From contig OZ244587.1 of the NCBI GenBank assembly GCA_965218095.1, positions 960,001 through 1,024,000 of the forward strand: a stretch of 64,000 nucleotides of DNA. The letters are read 5' to 3'. The notes under the pieces are model-generated. The model saw only the letters and a program-made list of their open reading frames with translations. It was not told the DNA's origin and ran no database searches. A program made the position numbers and the translations under genes. Source of the DNA: Candidatus Poribacteria bacterium. GTDB lineage: Bacteria; Poribacteria; WGA-4E; PCPOR2b. Below, one piece after another: positions 1 to 64,000 of this stretch (the first letter of the stretch is position 1; each line of letters starts with the position of its first letter).

Positions 1-1618
1 GCACCACAGGAGCCTCCACAGAGTTGTCATAGTTTTGAGGAAGCATTGGATAGAGCTGGGGCCATTCGTCTGCCACTCCATCAATCACCACCTCTTCGCT
101 CATACGAACCGCTCGACCCCGATCTCGGCGATCTGGATTGTTTAGTCCTGTTGATTGGTCGAAGGCAAGGTTTACTCCTCCTGCTGGATTGGCCTCCAGG
201 ATGGAGACCTCAGAAACCGCTGCATTCGGACCCGCCAAGCGGTTAAAGTTCAGGGCAATCTCGGCATCGGCATAAGCCTCACTCGGAATTGCATACATGT
301 AGGAATCCGCTTTGCCTTTAGGAAGTTCCATCGCATCATGTAGAAGAAACCCATCAACGTCAAGATTCTGTATCCGCCCGCCCCCTTTTTCCTGGAGGTA
401 GGTTACGTGCACCCAGTATAGCCGCGATGGTTCTAAGCCGGTGTATCTGATTTCGACCGTATCGTAATGATAGGCGAAGCTTTTCTGGCTGGGTGTATTA
501 CCGGCGTCCACGTTGTCCGCATCATCACCTTCTGGCAGCAGGTAGCGATTTCCATCACTTATACCTCTATCAAACGCAAAGCCCCGGTCCAGGTGAGGTG
601 CAAAGGCATTGCCAGCCTCCCCCAGATTTTCATAATGCATCTGTACTGCGTTGTAATCGCTTAACCTGTCATCAACAGGAGGCGGCAATCGGTAGTTATC
701 AGTGAAAATCTCAAATTCTCGAATTTCAGGATAATCACCATACCAATCCCCTCGTTCAATCCGTAGGCGAACATAACGTCCCAATATCGGTAGATGGAAC
801 CGGCGGAGATGCGTCACCGTCTCATCGGCGAGTATGTGGGACACAAAAATCTCTGTGTAATCATGTCCGTTGTCGCTGACGGAAAAGTGATAACGTTTGA
901 GGTTGTTTCCGGGGCCATCCGTCGTGAGACGCACACCGTAAATTTTCTGATTCCCGCCGAGATCGCCTGTCACGTCAATTGCCCTTGTTGGGGTTCTGTA
1001 AGAGATCCCCGTCTCCTTCCTGACATCCGCTTGCTTTACCGCTTTCTCCATCCGTTGAGCGGCAATCCATTTCGAGCCTTCAAAGAGGAGGAGATCTGTC
1101 AGTTTCGGCAATTCGGCAGGATTGTAGTTCGCATCAATCGCTTGGATTGGGCTATGGGATTCATAGCGCACACCGACGCGAAACTCATCTTTCTTCAATT
1201 GTGGCTTGTTGCTAAACCAGTCGTTGATAACAACCTGCACCCAACGCGCCTCTACCGGGAAGAAAGCCTGCCACGTATATGTGTACTCACGAGAGCTCCC
1301 ATTATAAGAAAAGGCGCGGTCAAATTGTTGTTTGGCACGGTCGGTCTGAACGAGTAAATCATACTGTTTGGGACCACTTTCATCGGCATTTTCAAATAGA
1401 ATTTCCGCGTTGTCAATCCTATAAACAAATCCCAAATCATATGTTGTAAAAATCGGATCCGTCCGCAGAATATCCGTGTAGTGTAGGGGTTCATTATCGA
1501 GTGTGCGTACAGGTTTGATAAACACCTGATCGACGACCGAGACGACTTCTCCACGCGGATAAAAAAGAAATCCGAGTAACAGGGCGCTCCCGCCGAGTAT
1601 CAGATATTTGAGTGTCAT
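1..1618 (-). CDS. Secreted protein, partial (runs off window start); discoidin/F5-8 type C-like domains followed by the start of a CBM9-like sugar-binding domain
   Basis: Manual translation from ATG at 1618 (GAGGAG RBS upstream): MTLKYLILGGSALLLGFLFY signal/anchor, DLGGNQKIYGVRL and RYVRLRI...IREFEIF discoidin-like motifs, VIDGVADEW near the edge. Not in the ORF track, consistent with no stop before the window edge. Confidence 0.7.
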   Translation of the reverse strand, partial: MTLKYLILGGSALLLGFLFYPRGEVVSVVDQVFIKPVRTLDNEPLHYTDILRTDPIFTTYDLGFVYRIDNAEILFENADESGPKQYDLLVQTDRAKQQFDRAFSYNGSSREYTYTWQAFFPVEARWVQVVINDWFSNKPQLKKDEFRVGVRYESHSPIQAIDANYNPAELPKLTDLLLFEGSKWIAAQRMEKAVKQADVRKETGISYRTPTRAIDVTGDLGGNQKIYGVRLTTDGPGNNLKRYHFSVSDNGHDYTEIFVSHILADETVTHLRRFHLPILGRYVRLRIERGDWYGDYPEIREFEIFTDNYRLPPPVDDRLSDYNAVQMHYENLGEAGNAFAPHLDRGFAFDRGISDGNRYLLPEGDDADNVDAGNTPSQKSFAYHYDTVEIRYTGLEPSRLYWVHVTYLQEKGGGRIQNLDVDGFLLHDAMELPKGKADSYMYAIPSEAYADAEIALNFNRLAGPNAAVSEVSILEANPAGGVNLAFDQSTGLNNPDRRDRGRAVRMSEEVVIDGVADEWPQLYPMLPQNYDNSVEAPVV

Positions 1619-1703
1619 CGGAGCGGGTTCTCCTCAAGTGTGATGTTGTAGAGCAAGTAATATTCTTGTTTTCCTAATTCGTTCATTCGCCGATTCGCTG
1701 ATT

Positions 1704-4094
1704 TTACAGACCGAGCTCTCGCCGAAGCGCCATTAAACGCTGATTGATCTTCGTTTTGTTGAGCCGGTTGCCCTCAAGATACTCTCGAAATTCCGGTGGC
1801 AGCACGGCAGGGATCATTGAACGAGAGTTCGCTTCCCGCAGGGAAAGGAGTCTCATGAACTCATTCATCTCTCGGGAATAGTCCGGGACAAAATCCGTCA
1901 TGGATTCGGTGAGATCCGCCTCAGTCACGGCCTGGCGGTTACTGCGTTTCGCAATGTTATAGCTTCGCTGCACGATAGCCGCAAGGTCGCTGGTGCTGAG
2001 TCCCTTTGTATATTGATCGGCAGCAATTCTCCCAAAATCGATATTTTGGACATCAATCGGGAGCGATTTGCAAAACATCTCCAGAATCTCAGAACGTTCG
2101 GCCTCTGTGGGGGGGAGAAAGATCAATTTGTAATCAAAGACCCCACTTCTCCGAAAGATTGGGTCCATCAGATCCGGACGGTTCGATGCCCCGATCCATA
2201 TCACTTTACCGTGCAACGCTGGGTCATTGATTGCATTCAATAGCTCAACGGGCAACACACTGTCGAAGCGATCCGGCTGCATATCCACCCGTACTGTCCC
2301 AGCCTGATCAATTTCATCGATAAATGCAACGACAGGCGTAATCGCCCGAATAAAGTTGATAGCGAACTTCAAGTTTCGCTCATAAATGCGTTCCTCAACA
2401 CCAGGAACAGCGTATTCCATTCCAAGCCCTTCACGTGCATTTTTCAGCCGCACAAATGACATATTTCCGTGACCTGCGAGCAGCTTCGCGGCTAACAGCC
2501 TGCCCGTACCGGGAATGCCTAAGAAAAGCATCCCGCGTGGCACACGCCGGAGATCGCCTTCATTCATGGCGGCGCCGACGTCCCGAATGACATCAACCAC
2601 ATGGTCCAGACCGCCAACCGCTTCCAGATCAGAAGAAGTGCTGCCGACTTCGAGAATGCCGCGGCTGAAAATCTCAACGCTTTCACGGCGGTAGCTTGTG
2701 ACCAACTCGCGGGTAATTGGCTGTCGCATCTCCTCTGATTGCAGCGCGACGTCGTGTATACCGAACAGGTTCAATCCTGCTGTATCTCTTGCCAATTGCT
2801 CTTTACTCAGATCGGCGGCAAGAGTGAGCCGGGAAGTCAATTGGGCGTGATTTTCGGGCGGTTCCCCAACCGGGAGATTCATCAGATGCTCAATAAACGT
2901 CAGCTGCTCATCGTAGTCAGGAAATGGAATCTCGACGACGGGTATATCGGGATTCCTGGTCAGGGCTGGCTGGACTTCGGCGAGGTTTTGCGTCACCAGC
3001 AGAACAATATGTTTTTGCAGGCGCATATCCAGATCCATCGCCCAGTGTTGAAACGTGTCGAGGAACAGCAGCACCTCCTTTTCGAGCGTGGTTAGTTCAG
3101 CATTCGGCACAATCTTTTCCACAAAGTTAATCACCAATCCAACCTTCGCGTGTTCCTGATGAAGGAGTCCATCGAGTTTTGTGCGTAACTCCTCGTTGGG
3201 GGGGAGTTTACCGGTAATGAACTTATCTTCATGCAGATTCCAGTGAACAACCTTTGAGTTAATCGGTATGCGCACCGGCTGACTTTCATCTTCTCCAAGC
3301 GCCTCCCACACTGCCTTATCAACCATCACGCGGTTTCCGTATGCATCCTCGCCTGAAAGCTCAAATGCATGCGGTTCTCCGGGGGAGATGCGATCTCCGG
3401 GTGATTCAATCTTCAACTTTGCCAATGCGCCGGGAACCACCGTGATCTCCCCAGATTCTGCGGTTACTTTGCCGACTACAGCGCGGACTTTACCTTCGCC
3501 TACCTTTGTCGCAGTGAAGACCCCGGCTGGTGTGACAGATCCAATATTGCCGATGACACGCCACTCCGCTTGCCGAACTCTGATTGCATGCCCTGAACGG
3601 TCATAGGCAGTGAGGGTGAACTGTCGCATCTTTCCTGATGTAATCACGCCCTCTCTCGGTGAAATCTCAAGCCGCAGGATCTGATCGGTTACGATCTGGA
3701 TCGGCTCCGATTCCGCGCTCACTTCCCCAACAGTCGCACGGATTCGTGTGTTCCCCACTTGATTGGGGATAAACGTCCCATCAGGGCGAAATTCTCCCAT
3801 TGGTGGGATGTCGCTGACCTTCCCTTCCCACGCCTCTTCGTGGGGAAGTAAGCCCAACAACTTTTGTGCTGCTTTCCACCGATTCACATCGGGCCAAATG
3901 ATTCCCTGCGAAGGGCTATATCCAATCACGAGATCGCAGCCGAGGGTGTTCAGTTGCTCCATCAAATAGTACAACATCGGCAGGTAGCCGTAGATATCAT
4001 CACGGGCGAGGTCATGCGCGTTAAAATGCAATAGAAACTGATGCGCCGCTCCCGCTTTATATTCTGAGGCAATCCGAGGCCAAAACTGGGACAT
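1704..4094 (-). CDS. AAA+ ATPase (Ycf46/SpoVK-like) with inserted Ig-like repeats and an atypical Walker A
   Basis: VGGLDHV, Walker A-like GIPGTGRL, Walker B VAFIDEID, IGASNRPDLMDP second region of homology. Start at MSQFW chosen for its AGGAG RBS. Confidence 0.8.
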   Translation of the reverse strand: MSQFWPRIASEYKAGAAHQFLLHFNAHDLARDDIYGYLPMLYYLMEQLNTLGCDLVIGYSPSQGIIWPDVNRWKAAQKLLGLLPHEEAWEGKVSDIPPMGEFRPDGTFIPNQVGNTRIRATVGEVSAESEPIQIVTDQILRLEISPREGVITSGKMRQFTLTAYDRSGHAIRVRQAEWRVIGNIGSVTPAGVFTATKVGEGKVRAVVGKVTAESGEITVVPGALAKLKIESPGDRISPGEPHAFELSGEDAYGNRVMVDKAVWEALGEDESQPVRIPINSKVVHWNLHEDKFITGKLPPNEELRTKLDGLLHQEHAKVGLVINFVEKIVPNAELTTLEKEVLLFLDTFQHWAMDLDMRLQKHIVLLVTQNLAEVQPALTRNPDIPVVEIPFPDYDEQLTFIEHLMNLPVGEPPENHAQLTSRLTLAADLSKEQLARDTAGLNLFGIHDVALQSEEMRQPITRELVTSYRRESVEIFSRGILEVGSTSSDLEAVGGLDHVVDVIRDVGAAMNEGDLRRVPRGMLFLGIPGTGRLLAAKLLAGHGNMSFVRLKNAREGLGMEYAVPGVEERIYERNLKFAINFIRAITPVVAFIDEIDQAGTVRVDMQPDRFDSVLPVELLNAINDPALHGKVIWIGASNRPDLMDPIFRRSGVFDYKLIFLPPTEAERSEILEMFCKSLPIDVQNIDFGRIAADQYTKGLSTSDLAAIVQRSYNIAKRSNRQAVTEADLTESMTDFVPDYSREMNEFMRLLSLREANSRSMIPAVLPPEFREYLEGNRLNKTKINQRLMALRRELGL

Positions 4095-4335
4095 TGTTTT
4101 CTCCTGAACCTGAAGGCTTTGATTTGTTGATATTATCATAGCATGTGGGCTCGCAAGGCGCAAGGGGTTTTCGTTTACCCTTGACATATTTTTGGCTGCG
4201 TGGGATAATGAAAACATAAAAACGGGAAAGGAAACGCTTCCGATAAAGGGTAAAGAATAAGAGAGAAAAACTGATAGATCCATTGGTCCATAGATCTGGA
4301 ATTGCTTACTCCCTTCCCTTTGAGTCTACAACTCC

Positions 4336-4396
4336 GCTTCGCGAGAGTCGCGGTGAAGCCGGATCTGCCCCGATCCATCGGGGAGTACGCTCCTAC
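4336..4396. repeat. REP-like palindromic element (GTAG-type end)
   Basis: Hairpins gcttcgcga/tcgcggtgaagc and ccccgat/atcgggg followed by cgctcctac. Confidence 0.4.
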
Positions 4397-4640
4397 TCCC
4401 CATGTTCAGTGCCATGAGCAAGCCCTTCCGCGCTCCTGCCCATGCTCGCCCAAAGTGCCATACGGCTTCCCGGAAATGGAGAAAGTTCGAGAAGAAGCGA
4501 CTGGAGTTGCGCTGACATTTTCTTTCCACACTCCCAATAAGAAATTAGGTTGAGGAATACTTAGAGACGTGATACAATGAAGGTACAAAATATGAAGCAA
4601 CGGGAAGAATAAATGAGAAATAGAAAGGAAAAGTTGTCGA

Positions 4641-4967
4641 ATGTCTCAGTTTGTTAAAGCTGCGAAAACGACTGAAATTCGGACCGGTGATTGTCTCGGT
4701 GTTAAGGTCGAAGGCGTTTTTATTGGCATCTACAACATTAACGGGAACTATTACGTGATGAACAACATCTGCCCACACCTTGGCGGGATTTTAAGCTACG
4801 GTTTCCTAGATGATAACGTTATTACTTGTCCGCTCCACATGTGGGAATTTGATGTGAAGACGGGAAAATGCGTTTGGCCGGAGCAGGAGCGGCTCCCAAC
4901 CTATCTTGTGAAAGTCGAAGGCGAGGATATTCTTGTCGATGTCGATTTACCCCAATTTGCAGATTGA
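4641..4967 (+). CDS. Rieske [2Fe-2S] ferredoxin (dioxygenase ferredoxin/NirD-like)
   Basis: CPHLG and CPLHMWEFD Rieske motifs; 108 aa. Confidence 0.9.
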   Translation: MSQFVKAAKTTEIRTGDCLGVKVEGVFIGIYNINGNYYVMNNICPHLGGILSYGFLDDNVITCPLHMWEFDVKTGKCVWPEQERLPTYLVKVEGEDILVDVDLPQFAD

Positions 4968-5088
4968 TGGGTCAGAAAACAGGGATACAAGGCAAGTGAG
5001 CCGTGTTTATACATCACAAAATCGCAGCGTCTCATCGATTCCCTGAACGGTTACCAAAACAGAAACGATTTAGAAGGAGTTGGAGTCT

Positions 5089-6045
5089 ATGGCATATTTA
5101 ATAACTGGTGGAATGGGGTGTATTGGATCTTACGTCATCCATGATTTCCTCAACGCCGGCGAAAAAATCGTTGTGTATGATTTTGTACATGATCTGACGA
5201 TCCCCAAGATGGTATTGACGGAGGAACAACTTGAACGGTTCACCTTTGTTCAGGGGGACATCGCTGATCTCCCCCATCTGTTGCGAACCGTTAAGGCGCA
5301 CGAAATTGATCGAATTATCCATCTTGCATCGTGGCAGGTTCCGGCGTGCAATGCCAACCCTCCCCGGGCATTGAAGATTGTCTGTGAAGGCACAATCAAT
5401 ATGTTCGAGGCGGCGCGAATTTTCAATCTCAAGCGGGTTGTCTGGGCAAGCAGCGTTGCAGTCTTCGGATCGCCGGAAGACTACGATTATCAGCAGATCG
5501 CGAATGATGCCCCACACTTCCCCAAGTTCATCTATGGGGCTTGCAAATCTCTCAATGAAAGGTATGCCACGCACTACTTTGACAACTACGGTGTGGACAT
5601 AATTGGGCTGCGGTTTACGGCGGTTTACGGTGTTGGCCGGACACGGGGGATGAGTTCATTCTCGACGCAGATGATCGAATCGGTTGCGTTGGGACAGCCT
5701 TACGTTTCACCCTTCGGTGACGATGCTATCGACTGGCAATACGTTGAAGATGTCTCTCGATCTATTGTGATGTCCTGTATCTGCCCATCCACGAAAACGC
5801 GGGTCTTCAATGTCAAGGGCGGTATCCGTCCCGTAAAGGAAGGTGTGGCTTACCTGAAGAAACTGGCGCCTGATGCACAGATCACGCTTGAGCCGGGCGT
5901 GTTTGGGATCTCATGGGATTACGATGCCACGCCAATCGCCGAAGAGATCGGATTCACGCCTGCGTACACGATGGAGCAGGGTATTCTGAAAACCTTCAAT
6001 CGTTTCCGTGAATTGGCGGGGTTGGATCCAATTCAGGAGACGTGA
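5089..6045 (+). CDS. NAD-dependent epimerase/dehydratase (extended SDR)
   Basis: LITGGMGCIG Rossmann motif, YGACK (YxxxK), GLRFTAVYG. Confidence 0.9.
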   Translation: MAYLITGGMGCIGSYVIHDFLNAGEKIVVYDFVHDLTIPKMVLTEEQLERFTFVQGDIADLPHLLRTVKAHEIDRIIHLASWQVPACNANPPRALKIVCEGTINMFEAARIFNLKRVVWASSVAVFGSPEDYDYQQIANDAPHFPKFIYGACKSLNERYATHYFDNYGVDIIGLRFTAVYGVGRTRGMSSFSTQMIESVALGQPYVSPFGDDAIDWQYVEDVSRSIVMSCICPSTKTRVFNVKGGIRPVKEGVAYLKKLAPDAQITLEPGVFGISWDYDATPIAEEIGFTPAYTMEQGILKTFNRFRELAGLDPIQET

Positions 6046-6123
6046 TTCGTGGAACGTGATGCGTATTGCGTTTCACGAAACTGAACCAGGAGGCCGAAGG
6101 GTGCCGCGAGCGAGAGGCTTTGC

Positions 6124-6405
6124 GTGCTGAACTGGTTGGTCAGGTCAGTGAGGCCCATGCGCAGATTATTGGTACTCATAATGGCATTAATCCATCGAAT
6201 CGATGCAGTTCAGACGGCGCCAATCAGACAAATTAATAACGATCATACCGGACCGATGAGGGAATTTACGGAACTTCGTGCTGAACTCAACGGGCGACTA
6301 GATCGGTTGAACGACAAAATTGATAGACTATACAGGTGGATTATCGGTACCTTCGTTGCGGCTGGAGTGAGCGCGATTGTGTCTATTCTGGATGGATTTT
6401 TCTAA
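6124..6405 (+). CDS. Small coiled-coil protein with C-terminal transmembrane helix (possibly a degraded remnant)
   Basis: ELRAELNGRLDRLNDKIDRLYRWIIGTFVAAGVSAIVSIL. The 5' part is uncertain because a similar ALRAELVGQV segment lies in another frame upstream. Confidence 0.4.
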   Translation: MLNWLVRSVRPMRRLLVLIMALIHRIDAVQTAPIRQINNDHTGPMREFTELRAELNGRLDRLNDKIDRLYRWIIGTFVAAGVSAIVSILDGFF

Positions 6406-6528
6406 AGAGAATTGAAGAAAGGTTAAAATAGAAAGAAGGGTTAGATCTCCGAGTTAACGGAAAACTTTATCATGCTGGAGGATCGGATATGGCCGGTGCT
6501 TCAGCCACATCAAACCATGGGAGGTAAT

Positions 6529-7608
6529 ATGATGAAATTAGGTGCGTTCATGATGCCACTGCATCCGCCGGAGAAAGACCGGACAGAGTGTTTCGAAGAG
6601 GACATCGAATTAATCGTCCTCGCCGACGAGTTAGGATTTACGGAAGCCTGGATTGGCCAGCATCACACGGTCGCCTGGGAACCCATCCCGTCTAACGATG
6701 TGTTCATTAGCAACGTCCTGCCGCGCACAAAGAACATCCGTCTCGGCACCGGTGTATCAATTGTTCCGCAGCACCATCCGGTCAACATTGCCGTTCGCCT
6801 TGCACTCCTCGACCACCTTTCCCGTGGCCGTCTCAATTGTGGCTTTGGGCAAGGAGGTGTGGCGACCGACTGGGGGCTGTTCGACTTGCCGGACCCAAAA
6901 ACGCAGGGGTTGATGACCATTGAGGCAATCGACACCATCCTCAAGCTATGGCAAACCGACCCGCCCTTCGAGTTTAAAGGGGATTTCTGGAATATCAAAC
7001 TCGAAACGCTCGATCACGAGCGTGGGATTGGCGTCCTGCTCCAGCCTTACCAGAAGCCCCATCCACCGATCTCCATGAGCATTGTTAGAGGGAATTCCAT
7101 GGCGGCCCGCACGGCTGGTCAGCGGGGCTATATACCCATAAGCACGAATCTGGTGCCTGGTACGACGCTTGCGAATCATTGGGAGACCTACTGTGCCGGC
7201 GCCGAAGAAGCGGGTCTGCCCGTGCCAGAGCGCTCGAACTGGCGTGTGTCGCGTAGCATCTTTATCGGAGAATCGACCGACGCGGCATGGGAACACGCCA
7301 TGAATGGCAGCTTCGTGCGCGGATACGACTACTTGATCACCGTCCTCAAGGCGGCGAATATGCTGCACATTACGAAGCCTGATCCAGACTTCCCCGATGA
7401 CGAGATGACGCCAGAATACATGCTGAAACACCTGTGCATCATCGGTGATGTGGATGAGTGCATCCGTCGACTCCAGGAGGTGTGGGACGAGTCCGGCGGC
7501 TTCGGTACGTTGCTGATGATCACGCATGACTGGGACGACAGAGCCAAGTGGATACGTTCCCAGGAACTGCTGGCGAAAGAAGTTGTCCCTGCGCTCCCAA
7601 CGATCTGA
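6529..7608 (+). CDS. LLM-class flavin-dependent monooxygenase
   Basis: MKLGAFMMPLHP, ADELGFTEAWIGQHH, LDHLSRGRL, PYQKPHPP; GGAGG RBS. Confidence 0.9.
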   Translation: MMKLGAFMMPLHPPEKDRTECFEEDIELIVLADELGFTEAWIGQHHTVAWEPIPSNDVFISNVLPRTKNIRLGTGVSIVPQHHPVNIAVRLALLDHLSRGRLNCGFGQGGVATDWGLFDLPDPKTQGLMTIEAIDTILKLWQTDPPFEFKGDFWNIKLETLDHERGIGVLLQPYQKPHPPISMSIVRGNSMAARTAGQRGYIPISTNLVPGTTLANHWETYCAGAEEAGLPVPERSNWRVSRSIFIGESTDAAWEHAMNGSFVRGYDYLITVLKAANMLHITKPDPDFPDDEMTPEYMLKHLCIIGDVDECIRRLQEVWDESGGFGTLLMITHDWDDRAKWIRSQELLAKEVVPALPTI

Positions 7609-7645
7609 GGACAGGTAAGATCCTGATTCAGATTTGATACTAAAA

Positions 7646-7763
7646 TGTCACCTTGAGCGAAGCAAAGGGTCTCCGTTACCGTAACTGATGAGATTCTTCC
7701 CCCGCTACGTGGGTCTGGGGCTCTCGCGCAGCAGAGATGCGAGCAGTTGCGCTCAGAATGACA
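7646..7763. repeat. REP-like inverted-repeat element (TGTCA..TGAGCG..AG / GAGATTCTTC..GCTCAGAATGACA) with an internal insertion
   Basis: Terminal complementarity tgtcaccttgagcg / cgctcagaatgaca; intergenic between the monooxygenase and the reductase. Confidence 0.6.
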
Positions 7764-7808
7764 GTTTATGATGCTTTTGAATTCAGAAGCGGTATAAGGA
7801 GACTAACG

Positions 7809-8303
7809 ATGGCATTTGATCCAATACTACAACGGCAAATCATGGGCCGCTTTGCGACAGGTGTCACGCTAGTGACCACGCGGGACGGTGAAAACATTTC
7901 GGGCATGACGGCGAACGCTATCATGTCTCTGTCGCTCGATCCACCGCTGATCGTCGTTTCGGTGGATTGCCAGAATAACATGCACGCGTGCCTGATAGAG
8001 GGCAAGTGTTTCGCGATAAATGTGCTGAAGCAAGATCAGGAAGAGATCTCTCGTCGGTTTGCAGCCCCTGGCCCAAAAGACTTTTCAGACTTGGAGTTGA
8101 CCGTGGCTGAGACCGGTGCGCCGATTCTGGTTGATGCGCTCGCATTTGTGGACTGTCGGCTTGTCGAGGTTGCCTCCGGTGGCGACCACGATATGTTCAT
8201 CGGTGAGCCTGTTGCGGGTGAGACGCACGACGGACAGCCGCTCATTTTCTATAGTGGACAGTACACTCAACTGCATCCACTGGCGATAGCAAAAAACCCT
8301 TAG
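7809..8303 (+). CDS. Flavin reductase family protein (likely partner of the LLM monooxygenase)
   Basis: MGRFATGVTLVT, GMTANA..SLSLDPPL, GGDHDMFIG; AAGGAG RBS. Confidence 0.92.
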   Translation: MAFDPILQRQIMGRFATGVTLVTTRDGENISGMTANAIMSLSLDPPLIVVSVDCQNNMHACLIEGKCFAINVLKQDQEEISRRFAAPGPKDFSDLELTVAETGAPILVDALAFVDCRLVEVASGGDHDMFIGEPVAGETHDGQPLIFYSGQYTQLHPLAIAKNP

Positions 8304-8399
8304 GTCGTGTAGAACTCACTGCTAATGGTGGCTTAGGGCCCGCTCCGCAAGGATTCTGCGAGGCGGAACTTGTTATTGCCCATTGAGAGGGAGAAAGCC

Positions 8400-9334
8400 G
8401 TGATAGATCGCTCGCAAGTTCGAGAAGCACTCACTGGCCCTGTTGCATCGGTCCATACCCCCTTTCAACGCGATGGCGAAATTGACGAAAAAGGGCTGAA
8501 GAATTTCATTAACCACGCCATTGACGCCGGAAGCGGGAGCATCATCTTGACCTATGGCGACAGCCTGTATTCGCTGTTGACCGATGAGGAAGTCGCCTCC
8601 ATCACCAAAGTTGTCGCACGACATGTGGCGGGTCGCGCCATGGTTATCGCGGCGGATAGACAGTGGTGGACCGGCAAAGAAGTAGAATTTGCCAAATATG
8701 CTAAAAGCGTCGGTGCAGATCTGCTCATGGTCTTGCCCCCCAACTGGGTGGCGTCCTGCACAGTGGAAACCTTCGTCGAACACTATGCCGCTGTCGCCGA
8801 ACACATCCCGGTGATGGTCGTGACCAACGTGTTTGCGCCTGCGCCAGACCTTGGCCTGGAGACGTTAAAAATCTTACGTGATGAAGTAGAGGGTGTCGTC
8901 GCCATCAAGGATGATATTTGTGGCGCGTTTGCCAGACGGATGGGGTTGCTGGTTTGCTGGTTTACGATCATTGGGGAGTGATTTCCGGGGGACTGAAGCA
9001 AAACCATTTGGACATCCTGCCCTATGGCTGCGATGGATATTTCTCCACCTTCATTCATTTCAGACCGGATATTACCCAACAATACTGGGGGGCAATTCAG
9101 GCGCAGGATTGGAAACGGGGCAAGGAGATTATCAAAAATTACGATATGCCTTATTTCGATTTCGTCGGTGGGTTGACGGGAGGAGGGGACGCTGGCATCC
9201 ATGGCACGCTTGAGTTATTCGGGATTGCCGGGCGGTGGCGCAGGAAGCCCTACCACACACTTGATGACGAGGAGATGGAGCGGTTGAAAGGTTTCTTCCA
9301 ATCCAAGGGCTTGTTTACAACATTAGTGACATAG
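8400..9334 (+). pseudogene. DapA/N-acetylneuraminate lyase-family gene split by a frameshift
   Basis: ORFs 8370-8981 and 8918-9334 join into one DapA-like protein (VAIKDD Schiff-base Lys) if one copy of the tandem TGCTGGTT at 8947-8962 is removed. Confidence 0.8.
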
Positions 9335-9436
9335 AGGGCAGGTTTTCTTGTCATCAAATACTTACACCTATGAGCATATGCGATCCATAGTATTCAGCTT
9401 CCGAAAACGAGATCTTCATTAGGGGATGGGAGATAA

Positions 9437-10180
9437 ATGGCAATGGCACCACCCGAATTTCAGTTTCTCGGCCTCCCCCATATCACCGCCATAATTCTAA
9501 CGATTATCATCCCCGTTGCACTTGCGGTGCTGGTGAGGAAAGCTGATTCACCAACAATAACACGTACGGTTTGCTACCTTTTAGGTGCGACATTACTCGC
9601 CGGCGAGGTCGGGCATTGGGGCTACCGGCTAGTCAGAGGGGGGTTCAGCTCGTTTGTGGAACAGTACCTGCCCCTCCACGTCTGTGGGCTTACGACATTC
9701 GCCATAGCGTTTGCGCTGTTTCGCCGAAGTCAAATCCTTTATGAAACCGCTTATTTCTGGGGGTTGGTCGGTACCCTCAACGCCATCCTTACCCCTCAAC
9801 TCGAGGTCGGCTTTCCTAAATACCGTTTCTTCCAATATTTTATTGCTCACAGTGGTCCCGTCATTGGTGTTTTGTTTGCCACCTTGGGGCTCAGAATGCG
9901 GCCAACTTTCAAGTCCCTATTCCGTTCATTCCTGATTATCAATGTCTACATGGTGTTCATCGCCGGCTTTAATCTGTTGCTGGGAACCAACTACATGTTT
10001 ATCTGTGAACCCCCTGATACGAACTCCCCGTTCTTTTTCGCGCCGTGGCCCTGGTATATACCAATTTTAGATGTTGTCGCTCTTGTGCTTTTCTTCGTTG
10101 TCTACTTGCCTTTTTTAGTCAGTGATTGGATCAGTTCTTCCCGCGGAAGGGAAGAAAAGGAGGGAATAATTGCGGATTGA
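9437..10180 (+). CDS. TIGR02206/YwaF-like integral membrane protein
   Basis: LPLHVCG, FFQYFIAHS, GTNYMFI..PP, PWPWYI motifs; multiple TM helices. Confidence 0.8.
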   Translation: MAMAPPEFQFLGLPHITAIILTIIIPVALAVLVRKADSPTITRTVCYLLGATLLAGEVGHWGYRLVRGGFSSFVEQYLPLHVCGLTTFAIAFALFRRSQILYETAYFWGLVGTLNAILTPQLEVGFPKYRFFQYFIAHSGPVIGVLFATLGLRMRPTFKSLFRSFLIINVYMVFIAGFNLLLGTNYMFICEPPDTNSPFFFAPWPWYIPILDVVALVLFFVVYLPFLVSDWISSSRGREEKEGIIAD

Positions 10181-10228
10181 CATAAGTTCGTTGAGTTCAC
10201 ATAATCCGACGGATTGGAAGGAATATTG

Positions 10229-11548
10229 ATGATTAAAAACGATAAAAAGACAATCTTTGGTTGGTGCATGTATGACTGGGCGAATTCCGCCTACGCAACC
10301 ACCGTAATGGTAGCGATTTTGCCGATTTACTTCGCCGAAGCAATTGTGGGCAAAGAAGGTGTCCAAATCGGGAACACCGTTGTCAGTGCGGATGCCTTAT
10401 GGGGGTATCTCGTCAGTGCTGCGGCGCTTTTTGTGTTTCTATGTGCACCTATCCTCGGCGCCATATCCGACTTCTCTTCAGCCAAAAAGAAGTTTCTGAT
10501 GTCCTTTGCTTATACGGGCAGTCTGTTTGCAATGCTCCTCTATTTCTGTCAATCCGGAGATGTATGGAAGACCGCCGTTTTCTTCTTTATTTCACACGTT
10601 GGGTTTGTCGGGGCTAACGTCTTCTATGATGCGTTTCTACCCCAGATTGCCTCTGAAGATAGGATAGACTGGGTATCTAGCAAAGGTTTTTCGGTGGGGT
10701 ATATCGGTGGTGGGTTACAATTTGCCATTGCGCTCGGCTTGGTCGCTGGCCACCAAGCCATCGATCTGAGCGAGGCGCATGCTGCCCGGATTGGGATGAC
10801 CATGGCAGGGCTCTGGTGGGCGGGATTTACGCTATTTACGCTAAAAAACCTGGGAGAGGCGGAAGTTGTCGAAGATATGCCGGAAAAGTATAAGTCGAAA
10901 CCAAAGTTGGTTGCTTATACCGCAATTGGACTGACAAGAACATTCGCAACGATGAAAAAGGTCCGCCGCTTCAGGCACCTTTTGCTCTTTTTAATTGCTT
11001 TCATGATCTATAACGACGGCATCCAAACGGTCATCAAGATGGCAGCGATCTATGGAAAAGAAGAGTTAGAACTGTCTACGACGGTTTTACTGGTAACCTT
11101 GCTGATTGTCCAGTTTGTGGCTACCGGTGGCGCCTTGCTATTCGGCAAACTCGCCGGTAAAATCGGCACAAAACGTGCGGTGATGTTATCATTAGCTCTC
11201 TGGAGCGGTGTTGTTACCTATGCCTACTTTCTGCATACTGCCACTGAATATTTCATCATGGGGATTGTTGTCGGAATTGTTCTCGGCGGGTCACAAGCAC
11301 TTAGCCGTTCGCTTTACGGCTCTATGGTTCCGGAGGAAGCCAGCGCAGAGTTTTATGGATTTTATTCCGTGTTTAGCAAGTTTTCTGCGATCTGGGGACC
11401 TTTAGCTTTTGCTTTGATACGACAGATTACGGGCACGGCAAGATTATCTATCGTTTCATTGATGATTTTCTTTATCGTCGGGCTGATTTTACTTGGCTTC
11501 GTGGATGAGGAGAAAGCCAGGGAAGCCAAGCTTTCAGGCGCCTTCTAA
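10229..11548 (+). CDS. MFS transporter (UMF1/YxiO, Atg22-like)
   Basis: WCMYDWANSAY, FYDAFLP, YNDGIQTVI, GGSQALSRS; about 12 TM helices. Confidence 0.9.
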   Translation: MIKNDKKTIFGWCMYDWANSAYATTVMVAILPIYFAEAIVGKEGVQIGNTVVSADALWGYLVSAAALFVFLCAPILGAISDFSSAKKKFLMSFAYTGSLFAMLLYFCQSGDVWKTAVFFFISHVGFVGANVFYDAFLPQIASEDRIDWVSSKGFSVGYIGGGLQFAIALGLVAGHQAIDLSEAHAARIGMTMAGLWWAGFTLFTLKNLGEAEVVEDMPEKYKSKPKLVAYTAIGLTRTFATMKKVRRFRHLLLFLIAFMIYNDGIQTVIKMAAIYGKEELELSTTVLLVTLLIVQFVATGGALLFGKLAGKIGTKRAVMLSLALWSGVVTYAYFLHTATEYFIMGIVVGIVLGGSQALSRSLYGSMVPEEASAEFYGFYSVFSKFSAIWGPLAFALIRQITGTARLSIVSLMIFFIVGLILLGFVDEEKAREAKLSGAF

Positions 11549-11578
11549 ATAGCTCCGTTCTCCTTTTCCGAAAATACT

Positions 11579-12124
11579 TCAGCGCCTATTATCTTCGCTC
11601 GCCTGTATACACTGTCCCCCCAAACTTACTGACACTCATTCGAGCAGCAACTTCACCCCCTCTGTCGAGCACCGTAACGTCTCCACCCAATTGACCAATT
11701 CCTAGTTGGACACCGTTACTTGTGTTTCTATCTTCTATGACAATTGCCCCACGATTACCGCGGCTCCTACCCAGGCTCGCTTACCCCCATGCCCCACTGA
11801 CTGTTACCCAATCCGCCTGAATCAGGGTACTTCCTCTGTTTTTCAGTCCGACCGCTATGCCAGTTTGCCCAATAGCAGCAACAGGCTTCCCATCATTACC
11901 AAGTACACCAGCACATCTCCAGCACCCGACGCATTGAGAACCGCCAGAGTTCTACCCGTTGCATCCACCACTTCCAGGCGGCTACGCTTCACTTCGTCAA
12001 ATTCGGCGGATTCTTTTTCATTTTGCGCTGTTGCATGATCATTGAGCATATTCGGCAACAACTGCCCCATGAATGCCAACAAACCACCTAACGCCATGTA
12101 TGCGAATTTCTGCTTAAATTTCAT
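11579..12124 (-). pseudogene. Frameshifted secreted beta-repeat hypothetical protein
   Basis: Starts MKFKQKFAYMALGGLLAF signal and LEVVDATGRTLAVL. Continues in shifted frames as GVLGNDGKPVAAIG and GAIVIEDRN..GVQLGIGQLGGDVTVLDRGGEVAARMSV to TGA at 11579. Confidence 0.55.
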
Positions 12125-12136
12125 CGTTATTACCTT

Positions 12137-13027
12137 CTAACTATTCATTTTGGATCCCTTCACAATATGGGCTGCCTCGTAGACCTCCGGCCTTGCCTTA
12201 CGGGCGGTGCAGCAGGAGGAAGATCTCGCCTTTGAGAGCACCTCCCTGTTTACTTCCGTGACGATCATTCCTTCGTCTGGTAGGTGTTCATCAATAAGTT
12301 GCCCATTCGGATCGATTGCCAGGGACAGTCCGGGGAACCAGGCATTCCCGCTGTGGCCGGACTGATTCGCATAGAAGATATAAAGGGCATTATCGACCGC
12401 GCGAGCCGGCAGCAACTGCATCGCTAATTCCTTGTGAAACCGGGCTTGCTCCCCTTGATCTCCGTCGGATGTGATCTTCTCGGCGGCCCCACTGGCACCG
12501 ACGGGGATAAGGAAGAAATCGGCATCCTTTTGTGCTGCGACCCGGAAAATCTCAGGAAAGCGTAAGTCATAGCAAATCCCTACCCCAAACGTCCACCCCT
12601 GCGAAGTGACCACTGGAAATTCATTGCCGGGTGCAAACCATTGGCGTTCATTGGAGTTGGGCAGGTGAAGTTTTGAAAATGTTGTCAGGTAACCTTCCGG
12701 CCCGACGATCAGTGCGCTGTTGCGAAGACGGCCGTCGGCAGGCTCGATAGCGCCAACCACAAGGGTCATTCGTAGTTTGCGGCATAGAGATTCCAGAAAT
12801 AACACAGATTTCTCATATGCATCCACCGCAACTTTGCGTGCCTCTTCAAATGTTAGGTCCGATTTGTTCATCGAGCCGGTGATGCACTCTTCCGGGAAAA
12901 ATCCGAAACTCGCCCCTTTGGCGTACGCTTTGTATGACCATTCCTCCACGCGCGCCAGGTTCGCTGCCGGATTGCCCATTACGCTGTGCATCGCGACCGA
13001 TGCAACCCGGGTCGTATCGCTTCCCAT
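12137..13027 (-). CDS. Carbon-nitrogen hydrolase (nitrilase superfamily)
   Basis: FFPEEC, FSKLHL, GICYDLRFPE (E-K-C triad); GGAGG RBS. Confidence 0.92.
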   Translation of the reverse strand: MGSDTTRVASVAMHSVMGNPAANLARVEEWSYKAYAKGASFGFFPEECITGSMNKSDLTFEEARKVAVDAYEKSVLFLESLCRKLRMTLVVGAIEPADGRLRNSALIVGPEGYLTTFSKLHLPNSNERQWFAPGNEFPVVTSQGWTFGVGICYDLRFPEIFRVAAQKDADFFLIPVGASGAAEKITSDGDQGEQARFHKELAMQLLPARAVDNALYIFYANQSGHSGNAWFPGLSLAIDPNGQLIDEHLPDEGMIVTEVNREVLSKARSSSCCTARKARPEVYEAAHIVKGSKMNS

Positions 13028-13227
13028 CGTATTTTCCTCCTTCACAATCATCGCCTAACCAACGGATAAAACGACAGGTTCCTTTCTTTGTTCTTCGTAT
13101 CCTGGCGCTTTATAAGGACAGGACTATAGCAAAAACGTAAAAATTCCGCACCAGAAAAACGCATTCCTCCACCAGATACGTTTTGACAAACTATTGTGAG
13201 GACAATGCCTCTCCACCGCTTTTCTCG

Positions 13228-14619
13228 TCACTCGTTCTTTGCCCGCGCGGCGGCTTCTTTGCCGGCAATCCGACCATAAGCCAATCCGAGCCCCAGTCCG
13301 CCGGTATATCCACGGGTGTAGATGCCCCCGACATCAGCGCCCGCCGCATATAGCCCCTCAATCGGCGCACCGGTCGAATCGACGATCTCCGCTCTTGCAT
13401 TTACCTTCGCACCGCCGTAGGTAAACGTTGCGCCGGGCAACATGCGGATAGCGTAAAAGGGGGGCGTCGCGATTGGGTACAGTCCGCCTGACTTTGGCAC
13501 CACAAGTGACGATGTGTCCCCGGAAACACAAGCTGTATTGTATGCTTCCAGCGTCTCGAGCACCCGGTCATGGCGGACATTCCATCGCGACGCCATGGTA
13601 TCCGCCAGCGTCTCAAGCGTCATCGTTTCCAGCACCTCACCCCCGGCCTGACGAATGTGTTCGATTCGGCCGAGTTGCCGACCGGCACCGGGCCATGGAG
13701 TCGCATCTTTCCGGCGAATTGTCTCGTCGAAAATCAGAACCACGATTGCCTCCGGCTGGTGAATCGCCGCCTGCACAGTAACCTCATCCCCCAAAAACTC
13801 GTCGTCGAATCGCTCGCCGTTGAGATTGACGAAGATCGCGTACTCGCTGAAGTCTGGCTTGACGTGCACGAAATTGTGCAGGCCTGTCTCCGCCGGGGGC
13901 GCCGGGACCATGTGGCCGTAGAAACGACTGAATGGCCCGGCGGCAGCGGCGCCGACACCCAAGGCCGCTGTGAGTCCATCGCCGGTGCTGTACGGATTGC
14001 TGCGCACAATAACACGGTCGGCCCAGCGCCCGAAATAACGCGCACGCAGCTCAAGGCTGGCTTGAAATCCACCGGTAGCGAGGACTACGGCAGAAGCAGA
14101 GATTTCCAGAAACCCAGCCGGCCCCAGTGCAAACACGCCATTCACCTGCCCACGGGCATTCTGTCGCAGTTCGCTTAGGCGTGTGCGGGTAAGAATTGTA
14201 CCGCCTCCTTCGGTGATTCGCGCGGCCAGATGGTCCATCGCAGTGCGCGAATCCGGTGTGAGTTGGTAAACACGACGGGCGAACTTAAACGGCGGAAGGT
14301 TCGTCTTCTCCTCAGGCACCACGCCCTGGCGACCCAGCCAGTCAATACCTTCAAAAAAATTCTCAATTAGCGCCTGCCCCAGCGTCCGGTCGCCGCCGGG
14401 TTGCACACTGAGCCACGCATCCAGATTTTCGGCGCACCAGACACCCCCGCCAGAAGCCGCGGCTGAACCCCCAATTTCGGGAGCCTTCTCAAGGACGATC
14501 ACGCGGGCACCGGCTTCCTGCGCACTCAACGCGGCAGTGACTCCACCCATCCCTGATCCAGCGACAACAACATCTGCTGTTGTTCCTTTAACCTCATTCA
14601 ATTGCCCAGATCCAATCAC
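13228..14619 (-). CDS. FAD-dependent oxidoreductase (FAD_binding_2; SdhA/TcuA/KstD-like flavoprotein)
   Basis: DVVVAGSGMGG, GGSAAASGGG, VVLATGGF, TFTYGG, PIEGLYAAG. Confidence 0.85.
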   Translation of the reverse strand: MIGSGQLNEVKGTTADVVVAGSGMGGVTAALSAQEAGARVIVLEKAPEIGGSAAASGGGVWCAENLDAWLSVQPGGDRTLGQALIENFFEGIDWLGRQGVVPEEKTNLPPFKFARRVYQLTPDSRTAMDHLAARITEGGGTILTRTRLSELRQNARGQVNGVFALGPAGFLEISASAVVLATGGFQASLELRARYFGRWADRVIVRSNPYSTGDGLTAALGVGAAAAGPFSRFYGHMVPAPPAETGLHNFVHVKPDFSEYAIFVNLNGERFDDEFLGDEVTVQAAIHQPEAIVVLIFDETIRRKDATPWPGAGRQLGRIEHIRQAGGEVLETMTLETLADTMASRWNVRHDRVLETLEAYNTACVSGDTSSLVVPKSGGLYPIATPPFYAIRMLPGATFTYGGAKVNARAEIVDSTGAPIEGLYAAGADVGGIYTRGYTGGLGLGLAYGRIAGKEAAARAKNE

Positions 14620-14697
14620 TGTATCTTCCCTTTTCGTTTATGCAGAGGAACCAGATAAAACCCTTCACAACCACAAAAAACAGATACGCCCATGAGC

Positions 14698-16761
14698 TTA
14701 TAAGCCTATCAGTAGACTGCCCCCTTCATCCACATGAACGCGGACCCAGGGTTCGAGCCAGATGGTTGTATCCGGCTGCTCGATAACAGCAGGACCGGAG
14801 AAATCGACTCCCCAGGGGAGAAGCAAGCGATCGTAGATAGGACATTCAGCAAACCGATCTTCCACATAGACCGGTCTGGCACCTTTTTGGGCATTTTGCA
14901 AAGTAGTCTCCGGTCTGAGCAGGAAATCTCTCAGCGCCAAGTTCGGACGAACGCCAACCACGGACGTGCGGAGGTTCAGGAGGTGAATGGGGATACCCTC
15001 CAGAAGCGTTTCCAATCCGCCCAACGCCTCCTCGACTTGCCCGTATTGTCGGAGGTAGGCACGACGAAAGCTCTCCGCAATCAGATTGGGCGACACGGCG
15101 CCAGAGGGCAGCGGCGTGCGTATGACGTGCGTCTGCCCTTCATACGAAATCTCCGCTTCCCGCAGAATGCTGACCTGAGTGAGAGGAATCTGTGTTCGCC
15201 CAATCAACGCTTCTCCCTGTGCCAGATGTTCGGCAAAGCGTTCTTCTGCTTCGGTCGGGTCCAATTCAGAGAGGCGACGGTTGACCATTGTCACGAAGTC
15301 GTGCTGGAGGTCGGCAATGACACAGCCCCAAGCAGAGGCGATGCCAGGATAGTACGGGACCATCGCCTGGGGGACACCAAGCTCCCGAAGGAGGAAACTG
15401 ACCATCAATGGCCCACCGCCTCCAAAGGAGAAAAGGACAAAATCCCGCGGGTCGTGTCCGCGGTCAATAGAGATCCGCCGAATACTTCCGGCGATGTGGT
15501 TGTTGGCGACAGCGATGATTGCCAGCGCTGCTTCTTCCGTAGAAAGGCCAAGCGGTTTCCCAATTTTCTCCGTGATAACCGACCGAGCGCCATCGACATC
15601 GAACGAGAACCCTTTCGCCCTGGCGATGGGGTAATTCGGGTTGATTCGTCCCAAAATCAGGTTCGCATCGGTGACCGTTGGTTCGGTCCCACCCATTTTA
15701 TAGCAGACCGGGCCCGGTTCGGCGCCGGCGCTCTCCGGACCCACCTGGAGGATGCCCCCCTCATCAATGCAAGCGATACTGCCACCTCCTGCCCCGATGG
15801 TGTGAATATCGATCATCGAGACCATGATTGGAATGCCAAACTCCAGTTCTGTTCCGTTTGAAACCACCGGTTTCCCCTCCGTTACCAGCGACACATCCAG
15901 GCTTGTGCCCCCCATGTCGTAGCCAATCAGATTCTGAAAACCGCTCTCTGCGGCAATCTTGGTGGCAGCGATGACCCCAGCTGCTGGGCCCGATAGGATG
16001 GTATTCACTGAAAAGTCTCGGGCGGCGTCCACGGACATCATCCCGCCGTTGGACTGCATGATGAGGAGATCTCCGCTGTAACCACGTTCACCCAAGCGTT
16101 GTTGGAGCCTTGCTAGGTAGCGGCTGACTATTGGCTGAACATAGGCATTCACCACAGCAGTGCTCGTGCGTTCAAACTCGCGGAAAAGCGGGAGGATGTC
16201 CGCCGAGGCGACAATATAAAGGTGGGGCAGGCCTGATTCGAGGAGGGTTTTTGCCCTTTGCTCATTTGTGGGATTGATGTAGGCGTTCAGGAAGCTGATG
16301 ACAATTGCTTCAACGCCATCCGCAACAAGTGCTTCGGCAGCCGCAATGACTTCTGCTTCTGCCAGGGGAACGAGGATCTCTCCTTCTGCGGAGATCCGTT
16401 CGGAAACCTCTTTGCGCTGGTCCCGTGGAATCAAGGGTTCATAAGATCCACTCAGCCCATAGAGGTGAGGCCGATCCCGACGCCTGAGCTCCAGGATATC
16501 CCGAAAGCCACGCGTTGCAATCAGACCACAACGCACACCCTTTCGCTCCAGGAGGGCGTTGGTTGCCACGGTGGTGCCGTGAATCACCAGTTCGATATCC
16601 GCGTAGGAGACCTCAAGTGTGCCGAGGCCCACAATCAGACCGACCGATGGATCATCAGGTGTGCTAGAAACTTTCCCAATCTGTAGTTCTCGAAGGTTTT
16701 CATCCAGAACAACAATATCGGTGAATGTGCCACCAATATCCACACCAACGAGCTTTCCCAT
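14698..16761 (-). CDS. Hydantoinase/oxoprolinase subunit A family protein
   Basis: GVDIGGTFTD, HGTTVATNALLE, EFERTSTAVVNAY, SGPAAG, DMGGTS, IGAGGGS. Confidence 0.92.
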   Translation of the reverse strand: MGKLVGVDIGGTFTDIVVLDENLRELQIGKVSSTPDDPSVGLIVGLGTLEVSYADIELVIHGTTVATNALLERKGVRCGLIATRGFRDILELRRRDRPHLYGLSGSYEPLIPRDQRKEVSERISAEGEILVPLAEAEVIAAAEALVADGVEAIVISFLNAYINPTNEQRAKTLLESGLPHLYIVASADILPLFREFERTSTAVVNAYVQPIVSRYLARLQQRLGERGYSGDLLIMQSNGGMMSVDAARDFSVNTILSGPAAGVIAATKIAAESGFQNLIGYDMGGTSLDVSLVTEGKPVVSNGTELEFGIPIMVSMIDIHTIGAGGGSIACIDEGGILQVGPESAGAEPGPVCYKMGGTEPTVTDANLILGRINPNYPIARAKGFSFDVDGARSVITEKIGKPLGLSTEEAALAIIAVANNHIAGSIRRISIDRGHDPRDFVLFSFGGGGPLMVSFLLRELGVPQAMVPYYPGIASAWGCVIADLQHDFVTMVNRRLSELDPTEAEERFAEHLAQGEALIGRTQIPLTQVSILREAEISYEGQTHVIRTPLPSGAVSPNLIAESFRRAYLRQYGQVEEALGGLETLLEGIPIHLLNLRTSVVGVRPNLALRDFLLRPETTLQNAQKGARPVYVEDRFAECPIYDRLLLPWGVDFSGPAVIEQPDTTIWLEPWVRVHVDEGGSLLIGL

Positions 16762-17047
16762 AAAATCGCCGCACGCCCCGATGAGGGATGCGGTCCTCCT
16801 TTCTTCCCACTGTGCCTGTTTCAGGCTGATCTTTTCATGTTTCCTTTGTGGTTTGGATACCGTATTAATGGTCAAGAGTATATGGCGGTAATCTCATTGA
16901 TTGCATCAGCCAAGCCCAGTTGACGAGTTCTTTCAGTAATAAGCCGGGAGTTGGCACCCTTGATGGAACGGTTATTTTACATAATACCCACTCCTATGCC
17001 TCAATGCAACATAAATTTACTTTGACTTTGTAAATAGCCACCAGTAG

Positions 17048-17167
17048 TACACTGTAAATTATGTTTTAACAGTAGGTCGAGATTCCAATCTTGACGCGAT
17101 TTCAGAGAGTCAATTTTGGGAAATTGACCTACAGTGAAATAACTATCATAATTTATTTTACAGTGTA
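17048..17167. repeat. REPIN-like nested inverted repeat
   Basis: Outer tacactgtaaa/tttacagtgta; inner gtaggtcgagattccaatcttgac / gtcaattttgggaaattgacctac. Confidence 0.6.
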
Positions 17168-17312
17168 GTAGATCTGCCGATTCTCCTTTTTAATTTAGCC
17201 AAAGTCAGATTATGTTGTGTTTTTCAAAAATCCGCCAAATAAAAAGACAAAAAAATGCCCCAACCGACTCGAATCGATTAAGGAGGGAATTTTCAGGATT
17301 AAACTTTACGTT

Positions 17313-18362
17313 TCACGTAACCGCTTCCACCAACTCTCGCTCGCTGTAAAGCAGCGCACGGGCGAAAGTGTCTTCGCCGCGATAATCCGGATCGTTCCAC
17401 TGTCGTGGTGCACTGTAGTATGCCGTCACGAACTGGTCGTCCAACTTCACGGTGGATGGGTAGCCCAGGTCATTCTCGCCAAGGTCGTCGCAGATAATCA
17501 GCCGCCGCGTATCCCAGGTCTGCCCGTTATCTCTGCTGACCAGGGCTTGCACACCAAATGGTTCGTGTCGCACGCCGAAGAACATCACAACCCAGCCATT
17601 GGAAAGCAGCGTCAGATCGGCGGGATGCTCGCGGGCGTTGGTCACTGGCGCCGGCTCATCCCACGTCCAGCCGCCATCGAAGGAACGACATACCGCCAGT
17701 AGGGCACGTTGATCGCCCGAGCGCGTTGCTGCGAGGAGATCGCCATTTGGCAGCGGAAGCAGCGCCGTTTCGTTGTAACCGGCGGCAATCAAAGAGGGCT
17801 CACCCCACGTCCGCCCGTTGTCGTGCGAACGTAAAATATAAGCGTGATTGCCTGTCCCCCCAGTTTCTTCAATGTTACCCCCGTAAATCGGCAGGAGCAT
17901 TGCGCCGTCAGGCAGATTAACGATGTGACCGTAGGCGGAGTGCTTTTCCATTGGGGCGTAGTTGAGCGGTTGGGGTTCTTCCCACGTCACACCGCCGTCG
18001 TGTGACCATGTGACGCACATCTGCACGCGGCGTAGTTGCCGCGCCCAACTACCGTCTTCATCGTAAGATCCTTGGGCGTGGTAGGCAAGAACAACCGTTC
18101 CATCAGGCGCTTGACCGACAGCCGGATTGCGGTCGTCCACTTCGCTGTTTACAATGACAGTCGGCATACCCCATGTCACCCCACCGTCCGACGAGCGTAT
18201 CGCGTCCAGCCGTCCCGTGACGCCCACATGTCCCGCACCCGCACGCAGGACAGCAAGAATCTCTTCGCCGTGTGGATTGATAAGAACGGGGAAGTAGCCT
18301 TCATCGCGGCAGAGGTAAACTTCAGAAGCAGAGGAAAGTTGACGCAGATCAAGGGAATTCAT
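17313..18362 (-). CDS. BNR/Asp-box repeat sialidase-like protein (no signal peptide)
   Basis: Five Asp boxes: SSDGGVTW, SHDGGVTW, SHDNGRTW, SFDGGWTW, SRDNGQTW; DLGYPS. Confidence 0.85.
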   Translation of the reverse strand: MNSLDLRQLSSASEVYLCRDEGYFPVLINPHGEEILAVLRAGAGHVGVTGRLDAIRSSDGGVTWGMPTVIVNSEVDDRNPAVGQAPDGTVVLAYHAQGSYDEDGSWARQLRRVQMCVTWSHDGGVTWEEPQPLNYAPMEKHSAYGHIVNLPDGAMLLPIYGGNIEETGGTGNHAYILRSHDNGRTWGEPSLIAAGYNETALLPLPNGDLLAATRSGDQRALLAVCRSFDGGWTWDEPAPVTNAREHPADLTLLSNGWVVMFFGVRHEPFGVQALVSRDNGQTWDTRRLIICDDLGENDLGYPSTVKLDDQFVTAYYSAPRQWNDPDYRGEDTFARALLYSERELVEAVT

Positions 18363-18486
18363 CAGTTAATCTCTCCTTATCTTATGGTGTATGGAATCGT
18401 CATATCGTTTACTTGAGTAAATCTGCCCACTCAACTACACGCCGCAGTTACTCCTTTCAGCAAATGTACTGTTATACCAGGCTGAA

Positions 18487-19725
18487 TCAGATGAGCCCCA
18501 GCACTTCATCAATTTCCGCCTGATACTCATAAACTTGGCAGGACTCCACCTCGCTCATCTTCACTGCCCGACCAACCCGGGCGGACTCAAATATGGCGTA
18601 AATCGCTGCCACATCTTTCAAGCCTTCGAGCCCATCTACCTCTACCTCCCGTCCATTGAGGATGGCTTCAGCCAGTTCGTAATATTCAAGGGCGATGATC
18701 TTCCAATCCACCTTGCTGTCCTTGTCGGTGATCCGGCCAGGAAAGAGATGTTCCGCCAGCGGTTCCAAGGCAAACCCATCTATGGATGCCAGAATTTCCT
18801 CCTGGCTCATCTCGTCCTCTGTCCTGCGCTTCATACTGACCCTGCTCCCACGTGCCCCAAAGCCGTTGATGCACCCTTGATCAGCCAAAATAAGTTGACC
18901 ACCATAGCTGCCGGAGCCGCCCCTGCTGACTAACCAGTTCACGGTCACACCGCTTTCCATCTTGAATATCGCCATCGAGGTGTCCTCTGCTGTCGCCGGA
19001 ACTTCAACGTCCATCGCCTGATGCCGGTTCTGGTAGAAGGTGTAGGTGTCACCGATGCTGTCCGACTTTCTTCTCACCGGCTCGACCAGCCACACATCGC
19101 CGTAGACCTCCGCTATATCTCCAAGTTGATAACGGATCTGATCCACAATATGAACGCCCATGTCGATAATCGGACCACCCTTATCCTTGAGATGGCGCCA
19201 GGGGGTAATGAAAATGGTATTGCCCCCACTCAGCGAGTGGAAAAGCCCCATATAGGGCGTGCCTATTGCGCCCGTTTTCAACAGATGGTTGACCAGGCGG
19301 GCGGAGGGGTCGCGCCGATAGTTCTCCGCCACCGACAGCACCCGGTCGTTCCGTTCGGCGGCATCAATCATCTTCTGACACGCCCCGACGGTGATCGCCA
19401 TCGGCTTCTCAACCATCACATGCAGCCCCAGATCCAGGGCTTGACACACAACGGTGTGGTGGACCGATGGGTCTGTCACCACGTCTACAGCAGTGAGATC
19501 GGGCGTCTGACGCGCCATTTCCTCCAAATCGGTGAAGATCGCTGGTCGGATGCCCAGCAGCTTTTCTGCTTCCAGGGCGGCGAGCTCGGCATTTTCGCGC
19601 TTAATGTCGCACAGGGCGCACAACTCAACGTTGTTGAACGGCGCCTGCGTAAGCTCTCGCAAACCGTAGAGGTGCCGCGTCCCCATACCGCCGCAGCCTA
19701 CCAATCCAAGTCTAATTTTGTCCAT
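18487..19725 (-). CDS. Gfo/Idh/MocA family oxidoreductase
   Basis: LGLVGCGGMG, VEKPMA, AENYRR, DMGVH. Confidence 0.9.
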   Translation of the reverse strand: MDKIRLGLVGCGGMGTRHLYGLRELTQAPFNNVELCALCDIKRENAELAALEAEKLLGIRPAIFTDLEEMARQTPDLTAVDVVTDPSVHHTVVCQALDLGLHVMVEKPMAITVGACQKMIDAAERNDRVLSVAENYRRDPSARLVNHLLKTGAIGTPYMGLFHSLSGGNTIFITPWRHLKDKGGPIIDMGVHIVDQIRYQLGDIAEVYGDVWLVEPVRRKSDSIGDTYTFYQNRHQAMDVEVPATAEDTSMAIFKMESGVTVNWLVSRGGSGSYGGQLILADQGCINGFGARGSRVSMKRRTEDEMSQEEILASIDGFALEPLAEHLFPGRITDKDSKVDWKIIALEYYELAEAILNGREVEVDGLEGLKDVAAIYAIFESARVGRAVKMSEVESCQVYEYQAEIDEVLGLI

Positions 19726-19755
19726 GCTATCTCCTTGTATCTTGATTCGCCTACA

Positions 19756-20550
19756 TCAACTGCCCTCATTCAACGCTTGAATTCCGGGCCAATCCCGCCA
19801 CATATCCTCACACGGCGGCTTTTCTTGCGTCTGATCGAGGTCTTTTTTCCTGAAGTCATACAACACCGCCTGTCGAATTTGCTTAGAACAATTGTGTCCG
19901 GCCGCATGCCCGATGCGGTGGTGCCAGAAGACAATATCCCCCGCCCCACCATGACACTCGACATAGGGCCACCGGTTGATGGATTCCAGGTCTGTTTCAT
20001 AACCCTCGGTCCGTTCATGCTTGTATTGTGAGTGAAAATCGTAATAAAATTTCCGGTGGCTTCCAGGCCAAACGGTAAATCCGCCGCCTCTTGGCGGAAC
20101 ATAATCAATGTACCCAACAACCCCGAGGTGGAAAGGATGCCCATCCACATGGCAGGTGGTGGGCTTTTCTGGTGCATCACCATAAGGCAGGGTGCAGTAG
20201 ATTCCCCGAATCCGGTCGGGAGTTTGCAGATTTCCCACCCCCAGAAACTGTTCTGCCATTCCCCACACGTTAGGGTCGGTGGCAAGCAGTTTCACCATCC
20301 AATCTTCGCCGCCGGGTTCGCGGAAATTCCATCGGAAGCCGGATTTCTGATTCATCGAATCTTCACATTCATCTTCCTTCTTAATGGGCCCGACCCAGGT
20401 CTCCGGGTTATGCCGATTGAGAGACGGTGGCGCCCCTTCCCACAATCGATCCCTCGCCCGTGCCATCAGATCCGGATCTAAAACTCCGCGCTTAATCAAG
20501 TAGCCTTCCCGTTTGAAGAATGCAACCTCCCCGCTGGATAATCTGATCAT
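19756..20550 (-). CDS. Phytanoyl-CoA dioxygenase (PhyH) family Fe/2OG oxygenase
   Basis: FFKREGYL, HVD facial-triad motif, GGFTVWPGSH, GDIVFWHHRIGH. Confidence 0.85.
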   Translation of the reverse strand: MIRLSSGEVAFFKREGYLIKRGVLDPDLMARARDRLWEGAPPSLNRHNPETWVGPIKKEDECEDSMNQKSGFRWNFREPGGEDWMVKLLATDPNVWGMAEQFLGVGNLQTPDRIRGIYCTLPYGDAPEKPTTCHVDGHPFHLGVVGYIDYVPPRGGGFTVWPGSHRKFYYDFHSQYKHERTEGYETDLESINRWPYVECHGGAGDIVFWHHRIGHAAGHNCSKQIRQAVLYDFRKKDLDQTQEKPPCEDMWRDWPGIQALNEGS

Positions 20551-20563
20551 CGGTTGAATCTCC

Positions 20564-21661
20564 TCATTGGAGTTGAATTTGCGGTCTCAGGTCATTGATG
20601 TCTTTCATAAAATCTTTGCCGTCGTCAACTGTCAATATGTTTTTGTCCCCTTCTTCTTGCTCTAAAAGATCTGCCAGAGACCGATCCGCTTTAATGGTAA
20701 ATCCCGCATCTTTTATCATTTGTAGGGTTCGCGTTCTTGAAGCCCCCTTTGTATTCAGGTAGCCATCCACAAAAAGAGAGTTTGCCGGATAGAGCGCCAT
20801 GACCTCCATACTTCGTAGGTGCGCTTCTCGACCGGCGGCGATTCGGATTTCGGCCTCCGGATTCAAAAAACGGTACACGCACAGCACGCGGAGGCAATAT
20901 TCCGGACTGAGATCTGGGTCTTTCGAAAGCACATTTCCCGGAATGGGCAACAAAAAATTGACAGGTATCGATTGAACCTTCAGCTTTCGTAATGTTTTGG
21001 CGACCCCAATGACATCTTCCACTTTCTCTCCCATGCCCACGATGATTCCAGAACACAATTCCACGCCAACTGCTTGCGCCGCATGTAATGTATCAAGCCG
21101 ATCTTGATATGTATGGGTGGTACAGATGTTGGGATAATGCTTTTCCGATGTGTTGAGATTGTGATTCAGTCGATCTAAGCCAGCGTCCTTGAGGATTTGT
21201 GCCTTCTCCTTATCCATCAAGCCTGCGGAGAGACAGACTTGGATCGGATACCGGGATTTAATTCCTTTGATTAATTTTGCCAAATGCGCAACGCGCTTTT
21301 TTGACGGACCGCGACCAGCAAAGACCATACAGTAGCGATACGCCCCTGATTCGTAAGCACATTGGGCTTCAGCCAAAATTTCTTCATCGGGTTTAATTGA
21401 GTACGCCTCAATATTGGCGTTTGATGGCTTGGCCTGGGCGCAGTAATAGCAGTCTTCAGGGCAAAAGCCATTTTGGGCGTTATTGATGATATGAAGTTGC
21501 ACTGCTTTACCGGTGTATTTCTTGCGCACCTGATAAGCTGCATCAAGCAACGGGAGGAGTTCAACCTCGGGTGAAGTTAGTATCTGTAGACATGATTCGT
21601 CAGAAAGGGGTTTTCCCCCTAAACTTTTTTTTGCTAATTCATCATAAAACCTTCGTTCCAT
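20564..21661 (-). CDS. bioB: Biotin synthase
   Basis: CPEDCYYCAQ radical-SAM motif, NHNLNTS, CSGIIVGMGE, SIPVNFL, IRIAAGRE, ANSLFVDGYL. Confidence 0.95.
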   Translation of the reverse strand: MERRFYDELAKKSLGGKPLSDESCLQILTSPEVELLPLLDAAYQVRKKYTGKAVQLHIINNAQNGFCPEDCYYCAQAKPSNANIEAYSIKPDEEILAEAQCAYESGAYRYCMVFAGRGPSKKRVAHLAKLIKGIKSRYPIQVCLSAGLMDKEKAQILKDAGLDRLNHNLNTSEKHYPNICTTHTYQDRLDTLHAAQAVGVELCSGIIVGMGEKVEDVIGVAKTLRKLKVQSIPVNFLLPIPGNVLSKDPDLSPEYCLRVLCVYRFLNPEAEIRIAAGREAHLRSMEVMALYPANSLFVDGYLNTKGASRTRTLQMIKDAGFTIKADRSLADLLEQEEGDKNILTVDDGKDFMKDINDLRPQIQLQ

Positions 21662-21699
21662 CTGTTTTTCACAATCCTCTCTATTTTCTCTAGTTCCCA

Positions 21700-21869
21700 A
21701 GCTGTGATGCCCCCTTTGGCTTCGATCGATTGGGCAGTTGCCGAGCCATCCCGCCCATTCACGTCGGCAATGACGATTTAGGCTCATTCCTGTGCATAAA
21801 GCATGGCTGTCGCAGCACCAATACCTGCGCCCCGCCCGTGACGATGGGAATTTTATTCTCTAATCGCAT
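21700..21869 (-). pseudogene. 5' fragment of a short-chain dehydrogenase (SDR) gene
   Basis: Manual translation: MRLENKIPIVTGGA / frameshift / GIGAATAMLYAQE*A*IVIADVNGRDGSATAQSIEAKGG, with AGGAAGG RBS. Confidence 0.7.
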
Positions 21870-21925
21870 TGTGCCTTCCTTCTGAATTTTCCTGTGGAGG
21901 AATGCGTGAATTTCTGTCGGGTATT

Positions 21926-21954
21926 ATTATAGCGGATTTTTGGAGAGTGATCAA
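21926..21954 (-). promoter_or_regulatory. sigma70-type promoter for the SDR remnant and bioB unit
   Basis: TTGATC-17 nt-TATAAT on the minus strand. Confidence 0.6.
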
Positions 21955-22007
21955 CAGGAATTTTTAGGAAAGGGTCGTGTCTTATACCGATTTCGGCTAA
22001 TTCAGTG

Positions 22008-22036
22008 TTGACAACACATTAGGATTTTGGTAAAGT
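22008..22036 (+). promoter_or_regulatory. sigma70-type promoter for the BNR/DapA/Gfo cluster
   Basis: TTGACA-17 nt-TAAAGT, TG extended -10. Confidence 0.6.
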
Positions 22037-22089
22037 AGTGGTGTTTTCCCAAGGCATCCAGACGAAATTTCAAAGGTTAAAACGGATCC

Positions 22090-22122
22090 AACCTTGCGAG
22101 GGTTTGGAACCTTTGCAAGGTT
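22090..22122. repeat. REP-like hairpin, copy 1
   Basis: aaccttgcgagggtttggaacctttgcaaggtt; a related copy is at 25913-25940. Confidence 0.55.
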
Positions 22123-22149
22123 AGTCAAGCGAATAGGAGTTGGCAAATT

Positions 22150-23268
22150 ATGATTGAGATTCGCAGCACCGGCTTGATCTATCGCAATCCGAAACCACAC
22201 CTTCGCGCCCGGCATGCGTGGCACCCGACGCTGGTGGTAATCGACCAAGACGAATTGATCGCTGCATTTGACATCGGTGAAGCGATTGAGAGTCTGGATT
22301 ACCGGACCTATCTCAGCCGCAGCCATGACGGCGGGCAGACCTGGGATGCCCCCGCGCCGATGTTCCCTGATAATCTGCTGCAACACCCGACGCGGCGCAC
22401 CACACACATTGCCCGGCCAAGACGGATGTCGGACGGCCAACTCGTCGCACTTATCGCCTGCTTTTACCGCGACGACCCAGAGCAGGGTATTTGGAACCCG
22501 GACACGACAGGAGTAGCCGAGATGGATTTGATGTTGGCTCGCAGCCAGGATGACGGTCGGACCTGGCAGCAACCTCAGCGCATCACGCCGCCGCTGGTCG
22601 GCCAACCGTTCGAGATCTGTCATAGCATCGTTGAGTTGAAGGACGGTCGATGGCTCGCGCCGATGTCATGCCTCCGAAGTTGGGATGGCCAGGCTCCCAA
22701 CGGCATCAAGATCATCGCGCTGGTTTCCACCAACCAGGGGCAGACCTGGCCGACATACATTGACATCATGGACGATCACGCCAACGGTATCGCTCACTTT
22801 GAAAAGTCGGTGGTACAGTTGGCTGATGGGCGTTTGCTTGCCGTGGGCTGGGCATTCGATGAACGAAGCGGCAAGACCAAAGCCGTCAACTACGCGATCA
22901 GCGAGGACGGCAAAACTTTTTCGACCCCGCCGCGTCCGACGGGTCTGAGCGGCGAAACCACCAAGCTGCTGGCGCTGCCTGATGGACGCGCAATTTGCGC
23001 GTACCGCGGCATTGACCCGCCTGGCCTGTGCAGCGTGGTCGTCCATCTTGACGGGGACCAATGGCGACACGACGAACCGCTGGCGCTCTGGCAGGGGGAC
23101 ACACCCACGAAAATGTTCGGACAGGCAGCCGCCGCAGATGAGCTGCGCGCCCTCAAGCTCGGGTGTCCCAACATTGCCCTGCTATCTGATGGTGACATAT
23201 TGGTAGCGTTCTGGTGCTACGAGGAAGAGGTCTACAACATCCGTTGGATACGCATCGCTGTCAGATGA
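22150..23268 (+). CDS. BNR/Asp-box repeat sialidase-like protein (no signal peptide)
   Basis: SHDGGQTW, SQDDGRTW, STNQGQTW, SEDGKTF Asp boxes. Confidence 0.85.
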   Translation: MIEIRSTGLIYRNPKPHLRARHAWHPTLVVIDQDELIAAFDIGEAIESLDYRTYLSRSHDGGQTWDAPAPMFPDNLLQHPTRRTTHIARPRRMSDGQLVALIACFYRDDPEQGIWNPDTTGVAEMDLMLARSQDDGRTWQQPQRITPPLVGQPFEICHSIVELKDGRWLAPMSCLRSWDGQAPNGIKIIALVSTNQGQTWPTYIDIMDDHANGIAHFEKSVVQLADGRLLAVGWAFDERSGKTKAVNYAISEDGKTFSTPPRPTGLSGETTKLLALPDGRAICAYRGIDPPGLCSVVVHLDGDQWRHDEPLALWQGDTPTKMFGQAAAADELRALKLGCPNIALLSDGDILVAFWCYEEEVYNIRWIRIAVR

Positions 23269-23353
23269 ATCAGAGTGGGTTCGTCGGAATGCGGCGAATA
23301 CATTGGGCAATATTGGTTCGCCGGCTCAAATCGCTACGAATGGAGGCTGAATC

Positions 23354-24271
23354 ATGGATAGAGCCGCACAAGTTTTGGAACGTTTGAAAGGACCGGTTGT
23401 CCCCATCAACGTTTGTTTCAATGAGGACAGCACAATCAACTATGCCGCGGTCGGAGATTATATAAACTGGCTGTGCGAAGAGAACACCCCCGTGCTTTTG
23501 CTGACTTACGGGAGCAGCGAATTTGCCAGCATCAGCGATGAGGAGCTCTGGGAGTTGACAGAAACGGTTGCTTCAGCCAACGCTGGACGCTCGCTCTGTA
23601 TTGCTTCTACCGGTTTCTGGAAGCCAGCGAAGACTCGGGATTTTCTGAAGCACGCTGACGCTGTCGGCGCTGACGCCGTCAAGGTGCAAATCAACCCCTG
23701 GCTGCCGAAGACGCGAGAAGCCCTGGTCGGATACTTCGACCTGATCGAAGGCGCTTCCAATATCCCCCTGCTGCTGTGGGGAGATGCGTCGCCACCGTTT
23801 CCCGTCGAGGTCGCGGCAGAGTTGGCGCAGCGTTCTAACATCGTTGGCATGAAGAACGACGCGCACCCTTTCTACGACTACTATGATCTGATTCGAGCCA
23901 CACGAGATCAGGATTTTGGTGTGGTCAGTGGCGGTCAGATGCGTAACTTCGCCTTTGGATACCAGATCGGCTCTCCCGCTTACCTGTGCCCCATCGCGCC
24001 TTTCCGTCCGGATATCGCTTTGCAGTTTTATCACTTATTGGTCGAAGGACATATTGATCAGGCATGGCAAATGGTCTTCCGTTATGAAGACCCCTGGTTA
24101 CAATGGGCAATTGTGCATGATTGGCTTGCTGTGATGAAGTCGACCGCACAACTCCAGGGGCTGTATCCGAACAATCGGCCCGCCCCGCCGAATCCCGCGC
24201 CGCCTCCGAGCTTACTGGATGAAGTGCGGGCGAAGTTGGAGGAGATCTTTGGGGCCTCGCATACACGGTAG
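23354..24271 (+). CDS. DapA/N-acetylneuraminate lyase family protein
   Basis: LKGPVVP, LLTYGSSEF, VGADAV, VGMKND Schiff-base Lys. Confidence 0.85.
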   Translation: MDRAAQVLERLKGPVVPINVCFNEDSTINYAAVGDYINWLCEENTPVLLLTYGSSEFASISDEELWELTETVASANAGRSLCIASTGFWKPAKTRDFLKHADAVGADAVKVQINPWLPKTREALVGYFDLIEGASNIPLLLWGDASPPFPVEVAAELAQRSNIVGMKNDAHPFYDYYDLIRATRDQDFGVVSGGQMRNFAFGYQIGSPAYLCPIAPFRPDIALQFYHLLVEGHIDQAWQMVFRYEDPWLQWAIVHDWLAVMKSTAQLQGLYPNNRPAPPNPAPPPSLLDEVRAKLEEIFGASHTR

Positions 24272-24316
24272 ATTCGCGGAGAAGAAATATTCAACCTTGC
24301 TAAAAGGAGAAAAACT

Positions 24317-25426
24317 ATGTCAACCTATCGTGCCGCAGTTATTGGTCTGGGCAGAATGGGCAGCACTTTTGACGATGAGATTACCCAAGGCGGTTCGATT
24401 TTCCTGCCCTATTGCCATGGACCAAGTTACCATGCAGCCCCTAATGTCGAGTTGGTCGCCGGGGCAGACCCCCACGAGGAGCAGGCGTCCATCTTCGGTG
24501 AACGCTGGGGCCTGAGCCCTGACCATCTCTACAGCGACTACCGGGAGATGTTGGCGAAGGAGCAGTTGGACCTCGTCAGTGTATGCACGACAGCACGTAT
24601 CCGCGCCCACATCGTGCAGGGCGTAGCGCGCGCCGGAGTCAAGGCTATCTGGGCGGAAAAACCGATCTCCTTGACCTTGGAGGAGGCGGATGCGATGGTG
24701 CGTGTCTGCCAAGAAGAAGGAACCGCGCTGGCAGTCAATACCGCCCGCCGCTGGAATCCATTCTTCAGTGAAGCCCGGCGGCTAATTGACGCCGGTGAAC
24801 TTGGCGATATTCTGCAGGTGACCGTGTACGCCCAATGTGGTCTGTCCCATAACGGCAGCCACGCGATTGATATTCTGCGTTACATGGCTGGTGGAAATGT
24901 CGAATGGGTCTTCGGGGAGATGGAATCAGATGAAGCCGCCGCCGGTGAGGGCGATCTGATGGGGAACGGGTACCTTGGTTTTGATAACGGGGTACGGGCT
25001 TATCTCCGAAGTATGTCCTGTGGCGCCGCGTCCTGGGAGGTTGATGTCATTGGCACAGAAGGGCGCATCCGATCCCTGAATAATGCAGAGGAGTTTGAAC
25101 TTATCCGTACCATCCCCGGCGGTCGTCGAGGTCGCGGGGCACCGGCAAAGGTCCCCTTTCCCTGGCCCGTGCGGATGCAGGGCATAGGACTGACGATCGT
25201 CGCAGATCTGATTAACGCTATTGAGACTGGGCAACCACCAAAAGCTTCAGTCGAGGATGGACGCGCGGCTCTCGAAATTGCGGTGGCGTTGCGGGAATCG
25301 CATCGTCGTGGTGGCGTCAAGGTCAGCCTGCCATTGGCGGATCGAAGTTTGGGCATCCGTTCTACAGAGATTCGGAACGACGATGTGCCTGCACGAATTC
25401 GGCGGTTGCAGCAGGCGGGTTCGTAG
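24317..25426 (+). CDS. Gfo/Idh/MocA family oxidoreductase
   Basis: AAVIGLGRMG, AEKPIS, HNGSHAID. Confidence 0.9.
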   Translation: MSTYRAAVIGLGRMGSTFDDEITQGGSIFLPYCHGPSYHAAPNVELVAGADPHEEQASIFGERWGLSPDHLYSDYREMLAKEQLDLVSVCTTARIRAHIVQGVARAGVKAIWAEKPISLTLEEADAMVRVCQEEGTALAVNTARRWNPFFSEARRLIDAGELGDILQVTVYAQCGLSHNGSHAIDILRYMAGGNVEWVFGEMESDEAAAGEGDLMGNGYLGFDNGVRAYLRSMSCGAASWEVDVIGTEGRIRSLNNAEEFELIRTIPGGRRGRGAPAKVPFPWPVRMQGIGLTIVADLINAIETGQPPKASVEDGRAALEIAVALRESHRRGGVKVSLPLADRSLGIRSTEIRNDDVPARIRRLQQAGS

Positions 25427-25446
25427 AATCTCAAAGGGGGAATCAT

Positions 25447-25875
25447 ATGTCATCGGTTGTTGAACGCATTGAAGATCCCTCGCTTTGTGTAGTTCGGATA
25501 GGGCAGGGTGAACGGATTACCGGATTGTTGGCAGAGTTGCTGAACCCAGTTAATTTAGAGAGCCTTCACGAATACCGTCTGCCCGCAAACGCCGATGTCG
25601 AACTTCACTACCACGATTACGATGAATATTGGCTGTTTACGGCGGGCCAGCCGAAAGTCACGCTACGTCTCCCGACGGGGGTAACGAAGGCGTTGCTGCT
25701 TGAGCCCAGGGACATGGTGGCGTGCGTTCGAGGTGTGGAGCACACGCTGTGGGCGGACCACGAACTGGTTTATTTTCAGTTTTCGAGCGTCCTCGAAGGC
25801 GGCGAGCGCCATGGGCACCTGATTCGTGGGGCGCCTGGCTTGGCACAAGCTGGGAGCAAAGCACAAGAAACTTAG
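25447..25875 (+). CDS. Cupin-domain protein
   Basis: ELHYHDYDEYW ... RGVEHT cupin metal-binding motifs. Confidence 0.8.
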   Translation: MSSVVERIEDPSLCVVRIGQGERITGLLAELLNPVNLESLHEYRLPANADVELHYHDYDEYWLFTAGQPKVTLRLPTGVTKALLLEPRDMVACVRGVEHTLWADHELVYFQFSSVLEGGERHGHLIRGAPGLAQAGSKAQET

Positions 25876-25912
25876 TGCTTTATGGCAGAAATTTGTGGAC
25901 ACCTGAGATCTC

Positions 25913-25940
25913 TGAAAAGGTTTGGAATCTTTTCAAGGTT
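25913..25940. repeat. REP-like hairpin, copy 2
   Basis: tgaaaaggtttggaatcttttcaaggtt, same loop and right arm as 22090-22122. Confidence 0.5.
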
Positions 25941-26075
25941 GCTATCCAGATATTTATGCCTCAAACTACCGGGACAGCTTTCTCCATGAATTGATGAACA
26001 TATCGCCTGCGGCGAGCTATACTGTACCTGAAGCCGTTGGTATGCCCGATGCACACTTCGTTATGGAGGCTTATC

Positions 26076-27116
26076 ATGTATAAATGTGCATTTTTAGGTT
26101 GTGGTGGACGCGCCCGTGCGCATACCCACGCATACAAACATGTCAAACGCGGAGAACTCGTTGCCATCTGTGATCTCAATGAGGAACTCCTCCACGCTTT
26201 CGGAGACGATTTCGGTATTGAGAAACGTTACACCGACATTCATGAGATGCTGGATAAAGAGCGGCCTGACCTGCTTCACATCGTGACTGCGCCGGTGCTG
26301 CGGGGAACGAACCAATTGATCCGCTACCCGTTGATGAATATCGCATCAGAGCACGAAGTGCCTGCCGTGATTGTCGAAAAGCCGATTGCGGTGATGGGAG
26401 AAGATTGGCGTCAACTGAGCAAACTATGTCAGAATACCAAAACCAAATTCGCGGTGAACACGCAGCTCAATTTTCATCCGCCGAATCTGAAATTAAAGGC
26501 TGATGTCGCCGCTGGAGGGATTGGGGACATCAACTTTATTGATGCCAGTGCCCGTTCAACGCCGATTGATCAGGGCCCGCATGTGCTTCAACTGGTCTCC
26601 TCGTACATTGACAATTCGCGTCCGGTCAAGGTTTTCGGGCAAGTCTCAGGGGGCGAGCATCTGGATTCAGCCCAACCGTCACCCGACCATGCCACAGCGT
26701 CGATCACGTATGCCAATGGGGTTCGTGCGCTAGTCACATTTGGAACCAAGGGCTCGCCCGAAATTAGTGATAGCGAATCCGTATTCATGCACAAACGGGT
26801 CCGTATTTTTGGGAAGCGCGGGTTTGTCCATTGGTGGATGTTCGGATGGGAGCGTAACACATCGACGGATGGCTATAGTAGTGGAAAACACGATTACGGT
26901 GAGCAAGATGTCTTAGGACAGGCAGGCCTCACCGAAGCGATGTTCGATTGGCTTGAGGATGACGAAAAGGTACATCCCACCCACTTGGCGCAGTCGCTTG
27001 CGGAGTTTAATGCCATTTTGGGTGTCTATCACAGTGCATTGACGCACGCGCCCGTTGAACTCCCCTTTGACCCACCCGATGGATTGATCGAGTCTCTCAA
27101 AACGCTGCTGCTATGA
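26076..27116 (+). CDS. Gfo/Idh/MocA family oxidoreductase
   Basis: CAFLGCGGRA, VEKPIA, DQGPH; GGAGG RBS. Confidence 0.88.
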   Translation: MYKCAFLGCGGRARAHTHAYKHVKRGELVAICDLNEELLHAFGDDFGIEKRYTDIHEMLDKERPDLLHIVTAPVLRGTNQLIRYPLMNIASEHEVPAVIVEKPIAVMGEDWRQLSKLCQNTKTKFAVNTQLNFHPPNLKLKADVAAGGIGDINFIDASARSTPIDQGPHVLQLVSSYIDNSRPVKVFGQVSGGEHLDSAQPSPDHATASITYANGVRALVTFGTKGSPEISDSESVFMHKRVRIFGKRGFVHWWMFGWERNTSTDGYSSGKHDYGEQDVLGQAGLTEAMFDWLEDDEKVHPTHLAQSLAEFNAILGVYHSALTHAPVELPFDPPDGLIESLKTLLL

Positions 27117-27425
27117 AATGAGCCAATAGGTGCATAGCCCGGAGTGTTTCAAACATTTTTCGCCCCGATAACTCTGTCTCGTTTGAGCTATCGGGGGATT
27201 TATCAACATCGCTGAAAAAGTTGTATCAGTTAGCACTTCCAAAGCGGATTGAGTGATAATCAGCGAATGAAATGAATTCTGTACAAACTCAACTAGAATC
27301 TGCATGACAGGAACCACTCGGTGTGGGCTTGTGCAACAGCCTGAACCTGAAGCAGATAATCACTTGCTACTGTTGCGAATTTGTGTATAAACTGGAATTG
27401 TATCAACAGAAATAGGAGGTTTGAA

Positions 27426-28256
27426 ATGACGTATAGTAACGTTCCTATCGGAACATCTAACCCCGGTTGCATTGTCATCTTAGTCGATCAATCTTGGTCA
27501 ATGAGCGAAGATTGGGGAACCGGAACGAAGGCAGAGCGAGCCTCCCTTGCTGTCAATCGTATCCTTGAGGAACTCGTTCTCGCTGGCCGGGCCGGAGATA
27601 TGATAAAGGATCGGTGTCACGTCTCTGTTATCGGCTATGGTGAACGGGTTGAATGCGTCGTTGACGGCATGATATCAGAGGTCGCATCATCACTCATTGA
27701 AGTCAAGAAAGTTAAAAAGTCCATTCCTGACGGAGCGGGTGGGATTGTTGAGGTTGAAGTAGAAATGCCGGTCTGGGTGCAACCAACGGCGAGCAATAGC
27801 ACCCCAATGCATGAGGCATTTGAACACGCCGCCGAAATTGTTCAACGCTGGTGCGACGATAAACCCGATGGTTTTCCACCAATTGTTATCAACATCACAG
27901 ATGGTGCCGCCACTCAGCCTGATTTGACAGCAGATGCCGCAAGAAAAGTCATGAATCTCCACACGACAGATGGCAACGTTTTGGTTTTCAACATTCATAT
28001 CGCTAATAGTATACACCAGGAGACTTTCCCACACAGCACAGCCCAATTGGTAGGTGATAGCTTGGCAGAATTTCTCTTCAGTCTCTCTAGCGTTCTGCCA
28101 GAGCCCTTGCGCGAAATGGCAAAAGAAGTGGGACTTCCGGCAGATCCCGATGCCCGATGTTTTAGTTATAATGCGGATGAAGTCACGATGATTAGGATCT
28201 TGGAGTTTGGTTCTTTGAGCGTAACACAGATACGAGCTCTTCCATCTCCTGTTTGA
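27426..28256 (+). CDS. vWA-domain protein (TerY-like)
   Basis: MIDAS motif LVDQSWSM ... STPM ... INITDG; AGGAGG RBS. Confidence 0.88.
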   Translation: MTYSNVPIGTSNPGCIVILVDQSWSMSEDWGTGTKAERASLAVNRILEELVLAGRAGDMIKDRCHVSVIGYGERVECVVDGMISEVASSLIEVKKVKKSIPDGAGGIVEVEVEMPVWVQPTASNSTPMHEAFEHAAEIVQRWCDDKPDGFPPIVINITDGAATQPDLTADAARKVMNLHTTDGNVLVFNIHIANSIHQETFPHSTAQLVGDSLAEFLFSLSSVLPEPLREMAKEVGLPADPDARCFSYNADEVTMIRILEFGSLSVTQIRALPSPV

Positions 28257-28260
28257 AGAT

Positions 28261-29169
28261 ATGATTAAATTAACAGCGAGCTCCTTCATTACCCATAAAG
28301 AAGCGGAAAGCCTAGATGATTGTCAAGACGCTTGGGACCTGAATGATGAGAAGGGACGCTATACTATTGCAGATGGTGCGACCCGCTCCTTTTTTCCAAA
28401 GGAGTGGGCAACCCTGCTCGTAGAGCACTTCTGTGAAAGCGCCGAATTGTCTTTCACGGAAATGAATTGGCGAGACTGGATAGGCCCCATCCGACAAAAA
28501 TGGTATGAACAGGTAGAAAAGAGGGTGAAAGAGCGAAACCTGTTCTATCTCACAAATTCGTTCAACGCCCAAGAATCCGCCGTTTCTACTTTTATTGGCA
28601 TTGAATTCAATAAAGATAACGGTGCGTGGGAGGCTATGATTGTGGGTGATAGTTGCCTGTTTCATAAAAGCGATTCTGGGTTTGAAAGTTACTTGATAGA
28701 GAATTCAGCAGACTTTACGAATCGTCCCGAAGCTTTCGCTAGTTTTGAGAAGGACAATCACTCTGAGCCGACATTTATCCTTGGTAAAGCCAAACCCGGT
28801 GATACCTTTATCTTGGCAACCGATGCTTTGGCGAAATGGATTCTCGAACATAAGGAAGTTGGGGAATTAGATGCGGCACTTGATACCCTCAAAGCGGTAG
28901 AATCGGATGAACACTTCCACCAATTTGTCCATGAGGCGCGCCATAACGAAGCCATCCGCCTCGTTAATGACGACGTAACGCTTATGCTAATTTCGGTTGA
29001 AGAGGCTCAAAAGCCGGAAGAGACCGAACCAGAAGCACCCTCGGAAGCACAAACCCAACAGCAACAAGATGTCTTATTGCGTACTCTCTTTTGGGGAATC
29101 CTCGCAGGGGTTTTTGCGTTCTTCGTTGGGTTTATCATTCTTCTCTTGGTATTGCTCAATCAAAAGTAG
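28261..29169 (+). CDS. PP2C-like protein phosphatase with C-terminal TM helix
   Basis: CQDA, IADGAT, VGDSCL, LATDAL, NDDVT; hydrophobic C-terminus. Confidence 0.88.
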   Translation: MIKLTASSFITHKEAESLDDCQDAWDLNDEKGRYTIADGATRSFFPKEWATLLVEHFCESAELSFTEMNWRDWIGPIRQKWYEQVEKRVKERNLFYLTNSFNAQESAVSTFIGIEFNKDNGAWEAMIVGDSCLFHKSDSGFESYLIENSADFTNRPEAFASFEKDNHSEPTFILGKAKPGDTFILATDALAKWILEHKEVGELDAALDTLKAVESDEHFHQFVHEARHNEAIRLVNDDVTLMLISVEEAQKPEETEPEAPSEAQTQQQQDVLLRTLFWGILAGVFAFFVGFIILLLVLLNQK

Positions 29170-29194
29170 CGAAATCGTTAAATTGGAGCAGTTC

Positions 29195-31618
29195 ATGCCT
29201 TGGCCAAGCCGGATCGATTATACACAGGCAGTACGCGATTTTCCTCATATCAGCATATTGGACCCAAAACTTAAAGGTGGAAACCCCCGGAGGGGTTCTA
29301 ACAACTACTTGATAGCTTACTCCGGCGGCTTTTCGATTGTGTTTCCGATTGAAGTGTTATCGAACACCTATGCGCTGCGGTGTTGGATTGCAGACATTGG
29401 GGATGCCGAAACTCGGTATGAAAAAATATCAAAGTATCTGGAACAACGCCGTTTGCCCTACTTTGTCGATTTTGCCTATGTTCCCAAAGGCATTCTGGTG
29501 AATGGTATTAAGTATTCCACCACGCGCATGGAATGGGCAGAGGGGGAAACACTTTGTGATTTTATCGAGCAAAATTTGCAGGATGCTAGGTGCTTGAAAA
29601 CCGCTGCGGCGGAATTTCAAAAGATGGTTGAAACCCTCCATACTCACCAAATTTCACACGGGGACCTTCAAGATGGAAATATCCTGTTCAAGCGAAACGG
29701 AACTGATGTCAAAATCAAGTTGATAGACTACGACAGTTTGTTCGTTCCGGCACTTCGTGGGCAACCTGATAACATTGTTGGGATTCCGGAGTATCAACAC
29801 CCTCAAAGAATAGCAGGCGGTGGGGGTGCAAACGAAAAAGTGGACTACTTTTCGGAGTTGGTGATCTATCTCTCCTTATTGAGCCTCGCGGAAAAACCCG
29901 ATCTCTGGAATCAGTTTGGGGATCGAACCGAAAAAGGGTTGTTGTTCATAGCCGAGGATTTCAAAAATCCAGACCAATCCGACGTTCTCCGAGAGCTTGA
30001 AAACCTGTCGCCGGATGTGAAGCAACTGGCTTCAAAATTAAAAGAATTTTGTAAGCTATCCATTGACCAATTGGAACCACTAGAAGCGGTGTTGCCAAAA
30101 ATCTCGCCGGCCCAGGTTGCTTACGACCTAGGTGTCACTTACCTTCACGCTCAACAATATAAAGCAGCGATTGACGAGTTCAAAAAGGCGATAGTCCTTG
30201 ACCCGAATTATAAAGAGGCACACCATGGGCTGGGCCTTGCACACTTAAAGATGGGTAGTCTTGGGGAAGCGAAAAGGGCAGCGGAAGCAGCTTTAAGAAT
30301 TGATCCGTACTATCAGCCTGCTCATCAACTTTTGGATGCTATAAAATCATCTAGTACCTCTTCTGTTGTGACTCCACCGCCTCCGCCTACAGGAATATCA
30401 AGACCGGTTTCCACAAATCCAACTTCTCAACCCTCTCCGTCTACGGGAGCACCAAGACCGACTCCCACAAATCCAGCTTCTCAGTCGTCTCCGTCCACGG
30501 GAACATCAAGACCGACTCCCACAAATCCAGCTTCTCAGCCATCTCCGTCCGCGGGAGCACCAAGACCGACTCCCACAAATCCAACTTCTCAGCCGGCAAA
30601 GCCGCAACCTACTTCCTCAAACCGTTGGCAGTACATTACTGGTGCTTTAGCTTTTGTCTTAGTGATTTGGATTGTGGCATTCGTAATCCAGATGAGCGAG
30701 GAAGATGAAGTGCTCCGCCGAAAACCGGGAGTTACTAAACCAATTCACCAAACTGCAAACGGAAACAATATCGCTGAAGAACGGAAACCAAAAGTTGCGA
30801 GACGAGAACCAAAAGTTGCAAAACAAGAACACGTTCCAAAGCCGGGGGCGATAGAGCCAACCCCCCAAACGGGGAACGAAAAGGGCACCGAAAATCCAAT
30901 TCCTATCACTCCCAGACCGGCAAGCGAAACAGGTTTTCCCGGCCAAAACCGAGAGTTGCAAAACCAACTCACCGAAGGGAGAACTGAACAGGACGAGGAA
31001 ATTCAGACTCAAATTGCTAGAGCCCACGACGAAACAGTAGCACTTCGTAGTCAAAACCAAAGATTGCGAGATGAAAACGAAAAGCTTCGTAGCGAAACCC
31101 GAATGTTGCATAACGATAACCAAAGGTTGCATAACGATAACACCACGTTACAGAAGCGACTAGACGAACTGACACAGAGTCCTGTTGAGTCAGTCCCTAG
31201 CCCCAGTTACGATCAACTTCGTGCAGAACCTCTCCAAGAGATTTCTCATAACGTCCGCCCTCGAGTAAGACTAGCTGCGATGTCTAAAAATAATCAAGGA
31301 TGCATTAACTTTAACAGGAACCAGCATCGCACAGCGATTAAACTTTTCCAAGATGCCATAAAGAACGATCCAAAATCTGCAATAGTTCACTACAACCTTG
31401 GTTGCACTTACTTAGCAATAACAGAGTATGCTGATGCCATAATTTGTCTTGACCAAGCAGTAGCTCTTGACCCAAAATTTAAAGAAGCGCACTACAACCT
31501 TGCTCTTGCTTTTCTTAGGCGGGGCCACCGTCAAGCGGCGATAAATGTGGCTCGAAAAGCCTTAAACATAGATAACAATTATCTGCCTGCTCGCCAGCTT
31601 TTAGACGCTATTGAATAG
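29195..31618 (+). CDS. Protein kinase-like domain + TPRs + Pro/Ser/Thr repeats + TM + coiled coil + TPRs
   Basis: SGGFSIVF, HGDLQDGNIL, LIDYDS, EYQHPQR; TPR motifs (AIVLDPNYKEAHHGLGLA; AVALDPKFKEAHYNLALA); TM YITGALAFVLVIWIVAFVI. Confidence 0.88.
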   Translation: MPWPSRIDYTQAVRDFPHISILDPKLKGGNPRRGSNNYLIAYSGGFSIVFPIEVLSNTYALRCWIADIGDAETRYEKISKYLEQRRLPYFVDFAYVPKGILVNGIKYSTTRMEWAEGETLCDFIEQNLQDARCLKTAAAEFQKMVETLHTHQISHGDLQDGNILFKRNGTDVKIKLIDYDSLFVPALRGQPDNIVGIPEYQHPQRIAGGGGANEKVDYFSELVIYLSLLSLAEKPDLWNQFGDRTEKGLLFIAEDFKNPDQSDVLRELENLSPDVKQLASKLKEFCKLSIDQLEPLEAVLPKISPAQVAYDLGVTYLHAQQYKAAIDEFKKAIVLDPNYKEAHHGLGLAHLKMGSLGEAKRAAEAALRIDPYYQPAHQLLDAIKSSSTSSVVTPPPPPTGISRPVSTNPTSQPSPSTGAPRPTPTNPASQSSPSTGTSRPTPTNPASQPSPSAGAPRPTPTNPTSQPAKPQPTSSNRWQYITGALAFVLVIWIVAFVIQMSEEDEVLRRKPGVTKPIHQTANGNNIAEERKPKVARREPKVAKQEHVPKPGAIEPTPQTGNEKGTENPIPITPRPASETGFPGQNRELQNQLTEGRTEQDEEIQTQIARAHDETVALRSQNQRLRDENEKLRSETRMLHNDNQRLHNDNTTLQKRLDELTQSPVESVPSPSYDQLRAEPLQEISHNVRPRVRLAAMSKNNQGCINFNRNQHRTAIKLFQDAIKNDPKSAIVHYNLGCTYLAITEYADAIICLDQAVALDPKFKEAHYNLALAFLRRGHRQAAINVARKALNIDNNYLPARQLLDAIE
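30381..30594 (+). repeat. Intragenic 54-nt tandem repeat, about 4 copies (18-aa PTNPxSQPSPSTGxxRPT)
   Basis: ccacaaatcca recurs at 30411, 30465, 30519 and 30573. Confidence 0.9.
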
Positions 31619-31714
31619 GACGATCGAGGGTGAACAGTTGATTTGGAAGGGGAATTCATTAGTAATTTGTTGAGTTGTGTATGAGGCATCATATCTTAAT
31701 TACGGGGGGATTGG

Positions 31715-32755
31715 ATGGCGTTAAAAACCTGTTTGATGATTGGTGGCAGCGGTATGGCAGGTAGATGGATCCGAAACTTTGTCGATAACTTCAGCGATTG
31801 GATAAAGATTATTGGATTGGTGGATGTGCTGCCAGAGGTGCTGGAACAGCAGGGAGTGGCACTCGGTCTCAGCGCAAATCAACTTTTCACCGACTTTAAC
31901 GAAGCGTGCGCGACGGTCAAAGCGGACTTCTGCGGCGTTGCGACGCCCCCGCAATTCCATAGCCCTGCAGCCATCGCCGCGATGGAAAACGGAATGCCGG
32001 TGATCTGCGAAAAGCCGATCGCCGACACGCTCGAAGCGGCGAAGACGATGGTGGGGGCTTCCCAGAAAACCGGTCTTCCCTGCGCGATTATCCAAAATTA
32101 TCGTTACGCGCCGAATAAGCAGGAACTGATTCGTATACGGGATGAGGGGAGGCTGGGGCGGCTACAGCATATCGTGGGGCGGTATGCCTGCGACTATCGC
32201 CGCTACGAATCGTGGGGGAAGGCGTGGCGGCACGATATGGATTTCAGTCTGCTCTTTGAGGGTTCTGTCCACCATCTCGACATGCTGCGTTTCCTCTCCG
32301 GCGGTGACTGCGAGACGCTGATCGGCTTCGGCTGGAATCCAGAGTGGTCGGGTTTCAAGCACTTTTCCAGTGGGTTATATCTGATGCAGATGGACAACGG
32401 GGTTCACACCTGTTACGAGGGGAATAGCTCTGCTGCGGGCATCATCAACTGTTGGCATAATGAACATTATCGCGCGGAATTTGAGGAGGGGTGTGTCGAA
32501 ATTGCCGGTGAAGATCAGGTCACGATTCACCGGGGCGGTCAGGAGTCGGAGATATACGAAGCACCGGAGATACCCCGCTTCGGTCATGAGTATCTGTTCG
32601 ACGAATTTATTAGCTGGCTTGATGGCGGCGAACCTTCTTCGACGCGAATTGAGGACAACATGAAGAGCTTCGCGTTGGTGATTGCGGCGATGGAAACAAC
32701 GGTTGACGGACAACCGAAACGGATCGCGGACTACTTGGGCGACTTGGATCTTTGA
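31715..32755 (+). CDS. Gfo/Idh/MocA family oxidoreductase
   Basis: IGGSGMAG, CEKPIA, QNYRY, EGSVHHLD. Confidence 0.9.
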   Translation: MALKTCLMIGGSGMAGRWIRNFVDNFSDWIKIIGLVDVLPEVLEQQGVALGLSANQLFTDFNEACATVKADFCGVATPPQFHSPAAIAAMENGMPVICEKPIADTLEAAKTMVGASQKTGLPCAIIQNYRYAPNKQELIRIRDEGRLGRLQHIVGRYACDYRRYESWGKAWRHDMDFSLLFEGSVHHLDMLRFLSGGDCETLIGFGWNPEWSGFKHFSSGLYLMQMDNGVHTCYEGNSSAAGIINCWHNEHYRAEFEEGCVEIAGEDQVTIHRGGQESEIYEAPEIPRFGHEYLFDEFISWLDGGEPSSTRIEDNMKSFALVIAAMETTVDGQPKRIADYLGDLDL

Positions 32756-32896
32756 AGATGGTCTCGCGTATCTCAAGATCGGAAAAATGGGTCGAGCGGC
32801 TCAAATCTCTGTCGTAAGCCACTCGCCCCTGAAGCACTCATGTCGGTATCTGAATCTCGACCGACGCAGCTCAGATTTCCTGTTCCATCAGATTAG

Positions 32897-33991
32897 TTAC
32901 CATTCACTCGGAATTCGCGCATGTTCGGTGTAGGCCCTGACAATATTGATAATCAGCCCGATGTCGTTGCGGGCGTCGGCAACCGATGTCCGATTGGGGA
33001 TACCTTCGGTGATGCTTGCGTGGAAGTGACGGATTTCACGGCTGAAAGCACTCTCCCATTCTATCGCCGGCTCCTTGAGAACCGTTGTACCATCTGCGTC
33101 TATCTCATGTACCGTTACCGTAGAGAGGATGCCGCGCGAAAAGCCTGTGGGGTACTTAACGATCACGCGCTTGGTATCGCCGTAAATCTCCAGCGTCTCC
33201 TTGAAGTCCCACAGTCCAGGGATGGCCGCCCATGTATAAACAAGGCGCACCCCGTTTGGGTATTCAAGTATCGTGTTGATTGCACGCCCCCCATTCCAGA
33301 TCTCCGTGCTGACGACGTTGGTTGGCACGCCGAGCATGATGCGGAAGCCGTAGAGATCATGGATGCCGCTGCCGGAGAGCGTGGAGAAGGCGGCCCTGGC
33401 AGCGTCGGGTGCGTCTCCGATGGCATCGCGAAGCGCTGCGTCTCGATCTTCACCCGCTTCACGCATTGCGTCTGGCAGGAGATCATCGAATCGCGTGATC
33501 CGAAAGTTGCGGAGATGGAGGTCATTACCGCAATGCAGGTGATTTGCCTGCACGAACCGGATGTCGTCCATCTGATCGACTTCTCGCTTGGCAACCTCAA
33601 ACGCGGGGTCGTGCACTTTCATGTACCCTGTCTGCCCGACCTTCCCCGATTCCCGATATGCGGAGATGATGGCGTCCGCTTCCTGAAGGGAGAAGCACAT
33701 CGGTTTTTCAATGAAGACATGCTTTCCTGCGTTGAAGGTTGCCACCGCTACCTTTGTCTTTGGATCGGTGTGGCAGAGCAGGACCGCGTCTACGTCAGAT
33801 TCGAGGAGTTCGCGGTAATCCGTCACATGGTTAGGAATGTGGAACGCCTGGGCGGCATACTCAGCGGCGCCTGGCGACTTATCGCAGACCACCGTGACCT
33901 CAAATTCGTCCCTGAGCGCCGTCAAGTTGGGTAGATGATGAACCTGAGCAATTGCCCCACAGCCGATAACGCCGATACGTACTTTCTTCAT
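32897..33991 (-). CDS. Gfo/Idh/MocA family oxidoreductase
   Basis: IGVIGCGAIA, IEKPMC, GYMK, GIHD. Confidence 0.9.
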   Translation of the reverse strand: MKKVRIGVIGCGAIAQVHHLPNLTALRDEFEVTVVCDKSPGAAEYAAQAFHIPNHVTDYRELLESDVDAVLLCHTDPKTKVAVATFNAGKHVFIEKPMCFSLQEADAIISAYRESGKVGQTGYMKVHDPAFEVAKREVDQMDDIRFVQANHLHCGNDLHLRNFRITRFDDLLPDAMREAGEDRDAALRDAIGDAPDAARAAFSTLSGSGIHDLYGFRIMLGVPTNVVSTEIWNGGRAINTILEYPNGVRLVYTWAAIPGLWDFKETLEIYGDTKRVIVKYPTGFSRGILSTVTVHEIDADGTTVLKEPAIEWESAFSREIRHFHASITEGIPNRTSVADARNDIGLIINIVRAYTEHARIPSEW

Positions 33992-34223
33992 AGAATCCTC
34001 CTATCTCGTGTGTAGTCCCGTCGACCGGTCAGGAACTTTCAAAATTCTAATCACCGAGATTCGCGATCTCCTTCGGAAGGAGCCCTGTTGCTTTGGCAAT
34101 AAGGCCAGCCGCAATTCCCTCTCTCAACATGGAACGCGCAATCTTCCTTTTTTCTCGCTGGCGTCCATTCAAAGGATTCTCGATAGTAGCGTTCAGAGAT
34201 TGCCTCGTCCTTGATTCACTGAT

Positions 34224-35096
34224 TCAAAATGGCATATTCCCTGCGCCTTCTGAATCCTCTTCCGCCGATTGTGCCACGGTCTCAGGTGCTGGCGAGTTTG
34301 TTTGATCGCGGTCGGAAGCAGAGGTCGATTCAGGCTTTTCGGGCACTTCGCTTGATTTAACGGCAGCGTCAAGTTGACGGAGGCGATCTATCAACCCCTT
34401 GAAAAGCTCTGGTGACGATTCAGCGGCTTGCAATTCTGCTGAGAGTTGTGTCCACTGTAACTCTGTCATATCGTTGCGGGATTCAACGCCATAGTGACGT
34501 CTCACGTAGCTCCAGAAATCAGGCTTCGTGATGCCCCGCTGTTCAAGTCGCCCTTCAAGCTTGCCTGCCACCACAAACGCGGCTTTCTGTGCATTGGGGA
34601 TTTTATCAGTCCCGGATGCAGCGGGTAACTCCATCCGAGATTGATCGGGTTGTGTTTGTCGATGCAGGTAGAAGTTGAGCACTTCTTTGATGACCGGCAC
34701 CGGAAGCAACTGTTTAATGGCGTTGCGTTGCGCTTTATGAACCGCTTTTGTGAACGCAAAGGGATCTGTGCGATTGCTCACTCTTTTAGCTTGTTCATAA
34801 GCACCGTAACGCGAAGATCCGGTCACTGTATCTGTCGCCTTGGCGATTACAAGCCAGGACTGTTCACGCTCCTCATACTGAATGTCATCGACCTGAATTC
34901 CGCCCCGGCGATTCGCAGCTTCGTTTATCCCCGCCAGGGTTAAGCCTTCGACAATCTTTCCGCCCTGCTTAAATGAGTAGACGTAATCCCGAATCGCTTG
35001 CCCCGTCATCATTTCAACAATCGCTTGATCATCAACCTGATCCAAAACTTCATATTCGGCGACCGGAACAAGCTCATTTTTGGTGTCTTCAGCCAT
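34224..35096 (-). CDS. Hypothetical protein, putative Rad52/Sak-like single-strand annealing protein
   Basis: Predicted beta-beta-beta-alpha core ending FAFTKAVHKAQRNAIKQLLP, a helical C-terminal domain and an acidic tail ending MPF; GGAGG RBS. Confidence 0.5.
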   Translation of the reverse strand: MAEDTKNELVPVAEYEVLDQVDDQAIVEMMTGQAIRDYVYSFKQGGKIVEGLTLAGINEAANRRGGIQVDDIQYEEREQSWLVIAKATDTVTGSSRYGAYEQAKRVSNRTDPFAFTKAVHKAQRNAIKQLLPVPVIKEVLNFYLHRQTQPDQSRMELPAASGTDKIPNAQKAAFVVAGKLEGRLEQRGITKPDFWSYVRRHYGVESRNDMTELQWTQLSAELQAAESSPELFKGLIDRLRQLDAAVKSSEVPEKPESTSASDRDQTNSPAPETVAQSAEEDSEGAGNMPF

Positions 35097-35162
35097 TTTT
35101 ATCCTCCAATCTGTTTACAGGAATATGAAAGGATTCCTGTGAATACCTAATTTTGTCAGGAT

Positions 35163-35191
35163 ATAGTAACAAATTTTATCACATATGTCAA
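35163..35191 (-). promoter_or_regulatory. sigma70-type promoter for 35096
   Basis: TTGACA-17 nt-TACTAT with TG extended -10 on the minus strand. Confidence 0.65.
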
Positions 35192-35224
35192 TATAAAATA
35201 TTGTTTTGTTAAAACCAGAAGGTC

Positions 35225-36010
35225 TTACATTGAATAATCGCGTTTTTCAAGGCGCCGACAGGAAATCCAAAAGAGTATTGCAGATAGAAGTATATGATAG
35301 AATACCATCCACGCCCAGACCGGTGCAATTCCCAGCAAAACATCAGTTTCAGATCTTACAATAGCGATTAACGCACACAAAGGGCTTAACATGCGCAGCA
35401 GATCCAATAAAACCGCCGGAAAAGCTATCAGTGGCGCCAATGCTGGCGTGATAAGCGGTATAAAAGTAAGCGATAGAACAACGGCGTAACTCCGCGAGAT
35501 TGCGTGAATAGATGAGCCAAGCAAGGTGAGGCTGCTGCCGAGTAAAAAAAACAATGTGAACCCCACAATAAACACCAGACCACACTGAAGCAGTTGATAG
35601 AGCGCCAATCCTCCTGTATAGACTGACAACCAAAAGAGTGGAATCGCCAGCCAAACACACCATGATGTGGCGATGAGCGCCCCCATCAGTTTACCGAATA
35701 GGAACTTCCGATAACCGATGGGTGTGAGATTGAGTAAGCTCCAATTGGAGCTTTGCCGTTCAATCCGACATGACTCAACGGCTTGCAGAGGGACAGCAAG
35801 GCCAAGTAAGACACAAAAAAAGAGTGGTACTAATATGGCGTAAATGCTTTCACCAACGTGAATCTGTGGTCGCCCGCGGCTCGATGCAAATTGCTCGAAT
35901 GCTGTGGCAAACAGCGTAAAAGCAAGAGTGCATAAAATAATAAGCTGAATACGGCGATACTTTGGTTGGTGTGCATAACATCGCAACTCTTTAATAATCA
36001 GGGCGATCAT
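35225..36010 (-). CDS. ABC-2-type permease-like membrane protein
   Basis: ALIIKELR, ERQSSNWSLLNLTPI..FLFGKL; about 6 TM helices. Confidence 0.75.
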   Translation of the reverse strand: MIALIIKELRCYAHQPKYRRIQLIILCTLAFTLFATAFEQFASSRGRPQIHVGESIYAILVPLFFCVLLGLAVPLQAVESCRIERQSSNWSLLNLTPIGYRKFLFGKLMGALIATSWCVWLAIPLFWLSVYTGGLALYQLLQCGLVFIVGFTLFFLLGSSLTLLGSSIHAISRSYAVVLSLTFIPLITPALAPLIAFPAVLLDLLRMLSPLCALIAIVRSETDVLLGIAPVWAWMVFYHILLSAILFWISCRRLEKRDYSM

Positions 36011-36081
36011 CTGTTTATTGCAGGCTCCACAGAGTCTCGTAAGGAATTGTATCGTCGTTGCAGAAATTGAGTTTACATAAC

Positions 36082-36110
36082 ATTATAACCGATCTTGATA
36101 ACATGAGCAA
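36082..36110 (-). promoter_or_regulatory. sigma70-type promoter for 36010
   Basis: TTGCTC-17 nt-TATAAT on the minus strand. Confidence 0.5.
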
Positions 36111-36241
36111 GGTTAAGCTGCTAAGCTATCAAAAATGCTTGAACATTAAGAACGAATGTGTTAATCTATTGACATCGTTGTTGCCTCCGAGCAACTTGTT
36201 CTCACAACGATTATGCCCTTAGTTTACAGGAGATAATTAAG

Positions 36242-37216
36242 ATGGAAAAGCGTTTTTCTAAAGTACTACAGATACTCTCAACGATGATGGTACTTACCTT
36301 AGTTCTACTGAGCCGTCTTCATGCGGCTTACAATGGCGAGTGCTGGGTCATCAGCCGCGGTAATATCGTTCGTAAACTTAACGCCGACGGTTTGCTAGAT
36401 CCAACAATAATACCTAATCTTACGCAGGCGCAAGCCGCGGTGGTGAATCCTAAAGATGGCATCGTTTGGATAGCAGTGTCCGCTGCGCACGTTGTCTTCA
36501 GATATGACCCTTCAAGCCAAGATCCAAACCAGGCATTCAAGCAACTTCCTGAAATCAAACGTCCTCATTCGGTCTCAATCAACCCGATTGATGGTACGGT
36601 TTGGATAGGCGGGGAAGATATTGTCCAGAAGTTTTCAGCCGATGGTAGTCAGGTACTTGCGACAATTACTGATGTATACGAACCCGAAGTTGCGGTCAAC
36701 ACGACCGACGGCAGTTGTTGGGTGACGGACTCCAGGGGGAAAATTACCCGGCATAGTGCTACCGGTGCGGTCGCCGCTGCCTCCCCTGTGCAACTCAAAG
36801 AACCCAAGTATGTCGCGGTGAATTCTAAAACCGGTAATGCTTGGGTGACTGATCCTCATGCCAATGTTATCGTAAAATTGAATCCAAGCGGTCAGGAAGT
36901 GCTCAGAATTATTGATATTAAGCTTCCCATCTCTCCGAGCGTCAACCAGAAAGATGGCAATCTTTGGGTTGTGGCCGACTCCAATACCCTCGTTAAGTTA
37001 TCTGCGGACGGCCAAAAACTTCTGGAAGTCCCTGCTGGGATGGCGATTCTCTCAATGTGCGTCAATTCCCAAGATGGAAGCGTTTGGGCCGCGGATCAGG
37101 TTGGATCGACCTTTACAGGCGCCGTCAGTAAATTTTCCGCCAACGGACAGCAGTTGTTTGAAGTTGCGATCCCGAACCCCTCTTTCGTTTCTGTTGGGAA
37201 TTGGTCCGGACCGTGA
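36242..37216 (+). CDS. Secreted NHL-like beta-propeller protein
   Basis: Signal peptide; repeated P..V.VN..DG..WV.D ... KFSADG units. Confidence 0.8.
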   Translation: MEKRFSKVLQILSTMMVLTLVLLSRLHAAYNGECWVISRGNIVRKLNADGLLDPTIIPNLTQAQAAVVNPKDGIVWIAVSAAHVVFRYDPSSQDPNQAFKQLPEIKRPHSVSINPIDGTVWIGGEDIVQKFSADGSQVLATITDVYEPEVAVNTTDGSCWVTDSRGKITRHSATGAVAAASPVQLKEPKYVAVNSKTGNAWVTDPHANVIVKLNPSGQEVLRIIDIKLPISPSVNQKDGNLWVVADSNTLVKLSADGQKLLEVPAGMAILSMCVNSQDGSVWAADQVGSTFTGAVSKFSANGQQLFEVAIPNPSFVSVGNWSGP

Positions 37217-37320
37217 TTTGTGAAACGTAATGCGTAATGCGTGATGTGAAATGCGTATTACGTATTACGTATCGCGCCATTAGTCGATTCGCTGGTTCGC
37301 TTGTTCGTTGATCCGTCTCT
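37217..37320. repeat. Degenerate 7-mer then 8-mer intergenic short tandem repeats
   Basis: cgtaatg/cgtaatg/cgtgatg..cgtatta/cgtatta, then gattcgct/ggttcgct/tgttcgtt/gatccgtc. Confidence 0.6.
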
Positions 37321-37376
37321 CTCCCTCTCTTCCTACCCAATCCATCTGAACACAACCCACAAAAAGGGGTGATCGT

Positions 37377-39794
37377 ATGTATAGAAGAGCCTGTTTCCTT
37401 TTCCTATTGACACTTGCTTTCGTTGCACTTCACGCACACGCCCAACATACACCCGATTTCGAGGTGGATAGCACAAGTATTACGTTTTCCAACCCTTCTC
37501 CTCTTGAAGGAGAGGAAATCACGATTTACGTCACTGTCAAGAACATTGGGCAAGTGGCGCTGACGCTTAATGAAGATCTGATCGTCAACCTTTACGAGGG
37601 CGCCCCTGCAACAAATCCACTACAGATTATGTGTAGAGACGTGATCTTGGGATTGCAGCCCGGTAAGTCCGACAAAGTCAAAGCGCAATGGCGTCCACCC
37701 CCCGGAACAACTGAAGTTTATGCCCTCGTCAATCCACGCGGGAACAAGAAGGAGATCCAGGAAGCCAACCACAGCAATAACATTGCTCACACGTCGATTA
37801 CAGCAGCGCCGCGTACATTCCCCAAGGCAACTTCTGCACAGATCCAAACTGCTATTCAACGGGGGGTAGCGTGGGTGAAATCCCAGCGAGGGAAACATAA
37901 CCGAACCTGTTTGCAATGTGACACCAAAAACCAACTGATCTCAGTTTGCGTCATCTGCGGAGCAACCCTCAAAGGTTTACCCGAAGATCTTCTGCCCGGT
38001 CCTGCATGGGATTTCGGGGAAGACAGTACGCAAGAAACCGCGATCGCATTACTTGCATTGCTCTCCGCTGGTGTTCCTGTCTCAGATCCAGCTATGCAGC
38101 AAGGACTGGATTTCCTCATGTCTCAAGACTGGAATATTTTCCAGATCTATCAGCTTGCCATTCTTACGCCGGCGCTTATCGCTACCAATGATCCGGAATA
38201 CCGGCAACGCGCCCAGTTTGCGGTGAATCAGCTTGTGAAGGCTCAATTGCCGGTTGGCGGAGATGAATTCTCAGATCCAAGGGATGATGGCGGTTGGGGC
38301 TATGGTGCGACCGCCGACGGGGCGCATATGAACATGGTAATCTACGCACTTTACGCTGCAAAACAGTGGGGACTTGAGATACCAAAAAAGACCTGGGAGC
38401 GTGCAGAAAAATGGGTCCGTGGGAACCAAACGGAGACGGGTGGATGGCTCTACAATCTCATTGATGAAGGTTCACCTTGGGCGGAGGGCGTCTACGGCAG
38501 CATGACAGGAACAGGACTTTGGGCGCTCCGCGCCTGTGGCGTACCTGTTGAAGATGCACAGGTTCAGAAGGGACTAGAGTGGATCAAAAATTATTGGTCG
38601 CTTACCCGCAATCCCGGAGCGACTTCATGGCACTATTACTATCTCGTCTCGCTACAACGCTTCTGTGACATTCCCCCCAAACTAGAGATGCTTGTCGGGC
38701 ATAATTGGTATGAGGACATAGCCAGTATGCTCGTCACCGAGCAACAACCTGATGGGCGCTGGATCGATCACGAGGACTATTTCCCGACAACCTGCTTTGC
38801 CCTGATGTTTCTGACTCGCGCCCTGCCGAGACCGACTCACCCAGATCTGGGAGCCGTTAATCGCAGTCTTCGATTTTCTCCGCCCGCGCCGCGCGTTGGT
38901 GAACCTGTGCGGATCAGTGTGACATTGACAAACACAGGGACTCCACTCGATGCAACCGTTCAGGTCGATTTTTATGACGGGAATCCGGATGGGGGTGGCA
39001 AAAAGATCTATTCTCAAGAAGTCCTCTTTAGCAGCAATTTCGACGAAACGACGACTGCAATCAACTGGGTAGCAACCGAGGTTGGAACACATGAAATCTA
39101 TAGCATAGTTGATCCATACGAGCAGGTTGCGGATTTGAACCGCAGCGACAATATCATATCGCAGGAGCTAACCATCCGTCCAAAGTCTGCTGATGCCATC
39201 GATTCCGATACCGCTGTCCGCAAAATCGGCGATGGCGTATACCAGATTGGTAATGTCACCGTCAATGTCAATAATCGTGAAGTCATCACGACCGGTGAAA
39301 TCAATATCATCAGCGACGATACCATCATCGAGTTTTTTGCGGTTGGCAAACTTGGCAAAACACATGAAAGCCTCATTATGCTTGACGCCGAACCCATGCA
39401 TATACAGGTTGCATTACTCCGCTTGAACATGGATGCGGGCATGAACCTGACTGTTGAAGGTGATCCGCACACCCCTCAAGGTGATCCGGTTGAGATCTGG
39501 GTGGAGTGGGAACGCAGTGGGAAAACCATCCGCCATCGCGCCGAAGAGTTAGTATGGAACACGATCGGAGGACACCCAATGCAGCAAACCCATTGGGTTT
39601 TCACAGGTGGGCGCTTCATCCGCAACCAATTCACCGCACAACTGTTCCACAATGTCATTGCTGTCTACCGCGACCCCGACTCGATTTTCAATCACCCGCT
39701 GCCCGGTGGTAAAGACGATCGAACCTACCGCGTCAATACGGATATCGTGCCGCCCAAAGGCACCTCGGTGAGAGTCATCGCCCAACAGATATAA
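37377..39794 (+). CDS. Secreted multidomain protein: CARDB + prenyltransferase/squalene-cyclase-like barrel (with zinc-ribbon insert) + CARDB + YdjY-like domain
   Basis: Signal peptide; TVKNIG..EANHSNN and TLTNTG..DLNRSDN CARDB motifs; DDGGWGY, QTETGGWLY, YGSMTGTG, QQPDGRW QW-like motifs; GKTHES, WVFTGG. Confidence 0.75.
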   Translation: MYRRACFLFLLTLAFVALHAHAQHTPDFEVDSTSITFSNPSPLEGEEITIYVTVKNIGQVALTLNEDLIVNLYEGAPATNPLQIMCRDVILGLQPGKSDKVKAQWRPPPGTTEVYALVNPRGNKKEIQEANHSNNIAHTSITAAPRTFPKATSAQIQTAIQRGVAWVKSQRGKHNRTCLQCDTKNQLISVCVICGATLKGLPEDLLPGPAWDFGEDSTQETAIALLALLSAGVPVSDPAMQQGLDFLMSQDWNIFQIYQLAILTPALIATNDPEYRQRAQFAVNQLVKAQLPVGGDEFSDPRDDGGWGYGATADGAHMNMVIYALYAAKQWGLEIPKKTWERAEKWVRGNQTETGGWLYNLIDEGSPWAEGVYGSMTGTGLWALRACGVPVEDAQVQKGLEWIKNYWSLTRNPGATSWHYYYLVSLQRFCDIPPKLEMLVGHNWYEDIASMLVTEQQPDGRWIDHEDYFPTTCFALMFLTRALPRPTHPDLGAVNRSLRFSPPAPRVGEPVRISVTLTNTGTPLDATVQVDFYDGNPDGGGKKIYSQEVLFSSNFDETTTAINWVATEVGTHEIYSIVDPYEQVADLNRSDNIISQELTIRPKSADAIDSDTAVRKIGDGVYQIGNVTVNVNNREVITTGEINIISDDTIIEFFAVGKLGKTHESLIMLDAEPMHIQVALLRLNMDAGMNLTVEGDPHTPQGDPVEIWVEWERSGKTIRHRAEELVWNTIGGHPMQQTHWVFTGGRFIRNQFTAQLFHNVIAVYRDPDSIFNHPLPGGKDDRTYRVNTDIVPPKGTSVRVIAQQI

Positions 39795-40219
39795 AATCGG
39801 GCACAGGAGTAAACGAATCGGCGAACCAGCAAATCGACAGATGGGCAAATAGGCATGATTCGAGAATCAAATCATTTGTCGTTGAAGGAGAGAGGTGAGA
39901 AGTCAGATGTCTCGCGCATTTGTCGCGCCGAATGAACTCTCTATCTGACGGTCGTTCTTATGCGTGTATTGTAGTAGAGTCTTGGCAGGTTGCTCCGCAA
40001 CGCAAACCCATTCGTTGAAAAGGTGTTAATGGTGAACATTCACGATAGCGAATACAAGCATCTTCGTCTCGATCTATCGGGGAAGCTATTCTCAAATCGG
40101 ACGATATTTCGTCAACTGCTTGAGACCTTCATCAAGGAAGAGTGGGTGAATCATCTCGATTTCGCGAGATATAGTGTAAATCACCATTTTCATCTTCATA
40201 GAGTTATCCCGTGACAAAC

Positions 40220-41341
40220 ATGATTATTGGCATTCCGAAAGAGATTAAGTCATCAGAATATCGCGTCTCAATGCTACCTGTCGGCGTTGAACAACTGGTT
40301 CAAGCCGGCCACACCGTCTGCGTCGAAGTTGATGCAGGCATCGGCAGTGGTATACCGAATGAAGATTACGTTGTGGCAGGCGCGGAGTTACTGGAAACGA
40401 GCGCCGAAGTCTTCGATGCCGCAGATCTCATCGTCAAGGTCAAAGAACCACTGCCAGAAGAATACGATTATTTGCATGAAGGCCAGATTGTTTTTACCTA
40501 CCTCCACTTCGCCGCAAACGAAGATTTGATGCGTGCGATGCTCGACCGAAAGGTCATCTGCGTGGCGTACGAGACGATTCAGACAGCAGACGGGGAACTT
40601 CCGCTGCTCACACCGATGAGTGAAGTTGCTGGAAAGATGGCGATTCAAGAAGGCGCAAAGTACCTTGAAAGACCGATGATGGGACGGGGAATCTTGCTCG
40701 GTGGGGTTACTGGCGTTGCGCCCGCGAAAGTCCTGATCGTCGGCGGTGGGATTGTCGGCACGAACGCCGCTAAAGTCGCAGCCGGACTTGGTGCAGAGGT
40801 GATCATCATGGATGTGAACCTCCGTCGCCTGCGCTATCTCGATGATATTATGCCCTCCAACGTCGTAACCTTAATGTCCGATCCGCACGCGATTCGTGAA
40901 AAGGCCAGGGAGGTCGATCTGCTGATTGGCGCGGTATTGATCCCGGGGCGGCGTGCGCCTCATCTCGTCACGGAGGAGATGGTCAGCACAATGAGACCCG
41001 GTGCGGTGATTATTGATGTCGCCGTCGATCAGGGCGGCTGCATCGAAACAACGCACCCCACCACGCACCAGGCTCCGACATTCATCAAACACGGCATCGT
41101 CCACTACTGCGTGGAGAATATGCCCGGCGCTGTTGGACGGACTTCGACGTATGCACTGGCAAATGTGACCCGTCCTTATGTTCTTGCGCTCGCTAACAAA
41201 GGCTGGAAAGGTGCGATGCGTGAAGATGACGCTTTGGCTAAGGGCTTGAACACTGCTGACGGAAAGATCTGTTTTCAAGCAGTAGCGGAGGCGTTTGGGA
41301 TGGCGCATTGTCCGGCAGAGGCGTTAATTTCTGATTCATAA
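40220..41341 (+). CDS. ald: Alanine dehydrogenase
   Basis: MIIGIPKEIK..EYRV, VKVKEP, FTYLHFAA, LLTPMSEVAG, DVAVDQGG, HYCVENMPGAV. Confidence 0.95.
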   Translation: MIIGIPKEIKSSEYRVSMLPVGVEQLVQAGHTVCVEVDAGIGSGIPNEDYVVAGAELLETSAEVFDAADLIVKVKEPLPEEYDYLHEGQIVFTYLHFAANEDLMRAMLDRKVICVAYETIQTADGELPLLTPMSEVAGKMAIQEGAKYLERPMMGRGILLGGVTGVAPAKVLIVGGGIVGTNAAKVAAGLGAEVIIMDVNLRRLRYLDDIMPSNVVTLMSDPHAIREKAREVDLLIGAVLIPGRRAPHLVTEEMVSTMRPGAVIIDVAVDQGGCIETTHPTTHQAPTFIKHGIVHYCVENMPGAVGRTSTYALANVTRPYVLALANKGWKGAMREDDALAKGLNTADGKICFQAVAEAFGMAHCPAEALISDS

Positions 41342-41349
41342 AAACAGCT

Positions 41350-41619
41350 ATGAATATGCGTTTTATTCTTGAGTGCATCCATGCTCAAAATTACCGCATC
41401 ACACGACATGCACGCATCGTGATGGTTGAACGCGATATTTCAATGCAGAGAGTGGAGCAAGCTCTTGAATTGGGGGAGATTATCGAGCGGCGCAAAGAAT
41501 TAGAGCCAATCCGAGTTACAAAAGTTCCCGTGTTTTCGATGGAGTCTGTCTTAGATAAAGGAAAAACTCTAACAGGATCAAATGCTTATGGAACAGCAAT
41601 TAAATCCCAAAGCACATAA
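41350..41619 (+). pseudogene. Truncated DUF4258-like (putative toxin) fragment
   Basis: YRITRHARIVMVERDIS..VEQALELGEIIE matches the DUF4258 N-terminal pattern, then breaks off. Confidence 0.5.
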
Positions 41620-42643
41620 AATGGTTATTCTCGCCGAAGGTTCATTCAGCATTCTCGAATCGAAGGCGGCGACGGTGTTGGTGCGCTACCATACAGATAA
41701 TGTCGTCGCCGTTATCGACAGCGAAAAGGCTGGAAAAGATGTCAGCGAAGTCATTGACGTTGGGAAGGGAATTCCGGTTGTTAGCAGCCTCGCGGAGGCG
41801 ATGGAATTGGGATCGACGATGTTGGCAATCGGGATTGCGCCGCCGGGGGGTGAATTACCCGAAACGTGGATAGCCGTTCTGAAGGAGGCAATCGGAAACG
41901 GCTTGCATATCATGAGCGGACTCCACCGATTCTTGAGTGATGACCCACAGCTTGCGGATTTGGCAAGACGCCACAACGTCATCCTGTGGGATGTGCGGAA
42001 ACCGCCGAAAGACCTCCCGATCGCCACCTGCAAAGCCGATGAGGTTGATCCAACCGTCATCCTGACCGTCGGATCCGATTGTCGGATCGGCAAAATGGTG
42101 ACGGGCATCGAACTTGCCGATGCCGCAAAGAAGCGCGGATTAGACGCCGAATTCTGTGCCACTGGTCAAAACGGAATGATGATCTCCGGCTGGGGAATCG
42201 CCATTGACGCGGTGGTATCCGACTTCACGGCAGGGGCAGCGGAACGGATTGTCCTTGAGGGGGCGGAAAAAGCACGCGACCTCCTCATCGTCGAGGGGCA
42301 GGGGGCGCTCGTCCACCCTGGCTATTCGGGCGTCACCTTGAGTCTCCTGCACGGTTCCATGCCTGACGCGATAATCTTCTGCCATCAACCTTCGCGGAAA
42401 ATCGTTGCTCGGTATACCATACCTTTGCCCTCGTTGGGGGAACTGATCCGTCAGTATGAAATGCTCGCCAGGCCAATCAAACCTGTCAAAGTAATCGGGC
42501 TCGCGCTTAACTGCTTTGACCTCACCGAAGATCAAGCCTGTGAAGCCATCAAAGCGGCGGAGCGGGAAACGGGCTTGCCTGCCACAGATGTAATCCGCTT
42601 TGGGGCGGATAAGTTGGTCGATGCGATTGAGAGAATTCGTTAA
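41582..42643 (+). CDS. DUF1611 family protein (DgcN-like D-glutamate N-acetyltransferase, P-loop fold)
   Basis: IGIAPPGG, SGLHRFL, TVGSDCRIGKM, ATGQNG, AIDAVVSDF, VEGQGAL.HPGYSGV. Confidence 0.85.
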   Translation: MLMEQQLNPKAHKMVILAEGSFSILESKAATVLVRYHTDNVVAVIDSEKAGKDVSEVIDVGKGIPVVSSLAEAMELGSTMLAIGIAPPGGELPETWIAVLKEAIGNGLHIMSGLHRFLSDDPQLADLARRHNVILWDVRKPPKDLPIATCKADEVDPTVILTVGSDCRIGKMVTGIELADAAKKRGLDAEFCATGQNGMMISGWGIAIDAVVSDFTAGAAERIVLEGAEKARDLLIVEGQGALVHPGYSGVTLSLLHGSMPDAIIFCHQPSRKIVARYTIPLPSLGELIRQYEMLARPIKPVKVIGLALNCFDLTEDQACEAIKAAERETGLPATDVIRFGADKLVDAIERIR

Positions 42644-42767
42644 AGCAAACGGAGGAGAAAGCAATAATGAAACAGAGTTAGCTTCCATCAAGGTAGGATG
42701 AAGAGAAGGTTCGCAGCGTCCTCGCCTACTCAAGTTTCATTCAATAACCATTTGGCGAAGGAGGATA

Positions 42768-43661
42768 ATGCTGATGCTGAAATCTATCGCTATTACTGAG
42801 GAGCAGCAACAACAGTTCGATGAGGATGGGTTCATCTTGATCGAGGATGCCCTCAGTCCCGTAGAGGTTGAGGAGCTAATCGAAGTGGTGGACAAACTGG
42901 ACGGGCGATACCGACGGGAGAAGGGGATTGGTCCGGCTGAGCCTCTCTAGGTGCGGAACGCTCTCGCTCACCACGAGCAATTGCTGCATCTGGTTGACCA
43001 TCCGGTGACGCTGCCGCTGGTGGTGGACATCCTCGGATTCAACATCCAGATAAGGACCTCTCATCTGGACGTGCGTCCGCCTTGTCCACCTGAATATGCG
43101 CAACAGAAACTGGGTGCGAGGGACGGTTTCTTCCCCTGGCACTCAGATGCCCCAAACTTTGGGTTTCCGATTACCAACGGACAGGTGCCGTTCATGGAAG
43201 TCAAAGTTGGCTACTATTTGACCGACCTGACGGAACACAACAGTGGCGCGATTTGCGTGGTGCGGGGTAGCCACAAAATGTCACCGGCACTGTTGCATGA
43301 TGACACCTATGAGGTCGCCCCAGACCGTGTTGTGGAAGTCAATGTCCGTCCGGGGACAGCGATGCTCTGGCGGACTGCGCTCTGGCACTGTCTGACTCCC
43401 AATCTGTCGACGTACGCCCGAAAGTGTTTGTACTACGGCTATCACTACCGTTGGATCCGGCCCGCTGACTATCTCCATCAGGATGCGAATCTAATCGCCC
43501 GCTGCACGCCAATCCAGCGACAACTACTCGGCGAGTTGGGGACCGGAGAACGCAACTACATGGGAGATGATGCCTGGGTGCACCCGCTTTCTAGGCATTG
43601 GCGACCACAGGATGCAGACATTCCACTCAAAGCTTGGGCTGATGCGCGATTGAGCAAATGA
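42768..43661 (+). pseudogene. PhyH-family dioxygenase interrupted by an in-frame TAG at 42948-42950
   Basis: ORFs 42768-42950 and 42951-43661 are contiguous in the same frame; FDEDGFIL, WHSD, GSHK and LWH motifs are intact. Confidence 0.8.
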
Positions 43662-43680
43662 GCATGAGTTTTATCCCATT

Positions 43681-44229
43681 TCATTCCTTCTCAAGAAAAA
43701 CCGAATTGGCCTGAATTGTTGCCTTGAAGTGGGTGAGCGGTTTGTGTGCGGGGCCTTGGATGACCTTTCCGTTTAGGTCAAAACGTGAGCCGTGGCAAGG
43801 GCAATCCAGTCGTTTCTCACGGTCATTGTAGTTGAGCTTGCATTGCTGATGCGTGCAAAGAATCGTGTTTGCGGCGACGGTATTCTCATCCACCCGCACG
43901 AGGACAATGGCTTCTTTCGTACCGAGCTCTGTGAGGACCTTTGAATCGCTCACCTGCTGACCTCCACCGACCTGCTTGAGGGCATTGCTCATCCTAACTT
44001 CAACCCCCGCGATCGGTGGGTCACCTTGTGGGGGCTCTTTTTGCGGCGGTAGATTTGCTACGGGTGGGCTGTCGGGCTTGATTGGGCTACCTACCTCATC
44101 GTCGCCGGCGTCTCCGCAACCGATCAACGCCAGCGCGTAGCCTCCCGTAATCAATCGGGCAGAATACTCCAAGAACAGACGCCGATTGGTCTTGTTACCC
44201 TTCTCGTCAATTATCTTCTTTTTCCCCAT
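43681..44229 (-). CDS. Tat-exported Rieske [2Fe-2S] lipoprotein
   Basis: NRRLFL twin-arginine, LIGC lipobox, CTHQQC and CPCHGSRF. Confidence 0.85.
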   Translation of the reverse strand: MGKKKIIDEKGNKTNRRLFLEYSARLITGGYALALIGCGDAGDDEVGSPIKPDSPPVANLPPQKEPPQGDPPIAGVEVRMSNALKQVGGGQQVSDSKVLTELGTKEAIVLVRVDENTVAANTILCTHQQCKLNYNDREKRLDCPCHGSRFDLNGKVIQGPAHKPLTHFKATIQANSVFLEKE

Positions 44230-44357
44230 AGTGATTTTCTCCGTCCAAAACTTTTTTGGGATTACTGCCACATTTCCTCAGTTTTCTTTAGAGAGTTCGT
44301 TGTACCATAGATTATCACTTAACGTCAAGCCTTTTTCTGGCAAAGTCCAGAACCGCG

Positions 44358-44386
44358 TTGACAAATATTGATAGGCTTTGTATAAT
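44358..44386 (+). promoter_or_regulatory. Perfect-consensus sigma70 promoter with no sense gene downstream
   Basis: TTGACA(44358)-17 nt-TATAAT(44381). Confidence 0.6.
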
Positions 44387-44466
44387 TTCGTAATCTCTGA
44401 TACATGCTTCAGATTATATTTAACTGCAGCGATGAAGTAAGGGACAATTGCTAACGATTGCTTTGA

Positions 44467-45327
44467 TTAACGATCCGTAGGGTCAGTATTTTGCCGGTCT
44501 TCAAACTGGTCTCTGAGCCGCGTGATGTATCGGTTCGTTGTCGAAAAGATCATATCCAACGTGGCAATGTCCCGTTCCTCTAAACGCGTTCGTGAAAACA
44601 CACGCCGCAGAGACTTCAGGAACGTCTCCCAGTCGTGATTGTAAGGCGAAACGCCAATCTTTTGCAACAGATCCGTGACGCGACTGTAAAACGCCTCAAC
44701 TTCGTTGACATCGGCATAATTGAGTTCTGCCGGCGGGATGTCTCCTGCGCTCGCAAGGAAAATCTCGTAGGCGAAGATCTGCACCGCCTGTGCCAAGTTC
44801 AAGGAAGGATTTTTCGTTGCCATCGGAATGCTCGCTATCAACTGGCAGCGGCTAATCTGGGTAGTCGATAAGCCAAAATCCTCGCGTCCAAAAAGCAGAG
44901 CGACCTGTTGTTGGTCCTGTGAAACGGAGGCGATCTCCCGGGCGGCTTCCCTCGCCGAAACAGAGGGCGGCAGTTTTGGGTCCCGTCGTCGATGGGTAGT
45001 CCCGACGAGAAACTGAACCCCTTTGAGGGCGTCTGCCAGCGTCTTCGTAACGCAGCAGTTTTCAATGATGTCCGCCGCACCGTGCGCCATATACCACGTC
45101 GGTTTTGCCTCGAAAAATGGGATGGGATTGACGAGATACAACCGTGATAGCCCCATTCCCTTCAACGCACGGGCAGCGGATCCGATGTTGCCCGGTTCGC
45201 GTGGCTCGAACAGGACGACCCGAATGTTTTCCAGATTCTTGGGTGTCTCAATCTGTATTGCTCGCTGATGTTCGACGGGCTCAACCGGGGAGATCACTTC
45301 GTTTGTGTTGTTGTTACCTTTTGTCAT
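44467..45327 (-). CDS. trmJ: SPOUT RNA methyltransferase, TrmJ/LasT family
   Basis: IRVVLFEPREPGNIGSAARA, LLFGREDFGL, PSLNLAQAV. Confidence 0.85.
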   Translation of the reverse strand: MTKGNNNTNEVISPVEPVEHQRAIQIETPKNLENIRVVLFEPREPGNIGSAARALKGMGLSRLYLVNPIPFFEAKPTWYMAHGAADIIENCCVTKTLADALKGVQFLVGTTHRRRDPKLPPSVSAREAAREIASVSQDQQQVALLFGREDFGLSTTQISRCQLIASIPMATKNPSLNLAQAVQIFAYEIFLASAGDIPPAELNYADVNEVEAFYSRVTDLLQKIGVSPYNHDWETFLKSLRRVFSRTRLEERDIATLDMIFSTTNRYITRLRDQFEDRQNTDPTDR

Positions 45328-46576
45328 TTGATGACCTGCTTATGTGCGACGTCTCCGTCCGTATGCCATAGTAGCTTGCGTAGAACTGTTCGCTCTCACG
45401 CTGTAACCACTCCCGATCGGCAGCGTGAGCACCAAAACGTTCGGGCGCGAAATCTGCCAAATCTTCGCCAGGGGTACCGTTGATTACCCATTTCGCCAGC
45501 CAACGTCCAACCGCCGCGGATCCGGCAATTCCCAAGGCGGCGCAACCGGTGGCTAAGAAGACCCCATCAATGCCCGGTACAGGCCCAATCAGATACGAGC
45601 CATCGGGCGCGAATGTAGTTATTCCCCGTCGGTACTCCGCAATTTCAAGATCTTTTAGGACCGGAAAGATTGGGGTGAGCCGTCGTTGTGCTTCTGCCAT
45701 CACCGCTACGGGCGGTTCAATATCTCGTGTCCGGTAGTCATCCGGCATCTCCTCTAAATCAATGCTGTGCGGGTTCGGTTCAAAAAAGCCGTAGAGGTAA
45801 CCACCTTTTTCCGGTCTCAGATAGCAACTCACGTCCGTGACACGCACGGCCGGATGATGCGGGGGAATACCGGGGAGCTGGACTGTCCGCGCACGTTGAT
45901 GGCGAATCGGTTGCATTGCTGCGGTGGCGCCGACTTTCTTGGCGAGGATACCACCCCACGGTCCAGCGGTAATGACGACTTGGTTGGATTCGATAAAACC
46001 ACTTTCCGTCTCCACCCCAAGGAGTTGACCATCATGCAACCGAAATCCGGTCACAGAGGTCTCCAATTCGATTTGAACACCCAAATCCCTTGCGGCGGCT
46101 GCGTATGCGTGGGCGCACTGCCGGGGCCCAACATACCCATCGTTGGGGACAAAATATCCACCCTCAACTTTGGAGACATCCAACGCAGGGGCGAGGCGAG
46201 CCATCTCCGCATGGGAGACAAAGTCTGCTGCGATTCCGTTTTGACGAGAGCGTTCAATCTGACGCGCGTAGGCTTCCATACGCTCCGGCGTCAGTGCCAC
46301 CATCAGGCTCCCAGTCTGACGGAACCCCGGATGGTGTCCGGTTTCCGCCGGAAACTGCGAAAACAGTTCCAACGCATATTGGATCGCTCGCAACATGGTG
46401 GCCGAAGAACGAATTTGGCCGACCAAGCCAGCTGCCTGGGGCGTCGTCTCCTCAGCGATTTCTGAATTACGTTCCAGGAGGCGGATGTGTTTACCACCAA
46501 ACTTCGCTAAATGATAGGCAGTACTCAGTCCCCAGATGCCTCCACCGACGATTACGATTTCTGTTTGTTGTGTCAT
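45314..46576 (-). CDS. FAD-dependent oxidoreductase (DAO / sarcosine-dimethylglycine oxidase N-terminal-like)
   Basis: IVIVGGGIWG, TTPQAAG, FRQTGSL, TFAPDG.YLIG. Confidence 0.88.
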   Translation of the reverse strand: MTQQTEIVIVGGGIWGLSTAYHLAKFGGKHIRLLERNSEIAEETTPQAAGLVGQIRSSATMLRAIQYALELFSQFPAETGHHPGFRQTGSLMVALTPERMEAYARQIERSRQNGIAADFVSHAEMARLAPALDVSKVEGGYFVPNDGYVGPRQCAHAYAAAARDLGVQIELETSVTGFRLHDGQLLGVETESGFIESNQVVITAGPWGGILAKKVGATAAMQPIRHQRARTVQLPGIPPHHPAVRVTDVSCYLRPEKGGYLYGFFEPNPHSIDLEEMPDDYRTRDIEPPVAVMAEAQRRLTPIFPVLKDLEIAEYRRGITTFAPDGSYLIGPVPGIDGVFLATGCAALGIAGSAAVGRWLAKWVINGTPGEDLADFAPERFGAHAADREWLQRESEQFYASYYGIRTETSHISRSSNDKR

Positions 46577-46628
46577 TTCTTTTCCTCGTCCCCCGGATTA
46601 CCAAACACCAATAGCAGGTACAGACATC

Positions 46629-47426
46629 ATGGAGCTTTTTGCCGCAATTACCGAACGTCGTACCCACCGCAAGGAATTCCGTCAAGACCCGATTTCTCAG
46701 GCGGACCTTGACCAACTGATTGAAGCTGCTCGGTGGGCACCCTCACCATTCAACACGCAGCCTTGGGAATTTCTCATCATCCGCGAAGCTGCCGGGAAAA
46801 ACGTAATCGCCGAGGTCACGGCGCAGCGCATCGTCGAACAATTCAAGGATGCCCGTTTTTTGGACGATAACAGTCGCTGGATGCGGGTGACAGAGACGGC
46901 GTGGGATGAACGCGGCGATGGTGTGCTACTTACCGATCACATTGACCTCCCACCCGTGTTTCGCAAAGATCCAAATAAACTCAAACCGCTGCTGAAAAAT
47001 GCGAAGCACCTGAGCATTTTGGGACATTTGGGTGGCGGTAAGATGCCCGCCAAGGAAATCGCCGACCTTGTTCGCACATCGCCGTTGCTCATCCTCGTTC
47101 TAATGGATACGACAAGACGCCCGCCCGGTGAAGGCGGACGCCGGTGGATGTGGCTAGGTATGGGAGGGGCTATCCAAAATCTACTCTTGGCAGCGACGGG
47201 TTTGCAAATCGGTACGCAGTTTGTCAGCGCGCCACTCGAATGTCATGCCGATCGAGAGAAAATTCGGAAAATCTTTAGCATCCCGGATTCACGAGAAATC
47301 ATTACCTTGCTGAGACTCGGCTATGTAGACTCAACGAGCGGAAAATCTGTCCGCTTGCGTCCATCAACGTTTGTCCAATACGAAAATTATACTGAATCCG
47401 GGTCAAATCCTGCCAATGACGCGTAA
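46629..47426 (+). CDS. Nitroreductase family protein
   Basis: RRTHRKEF, AARWAPSPFNTQPWEF, GGAIQNLLLAAT. Confidence 0.9.
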   Translation: MELFAAITERRTHRKEFRQDPISQADLDQLIEAARWAPSPFNTQPWEFLIIREAAGKNVIAEVTAQRIVEQFKDARFLDDNSRWMRVTETAWDERGDGVLLTDHIDLPPVFRKDPNKLKPLLKNAKHLSILGHLGGGKMPAKEIADLVRTSPLLILVLMDTTRRPPGEGGRRWMWLGMGGAIQNLLLAATGLQIGTQFVSAPLECHADREKIRKIFSIPDSREIITLLRLGYVDSTSGKSVRLRPSTFVQYENYTESGSNPANDA

Positions 47427-47473
47427 AACTCGGAAGACGCAACGTCATCCCGGTGTGGATGCAGTGCCAATAT

Positions 47474-48730
47474 TTATTTGATTCGTTGACCGGTCTGGAA
47501 CACCGCGACCACCCGACTGAACGCGGTAATATCGTCCGCCGGGTCGCCATCGAAGGCAACGAGGTCGGCGATCTTGCCTGGCTCAATGCTTCCGATTTCG
47601 TCTCCAATGCCGACCGCTTCGGCGGAGATGCGTGTGGCTGATACGAGTGCCTCCGCGGGCGTAAACCCGACGCGGACGAGCAACTGTAGGTCGTAATCGA
47701 GATGCCCAAAGGCGAGGTCACTAACTCCGGAGTCGGTTCCCGGAACAATTCGGTCGCGCAAGTCGTAGTCTAGCATACGCCGCATGACATCCAAGCGCAA
47801 CTCGGCTCTCCCCTCAAGTTGTCCCAATTCCACTTCCCCTTCAGGGGAGAGAGTTCCGGCATCGCGTTGCTCGGTGAGCTTGACAATCTGCGGATAGCGT
47901 GTCCAGGCTTGCAGCGTTGGGCTGATCCAAATACCCGATTCCGCCATCATCTCGGTCAGTTTTGGATCGAAACGGAGTTGGTCATCGGGGTCGAGGAATT
48001 CGGCGTGTTCCATCAGATCGATGCCGGCTTTGACCGCCCGGAGCATCGATTCCTTCGCACGACAGTGCGCCGCTGTCAGACGATGGAAGTGATGCGCTTC
48101 GTGGACCGCAGCGTGGAGCTCCGCCACCGTGTAGGTTGCACGGCCGGGAATGGTGCCTTCGGTGCCACCCCCGGAAGCCATGAGCTTGATGTAATCCACG
48201 CCTTCGTGCACCAGGCGTCTTACGGATCGGCGCATCTCCGTCTCACCATCTGCAATTTCATTGCACATGTGAAAGTGCCCGCCTGTGCAGGTAATTGGCC
48301 TGCCACTCACCAGCATACGAGGCCCCGGAATATACCCACGACCAACCCCTTCCTTCAACGTAAACCCCACCCGGTTGCGTGCACCGTGTTCTCGGATGGT
48401 GGTAATGCCGGCAGCCAGATGGCGTTGCAGGTTCATGGCACCGGTAAGCACCATCATTTCGTCGGTCTCGGCGAACATCTCAACATAGTTGCGTCCATCG
48501 CCAGCCAAACTGAGATGGGTATGGCCATCAACGAGGCCGGGTGTGATACAAGCGTGCCCCAAGTCAATGACTTCTGCATCAGGAGGTGTCTGCTGTTGAA
48601 TTGCCTCCTTTTGCCCCACGGCGGTGATGCGACCATCTGTTACCAGAATCGCCTGGCTGGTTTTGGAGGCACCGCCGAGGCCATCTGCCAACTGCCCTGC
48701 CAGAATCAATTTTGAAATCGGATTGGGCAT
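47474..48730 (-). CDS. Metal-dependent amidohydrolase
   Basis: PGLVDGHTH, YIKLMASGG, AAHC, MEH, PGTDSG, IGSIEPGKIADLV. Confidence 0.9.
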   Translation of the reverse strand: MPNPISKLILAGQLADGLGGASKTSQAILVTDGRITAVGQKEAIQQQTPPDAEVIDLGHACITPGLVDGHTHLSLAGDGRNYVEMFAETDEMMVLTGAMNLQRHLAAGITTIREHGARNRVGFTLKEGVGRGYIPGPRMLVSGRPITCTGGHFHMCNEIADGETEMRRSVRRLVHEGVDYIKLMASGGGTEGTIPGRATYTVAELHAAVHEAHHFHRLTAAHCRAKESMLRAVKAGIDLMEHAEFLDPDDQLRFDPKLTEMMAESGIWISPTLQAWTRYPQIVKLTEQRDAGTLSPEGEVELGQLEGRAELRLDVMRRMLDYDLRDRIVPGTDSGVSDLAFGHLDYDLQLLVRVGFTPAEALVSATRISAEAVGIGDEIGSIEPGKIADLVAFDGDPADDITAFSRVVAVFQTGQRIK

Positions 48731-48904
48731 AGTTTCCTCCGCTTCATTTCACAGGAGGCATAGGTTCTCGCGTGTGTCCTACAAGCTCACCCGTACAAGT
48801 GGCCAAGCCTTCACTGAACGTGCCGGTGTTCCAATGAATCCCCGAACCCATAAATGACTTCCGAGTGAGCTCCCCACCTATCCAAGATAATATAACTGCT
48901 TGGA

Positions 48905-49226
48905 CTATGGAGCAGTTTCCTCATAACCATATCCCCGTTTGTCAACCGAAGTCATTTCGACTGCTCCTTGACCCGGGACGGTCATCGTCATTTTGATTGT
49001 GTGTTCCGCCGTTTCTGAATAAATCATCATGGTTGCTAGATCGATGATACGTTCACCCTTTCCTGCTATTTTCGCGTTAGACACGCTCGGTGCTTCTTCC
49101 ATGTCAACCATTTCGGCGAGGTCCTCCCACATGTCGCCCATAAAATTTTTCAGTTCCTCAGCATTAGCAACACACAATAAAAAGAGAAGTAAGCACGGCT
49201 AGACCTAGTGATTTTGAACGTATCAA
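48905..49226 (-). pseudogene. Degraded secreted hypothetical protein
   Basis: AAGGAG RBS and TTG start give a signal-like LIRSKSLGLAVLTSLFIVC, which must shift frame to continue as VANAEELK...; the remainder is short. Confidence 0.4.
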
Positions 49227-49358
49227 TTTTCTCCTTATTCTGATGATTGAAATTCTATTCACTGAACAGTTGCCTCCTGGGACACACCCAGACACCGGGT
49301 AGTGCTAACATAAGCTTTGCCAGCACCACCAAATCGGTTCAATTCAGATTAATCTTCT

Positions 49359-49592
49359 CTATTTTCCTCCTGTTTTGGAGATGGGATTAACCTTGAGCGT
49401 CTCTGACTCTGTCCATATGGAAAATGCACGACTTGGAGTAGACGCACTGCTCGGTGATGCAGGACTTTCGTCTGCTTCCGATAGCGGTGCTTCGTCTACT
49501 GAAGGTGCTTCCTCCACTGGAGACGTTTCATCGAGTGAACGTGGTCCCTGCGCTCCTGTGAACCATGCTATAAAGCGCTTTAACAGGCTCAT
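49359..49592 (-). CDS. Small acidic, Pro/Ser-rich hypothetical protein
   Basis: GGAGG RBS, MSLLKRFIAWFTG amphipathic start, EEAPS/DEAPL repeats. Confidence 0.55.
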   Translation of the reverse strand: MSLLKRFIAWFTGAQGPRSLDETSPVEEAPSVDEAPLSEADESPASPSSASTPSRAFSIWTESETLKVNPISKTGGK

Positions 49593-49764
49593 AAGTATTT
49601 CCTCCGCTTTTATCCAGTTAAATGTTGGCTCGACATCAACACCGAACTTCACATGCCGAGTACTCGTCCGCAGGCTGAAGCAGTCTGCGTCACATCAGTT
49701 GAAAATATCAAATTAACCAGAAAACATAACCGTTACGTGAAACAGTAAAGTCATTTGGTGATAT

Positions 49765-49793
49765 AGCATAGCAAAAAACATAGCTACTGTCAA
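49765..49793 (-). promoter_or_regulatory. sigma70-type promoter for 49592, with a leader of about 165 nt
   Basis: TTGACA-17 nt-TATGCT with TG extended -10. Confidence 0.6.
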
Positions 49794-50197
49794 CAAAAAA
49801 AGCCCTTCTCAGCCACCGACGGTCTCTGTCCATCAATCGATGATAAGAAATCGGTTGTTGATAGCATCTGAAAACGCATTGATTTCAACCTTACCGATTG
49901 GCTCGAATCCCTCGCATCGGTAAAACCAGTTCCCATCAAAATCCCATTGACCAGCCTATAACCAATATTGGCTCATGTCAAAAGAAAGTGCAAAAGTGTT
50001 AGAGAAGCCGCGAAATCATTGGTGTGAATTTTGCCTTTGCACGAAGTCTTAACATGAGCCAAGTTTATCTTCTGAAGAGACCCTTCGGGTTAGGAAATAG
50101 GAAGATTGGAAGAAAGAAAACAAGGTGTTTGTTCCCTCCTTCCTTTCCTTCCACTCCACGCTCAAAATGTAAAGTTTCAAGAATACAGTTAAAGTAT

Positions 50198-52636
50198 TCA
50201 ATTTTCAATATGGTGTGTTATCCAACACCGACGCCCATCGGTCAACAACCGAATCGCGCCGAGTTGATCTGTCCGCGGCACACGACACCCTCGCTCTCGG
50301 TAACGGTTAACAACCATCTCGGAGGGAAAACCGTACCGATTCCGCTCACCGAGAGAGAAAATCGCGTATTGCGGACGCACGGCATCAAGGAGTGCTACGC
50401 TGCTAGAGGTCTTGCCCCCGTGATGTGGCACCTTGATAATCTCTGCACGGAGGTCGTGTCCCGATTCAACCAACTTCAATTCAGCTTCCTGCTCAATGTC
50501 CCCCGTAAACAGGACGCGCACATCACCATAGGTCATCTTCAGGACAAGGGAATCGTTGTTTACATCTTTATCCATTAGGTTCGTCGCGGCTTCATTGAAT
50601 GGATGCAGCAATTCCAGCCGTGCTGTCGAGGTTAGATCGATTTCCCCTGCATAACCGAGTTCATGGGGAATACCCTGCTTATCGACGATTTTATGTACGA
50701 TGCGGTGTGTCGGTGGAGACAGATCCAGGTGTGGCACACCAAGCACACGTGCAACGCCAAACTGGTGCAAAATGTGCGCGAAGCCTCCGCCATGGTCATT
50801 GTCTGGATGAGTCATGAGAAGCAGATCCAACTTGAAGACACCCTCATTGCATAGGAATGGGTCGAGGATGCGCTCGCCGCTGTCGTAACCGACCAACTTG
50901 CTACTGCCATCTTCTGCCTTGTGGATTCTTGTTGAATTGAGCCCACCATCAATAAGCATTGCCTTCCCATCGGGAAATCGGATATACGCCGCGTCCCCCT
51001 GTCTGACATCGAGAAAGGTGACTTCTAGCAAATTGCCTTCTTCTTGCCAGGCCATATCCCAGATCCAGATTGCTGTGACCGCCAACCCAATCAGTACAGC
51101 CTCCTTTCGATGTTCCCACACCCAATGCCAGTGGGCAACCGCGAGACAGCCGGCGATGTAAACGACGATGAAACCGAAAGTTGGCGGTGCTGTTTTGATG
51201 ACGGCCCACGGCTGACCGAAAAACTTGATAATCTCCAGAAAGATAAAAAGGATGAGGTGGTTGGCGTAAACAAACGGAGTCGCAAGGGGTTGCCAGATTA
51301 TGCCGAGAAGAACCGAGATTAAAGTGATGCTCACGATAAGTGCGGCGAGTCCGACGACAAAAGGGCTCGCGGCTAATCCAATCGGATACACGCGATAGAA
51401 ATGTCGTGCGATGATTGGCACCGTGCCAATTTGTGCCATCAGGGTTACGCCAAATGCGCTGATAGATCTTCTCCCGCCTATCTGATTAATGAGATTTGGT
51501 AGAATGGTATCGGCCAAACTGTTCCACTTCGGCAGAAAATAAACGATAGATGTCACAGCAGCGAAGGAGAGTTGGAATCCAACATCCCATAGTTGCGCGG
51601 GATTGACCAACAACAGAACGAGCGCAGCGAATGCTAGCAGGTTAAATAGGTCCGCATCTCGATCAATAATCATCGCAATCAGAAACAGAATCGCCATGAG
51701 CGAAGCGCGTAACACCGAAGCGCGAAACCCGACAAGGCAGGCATAAAGAATGACAATGGTAATTGTCAGAAGACAGACCGTTTTTCTTGATAAACCCAGA
51801 AGGGAAAAACCGAGAAAACAGACGGCAGCAATCAAGCCAACGTGCAATCCTGACACGGCAAGAATGTGTAGGCTGCCGCTATTCCGGAATGTATCAAGGA
51901 TCTGTTGGGGAAGTACGCTTCGTTGGCCAAGCAGCATCCCTTTGAGAACCAGAACGTGATTGGAATTGTCATGGTATGTCTTATCAATAACCGACTCCAC
52001 TCGCCGACGTAGCCTTTCCGTCCAATGCAATAGAAAAAAGCCAGATCGATGCGTCGGCGCAATCTTTTGATTTCGATGCGGATGAAGTATTCCGAAGACC
52101 TGACGACGGGCGAGATAGGCGCGGTAATCGAAGCCCCCTGGATTCTGCTGTCCTTTCGGTTGGCGCAACTCGCCTTCCACCTCAAGGTGATCCCCGTAGC
52201 GCAAATGCGCCGGCTCACGGAATCGGATCAGGAACTTCGCCTCCACGACCAAATCCGGCGTTGTCACGGATTGGATTGTACCGATTGCGTAACCCTGCTC
52301 CCACAATTCGCCGCGATCAGGTTGGTACGCCATTCGTCCTGAGAAACGCACCCGGTGATCATAGAGTTCTGGGGGGATTGGCGAAGTCAGGACGGCGCCT
52401 AAACGCAACATGCCGCAGGCAAAAATTGCAATCAGTAACAGCGCGCGTTGAATCTTTGGCATACGAAAACGCTGCTTTCGCAGATACAGTAGTCCAAGGC
52501 TGCCGATGAGGCAGATCAGCATAATCAGCCAGATCCAAAGGAGGGGAATAGACAAATATCCGGCGATAGAGATTCCGAGCGCGTAGGGAATGAGTGTGTT
52601 GAGGGCGGGTCGGGCTATAGGGTTGTTCGTCATCAC
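50198..52636 (-). CDS. comEC: DNA internalization competence protein ComEC/Rec2
   Basis: NPGGFDY, HILAVSGLHVG, RASLMA, GFQLSFAAV, MBL motif THPDNDHGGG, KVPHHG, NRYGFP. Confidence 0.93.
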   Translation of the reverse strand: MMTNNPIARPALNTLIPYALGISIAGYLSIPLLWIWLIMLICLIGSLGLLYLRKQRFRMPKIQRALLLIAIFACGMLRLGAVLTSPIPPELYDHRVRFSGRMAYQPDRGELWEQGYAIGTIQSVTTPDLVVEAKFLIRFREPAHLRYGDHLEVEGELRQPKGQQNPGGFDYRAYLARRQVFGILHPHRNQKIAPTHRSGFFLLHWTERLRRRVESVIDKTYHDNSNHVLVLKGMLLGQRSVLPQQILDTFRNSGSLHILAVSGLHVGLIAAVCFLGFSLLGLSRKTVCLLTITIVILYACLVGFRASVLRASLMAILFLIAMIIDRDADLFNLLAFAALVLLLVNPAQLWDVGFQLSFAAVTSIVYFLPKWNSLADTILPNLINQIGGRRSISAFGVTLMAQIGTVPIIARHFYRVYPIGLAASPFVVGLAALIVSITLISVLLGIIWQPLATPFVYANHLILFIFLEIIKFFGQPWAVIKTAPPTFGFIVVYIAGCLAVAHWHWVWEHRKEAVLIGLAVTAIWIWDMAWQEEGNLLEVTFLDVRQGDAAYIRFPDGKAMLIDGGLNSTRIHKAEDGSSKLVGYDSGERILDPFLCNEGVFKLDLLLMTHPDNDHGGGFAHILHQFGVARVLGVPHLDLSPPTHRIVHKIVDKQGIPHELGYAGEIDLTSTARLELLHPFNEAATNLMDKDVNNDSLVLKMTYGDVRVLFTGDIEQEAELKLVESGHDLRAEIIKVPHHGGKTSSSVALLDAVRPQYAIFSLGERNRYGFPSEMVVNRYRERGCRVPRTDQLGAIRLLTDGRRCWITHHIEN

Positions 52637-53919
52637 GAAAAGATGTGCTTGGGCGCCAAGACAGTCAGCGTTAAACCGCGCGCGATTGACAACAATGTCA
52701 GTGCCAACCAGAGTCCTTGATTGCCATGAGGTCTAAGGAGATAGTATGCACAAAAGAAGATAGCTGTGGCGGCAATCATGGAATTGCGCATCGGCTTTGA
52801 AGCAGTTGCACCGAGAAAAACACCATCCCAGATGTACGCGACAGCATTTACGATTGGGGCTATGGTTATCCAGATCAGATAGGGACGGGCTTGTGCCAAG
52901 AGGTCTGCTTTGTCCGTGAACAGGGAAAACAGTCTCGACCCAAAGTATCCGAAAATCAAGCTGAACCCGCCCGCAAGGAAAAGTGCCCAAAGAAATGAAT
53001 ATCGTACCACGCTTTTCAAGCCGCGTATCTCCTTCGCCCCTTTGTATTTACCGACAAGACTCTCCGCGGCAAAGGCAAATCCATCAATACCGTAAGCGAG
53101 GATGTGTATAAACTGTAAGAGGATTGCATTGATAGCGAGTAGACTATCACTCAACGTCGCGGATTTTGCGGTAAAAAAAGCGTGGCTAAAAAGTATGCAA
53201 ACGGTACGGATAAAGATATCACGGCTAAGTACGAAAAATCTCTTCAAATCAGGAAGATGCAATACACTTTTTCGATGCCACTCAGCCAACAGATAACTGT
53301 ATTTTTTCAAGAACAGGATAACGGTGCACAGAAGCCCAAGATACTGGGCAATAACGGTTCCTAGAGCAACGCCATCGGATGTCATCAGAAGCAACTTTAC
53401 AAAGAAAAGGTTCAACACAAGATTCAACACGTTCACCATGATGGTGACTATCATGGGATATTTGGCGTTTTGCATCCCCAAAAACCAACCATGACAGACA
53501 TGAAGGCTCAGAGTGGCGGGTGCGGCATAGATACGGATATGAAAGTAGCGACGTGCAAGCTGCTCAACTTCAGTGCTGGCATCAATCAGAGAGAAACTGG
53601 CTGTTGCGATTACAGGTTGAAAGGCAATCAGCAAAAGACCACTCAAGCCCCCAACCAGCAAACCCCTTTTTAGAATCAGGATGCTCTCGTTGAAGTTGTT
53701 CGCGCCATAAGCTTGAGCTGTCAGCCCGGTTGTACCCATCCTGAGAAATCCAAATCCCCAATACACAAAACTAAAAACCATCCCACCGATGGCGATTGCC
53801 CCGAGATAGTATTCCGCTTCTAGTCGCCCCATTAAGGCAGTGTCAACGGCACTTAAAATTGGCACCGACAAATTGCTGATAATGTTCGGAATAGCGAGGC
53901 GAATAACCTGTTTGTTCAT
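52633..53919 (-). CDS. MATE family efflux transporter (DinF-like)
   Basis: LAIPNIISNLSVP, FGFLRMGTTGLTAQAYGA, DGFAFAAESLVG. Confidence 0.92.
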   Translation of the reverse strand: MNKQVIRLAIPNIISNLSVPILSAVDTALMGRLEAEYYLGAIAIGGMVFSFVYWGFGFLRMGTTGLTAQAYGANNFNESILILKRGLLVGGLSGLLLIAFQPVIATASFSLIDASTEVEQLARRYFHIRIYAAPATLSLHVCHGWFLGMQNAKYPMIVTIMVNVLNLVLNLFFVKLLLMTSDGVALGTVIAQYLGLLCTVILFLKKYSYLLAEWHRKSVLHLPDLKRFFVLSRDIFIRTVCILFSHAFFTAKSATLSDSLLAINAILLQFIHILAYGIDGFAFAAESLVGKYKGAKEIRGLKSVVRYSFLWALFLAGGFSLIFGYFGSRLFSLFTDKADLLAQARPYLIWITIAPIVNAVAYIWDGVFLGATASKPMRNSMIAATAIFFCAYYLLRPHGNQGLWLALTLLSIARGLTLTVLAPKHIFS

Positions 53920-54100
53920 GTGCTTTTAGCTACGTCTACCCAAAATGAGATTGAATTGGACTCTAAAACTTGTGGAGATTGCGACAGCGGTTGAATGCGT
54001 ATTCTAGCACTCCTACTGCACGCTGTCAATTGGATAAATTTTCTGCCCATGAAACTCATTATCTTATGCGTGGGGAATTTGTAATACAATACAAATTTCC

Positions 54101-54129
54101 TTGACATCAGGCAATGATTACTATATAAT
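54101..54129 (+). promoter_or_regulatory. Perfect-consensus sigma70 promoter for rpoBC
   Basis: TTGACA(54101)-17 nt-TATAAT(54124), about 80 nt before the rpoB ATG. Confidence 0.8.
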
Positions 54130-54208
54130 ACTACGTTGCGCCTGTGTCAAAACAGGATTCAGAAAATTAAATATGCCCTTATTTCTAATCTCAAGGTAAG
54201 GTGAAAGC

Positions 54209-57200
54209 ATGCCCCACGTCGTCAAGTATGGCAAACGTGAACGATTGTCCTTTGCAAAAATTCCGGAGATTATGGATCTCCCGGATCTGATTGAGGTTCA
54301 AAAATCTTCCTACGAAGAATTCCTTCAACGAAATATCCCTCCAGAAAAACGTAAAGATAAAGGTCTCCAAGCCGTTTTCAAGGAAATCTTTCCAATCCCC
54401 GACTTCAGCGAAACGTCCGAACTCAGGTTCGTTAGTTATTCCCTCGGCACCCCTAAGTACGACATCAATGAATGCCAATCCCGCGGATTCAGTTACGCCA
54501 TGCCAATCAAGATCTGTGTTCAATTGGTTCTCAGGGAACAAGACAACGACACCGGTGAAAATCAGCTTATTGACATCAAAGAGTCCGAAGTATACATGGG
54601 TGAAATCCCCCTGATGACCGAAAATGGCACCTTCATTATCAACGGCTCTGAGCGGGTGATTGTCAGCCAGTTGCAGCGATCTCCCGGCGCGACGTTTGGG
54701 GAGGAGACCCACACCAGCGGACAAAAACTCCATATAGCGCGAATTATCCCGTATCGCGGGGAATGGATCGAATTTGAACATGACATCAAAGACCAGATCT
54801 ATGTCCGGCTAGCTCGACGGAAAAAGATGTTCGTGACGATTCTGCTTCGAGCGCTCGGCTGGGAAACTGATGAAACCATCCTCAAGATGTACGCTAAGAC
54901 AGAGTGGGTCAGCCTCAACGACTCACTTATTGACCGGGTGATAGCTACTCCTGTCAAACATCTTGTCACTGAAGATGTCTCGCTTGAAGCGAATACGGCA
55001 TTAACAGCAGAACAGATTGATGAGTTACTTAAGGCAGGCATCAGCGAAGTTGAAGTTTTCCACAAGACGAAGACGGAGCGGGTCAGTCTGGATGACTCCC
55101 CGATTGGTCGGGTGACGTCTGTTCCTGTCAAACACTCTGTCACTGGAGATGTCTCGCTTAAAGCGAATACGGAATTGACAGCAAAACAGATTGATGATTT
55201 GCGTAAGCGAGATCCGCTGTTTCAAGTTGATTTGAATTCCGTTGCAAGGCCGGAACCGACACAGTTTGATCCTGATCCAGATTTCGATTATAAGTCACCG
55301 GAGTGGCAATCGCTAAAACGGCAGTGTCGGGAAAAGGCTGGTTGGAAATGCGAGCAATGTGGTATCGATCTTAGCGATGACCCCAAGTATCTTGATACCC
55401 ACCATGTAAAAGGCAGCCAGCATAACAATCTCGAAGACCTTATGGCTCTCTGTATTGGTTGCCATGCGGAACAACAACCGGATGAAAGACATAAACACCT
55501 CAAAAAAGAGGACCGTTATAAAGAATTTATGGATTCATACGGTGACAACTGGAAGTCTGCTATCCTCCAATGGAAGTCTGCTGTCCTCCAAAGCGATTTG
55601 ACGGATGGTGCATCAGTGTCGGATGAATGGTGCCGACAGTTTAAGGACAATGGTGCTTCTCTGTCCCCTTCCGCAATCGTACAGGTAAAGACAGAAAGTC
55701 GACGCTGGCGTGTATCGAACAAAAACAGCAGAGGTAACTTTACCATTGAGAAAGCAGGGGATACCTTCAATGTCTATCAAGATCTTGAGATTGAAGTTTT
55801 TCACAAGACGGAGCGGGTCAGTCTGGATGACTCCCTGATTGGTCGGGTGACGTCTGCTTCTGTCGAATACAAACGCCTTGTCACTGCAGATGTTTTACTT
55901 GAAGTGAATACGGAATTGACAGCAGAACAGATTGCGGATTTGCTTGAGGCAGGCGTCGGTGAGGTTGAGGTTCTAGACGCAGATGATGCAGAGGAGATTC
56001 GTTTCCTGCGGAATACGCTTGAGCGTGACCTTCAATTAGATTACACGCTGCCGCGGATTTTTCAAGTACCGTTACCGTCAGACCTCGAAGGCGATTTGAC
56101 GGATGATGCACCGGTGTCAGATGCATGGCTCCGAAAGTTTAAGGACAATGGTACTTCTCTGTCCCCTTCCGCAACCGTGCAGGTAAAAGCAGAGGGGCGC
56201 TATCGTATATCCAACAAAAACAGTAGAGATAACTTCACCATTGAGAAAGCAGGGGATACCCTCAACGTCTATCGTGGGAGTATCCAGGATCTGGCGGTTG
56301 TGGATATTTTCCGTAAGTTGCAACCGGGCGATCCTCCCACAATTGAAAGCGCATACAACCGTTTTGAAAAGATGTTCTTCGACCCGGTGCGCTATGACCT
56401 TGCAGAGGTAGGTCGGTACAAGCTCAATAGGAAGCTCGGTGATCTCTCCCTGTATCGGAATGGGAACGAAATGGTGGGTGAGCATGTGCGTATTCTGCGT
56501 AAGGAGGACATCGCCGCGGTTCTCAAATACCTGATCCAGGTCCAGAATGGAAATGGGGAGATGGACGACATTGATCACCTCGGCAACCGTCGCGTGCGGG
56601 CAGTCGGGGAACTGTTACAAAATCAGGTGCGAATGGGGATGCAGCGCGTTACGCGTGCCACCCGAGAGCGGTTGACGGTTCAAGAACTGGAGAGTATGAC
56701 GCCTCCTGATTTAATCAATCCGAAACCGCTGACCGCTGCGATTAAAGATTTCTTTGGCTCCAGCCAACTTTCCCAATTTATGCAGCAGGCCAACCCACTG
56801 GATGAATTAACCCACAAACGCCGCTTGAGCGCGTTGGGTCCAGGCGGACTGCATCGAGAACGCGCAACCTTTGAGGTCCGAGACGTTCACCGTACCCACT
56901 ATGGGCGGGTGTGTCCAATCGAGACGCCCGAAGGTCCTTCGGTTGGGTTGATTGTTTCCTTGAGCACTTACGCACGAGTAAACGCCTACGGCTTTATGGA
57001 AACACCTTATCGAAAGGTGGTGAATGGGCAAGCGACTGACCAGATTGACTACCTGACAGCGGATAAGGAGGATGCATTCACCATTGCGCAGGCGCACGCT
57101 GTCCTTGATAAGGATGGAAATATGGCAGATGATCTGATGGTCACGCGGCACAAGGACGACTTCCCCCGGAAACCCGCACAGGAGGTCGATTACATTGACG

Positions 57201-59227
57201 TTTCGCCGAAGCAGATTGTTGGCGTCTCTGCCGCACTTATTCCGTTCCTCGAACATGATGATGCAAACCGCGCCTTGATGGGGAGTAACATGCAAAGGCA
57301 AGCGGTACCGCTGCTCCGCCCGCAAGCTCCGCGTATTGGGACCGGTATGGAGTACAAGGCAGCCCATGACTCTGGCGCAGTTGTGTTGGCAAAGCGGGAT
57401 GGTGTCGTGGAGAGCGTTTCTGCCTCCGAAATCATTATCCGCACGGATGACACCTTTCGGATTGATGGTGGAGAACAGTCATTCAGCGAGATGGGATACG
57501 ATGTCTACCGGTTGGTGAATTTCAAGCGATCGAACAGTGGCACCGGTCTTCATCAACGCCCGTGTGTGGCTGCCAAGGAAGTGGTGAAAGCAGGCCAGGT
57601 GATTGCCGATGGCACCTCGACGGAAGATGGGGAACTTGCCCTCGGTAGCAACGTTCTGGTTGCGTTCATGTCTTGGGAAGGATATAATTATGAGGATGCG
57701 CTCCTCATAAGCGAATCACTGGTAACTGATGATACCTACACCTCCATCCACATCGAAGAGTTTGAGGTGGAAGCGCGGGATACGAAGATGGGGAGGGAGG
57801 AGATCACCCGGGACATCCCGAACCTCTCAGAGGAAGCCTTGAGTCAACTGGATGAAGAGGGAATTATTCATGTCGGTTCGATTGTTCGTCCCGGAAGTAT
57901 TCTGGTCGGCAAGGTTACCCCGAAAGGGGAAAGCGACCTGGGTCCAGAGGAGAAACTTCTTCGGGCTATTTTTGGTGAGAAAGTCGGTGAGGTGCGTGAC
58001 GCTTCCAAGTACGTCAGACCCGGCACAGAAGGTGTAGTGGTTGATGTGAAGGTCTTCTCCCGGAGAGAGCGAGAACGCGATCGCCAGACCGAGTTGCGGG
58101 AGCTTGCTAAAGAGAAGGAAGTCGAAAAAGAGTGGCAGGCGAAGTGCATGTTAATCAACCAGCGCAAGAACACAGAGATTCGTAACACTCTGCTCGGCAA
58201 AACGCTCGCTAGTAGCGTCTCTGATGGCGCAGAACTTCACGCCCAGCAGGGAGATGTTGTCACAGAGGAGTTGCTGGATGCAGGGGCGCCCCTCGAACAC
58301 TTCCATGTCACGGACGCTAATGCAATGGACCGCATCCAGCGCATTCGACAATTGGCGCAAGGGCGCATTGATGCCCTGACCGCCGAGCAGGAAGATCAGC
58401 TTGAGAAGATTCGCAAGGGGGATGAGTTGAAGCCCGGCGTTCTCAAACTGGTGAAGGTTTATGTGGCGAACCATCGCAAGATTGCTGTCGGCGACAAGAT
58501 GTCTGGGAGACATGGCAACAAGGGGGTGGTCGCGAAGATACTCCCGCAAGAAGACATGCCGTACCTGGAAGATGGAACCCCAGTTCAGATTGTAATGAAC
58601 CCGTTGGGCGTCCCCGGACGAATGAATGCCGGACAGATTCTGGAGGCGCATTTGGGCCGGGCAGCGGAGAAACTCGGCTTGTACATCACTACACCGGTCT
58701 TTGATGGCGCGAATGAGGAGGAGATTCGTGAGCTCTTGCACAAAGCCGGACTGCCCGAAAGCGGAAAAGCGAAGTTGTATGATGGACGTACGGGGGAACC
58801 TTTTGCACAGGAAGTCACCGTCGGACATGGGTATGTTCTCAAGCTGAATCATCTCGTTGATGATAAAATCCACGCTCGCAGCACAGGCCCTTATTCGTTG
58901 GTGACGCAGCAACCGCTCGGCGGCAAGGCGCAACAAGGCGGACAACGGTTCGGCGAGATGGAGGTGTGGGCATTGGAGGCGTATGGCGCCGCATACACCC
59001 TTCAGGAGTTGCTCACGATTAAATCCGACGATGTCGTCGGAAGGAGTAAGATCTACGAAGCAATTGTCAAAGGGGAGAATGCTCCTACGCCGGGCACTCC
59101 AGAATCGTTTAACGTCCTGGTAAAAGAATTACAAAGCCTCTGCCTCGATGTGAAATTAGAACAAGCATCTGGTGACGCAGAGACATTTGACATTGACGTC
59201 ACGAATTGGACGGCAGAAAAAGAATGA
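54209..59227 (+). CDS. rpoB: DNA-directed RNA polymerase beta subunit with large nested insertions, including an HNH domain
   Basis: [85 protein letters not shown]. Confidence 0.98.
54896..55975 (+). repeat. Three intragenic BBM2-like repeats in rpoB (A1 54896-55063; A2 55070-55207 plus 55788-55804; A3 55805-55975)
   Basis: Near-identical nucleotide and peptide units KTE.VSL.DS.I.RV...V...VT.DV.L..NT.LTA.QI..L..AG..EVEV. Confidence 0.85.
55241..55591 (+). other. In-frame HNH endonuclease-like domain inside RpoB
   Basis: [57 protein letters not shown]: two CxxC pairs with the HH...N...H pattern. Confidence 0.85.
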
Positions 59228-59316
59228 GGCGTGAAACGTAAAGCGTAAGAGGGAATTAGGGCGTATTGACAAATAGCTCCAAAGACTCATCAGATCGACA
59301 GAAAAGGAGACGCCAG

Positions 59317-62300
59317 ATGTCGAAAAACCTGAACAATTTTGACGCGATTTCAATCCGGATTGCTTCGCCGGAACAGATCAAGGAATGGGTAAAACCGACC
59401 GCATGCCACCAACGGGCCAGTACGTGCACAATAGGAAACTGCACATGCGGCGAAGTCCAGAAGCCCGAGACTATTAATTATCGCACATTCCGTCCCGAAC
59501 GAGACGGTTTGTTCTGTGAGGCGATCTTCGGGCCTCAGAAAGATTGGGAGTGTGGCTGCGGTAAGTACAAACGGATTAAACATAAAGGGGTGATTTGCGA
59601 TCGATGCGGGGTCGAAGTCACGCAGCAGAAGGTGCGCCGTGAACGGATGGGGTATATCCAGTTAGCGGCGCCGGTCTCGCATATCTGGTTCTTCAAAGGA
59701 CTCCCCTCGCGGATCGGGCTCTTTTTAGATCTCCCATTTCGTGATATAGAACGTGTCATCTATTTCGAGTCGTTTATTGTTCTGGAAGTCAATGATCCTG
59801 ACTGTGATCTGGAGGTGAAGCAACTCCTGACAGAGGAGGAGTACACCCAATTGACAACACAGTTTCCTGATGGCTTCCGTGCCGGCATGGGGGCGGATGC
59901 GATTAGGGAACTGCTGGAGCAGATTGATCTAGATCAAGAAGTGGAAACCCTGCGTGCAGAACTCGCCGAAACCGCAAGCAAGCAGAAAGCTCGGAAACTC
60001 TCCAAGCGGTTGAAGCTGGTGCTCGGTTTCAAAAAATCAGGCAATCAGCCGCACTGGATGATCCTTACGGTGATTCCGGTCATCCCCCCGGACTTACGTC
60101 CACTGGTTGCTCTCGACGGGGGACGCTTCGCCACCAGTGATCTGAATGATCTCTACCGGCGGGTGATTAACCGGAATAACCGCCTGAAGCGACTGATGGA
60201 ACTCCGGGCGCCCGAGGTAATTATCCGCAATGAGAAACGAATGCTCCAGGAAGCTGTAGATGCACTGCTGGATAATGGTCGACATGGACGCGTGGTGCGG
60301 GGGCCGGGCAATCGTCCGCTGAAATCCCTTTCCGATATGCTCAAAGGGAAGCCGGGGCGATTTCGTCAGAACCTGCTTGGCAAGCGTGTAGACTACTCAG
60401 GACGGACGGTCATCGTGGTCGGTCCTGAGCTCCAGTTGGACCAGTGTGGCCTCCCGAAGAAGATGGCATTGGAGCTATTTAAGCCGTTCATCATCCATAA
60501 GCTGCAAGCGAAGGGCTATGCCCACACCATCAAACGTGCGAAGAACATGGCAGAACAGGTCTCGCCAGAGGTGTGGGAGGTCCTGGAAGAGGTGATTGAC
60601 GAACATCCGGTTTTGCTGAACCGCGCCCCGACACTACACCGATTAGGGATTCAGGCGTTTCAACCCCTCTTGGTGGAGGGAAAGGCAATCCGGATCAATC
60701 CGCTTGTGTGTGAGGCATTCAATGCGGACTTCGATGGGGACCAGATGGCGGTGCACGTCCCGTTGAGCGTCGAAGCACAGATCGAGGCAAAACTACTGAT
60801 GATGGCGACACGAAACCTCCTGAAGCCTGCTCATGGTGACGCGATTGCGGTACCAAGTAAGGATGTCGCGCTCGGTTGCAATTTCCTTACGAAGGAGATT
60901 CCGGAAAATCGACGGGAGGAGGTGTGCCGGGTATCCATCCCACGGACCTATCGCGATACGGGTGAGATCATCCTTGCGCATGAGTGCGGTGTACTGGGGC
61001 TGCACGATCCAGTAAAGCTCTACCTTGATGGAGCAACGCAGCTAATTGAGACAACGGTGGGTCGAGTCATCTTCAACCAGATTGTTCCGCCGGAACTGCG
61101 ATTTACGGACCCCGAAACGAGAGAATCGCTACCTTTTATCAACCTGGAGATGCGCTCTGGAGATCTCTCCAAGCTGGTGTCCCGTGCGTTTGAGGAGCTG
61201 GGCAATCGCCGCACCGTTGAGTTTATCGATGAGTTAAAACGGCTCGGTTTTCATTACGCAACCCTGGCCGGGGTCTCCATCGCCATGCAGGACATGATCA
61301 TCCCTCCCGAGAAGCAGGGGTTGATAACGACTGCACGGAAGCAGGTGGAACAGATTGAAGCCGATTTCCAAAGTGGCGGTATGAGTGAAGGCGAACGGTA
61401 CAACAAAGTCATTGATATCTGGCATCAACTGATTGCGCAAATCGAAACCGCCTTGTTTGATGGACTGGCACAGGGACGGGATGATGAGGTTGAAGGGTTC
61501 AATCCCGTCCATATCATGGTGGACTCCGGCGCGATTTCCCGAAGCAAGCGGGATTCAATTCGCCAGTTGAGCGGACTGCGCGGGTTGATGACCAAGCCCT
61601 CCGGAGAAATTATTGAGCAGCCAATCGAGTCCTGCTTCCACGAAGGGTTGTCAGTTCTCGAATACTTCATTTCTACGCACGGAGCGCGGAAGGGACTTGC
61701 CGACACAGCGATTAAGACCGCCAGCAGCGGATACTTGACGCGGAAACTGGTTGATGTCGCGCAAGATGTGATAGTGACGATGATCGACTGTGGAACATTG
61801 GGTGATGTTACCAAGACGGCAGGCGAAGAGGAAGATAATACACTTGCTGAACGGATTTTCGGACGCACAGCGGCGGAAGACAATGTCGACCCGAATACAG
61901 GTGAACTGCTTGTCTCAAAGGATGATCGGATTACCCACCAAATAGCACAGCAGATCGAGGCGGTTGGTATCCCCGAAGTCCACGTCCGATCGGTGCTGAC
62001 ATGCGAAGCCCTGCATGGTGTGTGTGCGAGGTGTTACGGGACCGATTTGACAAGCGGACATCTCGTGGACGTCGGGGAGGCAATTGGTATCATTGCTGCA
62101 CAATCGATTGGGGAGCCGGGGACGCAGTTGACAATGCGGACGTTCCACACGGGCGGTACCGTCAGTGGCGGCGGGTTCCAATCGAGGGTTGAAGCTCGGC
62201 ACGACGGGATAGTGCAGTACCACAACAACGTCAGGTTCGTTGAACGACCGGTTCAGGCTCAATCAGCAACCAACGCTCAACCATCAGAAGGGGAAGTCTT

Positions 62301-63546
62301 TGAAAAAACTATCATCTCTCGAAATGCGCAACTCCGCATCGTTGATGCGAACGAACGCACAGTGGAACGGCACAATGTAGATGTCGGAGCGCGTCTCTGT
62401 GTCGAAGATGGACAGGTAGTAAGCAAAGGGGATGTCCAAAACGGCGTACAACCCACCCTGCTGCTGGAATGGGATCCGTATCGAGTGCCGATTCTGACGG
62501 AGGAAGAAGGGCACGGCGTGTTCAAAGATATTATCGAAGGGAAAACGATGCGCGAGGACAAAGCCACCGGTTTGGCAGAGTGGGTTATTATTGAATATAA
62601 AGGGGAGGATCAACCGCAAATTGAGATCCACAACGATGCTGGAGAAGTCCTCGCCAGTTACCTGATGCCAACAGGTGCACACCTTTCTATCACAGATGGT
62701 GAAGAGGTTAGTAAGGGCACGGTCCTGGCCCGTCTCCCTCGCGAGACAGCAAAGAGCCGAGACATCGTGACAGGGTTGCCACGGGTCACGGAACTCTTTG
62801 AGGCGCGACGGCCGAAGGACACCGCTGTCATCTCCAAGATTGAAGGATATGTCGAATTAGAGAGCCCTAGCCGTGGTGTACGCATCCTGCGCGTGGTGGA
62901 CGGAGACTTTCAGGAGAGCCATCGCATTCCACAGGGCAAACACCTAATTGTGCAGAATAATGACAGGGTAGCAGCAGGAGAACGGTTGACAGATGGACCA
63001 ATCAACCCGCACGATATCCTCGAAGTGAAAGGGGGGGAGGCAGTCCAGAACTACCTAGTCGATGAGGTGCAGGACGTGTATCGGAAGCAGGGCGAACGCA
63101 TCAATGACAAGCACATTGAAGTGATTGTGCGGCAGATGCTGAATAAGGTAAAGATTAAGCATCCAGGCGATACGGATTTCCTCGAAGAGGACGAAGTGGA
63201 CCGGTCGATCTTTAATCGAATAAACCGCCGTGTTCAGGAAAACGACGGACAGCCTGCCACAGCGGAGCCGATTCTCCAGGGCATCACAAAAGCCTCTCTT
63301 TCCACTGAGAGCTTCATTTCCGCGGCATCGTTCCAACAGACCACCAATGTCCTGACGAAGGCTTCGGTCATCGGCAAGCGCGATCGGCTGGTGGGTTTGA
63401 AGGAGAATGTCATAATGGGACACCTTATCCCCGCAGGAACGGGGGTGGGGCAGTTCCGGAAGATTCAGATTTTCCCCACAACGGAACCACAACCAGAGCT
63501 TCCAGATGCTTCACCGTTGCCAATCGATGAACAGGCGGCCGATTGA
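59317..63546 (+). CDS. rpoC: DNA-directed RNA polymerase beta-prime subunit
   Basis: [24 protein letters not shown] zinc finger, catalytic NADFDGD at 60721-60741, [19 protein letters not shown]3-type insert; AGGAG RBS. Confidence 0.98.
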
Positions 63547-63562
63547 GCGTGAAACGCGGCGT

Positions 63563-63670
63563 CAGGTATTAGGTTTAAGTGTTTGCTTATTCCTAAGAGC
63601 GTGTGTGAAAAGTGGTTTTTGGCTTGTCGGACTTCTCACACACGCTCTAAGACCTGAGCCCTAATACCTG
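63563..63670. terminator. Long inverted repeat between convergent rpoC and the HAD gene (possible bidirectional terminator)
   Basis: caggtattagg(63563) / cctaatacctg(63670) outer stem. Confidence 0.5.
63597..63647. mobile_element. MITE-like miniature element with terminal inverted repeats and a TAA direct repeat
   Basis: TAA-GAGCGTGTGTGAAAAGT ... ACTTCTCACACACGCTC-TAA. Confidence 0.6.
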
Positions 63671-64000
63671 CTAAGCCGTCGAGAGGAAACCATCCAACGC
63701 CTCCCATGAATCGACGCGCAGGATTGTCCCCTGATAATGCCGGGCCGAATCGAATCGCATTCCCTCTCGAAGTTCTTGCATCGGAAGATGGAACCGTTCG
63801 CTTGTTTGCATCGCGGTGCGATTCTGACCAATCAGGACTCCCAGATCCGCGTCGAGGATAGCGAGGAAGTCCGAGATCGAATCTCCAATGTACAGCGTTC
63901 GGCTCGGCTCCTCTCCCTGCCTATGTGTGTGAGATTCTTGACGCAGGGGAACGCATTTTCGTTCTCTGAACTTTCTCAACTTGTCCTGTGCGGAAACGAC
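63671..64000 (-). CDS. HAD-like hydrolase, C-terminal part (partial at window end)
   Basis: TLYIGDSISDFLAILDADLGVLIG HAD motif IV; frame open to the window edge. Confidence 0.7.
   Translation of the reverse strand, partial: VVSAQDKLRKFRERKCVPLRQESHTHRQGEEPSRTLYIGDSISDFLAILDADLGVLIGQNRTAMQTSERFHLPMQELREGMRFDSARHYQGTILRVDSWEALDGFLSTA

Follow-up and report, generated by a model that had tools for sequence, protein, structure and literature searches.

Nested BBM2 repeats, a promiscuous domain and nuclease folds in the RNA polymerase beta subunit of Poribacteria

A nested insert region in rpoB

Poribacteria are mostly marine bacteria, and the window analysed here, a stretch of 64,000 nucleotides from one of them, carries an rpoB gene with a MATE gene on one side and rpoC downstream. 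A single open frame (54209-59227) spans the whole nested region of this gene and is intact throughout, with the segments in the order A1, A2 head, B1 head, HNH, B1 body, A2 tail, A3, spacer and B2. The features, in window positions, are listed below.

50198-52636: comEC, 1.6 kb upstream of rpoB
54209..59227, + strand: rpoB (RNA polymerase beta, RpoB), 1672 aa; Pfam RNA_pol_Rpb2 domains and Poribacteria homologues
54896..55069, + strand: A1, a BBM2 repeat of beta-i4 (SI1); A profile against E. coli beta-i4 and PDB beta subunits
55070..55207, + strand: A2 head, BBM2 up to the helix; sequence repeats, and joins the A2 tail in the model (range 1..245)
55214..55234, + strand: B1 head, the first beta strand of B; model strand E51-54, alignable to the B2 head
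about 55235..55585, + strand: ZorE-like Zn-HNH insert in the strand1-helix1 loop of B1; PADLOC, NCBIfam and Pfam matches
within 55235..55585, + strand: HNH residues C381/C384, H398/H399, N406, C415/C418, H419 and H428
55550-55591, + strand: 21-nt tandem duplication at the HNH 3' end, overlapping the B1 junction; repeat D13
55586..55777, + strand: B1 body; 74% amino acid and 86-88% nucleotide identity to B2
55778..55804, + strand: QDL remnant of the B2 3' flank, then the A2 tail strand; junctions of the window, L064 and L070, and repeat D11
55805..55975, + strand: A3, the terminal BBM2 repeat; model 245-302 against the E. coli lobe/beta-i4 chain 7egs_A
56048..56272, + strand: B2, an intact B at the clade-ancestral site (E. 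coli beta ~355-359); empty site in B-less relatives and AF2 model

The original prediction had described three A repeats and two B domains, with an HNH inside B inside A, and both this anatomy and its coordinates match the present analysis. The A repeats, which it had called BBM2-like, are BBM2 (beta-i4/SI1). A profile of A matches both halves of E. coli beta-i4, residues 259-287 and 296-334 (single-target E 5.5e-7), as well as beta subunits in the PDB (E 3.5e-6), and the flanks of the A region map to E. coli beta ~209-216 and ~345-355, which is the beta-i4 position in beta2 (the lobe). A3 superposes on the lobe chain 7egs_A with a Z of 7.3 and an rmsd of 2.2 over 56 aligned residues, and structural alignment to MoeA gives a Z of 8.8. 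Among the best 120 of 212 homologues (8000 scored candidates), the number of BBM2 repeats varies from 1 to 5; many homologues have one BBM2 nested in another, and some possess an additional BBM2 near residue 50. Since beta-i4 regions with one to six tandem BBM2 repeats have been described earlier (PMC2939025, referring to Iyer 2004 and to Lane & Darst), variation in repeat number alone is not new. The copies had also been called highly similar, and they are similar, without being near-identical: nucleotide identity is 81% for A1-A2, 78% for A1-A3 and 86% for A2-A3 (200 shuffles averaged 53% and never exceeded 64%), and B1 (head plus body) is 84% identical to B2.

In an AF2 model of A2-A3 (pLDDT 86, pTM 0.64, 18-row alignment), A2 and B1 are each predicted to refold as one unit around their inserts. 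The structural alignments have modest scores, with the split A2 forming one unit of ~58 residues across model 1..245 (Z 5.8), the split B1 one unit of ~60 residues across model 49..238 (Z 3.6-3.8), and the modelled HNH aligning to solved HNH nucleases (Z 5.8).

The nesting in rpoB is real. The A-A[B[HNH]]-A-B layout is found in 3/121 mapped proteins (those of the window, P0002 and P0003) and in 2/70 Poribacteria-like genomes (L064 and L070), the 70 genomes being 76 loci minus L011, L017, L023, L034, L062 and L072; P0002 has it on a 5.3 Mb contig, P0003 on a 0.9 Mb contig and L070 on a 6.96 Mb record. Although the repeats sit in a metagenome-derived gene, an assembly artefact behind them is practically inconceivable and is rejected, as copies just 78-86% identical argue against an assembly that collapsed or duplicated them, nothing interrupts the frame, and independent assemblies contradict it, the same layout recurring with diverged sequence in P0002, P0003, L064 and L070, multi-megabase contigs among them.

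Domain B and its history within rpoB

B is a promiscuous domain of 73 aa that is unnamed. A profile built from 12 sequences and run against 1.84 billion representatives found 92 proteins; leaving out three RpoB fragments and four proteins without B on re-search (P0143, P0168, P0192 and P0213), B occurs in 85 non-RpoB proteins, with 1-7 copies each and 191 copies in total. The hosts include pentapeptide-repeat proteins, SpoIIE phosphatases, YidC, signal peptidase, POTRA and ABC transporters/ABC ATPase, together with RAMPs, TssG and caspase-like proteins (Pfam scan of all 92). The boundaries of B are sharp and in frame, and they often fall within a domain of the host; P0187 even has one B inside another. 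The original prediction had seen in B an unnamed mobile domain and had proposed a profile search of proteomes; the 85 unrelated non-RpoB hosts, the clean in-frame boundaries and the absence of any Pfam, NCBIfam, PADLOC or PHROGs family for B2 bear out an unnamed, promiscuous domain. Pfam over the 92 matches gave just three weak, sporadic and mutually inconsistent overlaps (MOSC_N, Inhibitor_I48 and DUF5751), and no HNH (H) or MTES_1575 (M) domain is present among these matches.

The AF2 model of B2 (pLDDT 93.8) consists of a strand, two helices and four strands. The best result of a VIA fold search had a weak Z of 4.7, a weak or absent match being no proof of a new fold. There was no Foldseek match at E<=0.001 in PDB or BFVD, the best PDB sequence reached just E 1.2, and the ESM Atlas feature search gave nothing clear; its one structural row, a Poribacteria CtaA cluster (TM 0.55), is the sole lead to the organisms behind the non-RpoB hosts. 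Neither a phage search (query P0210) nor a plasmid search (query P0188) matched B, which is also absent elsewhere in the window, from the flanks of the 76 loci and from 67 rpoC sequences, some of them partial. A word-index search, whose low sensitivity makes it no guide to distribution, returned 27 candidates and 5 matches, none of them named.

Within rpoB, B2 is carried by 17/70 Poribacteria genomes; these group as a single clade with full support, and outside this clade the B2 site is empty. The sequence that follows B1 on its 3' side, QDL in the window and a longer, TIQDL-like remnant in L064, corresponds to the rpoB flank downstream of B2. Because B1 bears this flank, it is, as judged from the junction sequence, a local intragenic copy of B2 and no second arrival; the earlier view of the two copies as independent arrivals therefore falls, B2 being ancestral and fixed in one clade. 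A target-site duplication was considered for the 21-nt repeat and rejected, since the repeat is one-sided and common to L042, L064 and L070.

The strand1-helix1 loop of B is occupied in some alleles and empty in others. B2 of the window had been taken to display the empty HNH site, and this holds, as in L042 and P0006 this HNH fills the same loop of a canonical B2, and in P0016 and L070 the loop holds a nuclease of an unrelated kind, MTES_1575; L070 has both nucleases, one per B.

Nuclease cargo and exchange between species

The HNH is ZorE-like, yet neither a ZorE nor an intein. Its best family is ZorE of PADLOC (E 1.4e-21); the NCBIfam ZorE match (E 2.5e-12) scores 46 bits, far under the whole-protein cut-off of 600, the Pfam HNH match has an E of 0.005, and PADLOC 'HEase' matches weakly at 1.6e-4. 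A word-index search for the HNH gave 30 candidates and 4 matches, with a low sensitivity that makes it no guide to distribution. In the model, the insert comprises the HNH plus helices, and the terminal Q-S is part of B itself. An intein was rejected on the grounds that Pfam contains no Hint or intein family match and the insert has no splice-junction residues of its own. At this locus, where rpoB lies between the MATE gene and rpoC, neither zorA nor zorB is found beside the HNH.

ZorE of Zorya II has been described as a nickase (PMC11890865), and the residues needed for defence include K231 and N238, with the N-terminal domain also required (PMC13192584, a preprint). When ZorE numbering is mapped via a ZorE-like plasmid protein with matching spacing, which is not the tested protein, the equivalents of H225, H226, N234 and H247, one distal His and the two distal Zn cysteines are found in 11/11 RNAP-borne HNH copies; invariant columns, the first CxxC pair included, number 19/96. 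K231 is retained in 3/11 copies and N238 in 0/11, the window having Q404 and D410 at these positions. In P0122, a non-RNAP relative, position 238 is likewise D, so the N238 change may predate capture.

Members of the HNH family also occupy beta-i9 (P0007 and P0116), external-1 (L033 and L065) and beta' (L031), while MTES_1575 occurs in P0087 at a further site of beta and, in L009, L016 and L073, within beta'. The E-D-ECDG-H set of MTES_1575 is intact in 6/6 copies, some of which have deletions beside the His. An additional BBM2 of L006 contains an SNase domain, which lacks the usual acidic motif. Verified nuclease folds (HNH, MTES_1575 and SNase) are present in beta or beta' of 10/70 genomes, six in rpoB and 4/67 in rpoC; a control of neighbour genes, a small and mostly short set, showed one internal indel of at least 30 aa in 183 proteins of 10 families. 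Cargo other than nucleases consists of B, coiled coils in beta' of L013 and L049, and repeat arrays. The C-terminal extension of L055 and the beta-i9 inserts of L018 and P0116 appear PD-(D/E)XK-like by eye and were excluded from the nuclease counts; they have no match in Pfam, NCBIfam or PADLOC, L055 having just a weak PHROG of unknown function, and no match in one phage or plasmid search each.

Different species appear to exchange the cassette. In a tree from which the insert region was left out, the nested layout lies on four separate branches, five nested alleles requiring four changes, and an AU test (27/90 rows, LG+G4, quick search, insert region removed) rejects a single clade of nested alleles (p=1.0e-4). 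When the nested label was shuffled over the tree, its clustering was not significant (111/500), a result that fits scatter and is silent on cause. Synonymous third positions differ between the window and L064 at 38/184 sites (21%) in the insert and 475/996 (48%) in the core (Fisher p=2.8e-12), and between the window and L070 at 47/190 (25%) and 434/991 (44%), respectively (p=7e-7). Synonymous divergence of the insert is therefore about half that of the rpoB core, which argues that the cassette moves between species. Control pairs with the plain AB allele lack such a dip (L007-L022, 0.29 vs 0.28/0.28; L007-L063, 0.47 vs 0.50/0.49), and the converse pattern is seen in L070-L007, with 0.30 in the insert and 0.06/0.09 in the core; for L064-L042, dS is 0.48 in the HNH and 0.20 in the core.

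Comparison of rpoB insert content across strains, another check attached to the original prediction, shows that content differs even among near-identical cores, with different cargo within one set (P0003, P0005, P0007, L022 and P0087) and within another (L007, P0004 and P0016). The accompanying claim of an actively expanding surface stands as far as active change is concerned, given 1-5 BBM2 repeats and variation on near-identical cores, whereas expansion alone does not describe layouts that are gained, lost and exchanged. The spacer and B2 of the window are nearer than its core to most B-clade genomes, L063 excepted, so the window lineage probably received the whole lobe segment; rpoB codons 1-100 are also lower in synonymous differences. 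The HNH has a dN/dS ratio of 0.36-0.75, compared with 0.03-0.04 in the core; these values are imprecise because each pair offers ~100 codons, and since they are below 1 throughout, they are no demonstration of diversifying selection.

Interpretation and comparison with known systems

The account that we tentatively prefer, with a confidence that falls a little short of even, is that a hypervariable, recombining RNAP surface captures defence-derived domains and that conflict drives this process. The history within this account is very probable in its own right: a single entry of B, intragenic duplication, unspliced capture into a loop and allele exchange between species. The phylogeny and the empty sites show a single entry of B, at a site immediately downstream of beta-i4 and in the common ancestor of the clade. 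Unequal recombination of direct repeats alters the number of BBM2 repeats and, as the junction sequence shows, also placed a copy of B2, together with the QDL flank, inside A2. The strand1-helix1 loop of B, as its occupied and empty alleles show, is a tolerant landing site, which acquired nucleases related to anti-phage proteins without a splicing element, namely a ZorE-type HNH and MTES_1575 as in Hhe and PDC-S37. As the tree and synonymous divergence show, such alleles cross species by homologous recombination via the conserved rpoB flanks, with transformation as a conceivable route of uptake, to which only the nearby comEC points.

As the driving force of this turnover, conflict with phage or plasmid proteins that bind RNAP may be proposed by analogy. 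Bulky, variable nucleic-acid-binding domains could remodel or shield the surface that is bound in E. coli by T4 Alc and the TraR family, and the HNH would most likely serve, in folded form, to bind DNA or to obstruct sterically, with attenuated nicking, and not as a site-specific homing enzyme. In E. coli, Alc-resistance positions are P345 and R368/P372 (PMC2939025), between which the B2 site (~355-359) falls, and phage TraR homologues are reported to bind or act through beta-SI1 (PMC9239242). The altered ZorE defence residues (K231 and N238) and the lack of the acidic motif in the L006 SNase favour the conflict reading, whereas the analogy to Alc and TraR is drawn from E. coli, shielding needs no nuclease fold, and the cargo can be dispensed with, plain AB alleles being common. 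The main result against it is the invariance of the active-site histidines, since the invariant HNH residues (11/11), together with the MTES_1575 set (6/6), fit activity better than shielding.

A bolder proposal, which is doubtful, is that anti-phage nuclease domains were repeatedly grafted onto RNAP with B and BBM2 as sockets, that the alleles are traded, and that some of the cargo, including the HNH, consists of functional tethered nucleases. If this were true, a defence or selfish strategy would be built into the core transcription enzyme.

It is fairly unlikely that the pattern reflects neutral tolerance, whereby dispensable loops would take any in-frame domain and nucleases, as the commonest mobile cargo, would be shuffled without benefit. 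Such tolerance would be consistent with the dispensable, insertion-tolerant nature of beta-i4 and beta-i9 (PMC2939025), the relaxed dN/dS of the HNH, the non-nuclease cargo and the insertion of B in many unrelated proteins; it predicts neither one cassette in four separate lineages nor an invariant active site, and it fits poorly with neighbour genes that are almost free of indels in the small, mostly short set (1/183).

Active nucleases that nick the DNA of phages (or of the host), with the polymerase as their carrier or sensor, are likewise unlikely. Nicking might occur upon DNA engagement by the polymerase or upon binding of a phage factor. The three nuclease folds verified, which occupy several independent sites and of which two are best matched to defence proteins, argue for such a tethered effector, as do the catalytic and metal His residues kept in 11/11 HNH copies even though so few columns are invariant, the nickase activity of ZorE (PMC11890865) and the orientation of beta-i4 towards downstream DNA (PMC2939025). 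Against these points stand the changed K231 and N238 equivalents, the absence of the required ZorE N-terminal domain, an SNase copy that seems dead, the deletions beside the His in some MTES_1575 copies, and the lack of a shared position, the sites being the lobe, beta-i9, external-1 and beta'.

Homing without splicing, in which the HNH would cut insert-free rpoB at the B site and be copied by gene conversion into a loop that tolerates it, is highly unlikely. In the window, L064, P0002 and P0003, the gene that carries the HNH also retains an empty B2 target, 84% identical; outside the ~110-aa HNH there is no DNA-recognition domain; the same HNH family occurs at unrelated beta and beta' sites; an unrelated nuclease fills the same loop; and the best family is ZorE (E 1e-21) and no homing endonuclease. 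These observations outweigh what homing would explain, which is an in-frame endonuclease of scattered distribution in an essential gene, the occupation of equivalent sites in B1 and B2, whose contexts differ, and the weak 'HEase' match.

Lineage-specific inserts of RNAP are usually viewed as stable markers at phylum level, and rpoB is regarded as a clock that is inherited vertically. In Poribacteria, a segment of rpoB acts as a hypervariable locus with strain-level cargo, unspliced nucleases and exchange between species, which is unexpected in so conserved an enzyme. Natural allele pairs (AB, A-B[HNH] and A-B[MTES]) on nearly identical enzymes offer a test of the purpose of RNAP inserts, B, whose loop tolerates insertions, represents a new promiscuous insertion domain, and the untrimmed beta-lobe region is unsuited to Poribacteria phylogeny. 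A literature search by listings, with the insert catalogues of Iyer 2004 and Lane & Darst 2010 lying outside its scope, found no report of Poribacteria RNAP inserts or of unspliced nuclease domains in bacterial RNAP. What is new is the promiscuous domain B and the pattern of nuclease capture and exchange in the domain accretion of RNAP, a prior mention being possible.

Several known systems resemble parts of this arrangement. Rickettsia palindromic elements are, like B, short, sharp-ended units inserted in frame into a wide range of unrelated proteins (PMC10969869). In contrast to them, the DNA of B2 is not unusually structured (fold z -0.37), and B is predicted to be a confidently folded domain; a palindromic coding MITE was rejected for B on this fold z and on the absence of inverted repeats at the old copy in the window rpoB DNA, the sole test material. 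Inteins and homing endonucleases in RNA polymerase genes likewise place an in-frame endonuclease sporadically in an essential gene (PMC1635734), whereas the HNH described here lies in a variable surface loop and not in a conserved motif, with an empty target in the same gene. ZorE, as the best family match, shares the H225/H226/N234/H247 equivalents and the Zn cysteines; unlike ZorE, the RNAP copy is an HNH domain alone, without the N-terminal domain and fused inside RpoB, and the window copy has Q for K231, D for N238 and a loop shorter by one residue. The beta-i4/BBM2 inserts of other bacteria have the same position and a homologous repeat. Compared with known beta-i4, the Poribacteria region differs in content between near-identical strains, nests foreign domains within the repeat and combines nuclease folds with exchange between species, and B lies outside beta-i4 at a site that is empty in other Poribacteria.

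Nuclease-type domains and additional modules in beta

Within RpoB of related genomes, additions of nuclease or putative nuclease type, including the ZorE-like HNH domain and the MTES_1575 and SNase folds, take several forms:

L070:9368-14686, + strand, RpoB in which both copies of the promiscuous domain B are filled by different nucleases, HNH in B1 and MTES_1575 in B2
L006:9008-9475, + strand, SNase domain within an extra N-terminal BBM2 repeat (Pfam E-value 9.5e-15)
L055:13955-14491, + strand, C-terminal extension, PD-(D/E)XK-nuclease-like on visual inspection
L018:9429-9881, + strand, beta-i9 insert, PD-(D/E)XK-nuclease-like on visual inspection

The acidic motif typical of SNase domains appears altered in the L006 copy. 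The C-terminal extension and the beta-i9 insert yielded no informative library match. An additional BBM2 near the beta N-terminus (aa ~50-110), a site distinct from beta-i4, also occurs in the homologs P0018-P0030 and in loci L039 and L074. Outside RNA polymerase, the protein P0187 carries one B nested within another (aa 46-174).

Enlarged subunits and coiled coils

In a second Poribacteria group, beta' reaches ~1870-2190+ aa (rpoC of L002, L009, L016, L031, L073 and relatives), and some members also encode a long beta (rpoB of L018, L026, L033, L075). The extra length comes from arrayed copies of a short repeat that contains Cys-Pro and matches no Pfam family; HNH or MTES_1575 domains are nested among these repeats. 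Coiled-coil insertions of 400-450 aa occupy roughly the same beta' position in two genomes on separate branches:

L013:10782-12134, + strand, coiled-coil insertion
L049:15664-16878, + strand, coiled-coil insertion

The rpoB start and its surroundings in the window

Synonymous divergence from L035, L007, L064 and L070 is lower in rpoB codons 1-100 (54209-54500) than in the remaining core, which may reflect either a second exchange tract or constraint on the start region. No ribosomal-protein genes lie directly upstream of rpoB, and a MATE gene separates it from comEC.

50198-52636, - strand, competence gene comEC, located 1.6 kb upstream of rpoB
27381-31618, + strand, consecutive vWA, PP2C and kinase-TPR genes (Pfam)

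The latter row resembles a TerY-P-type triad.
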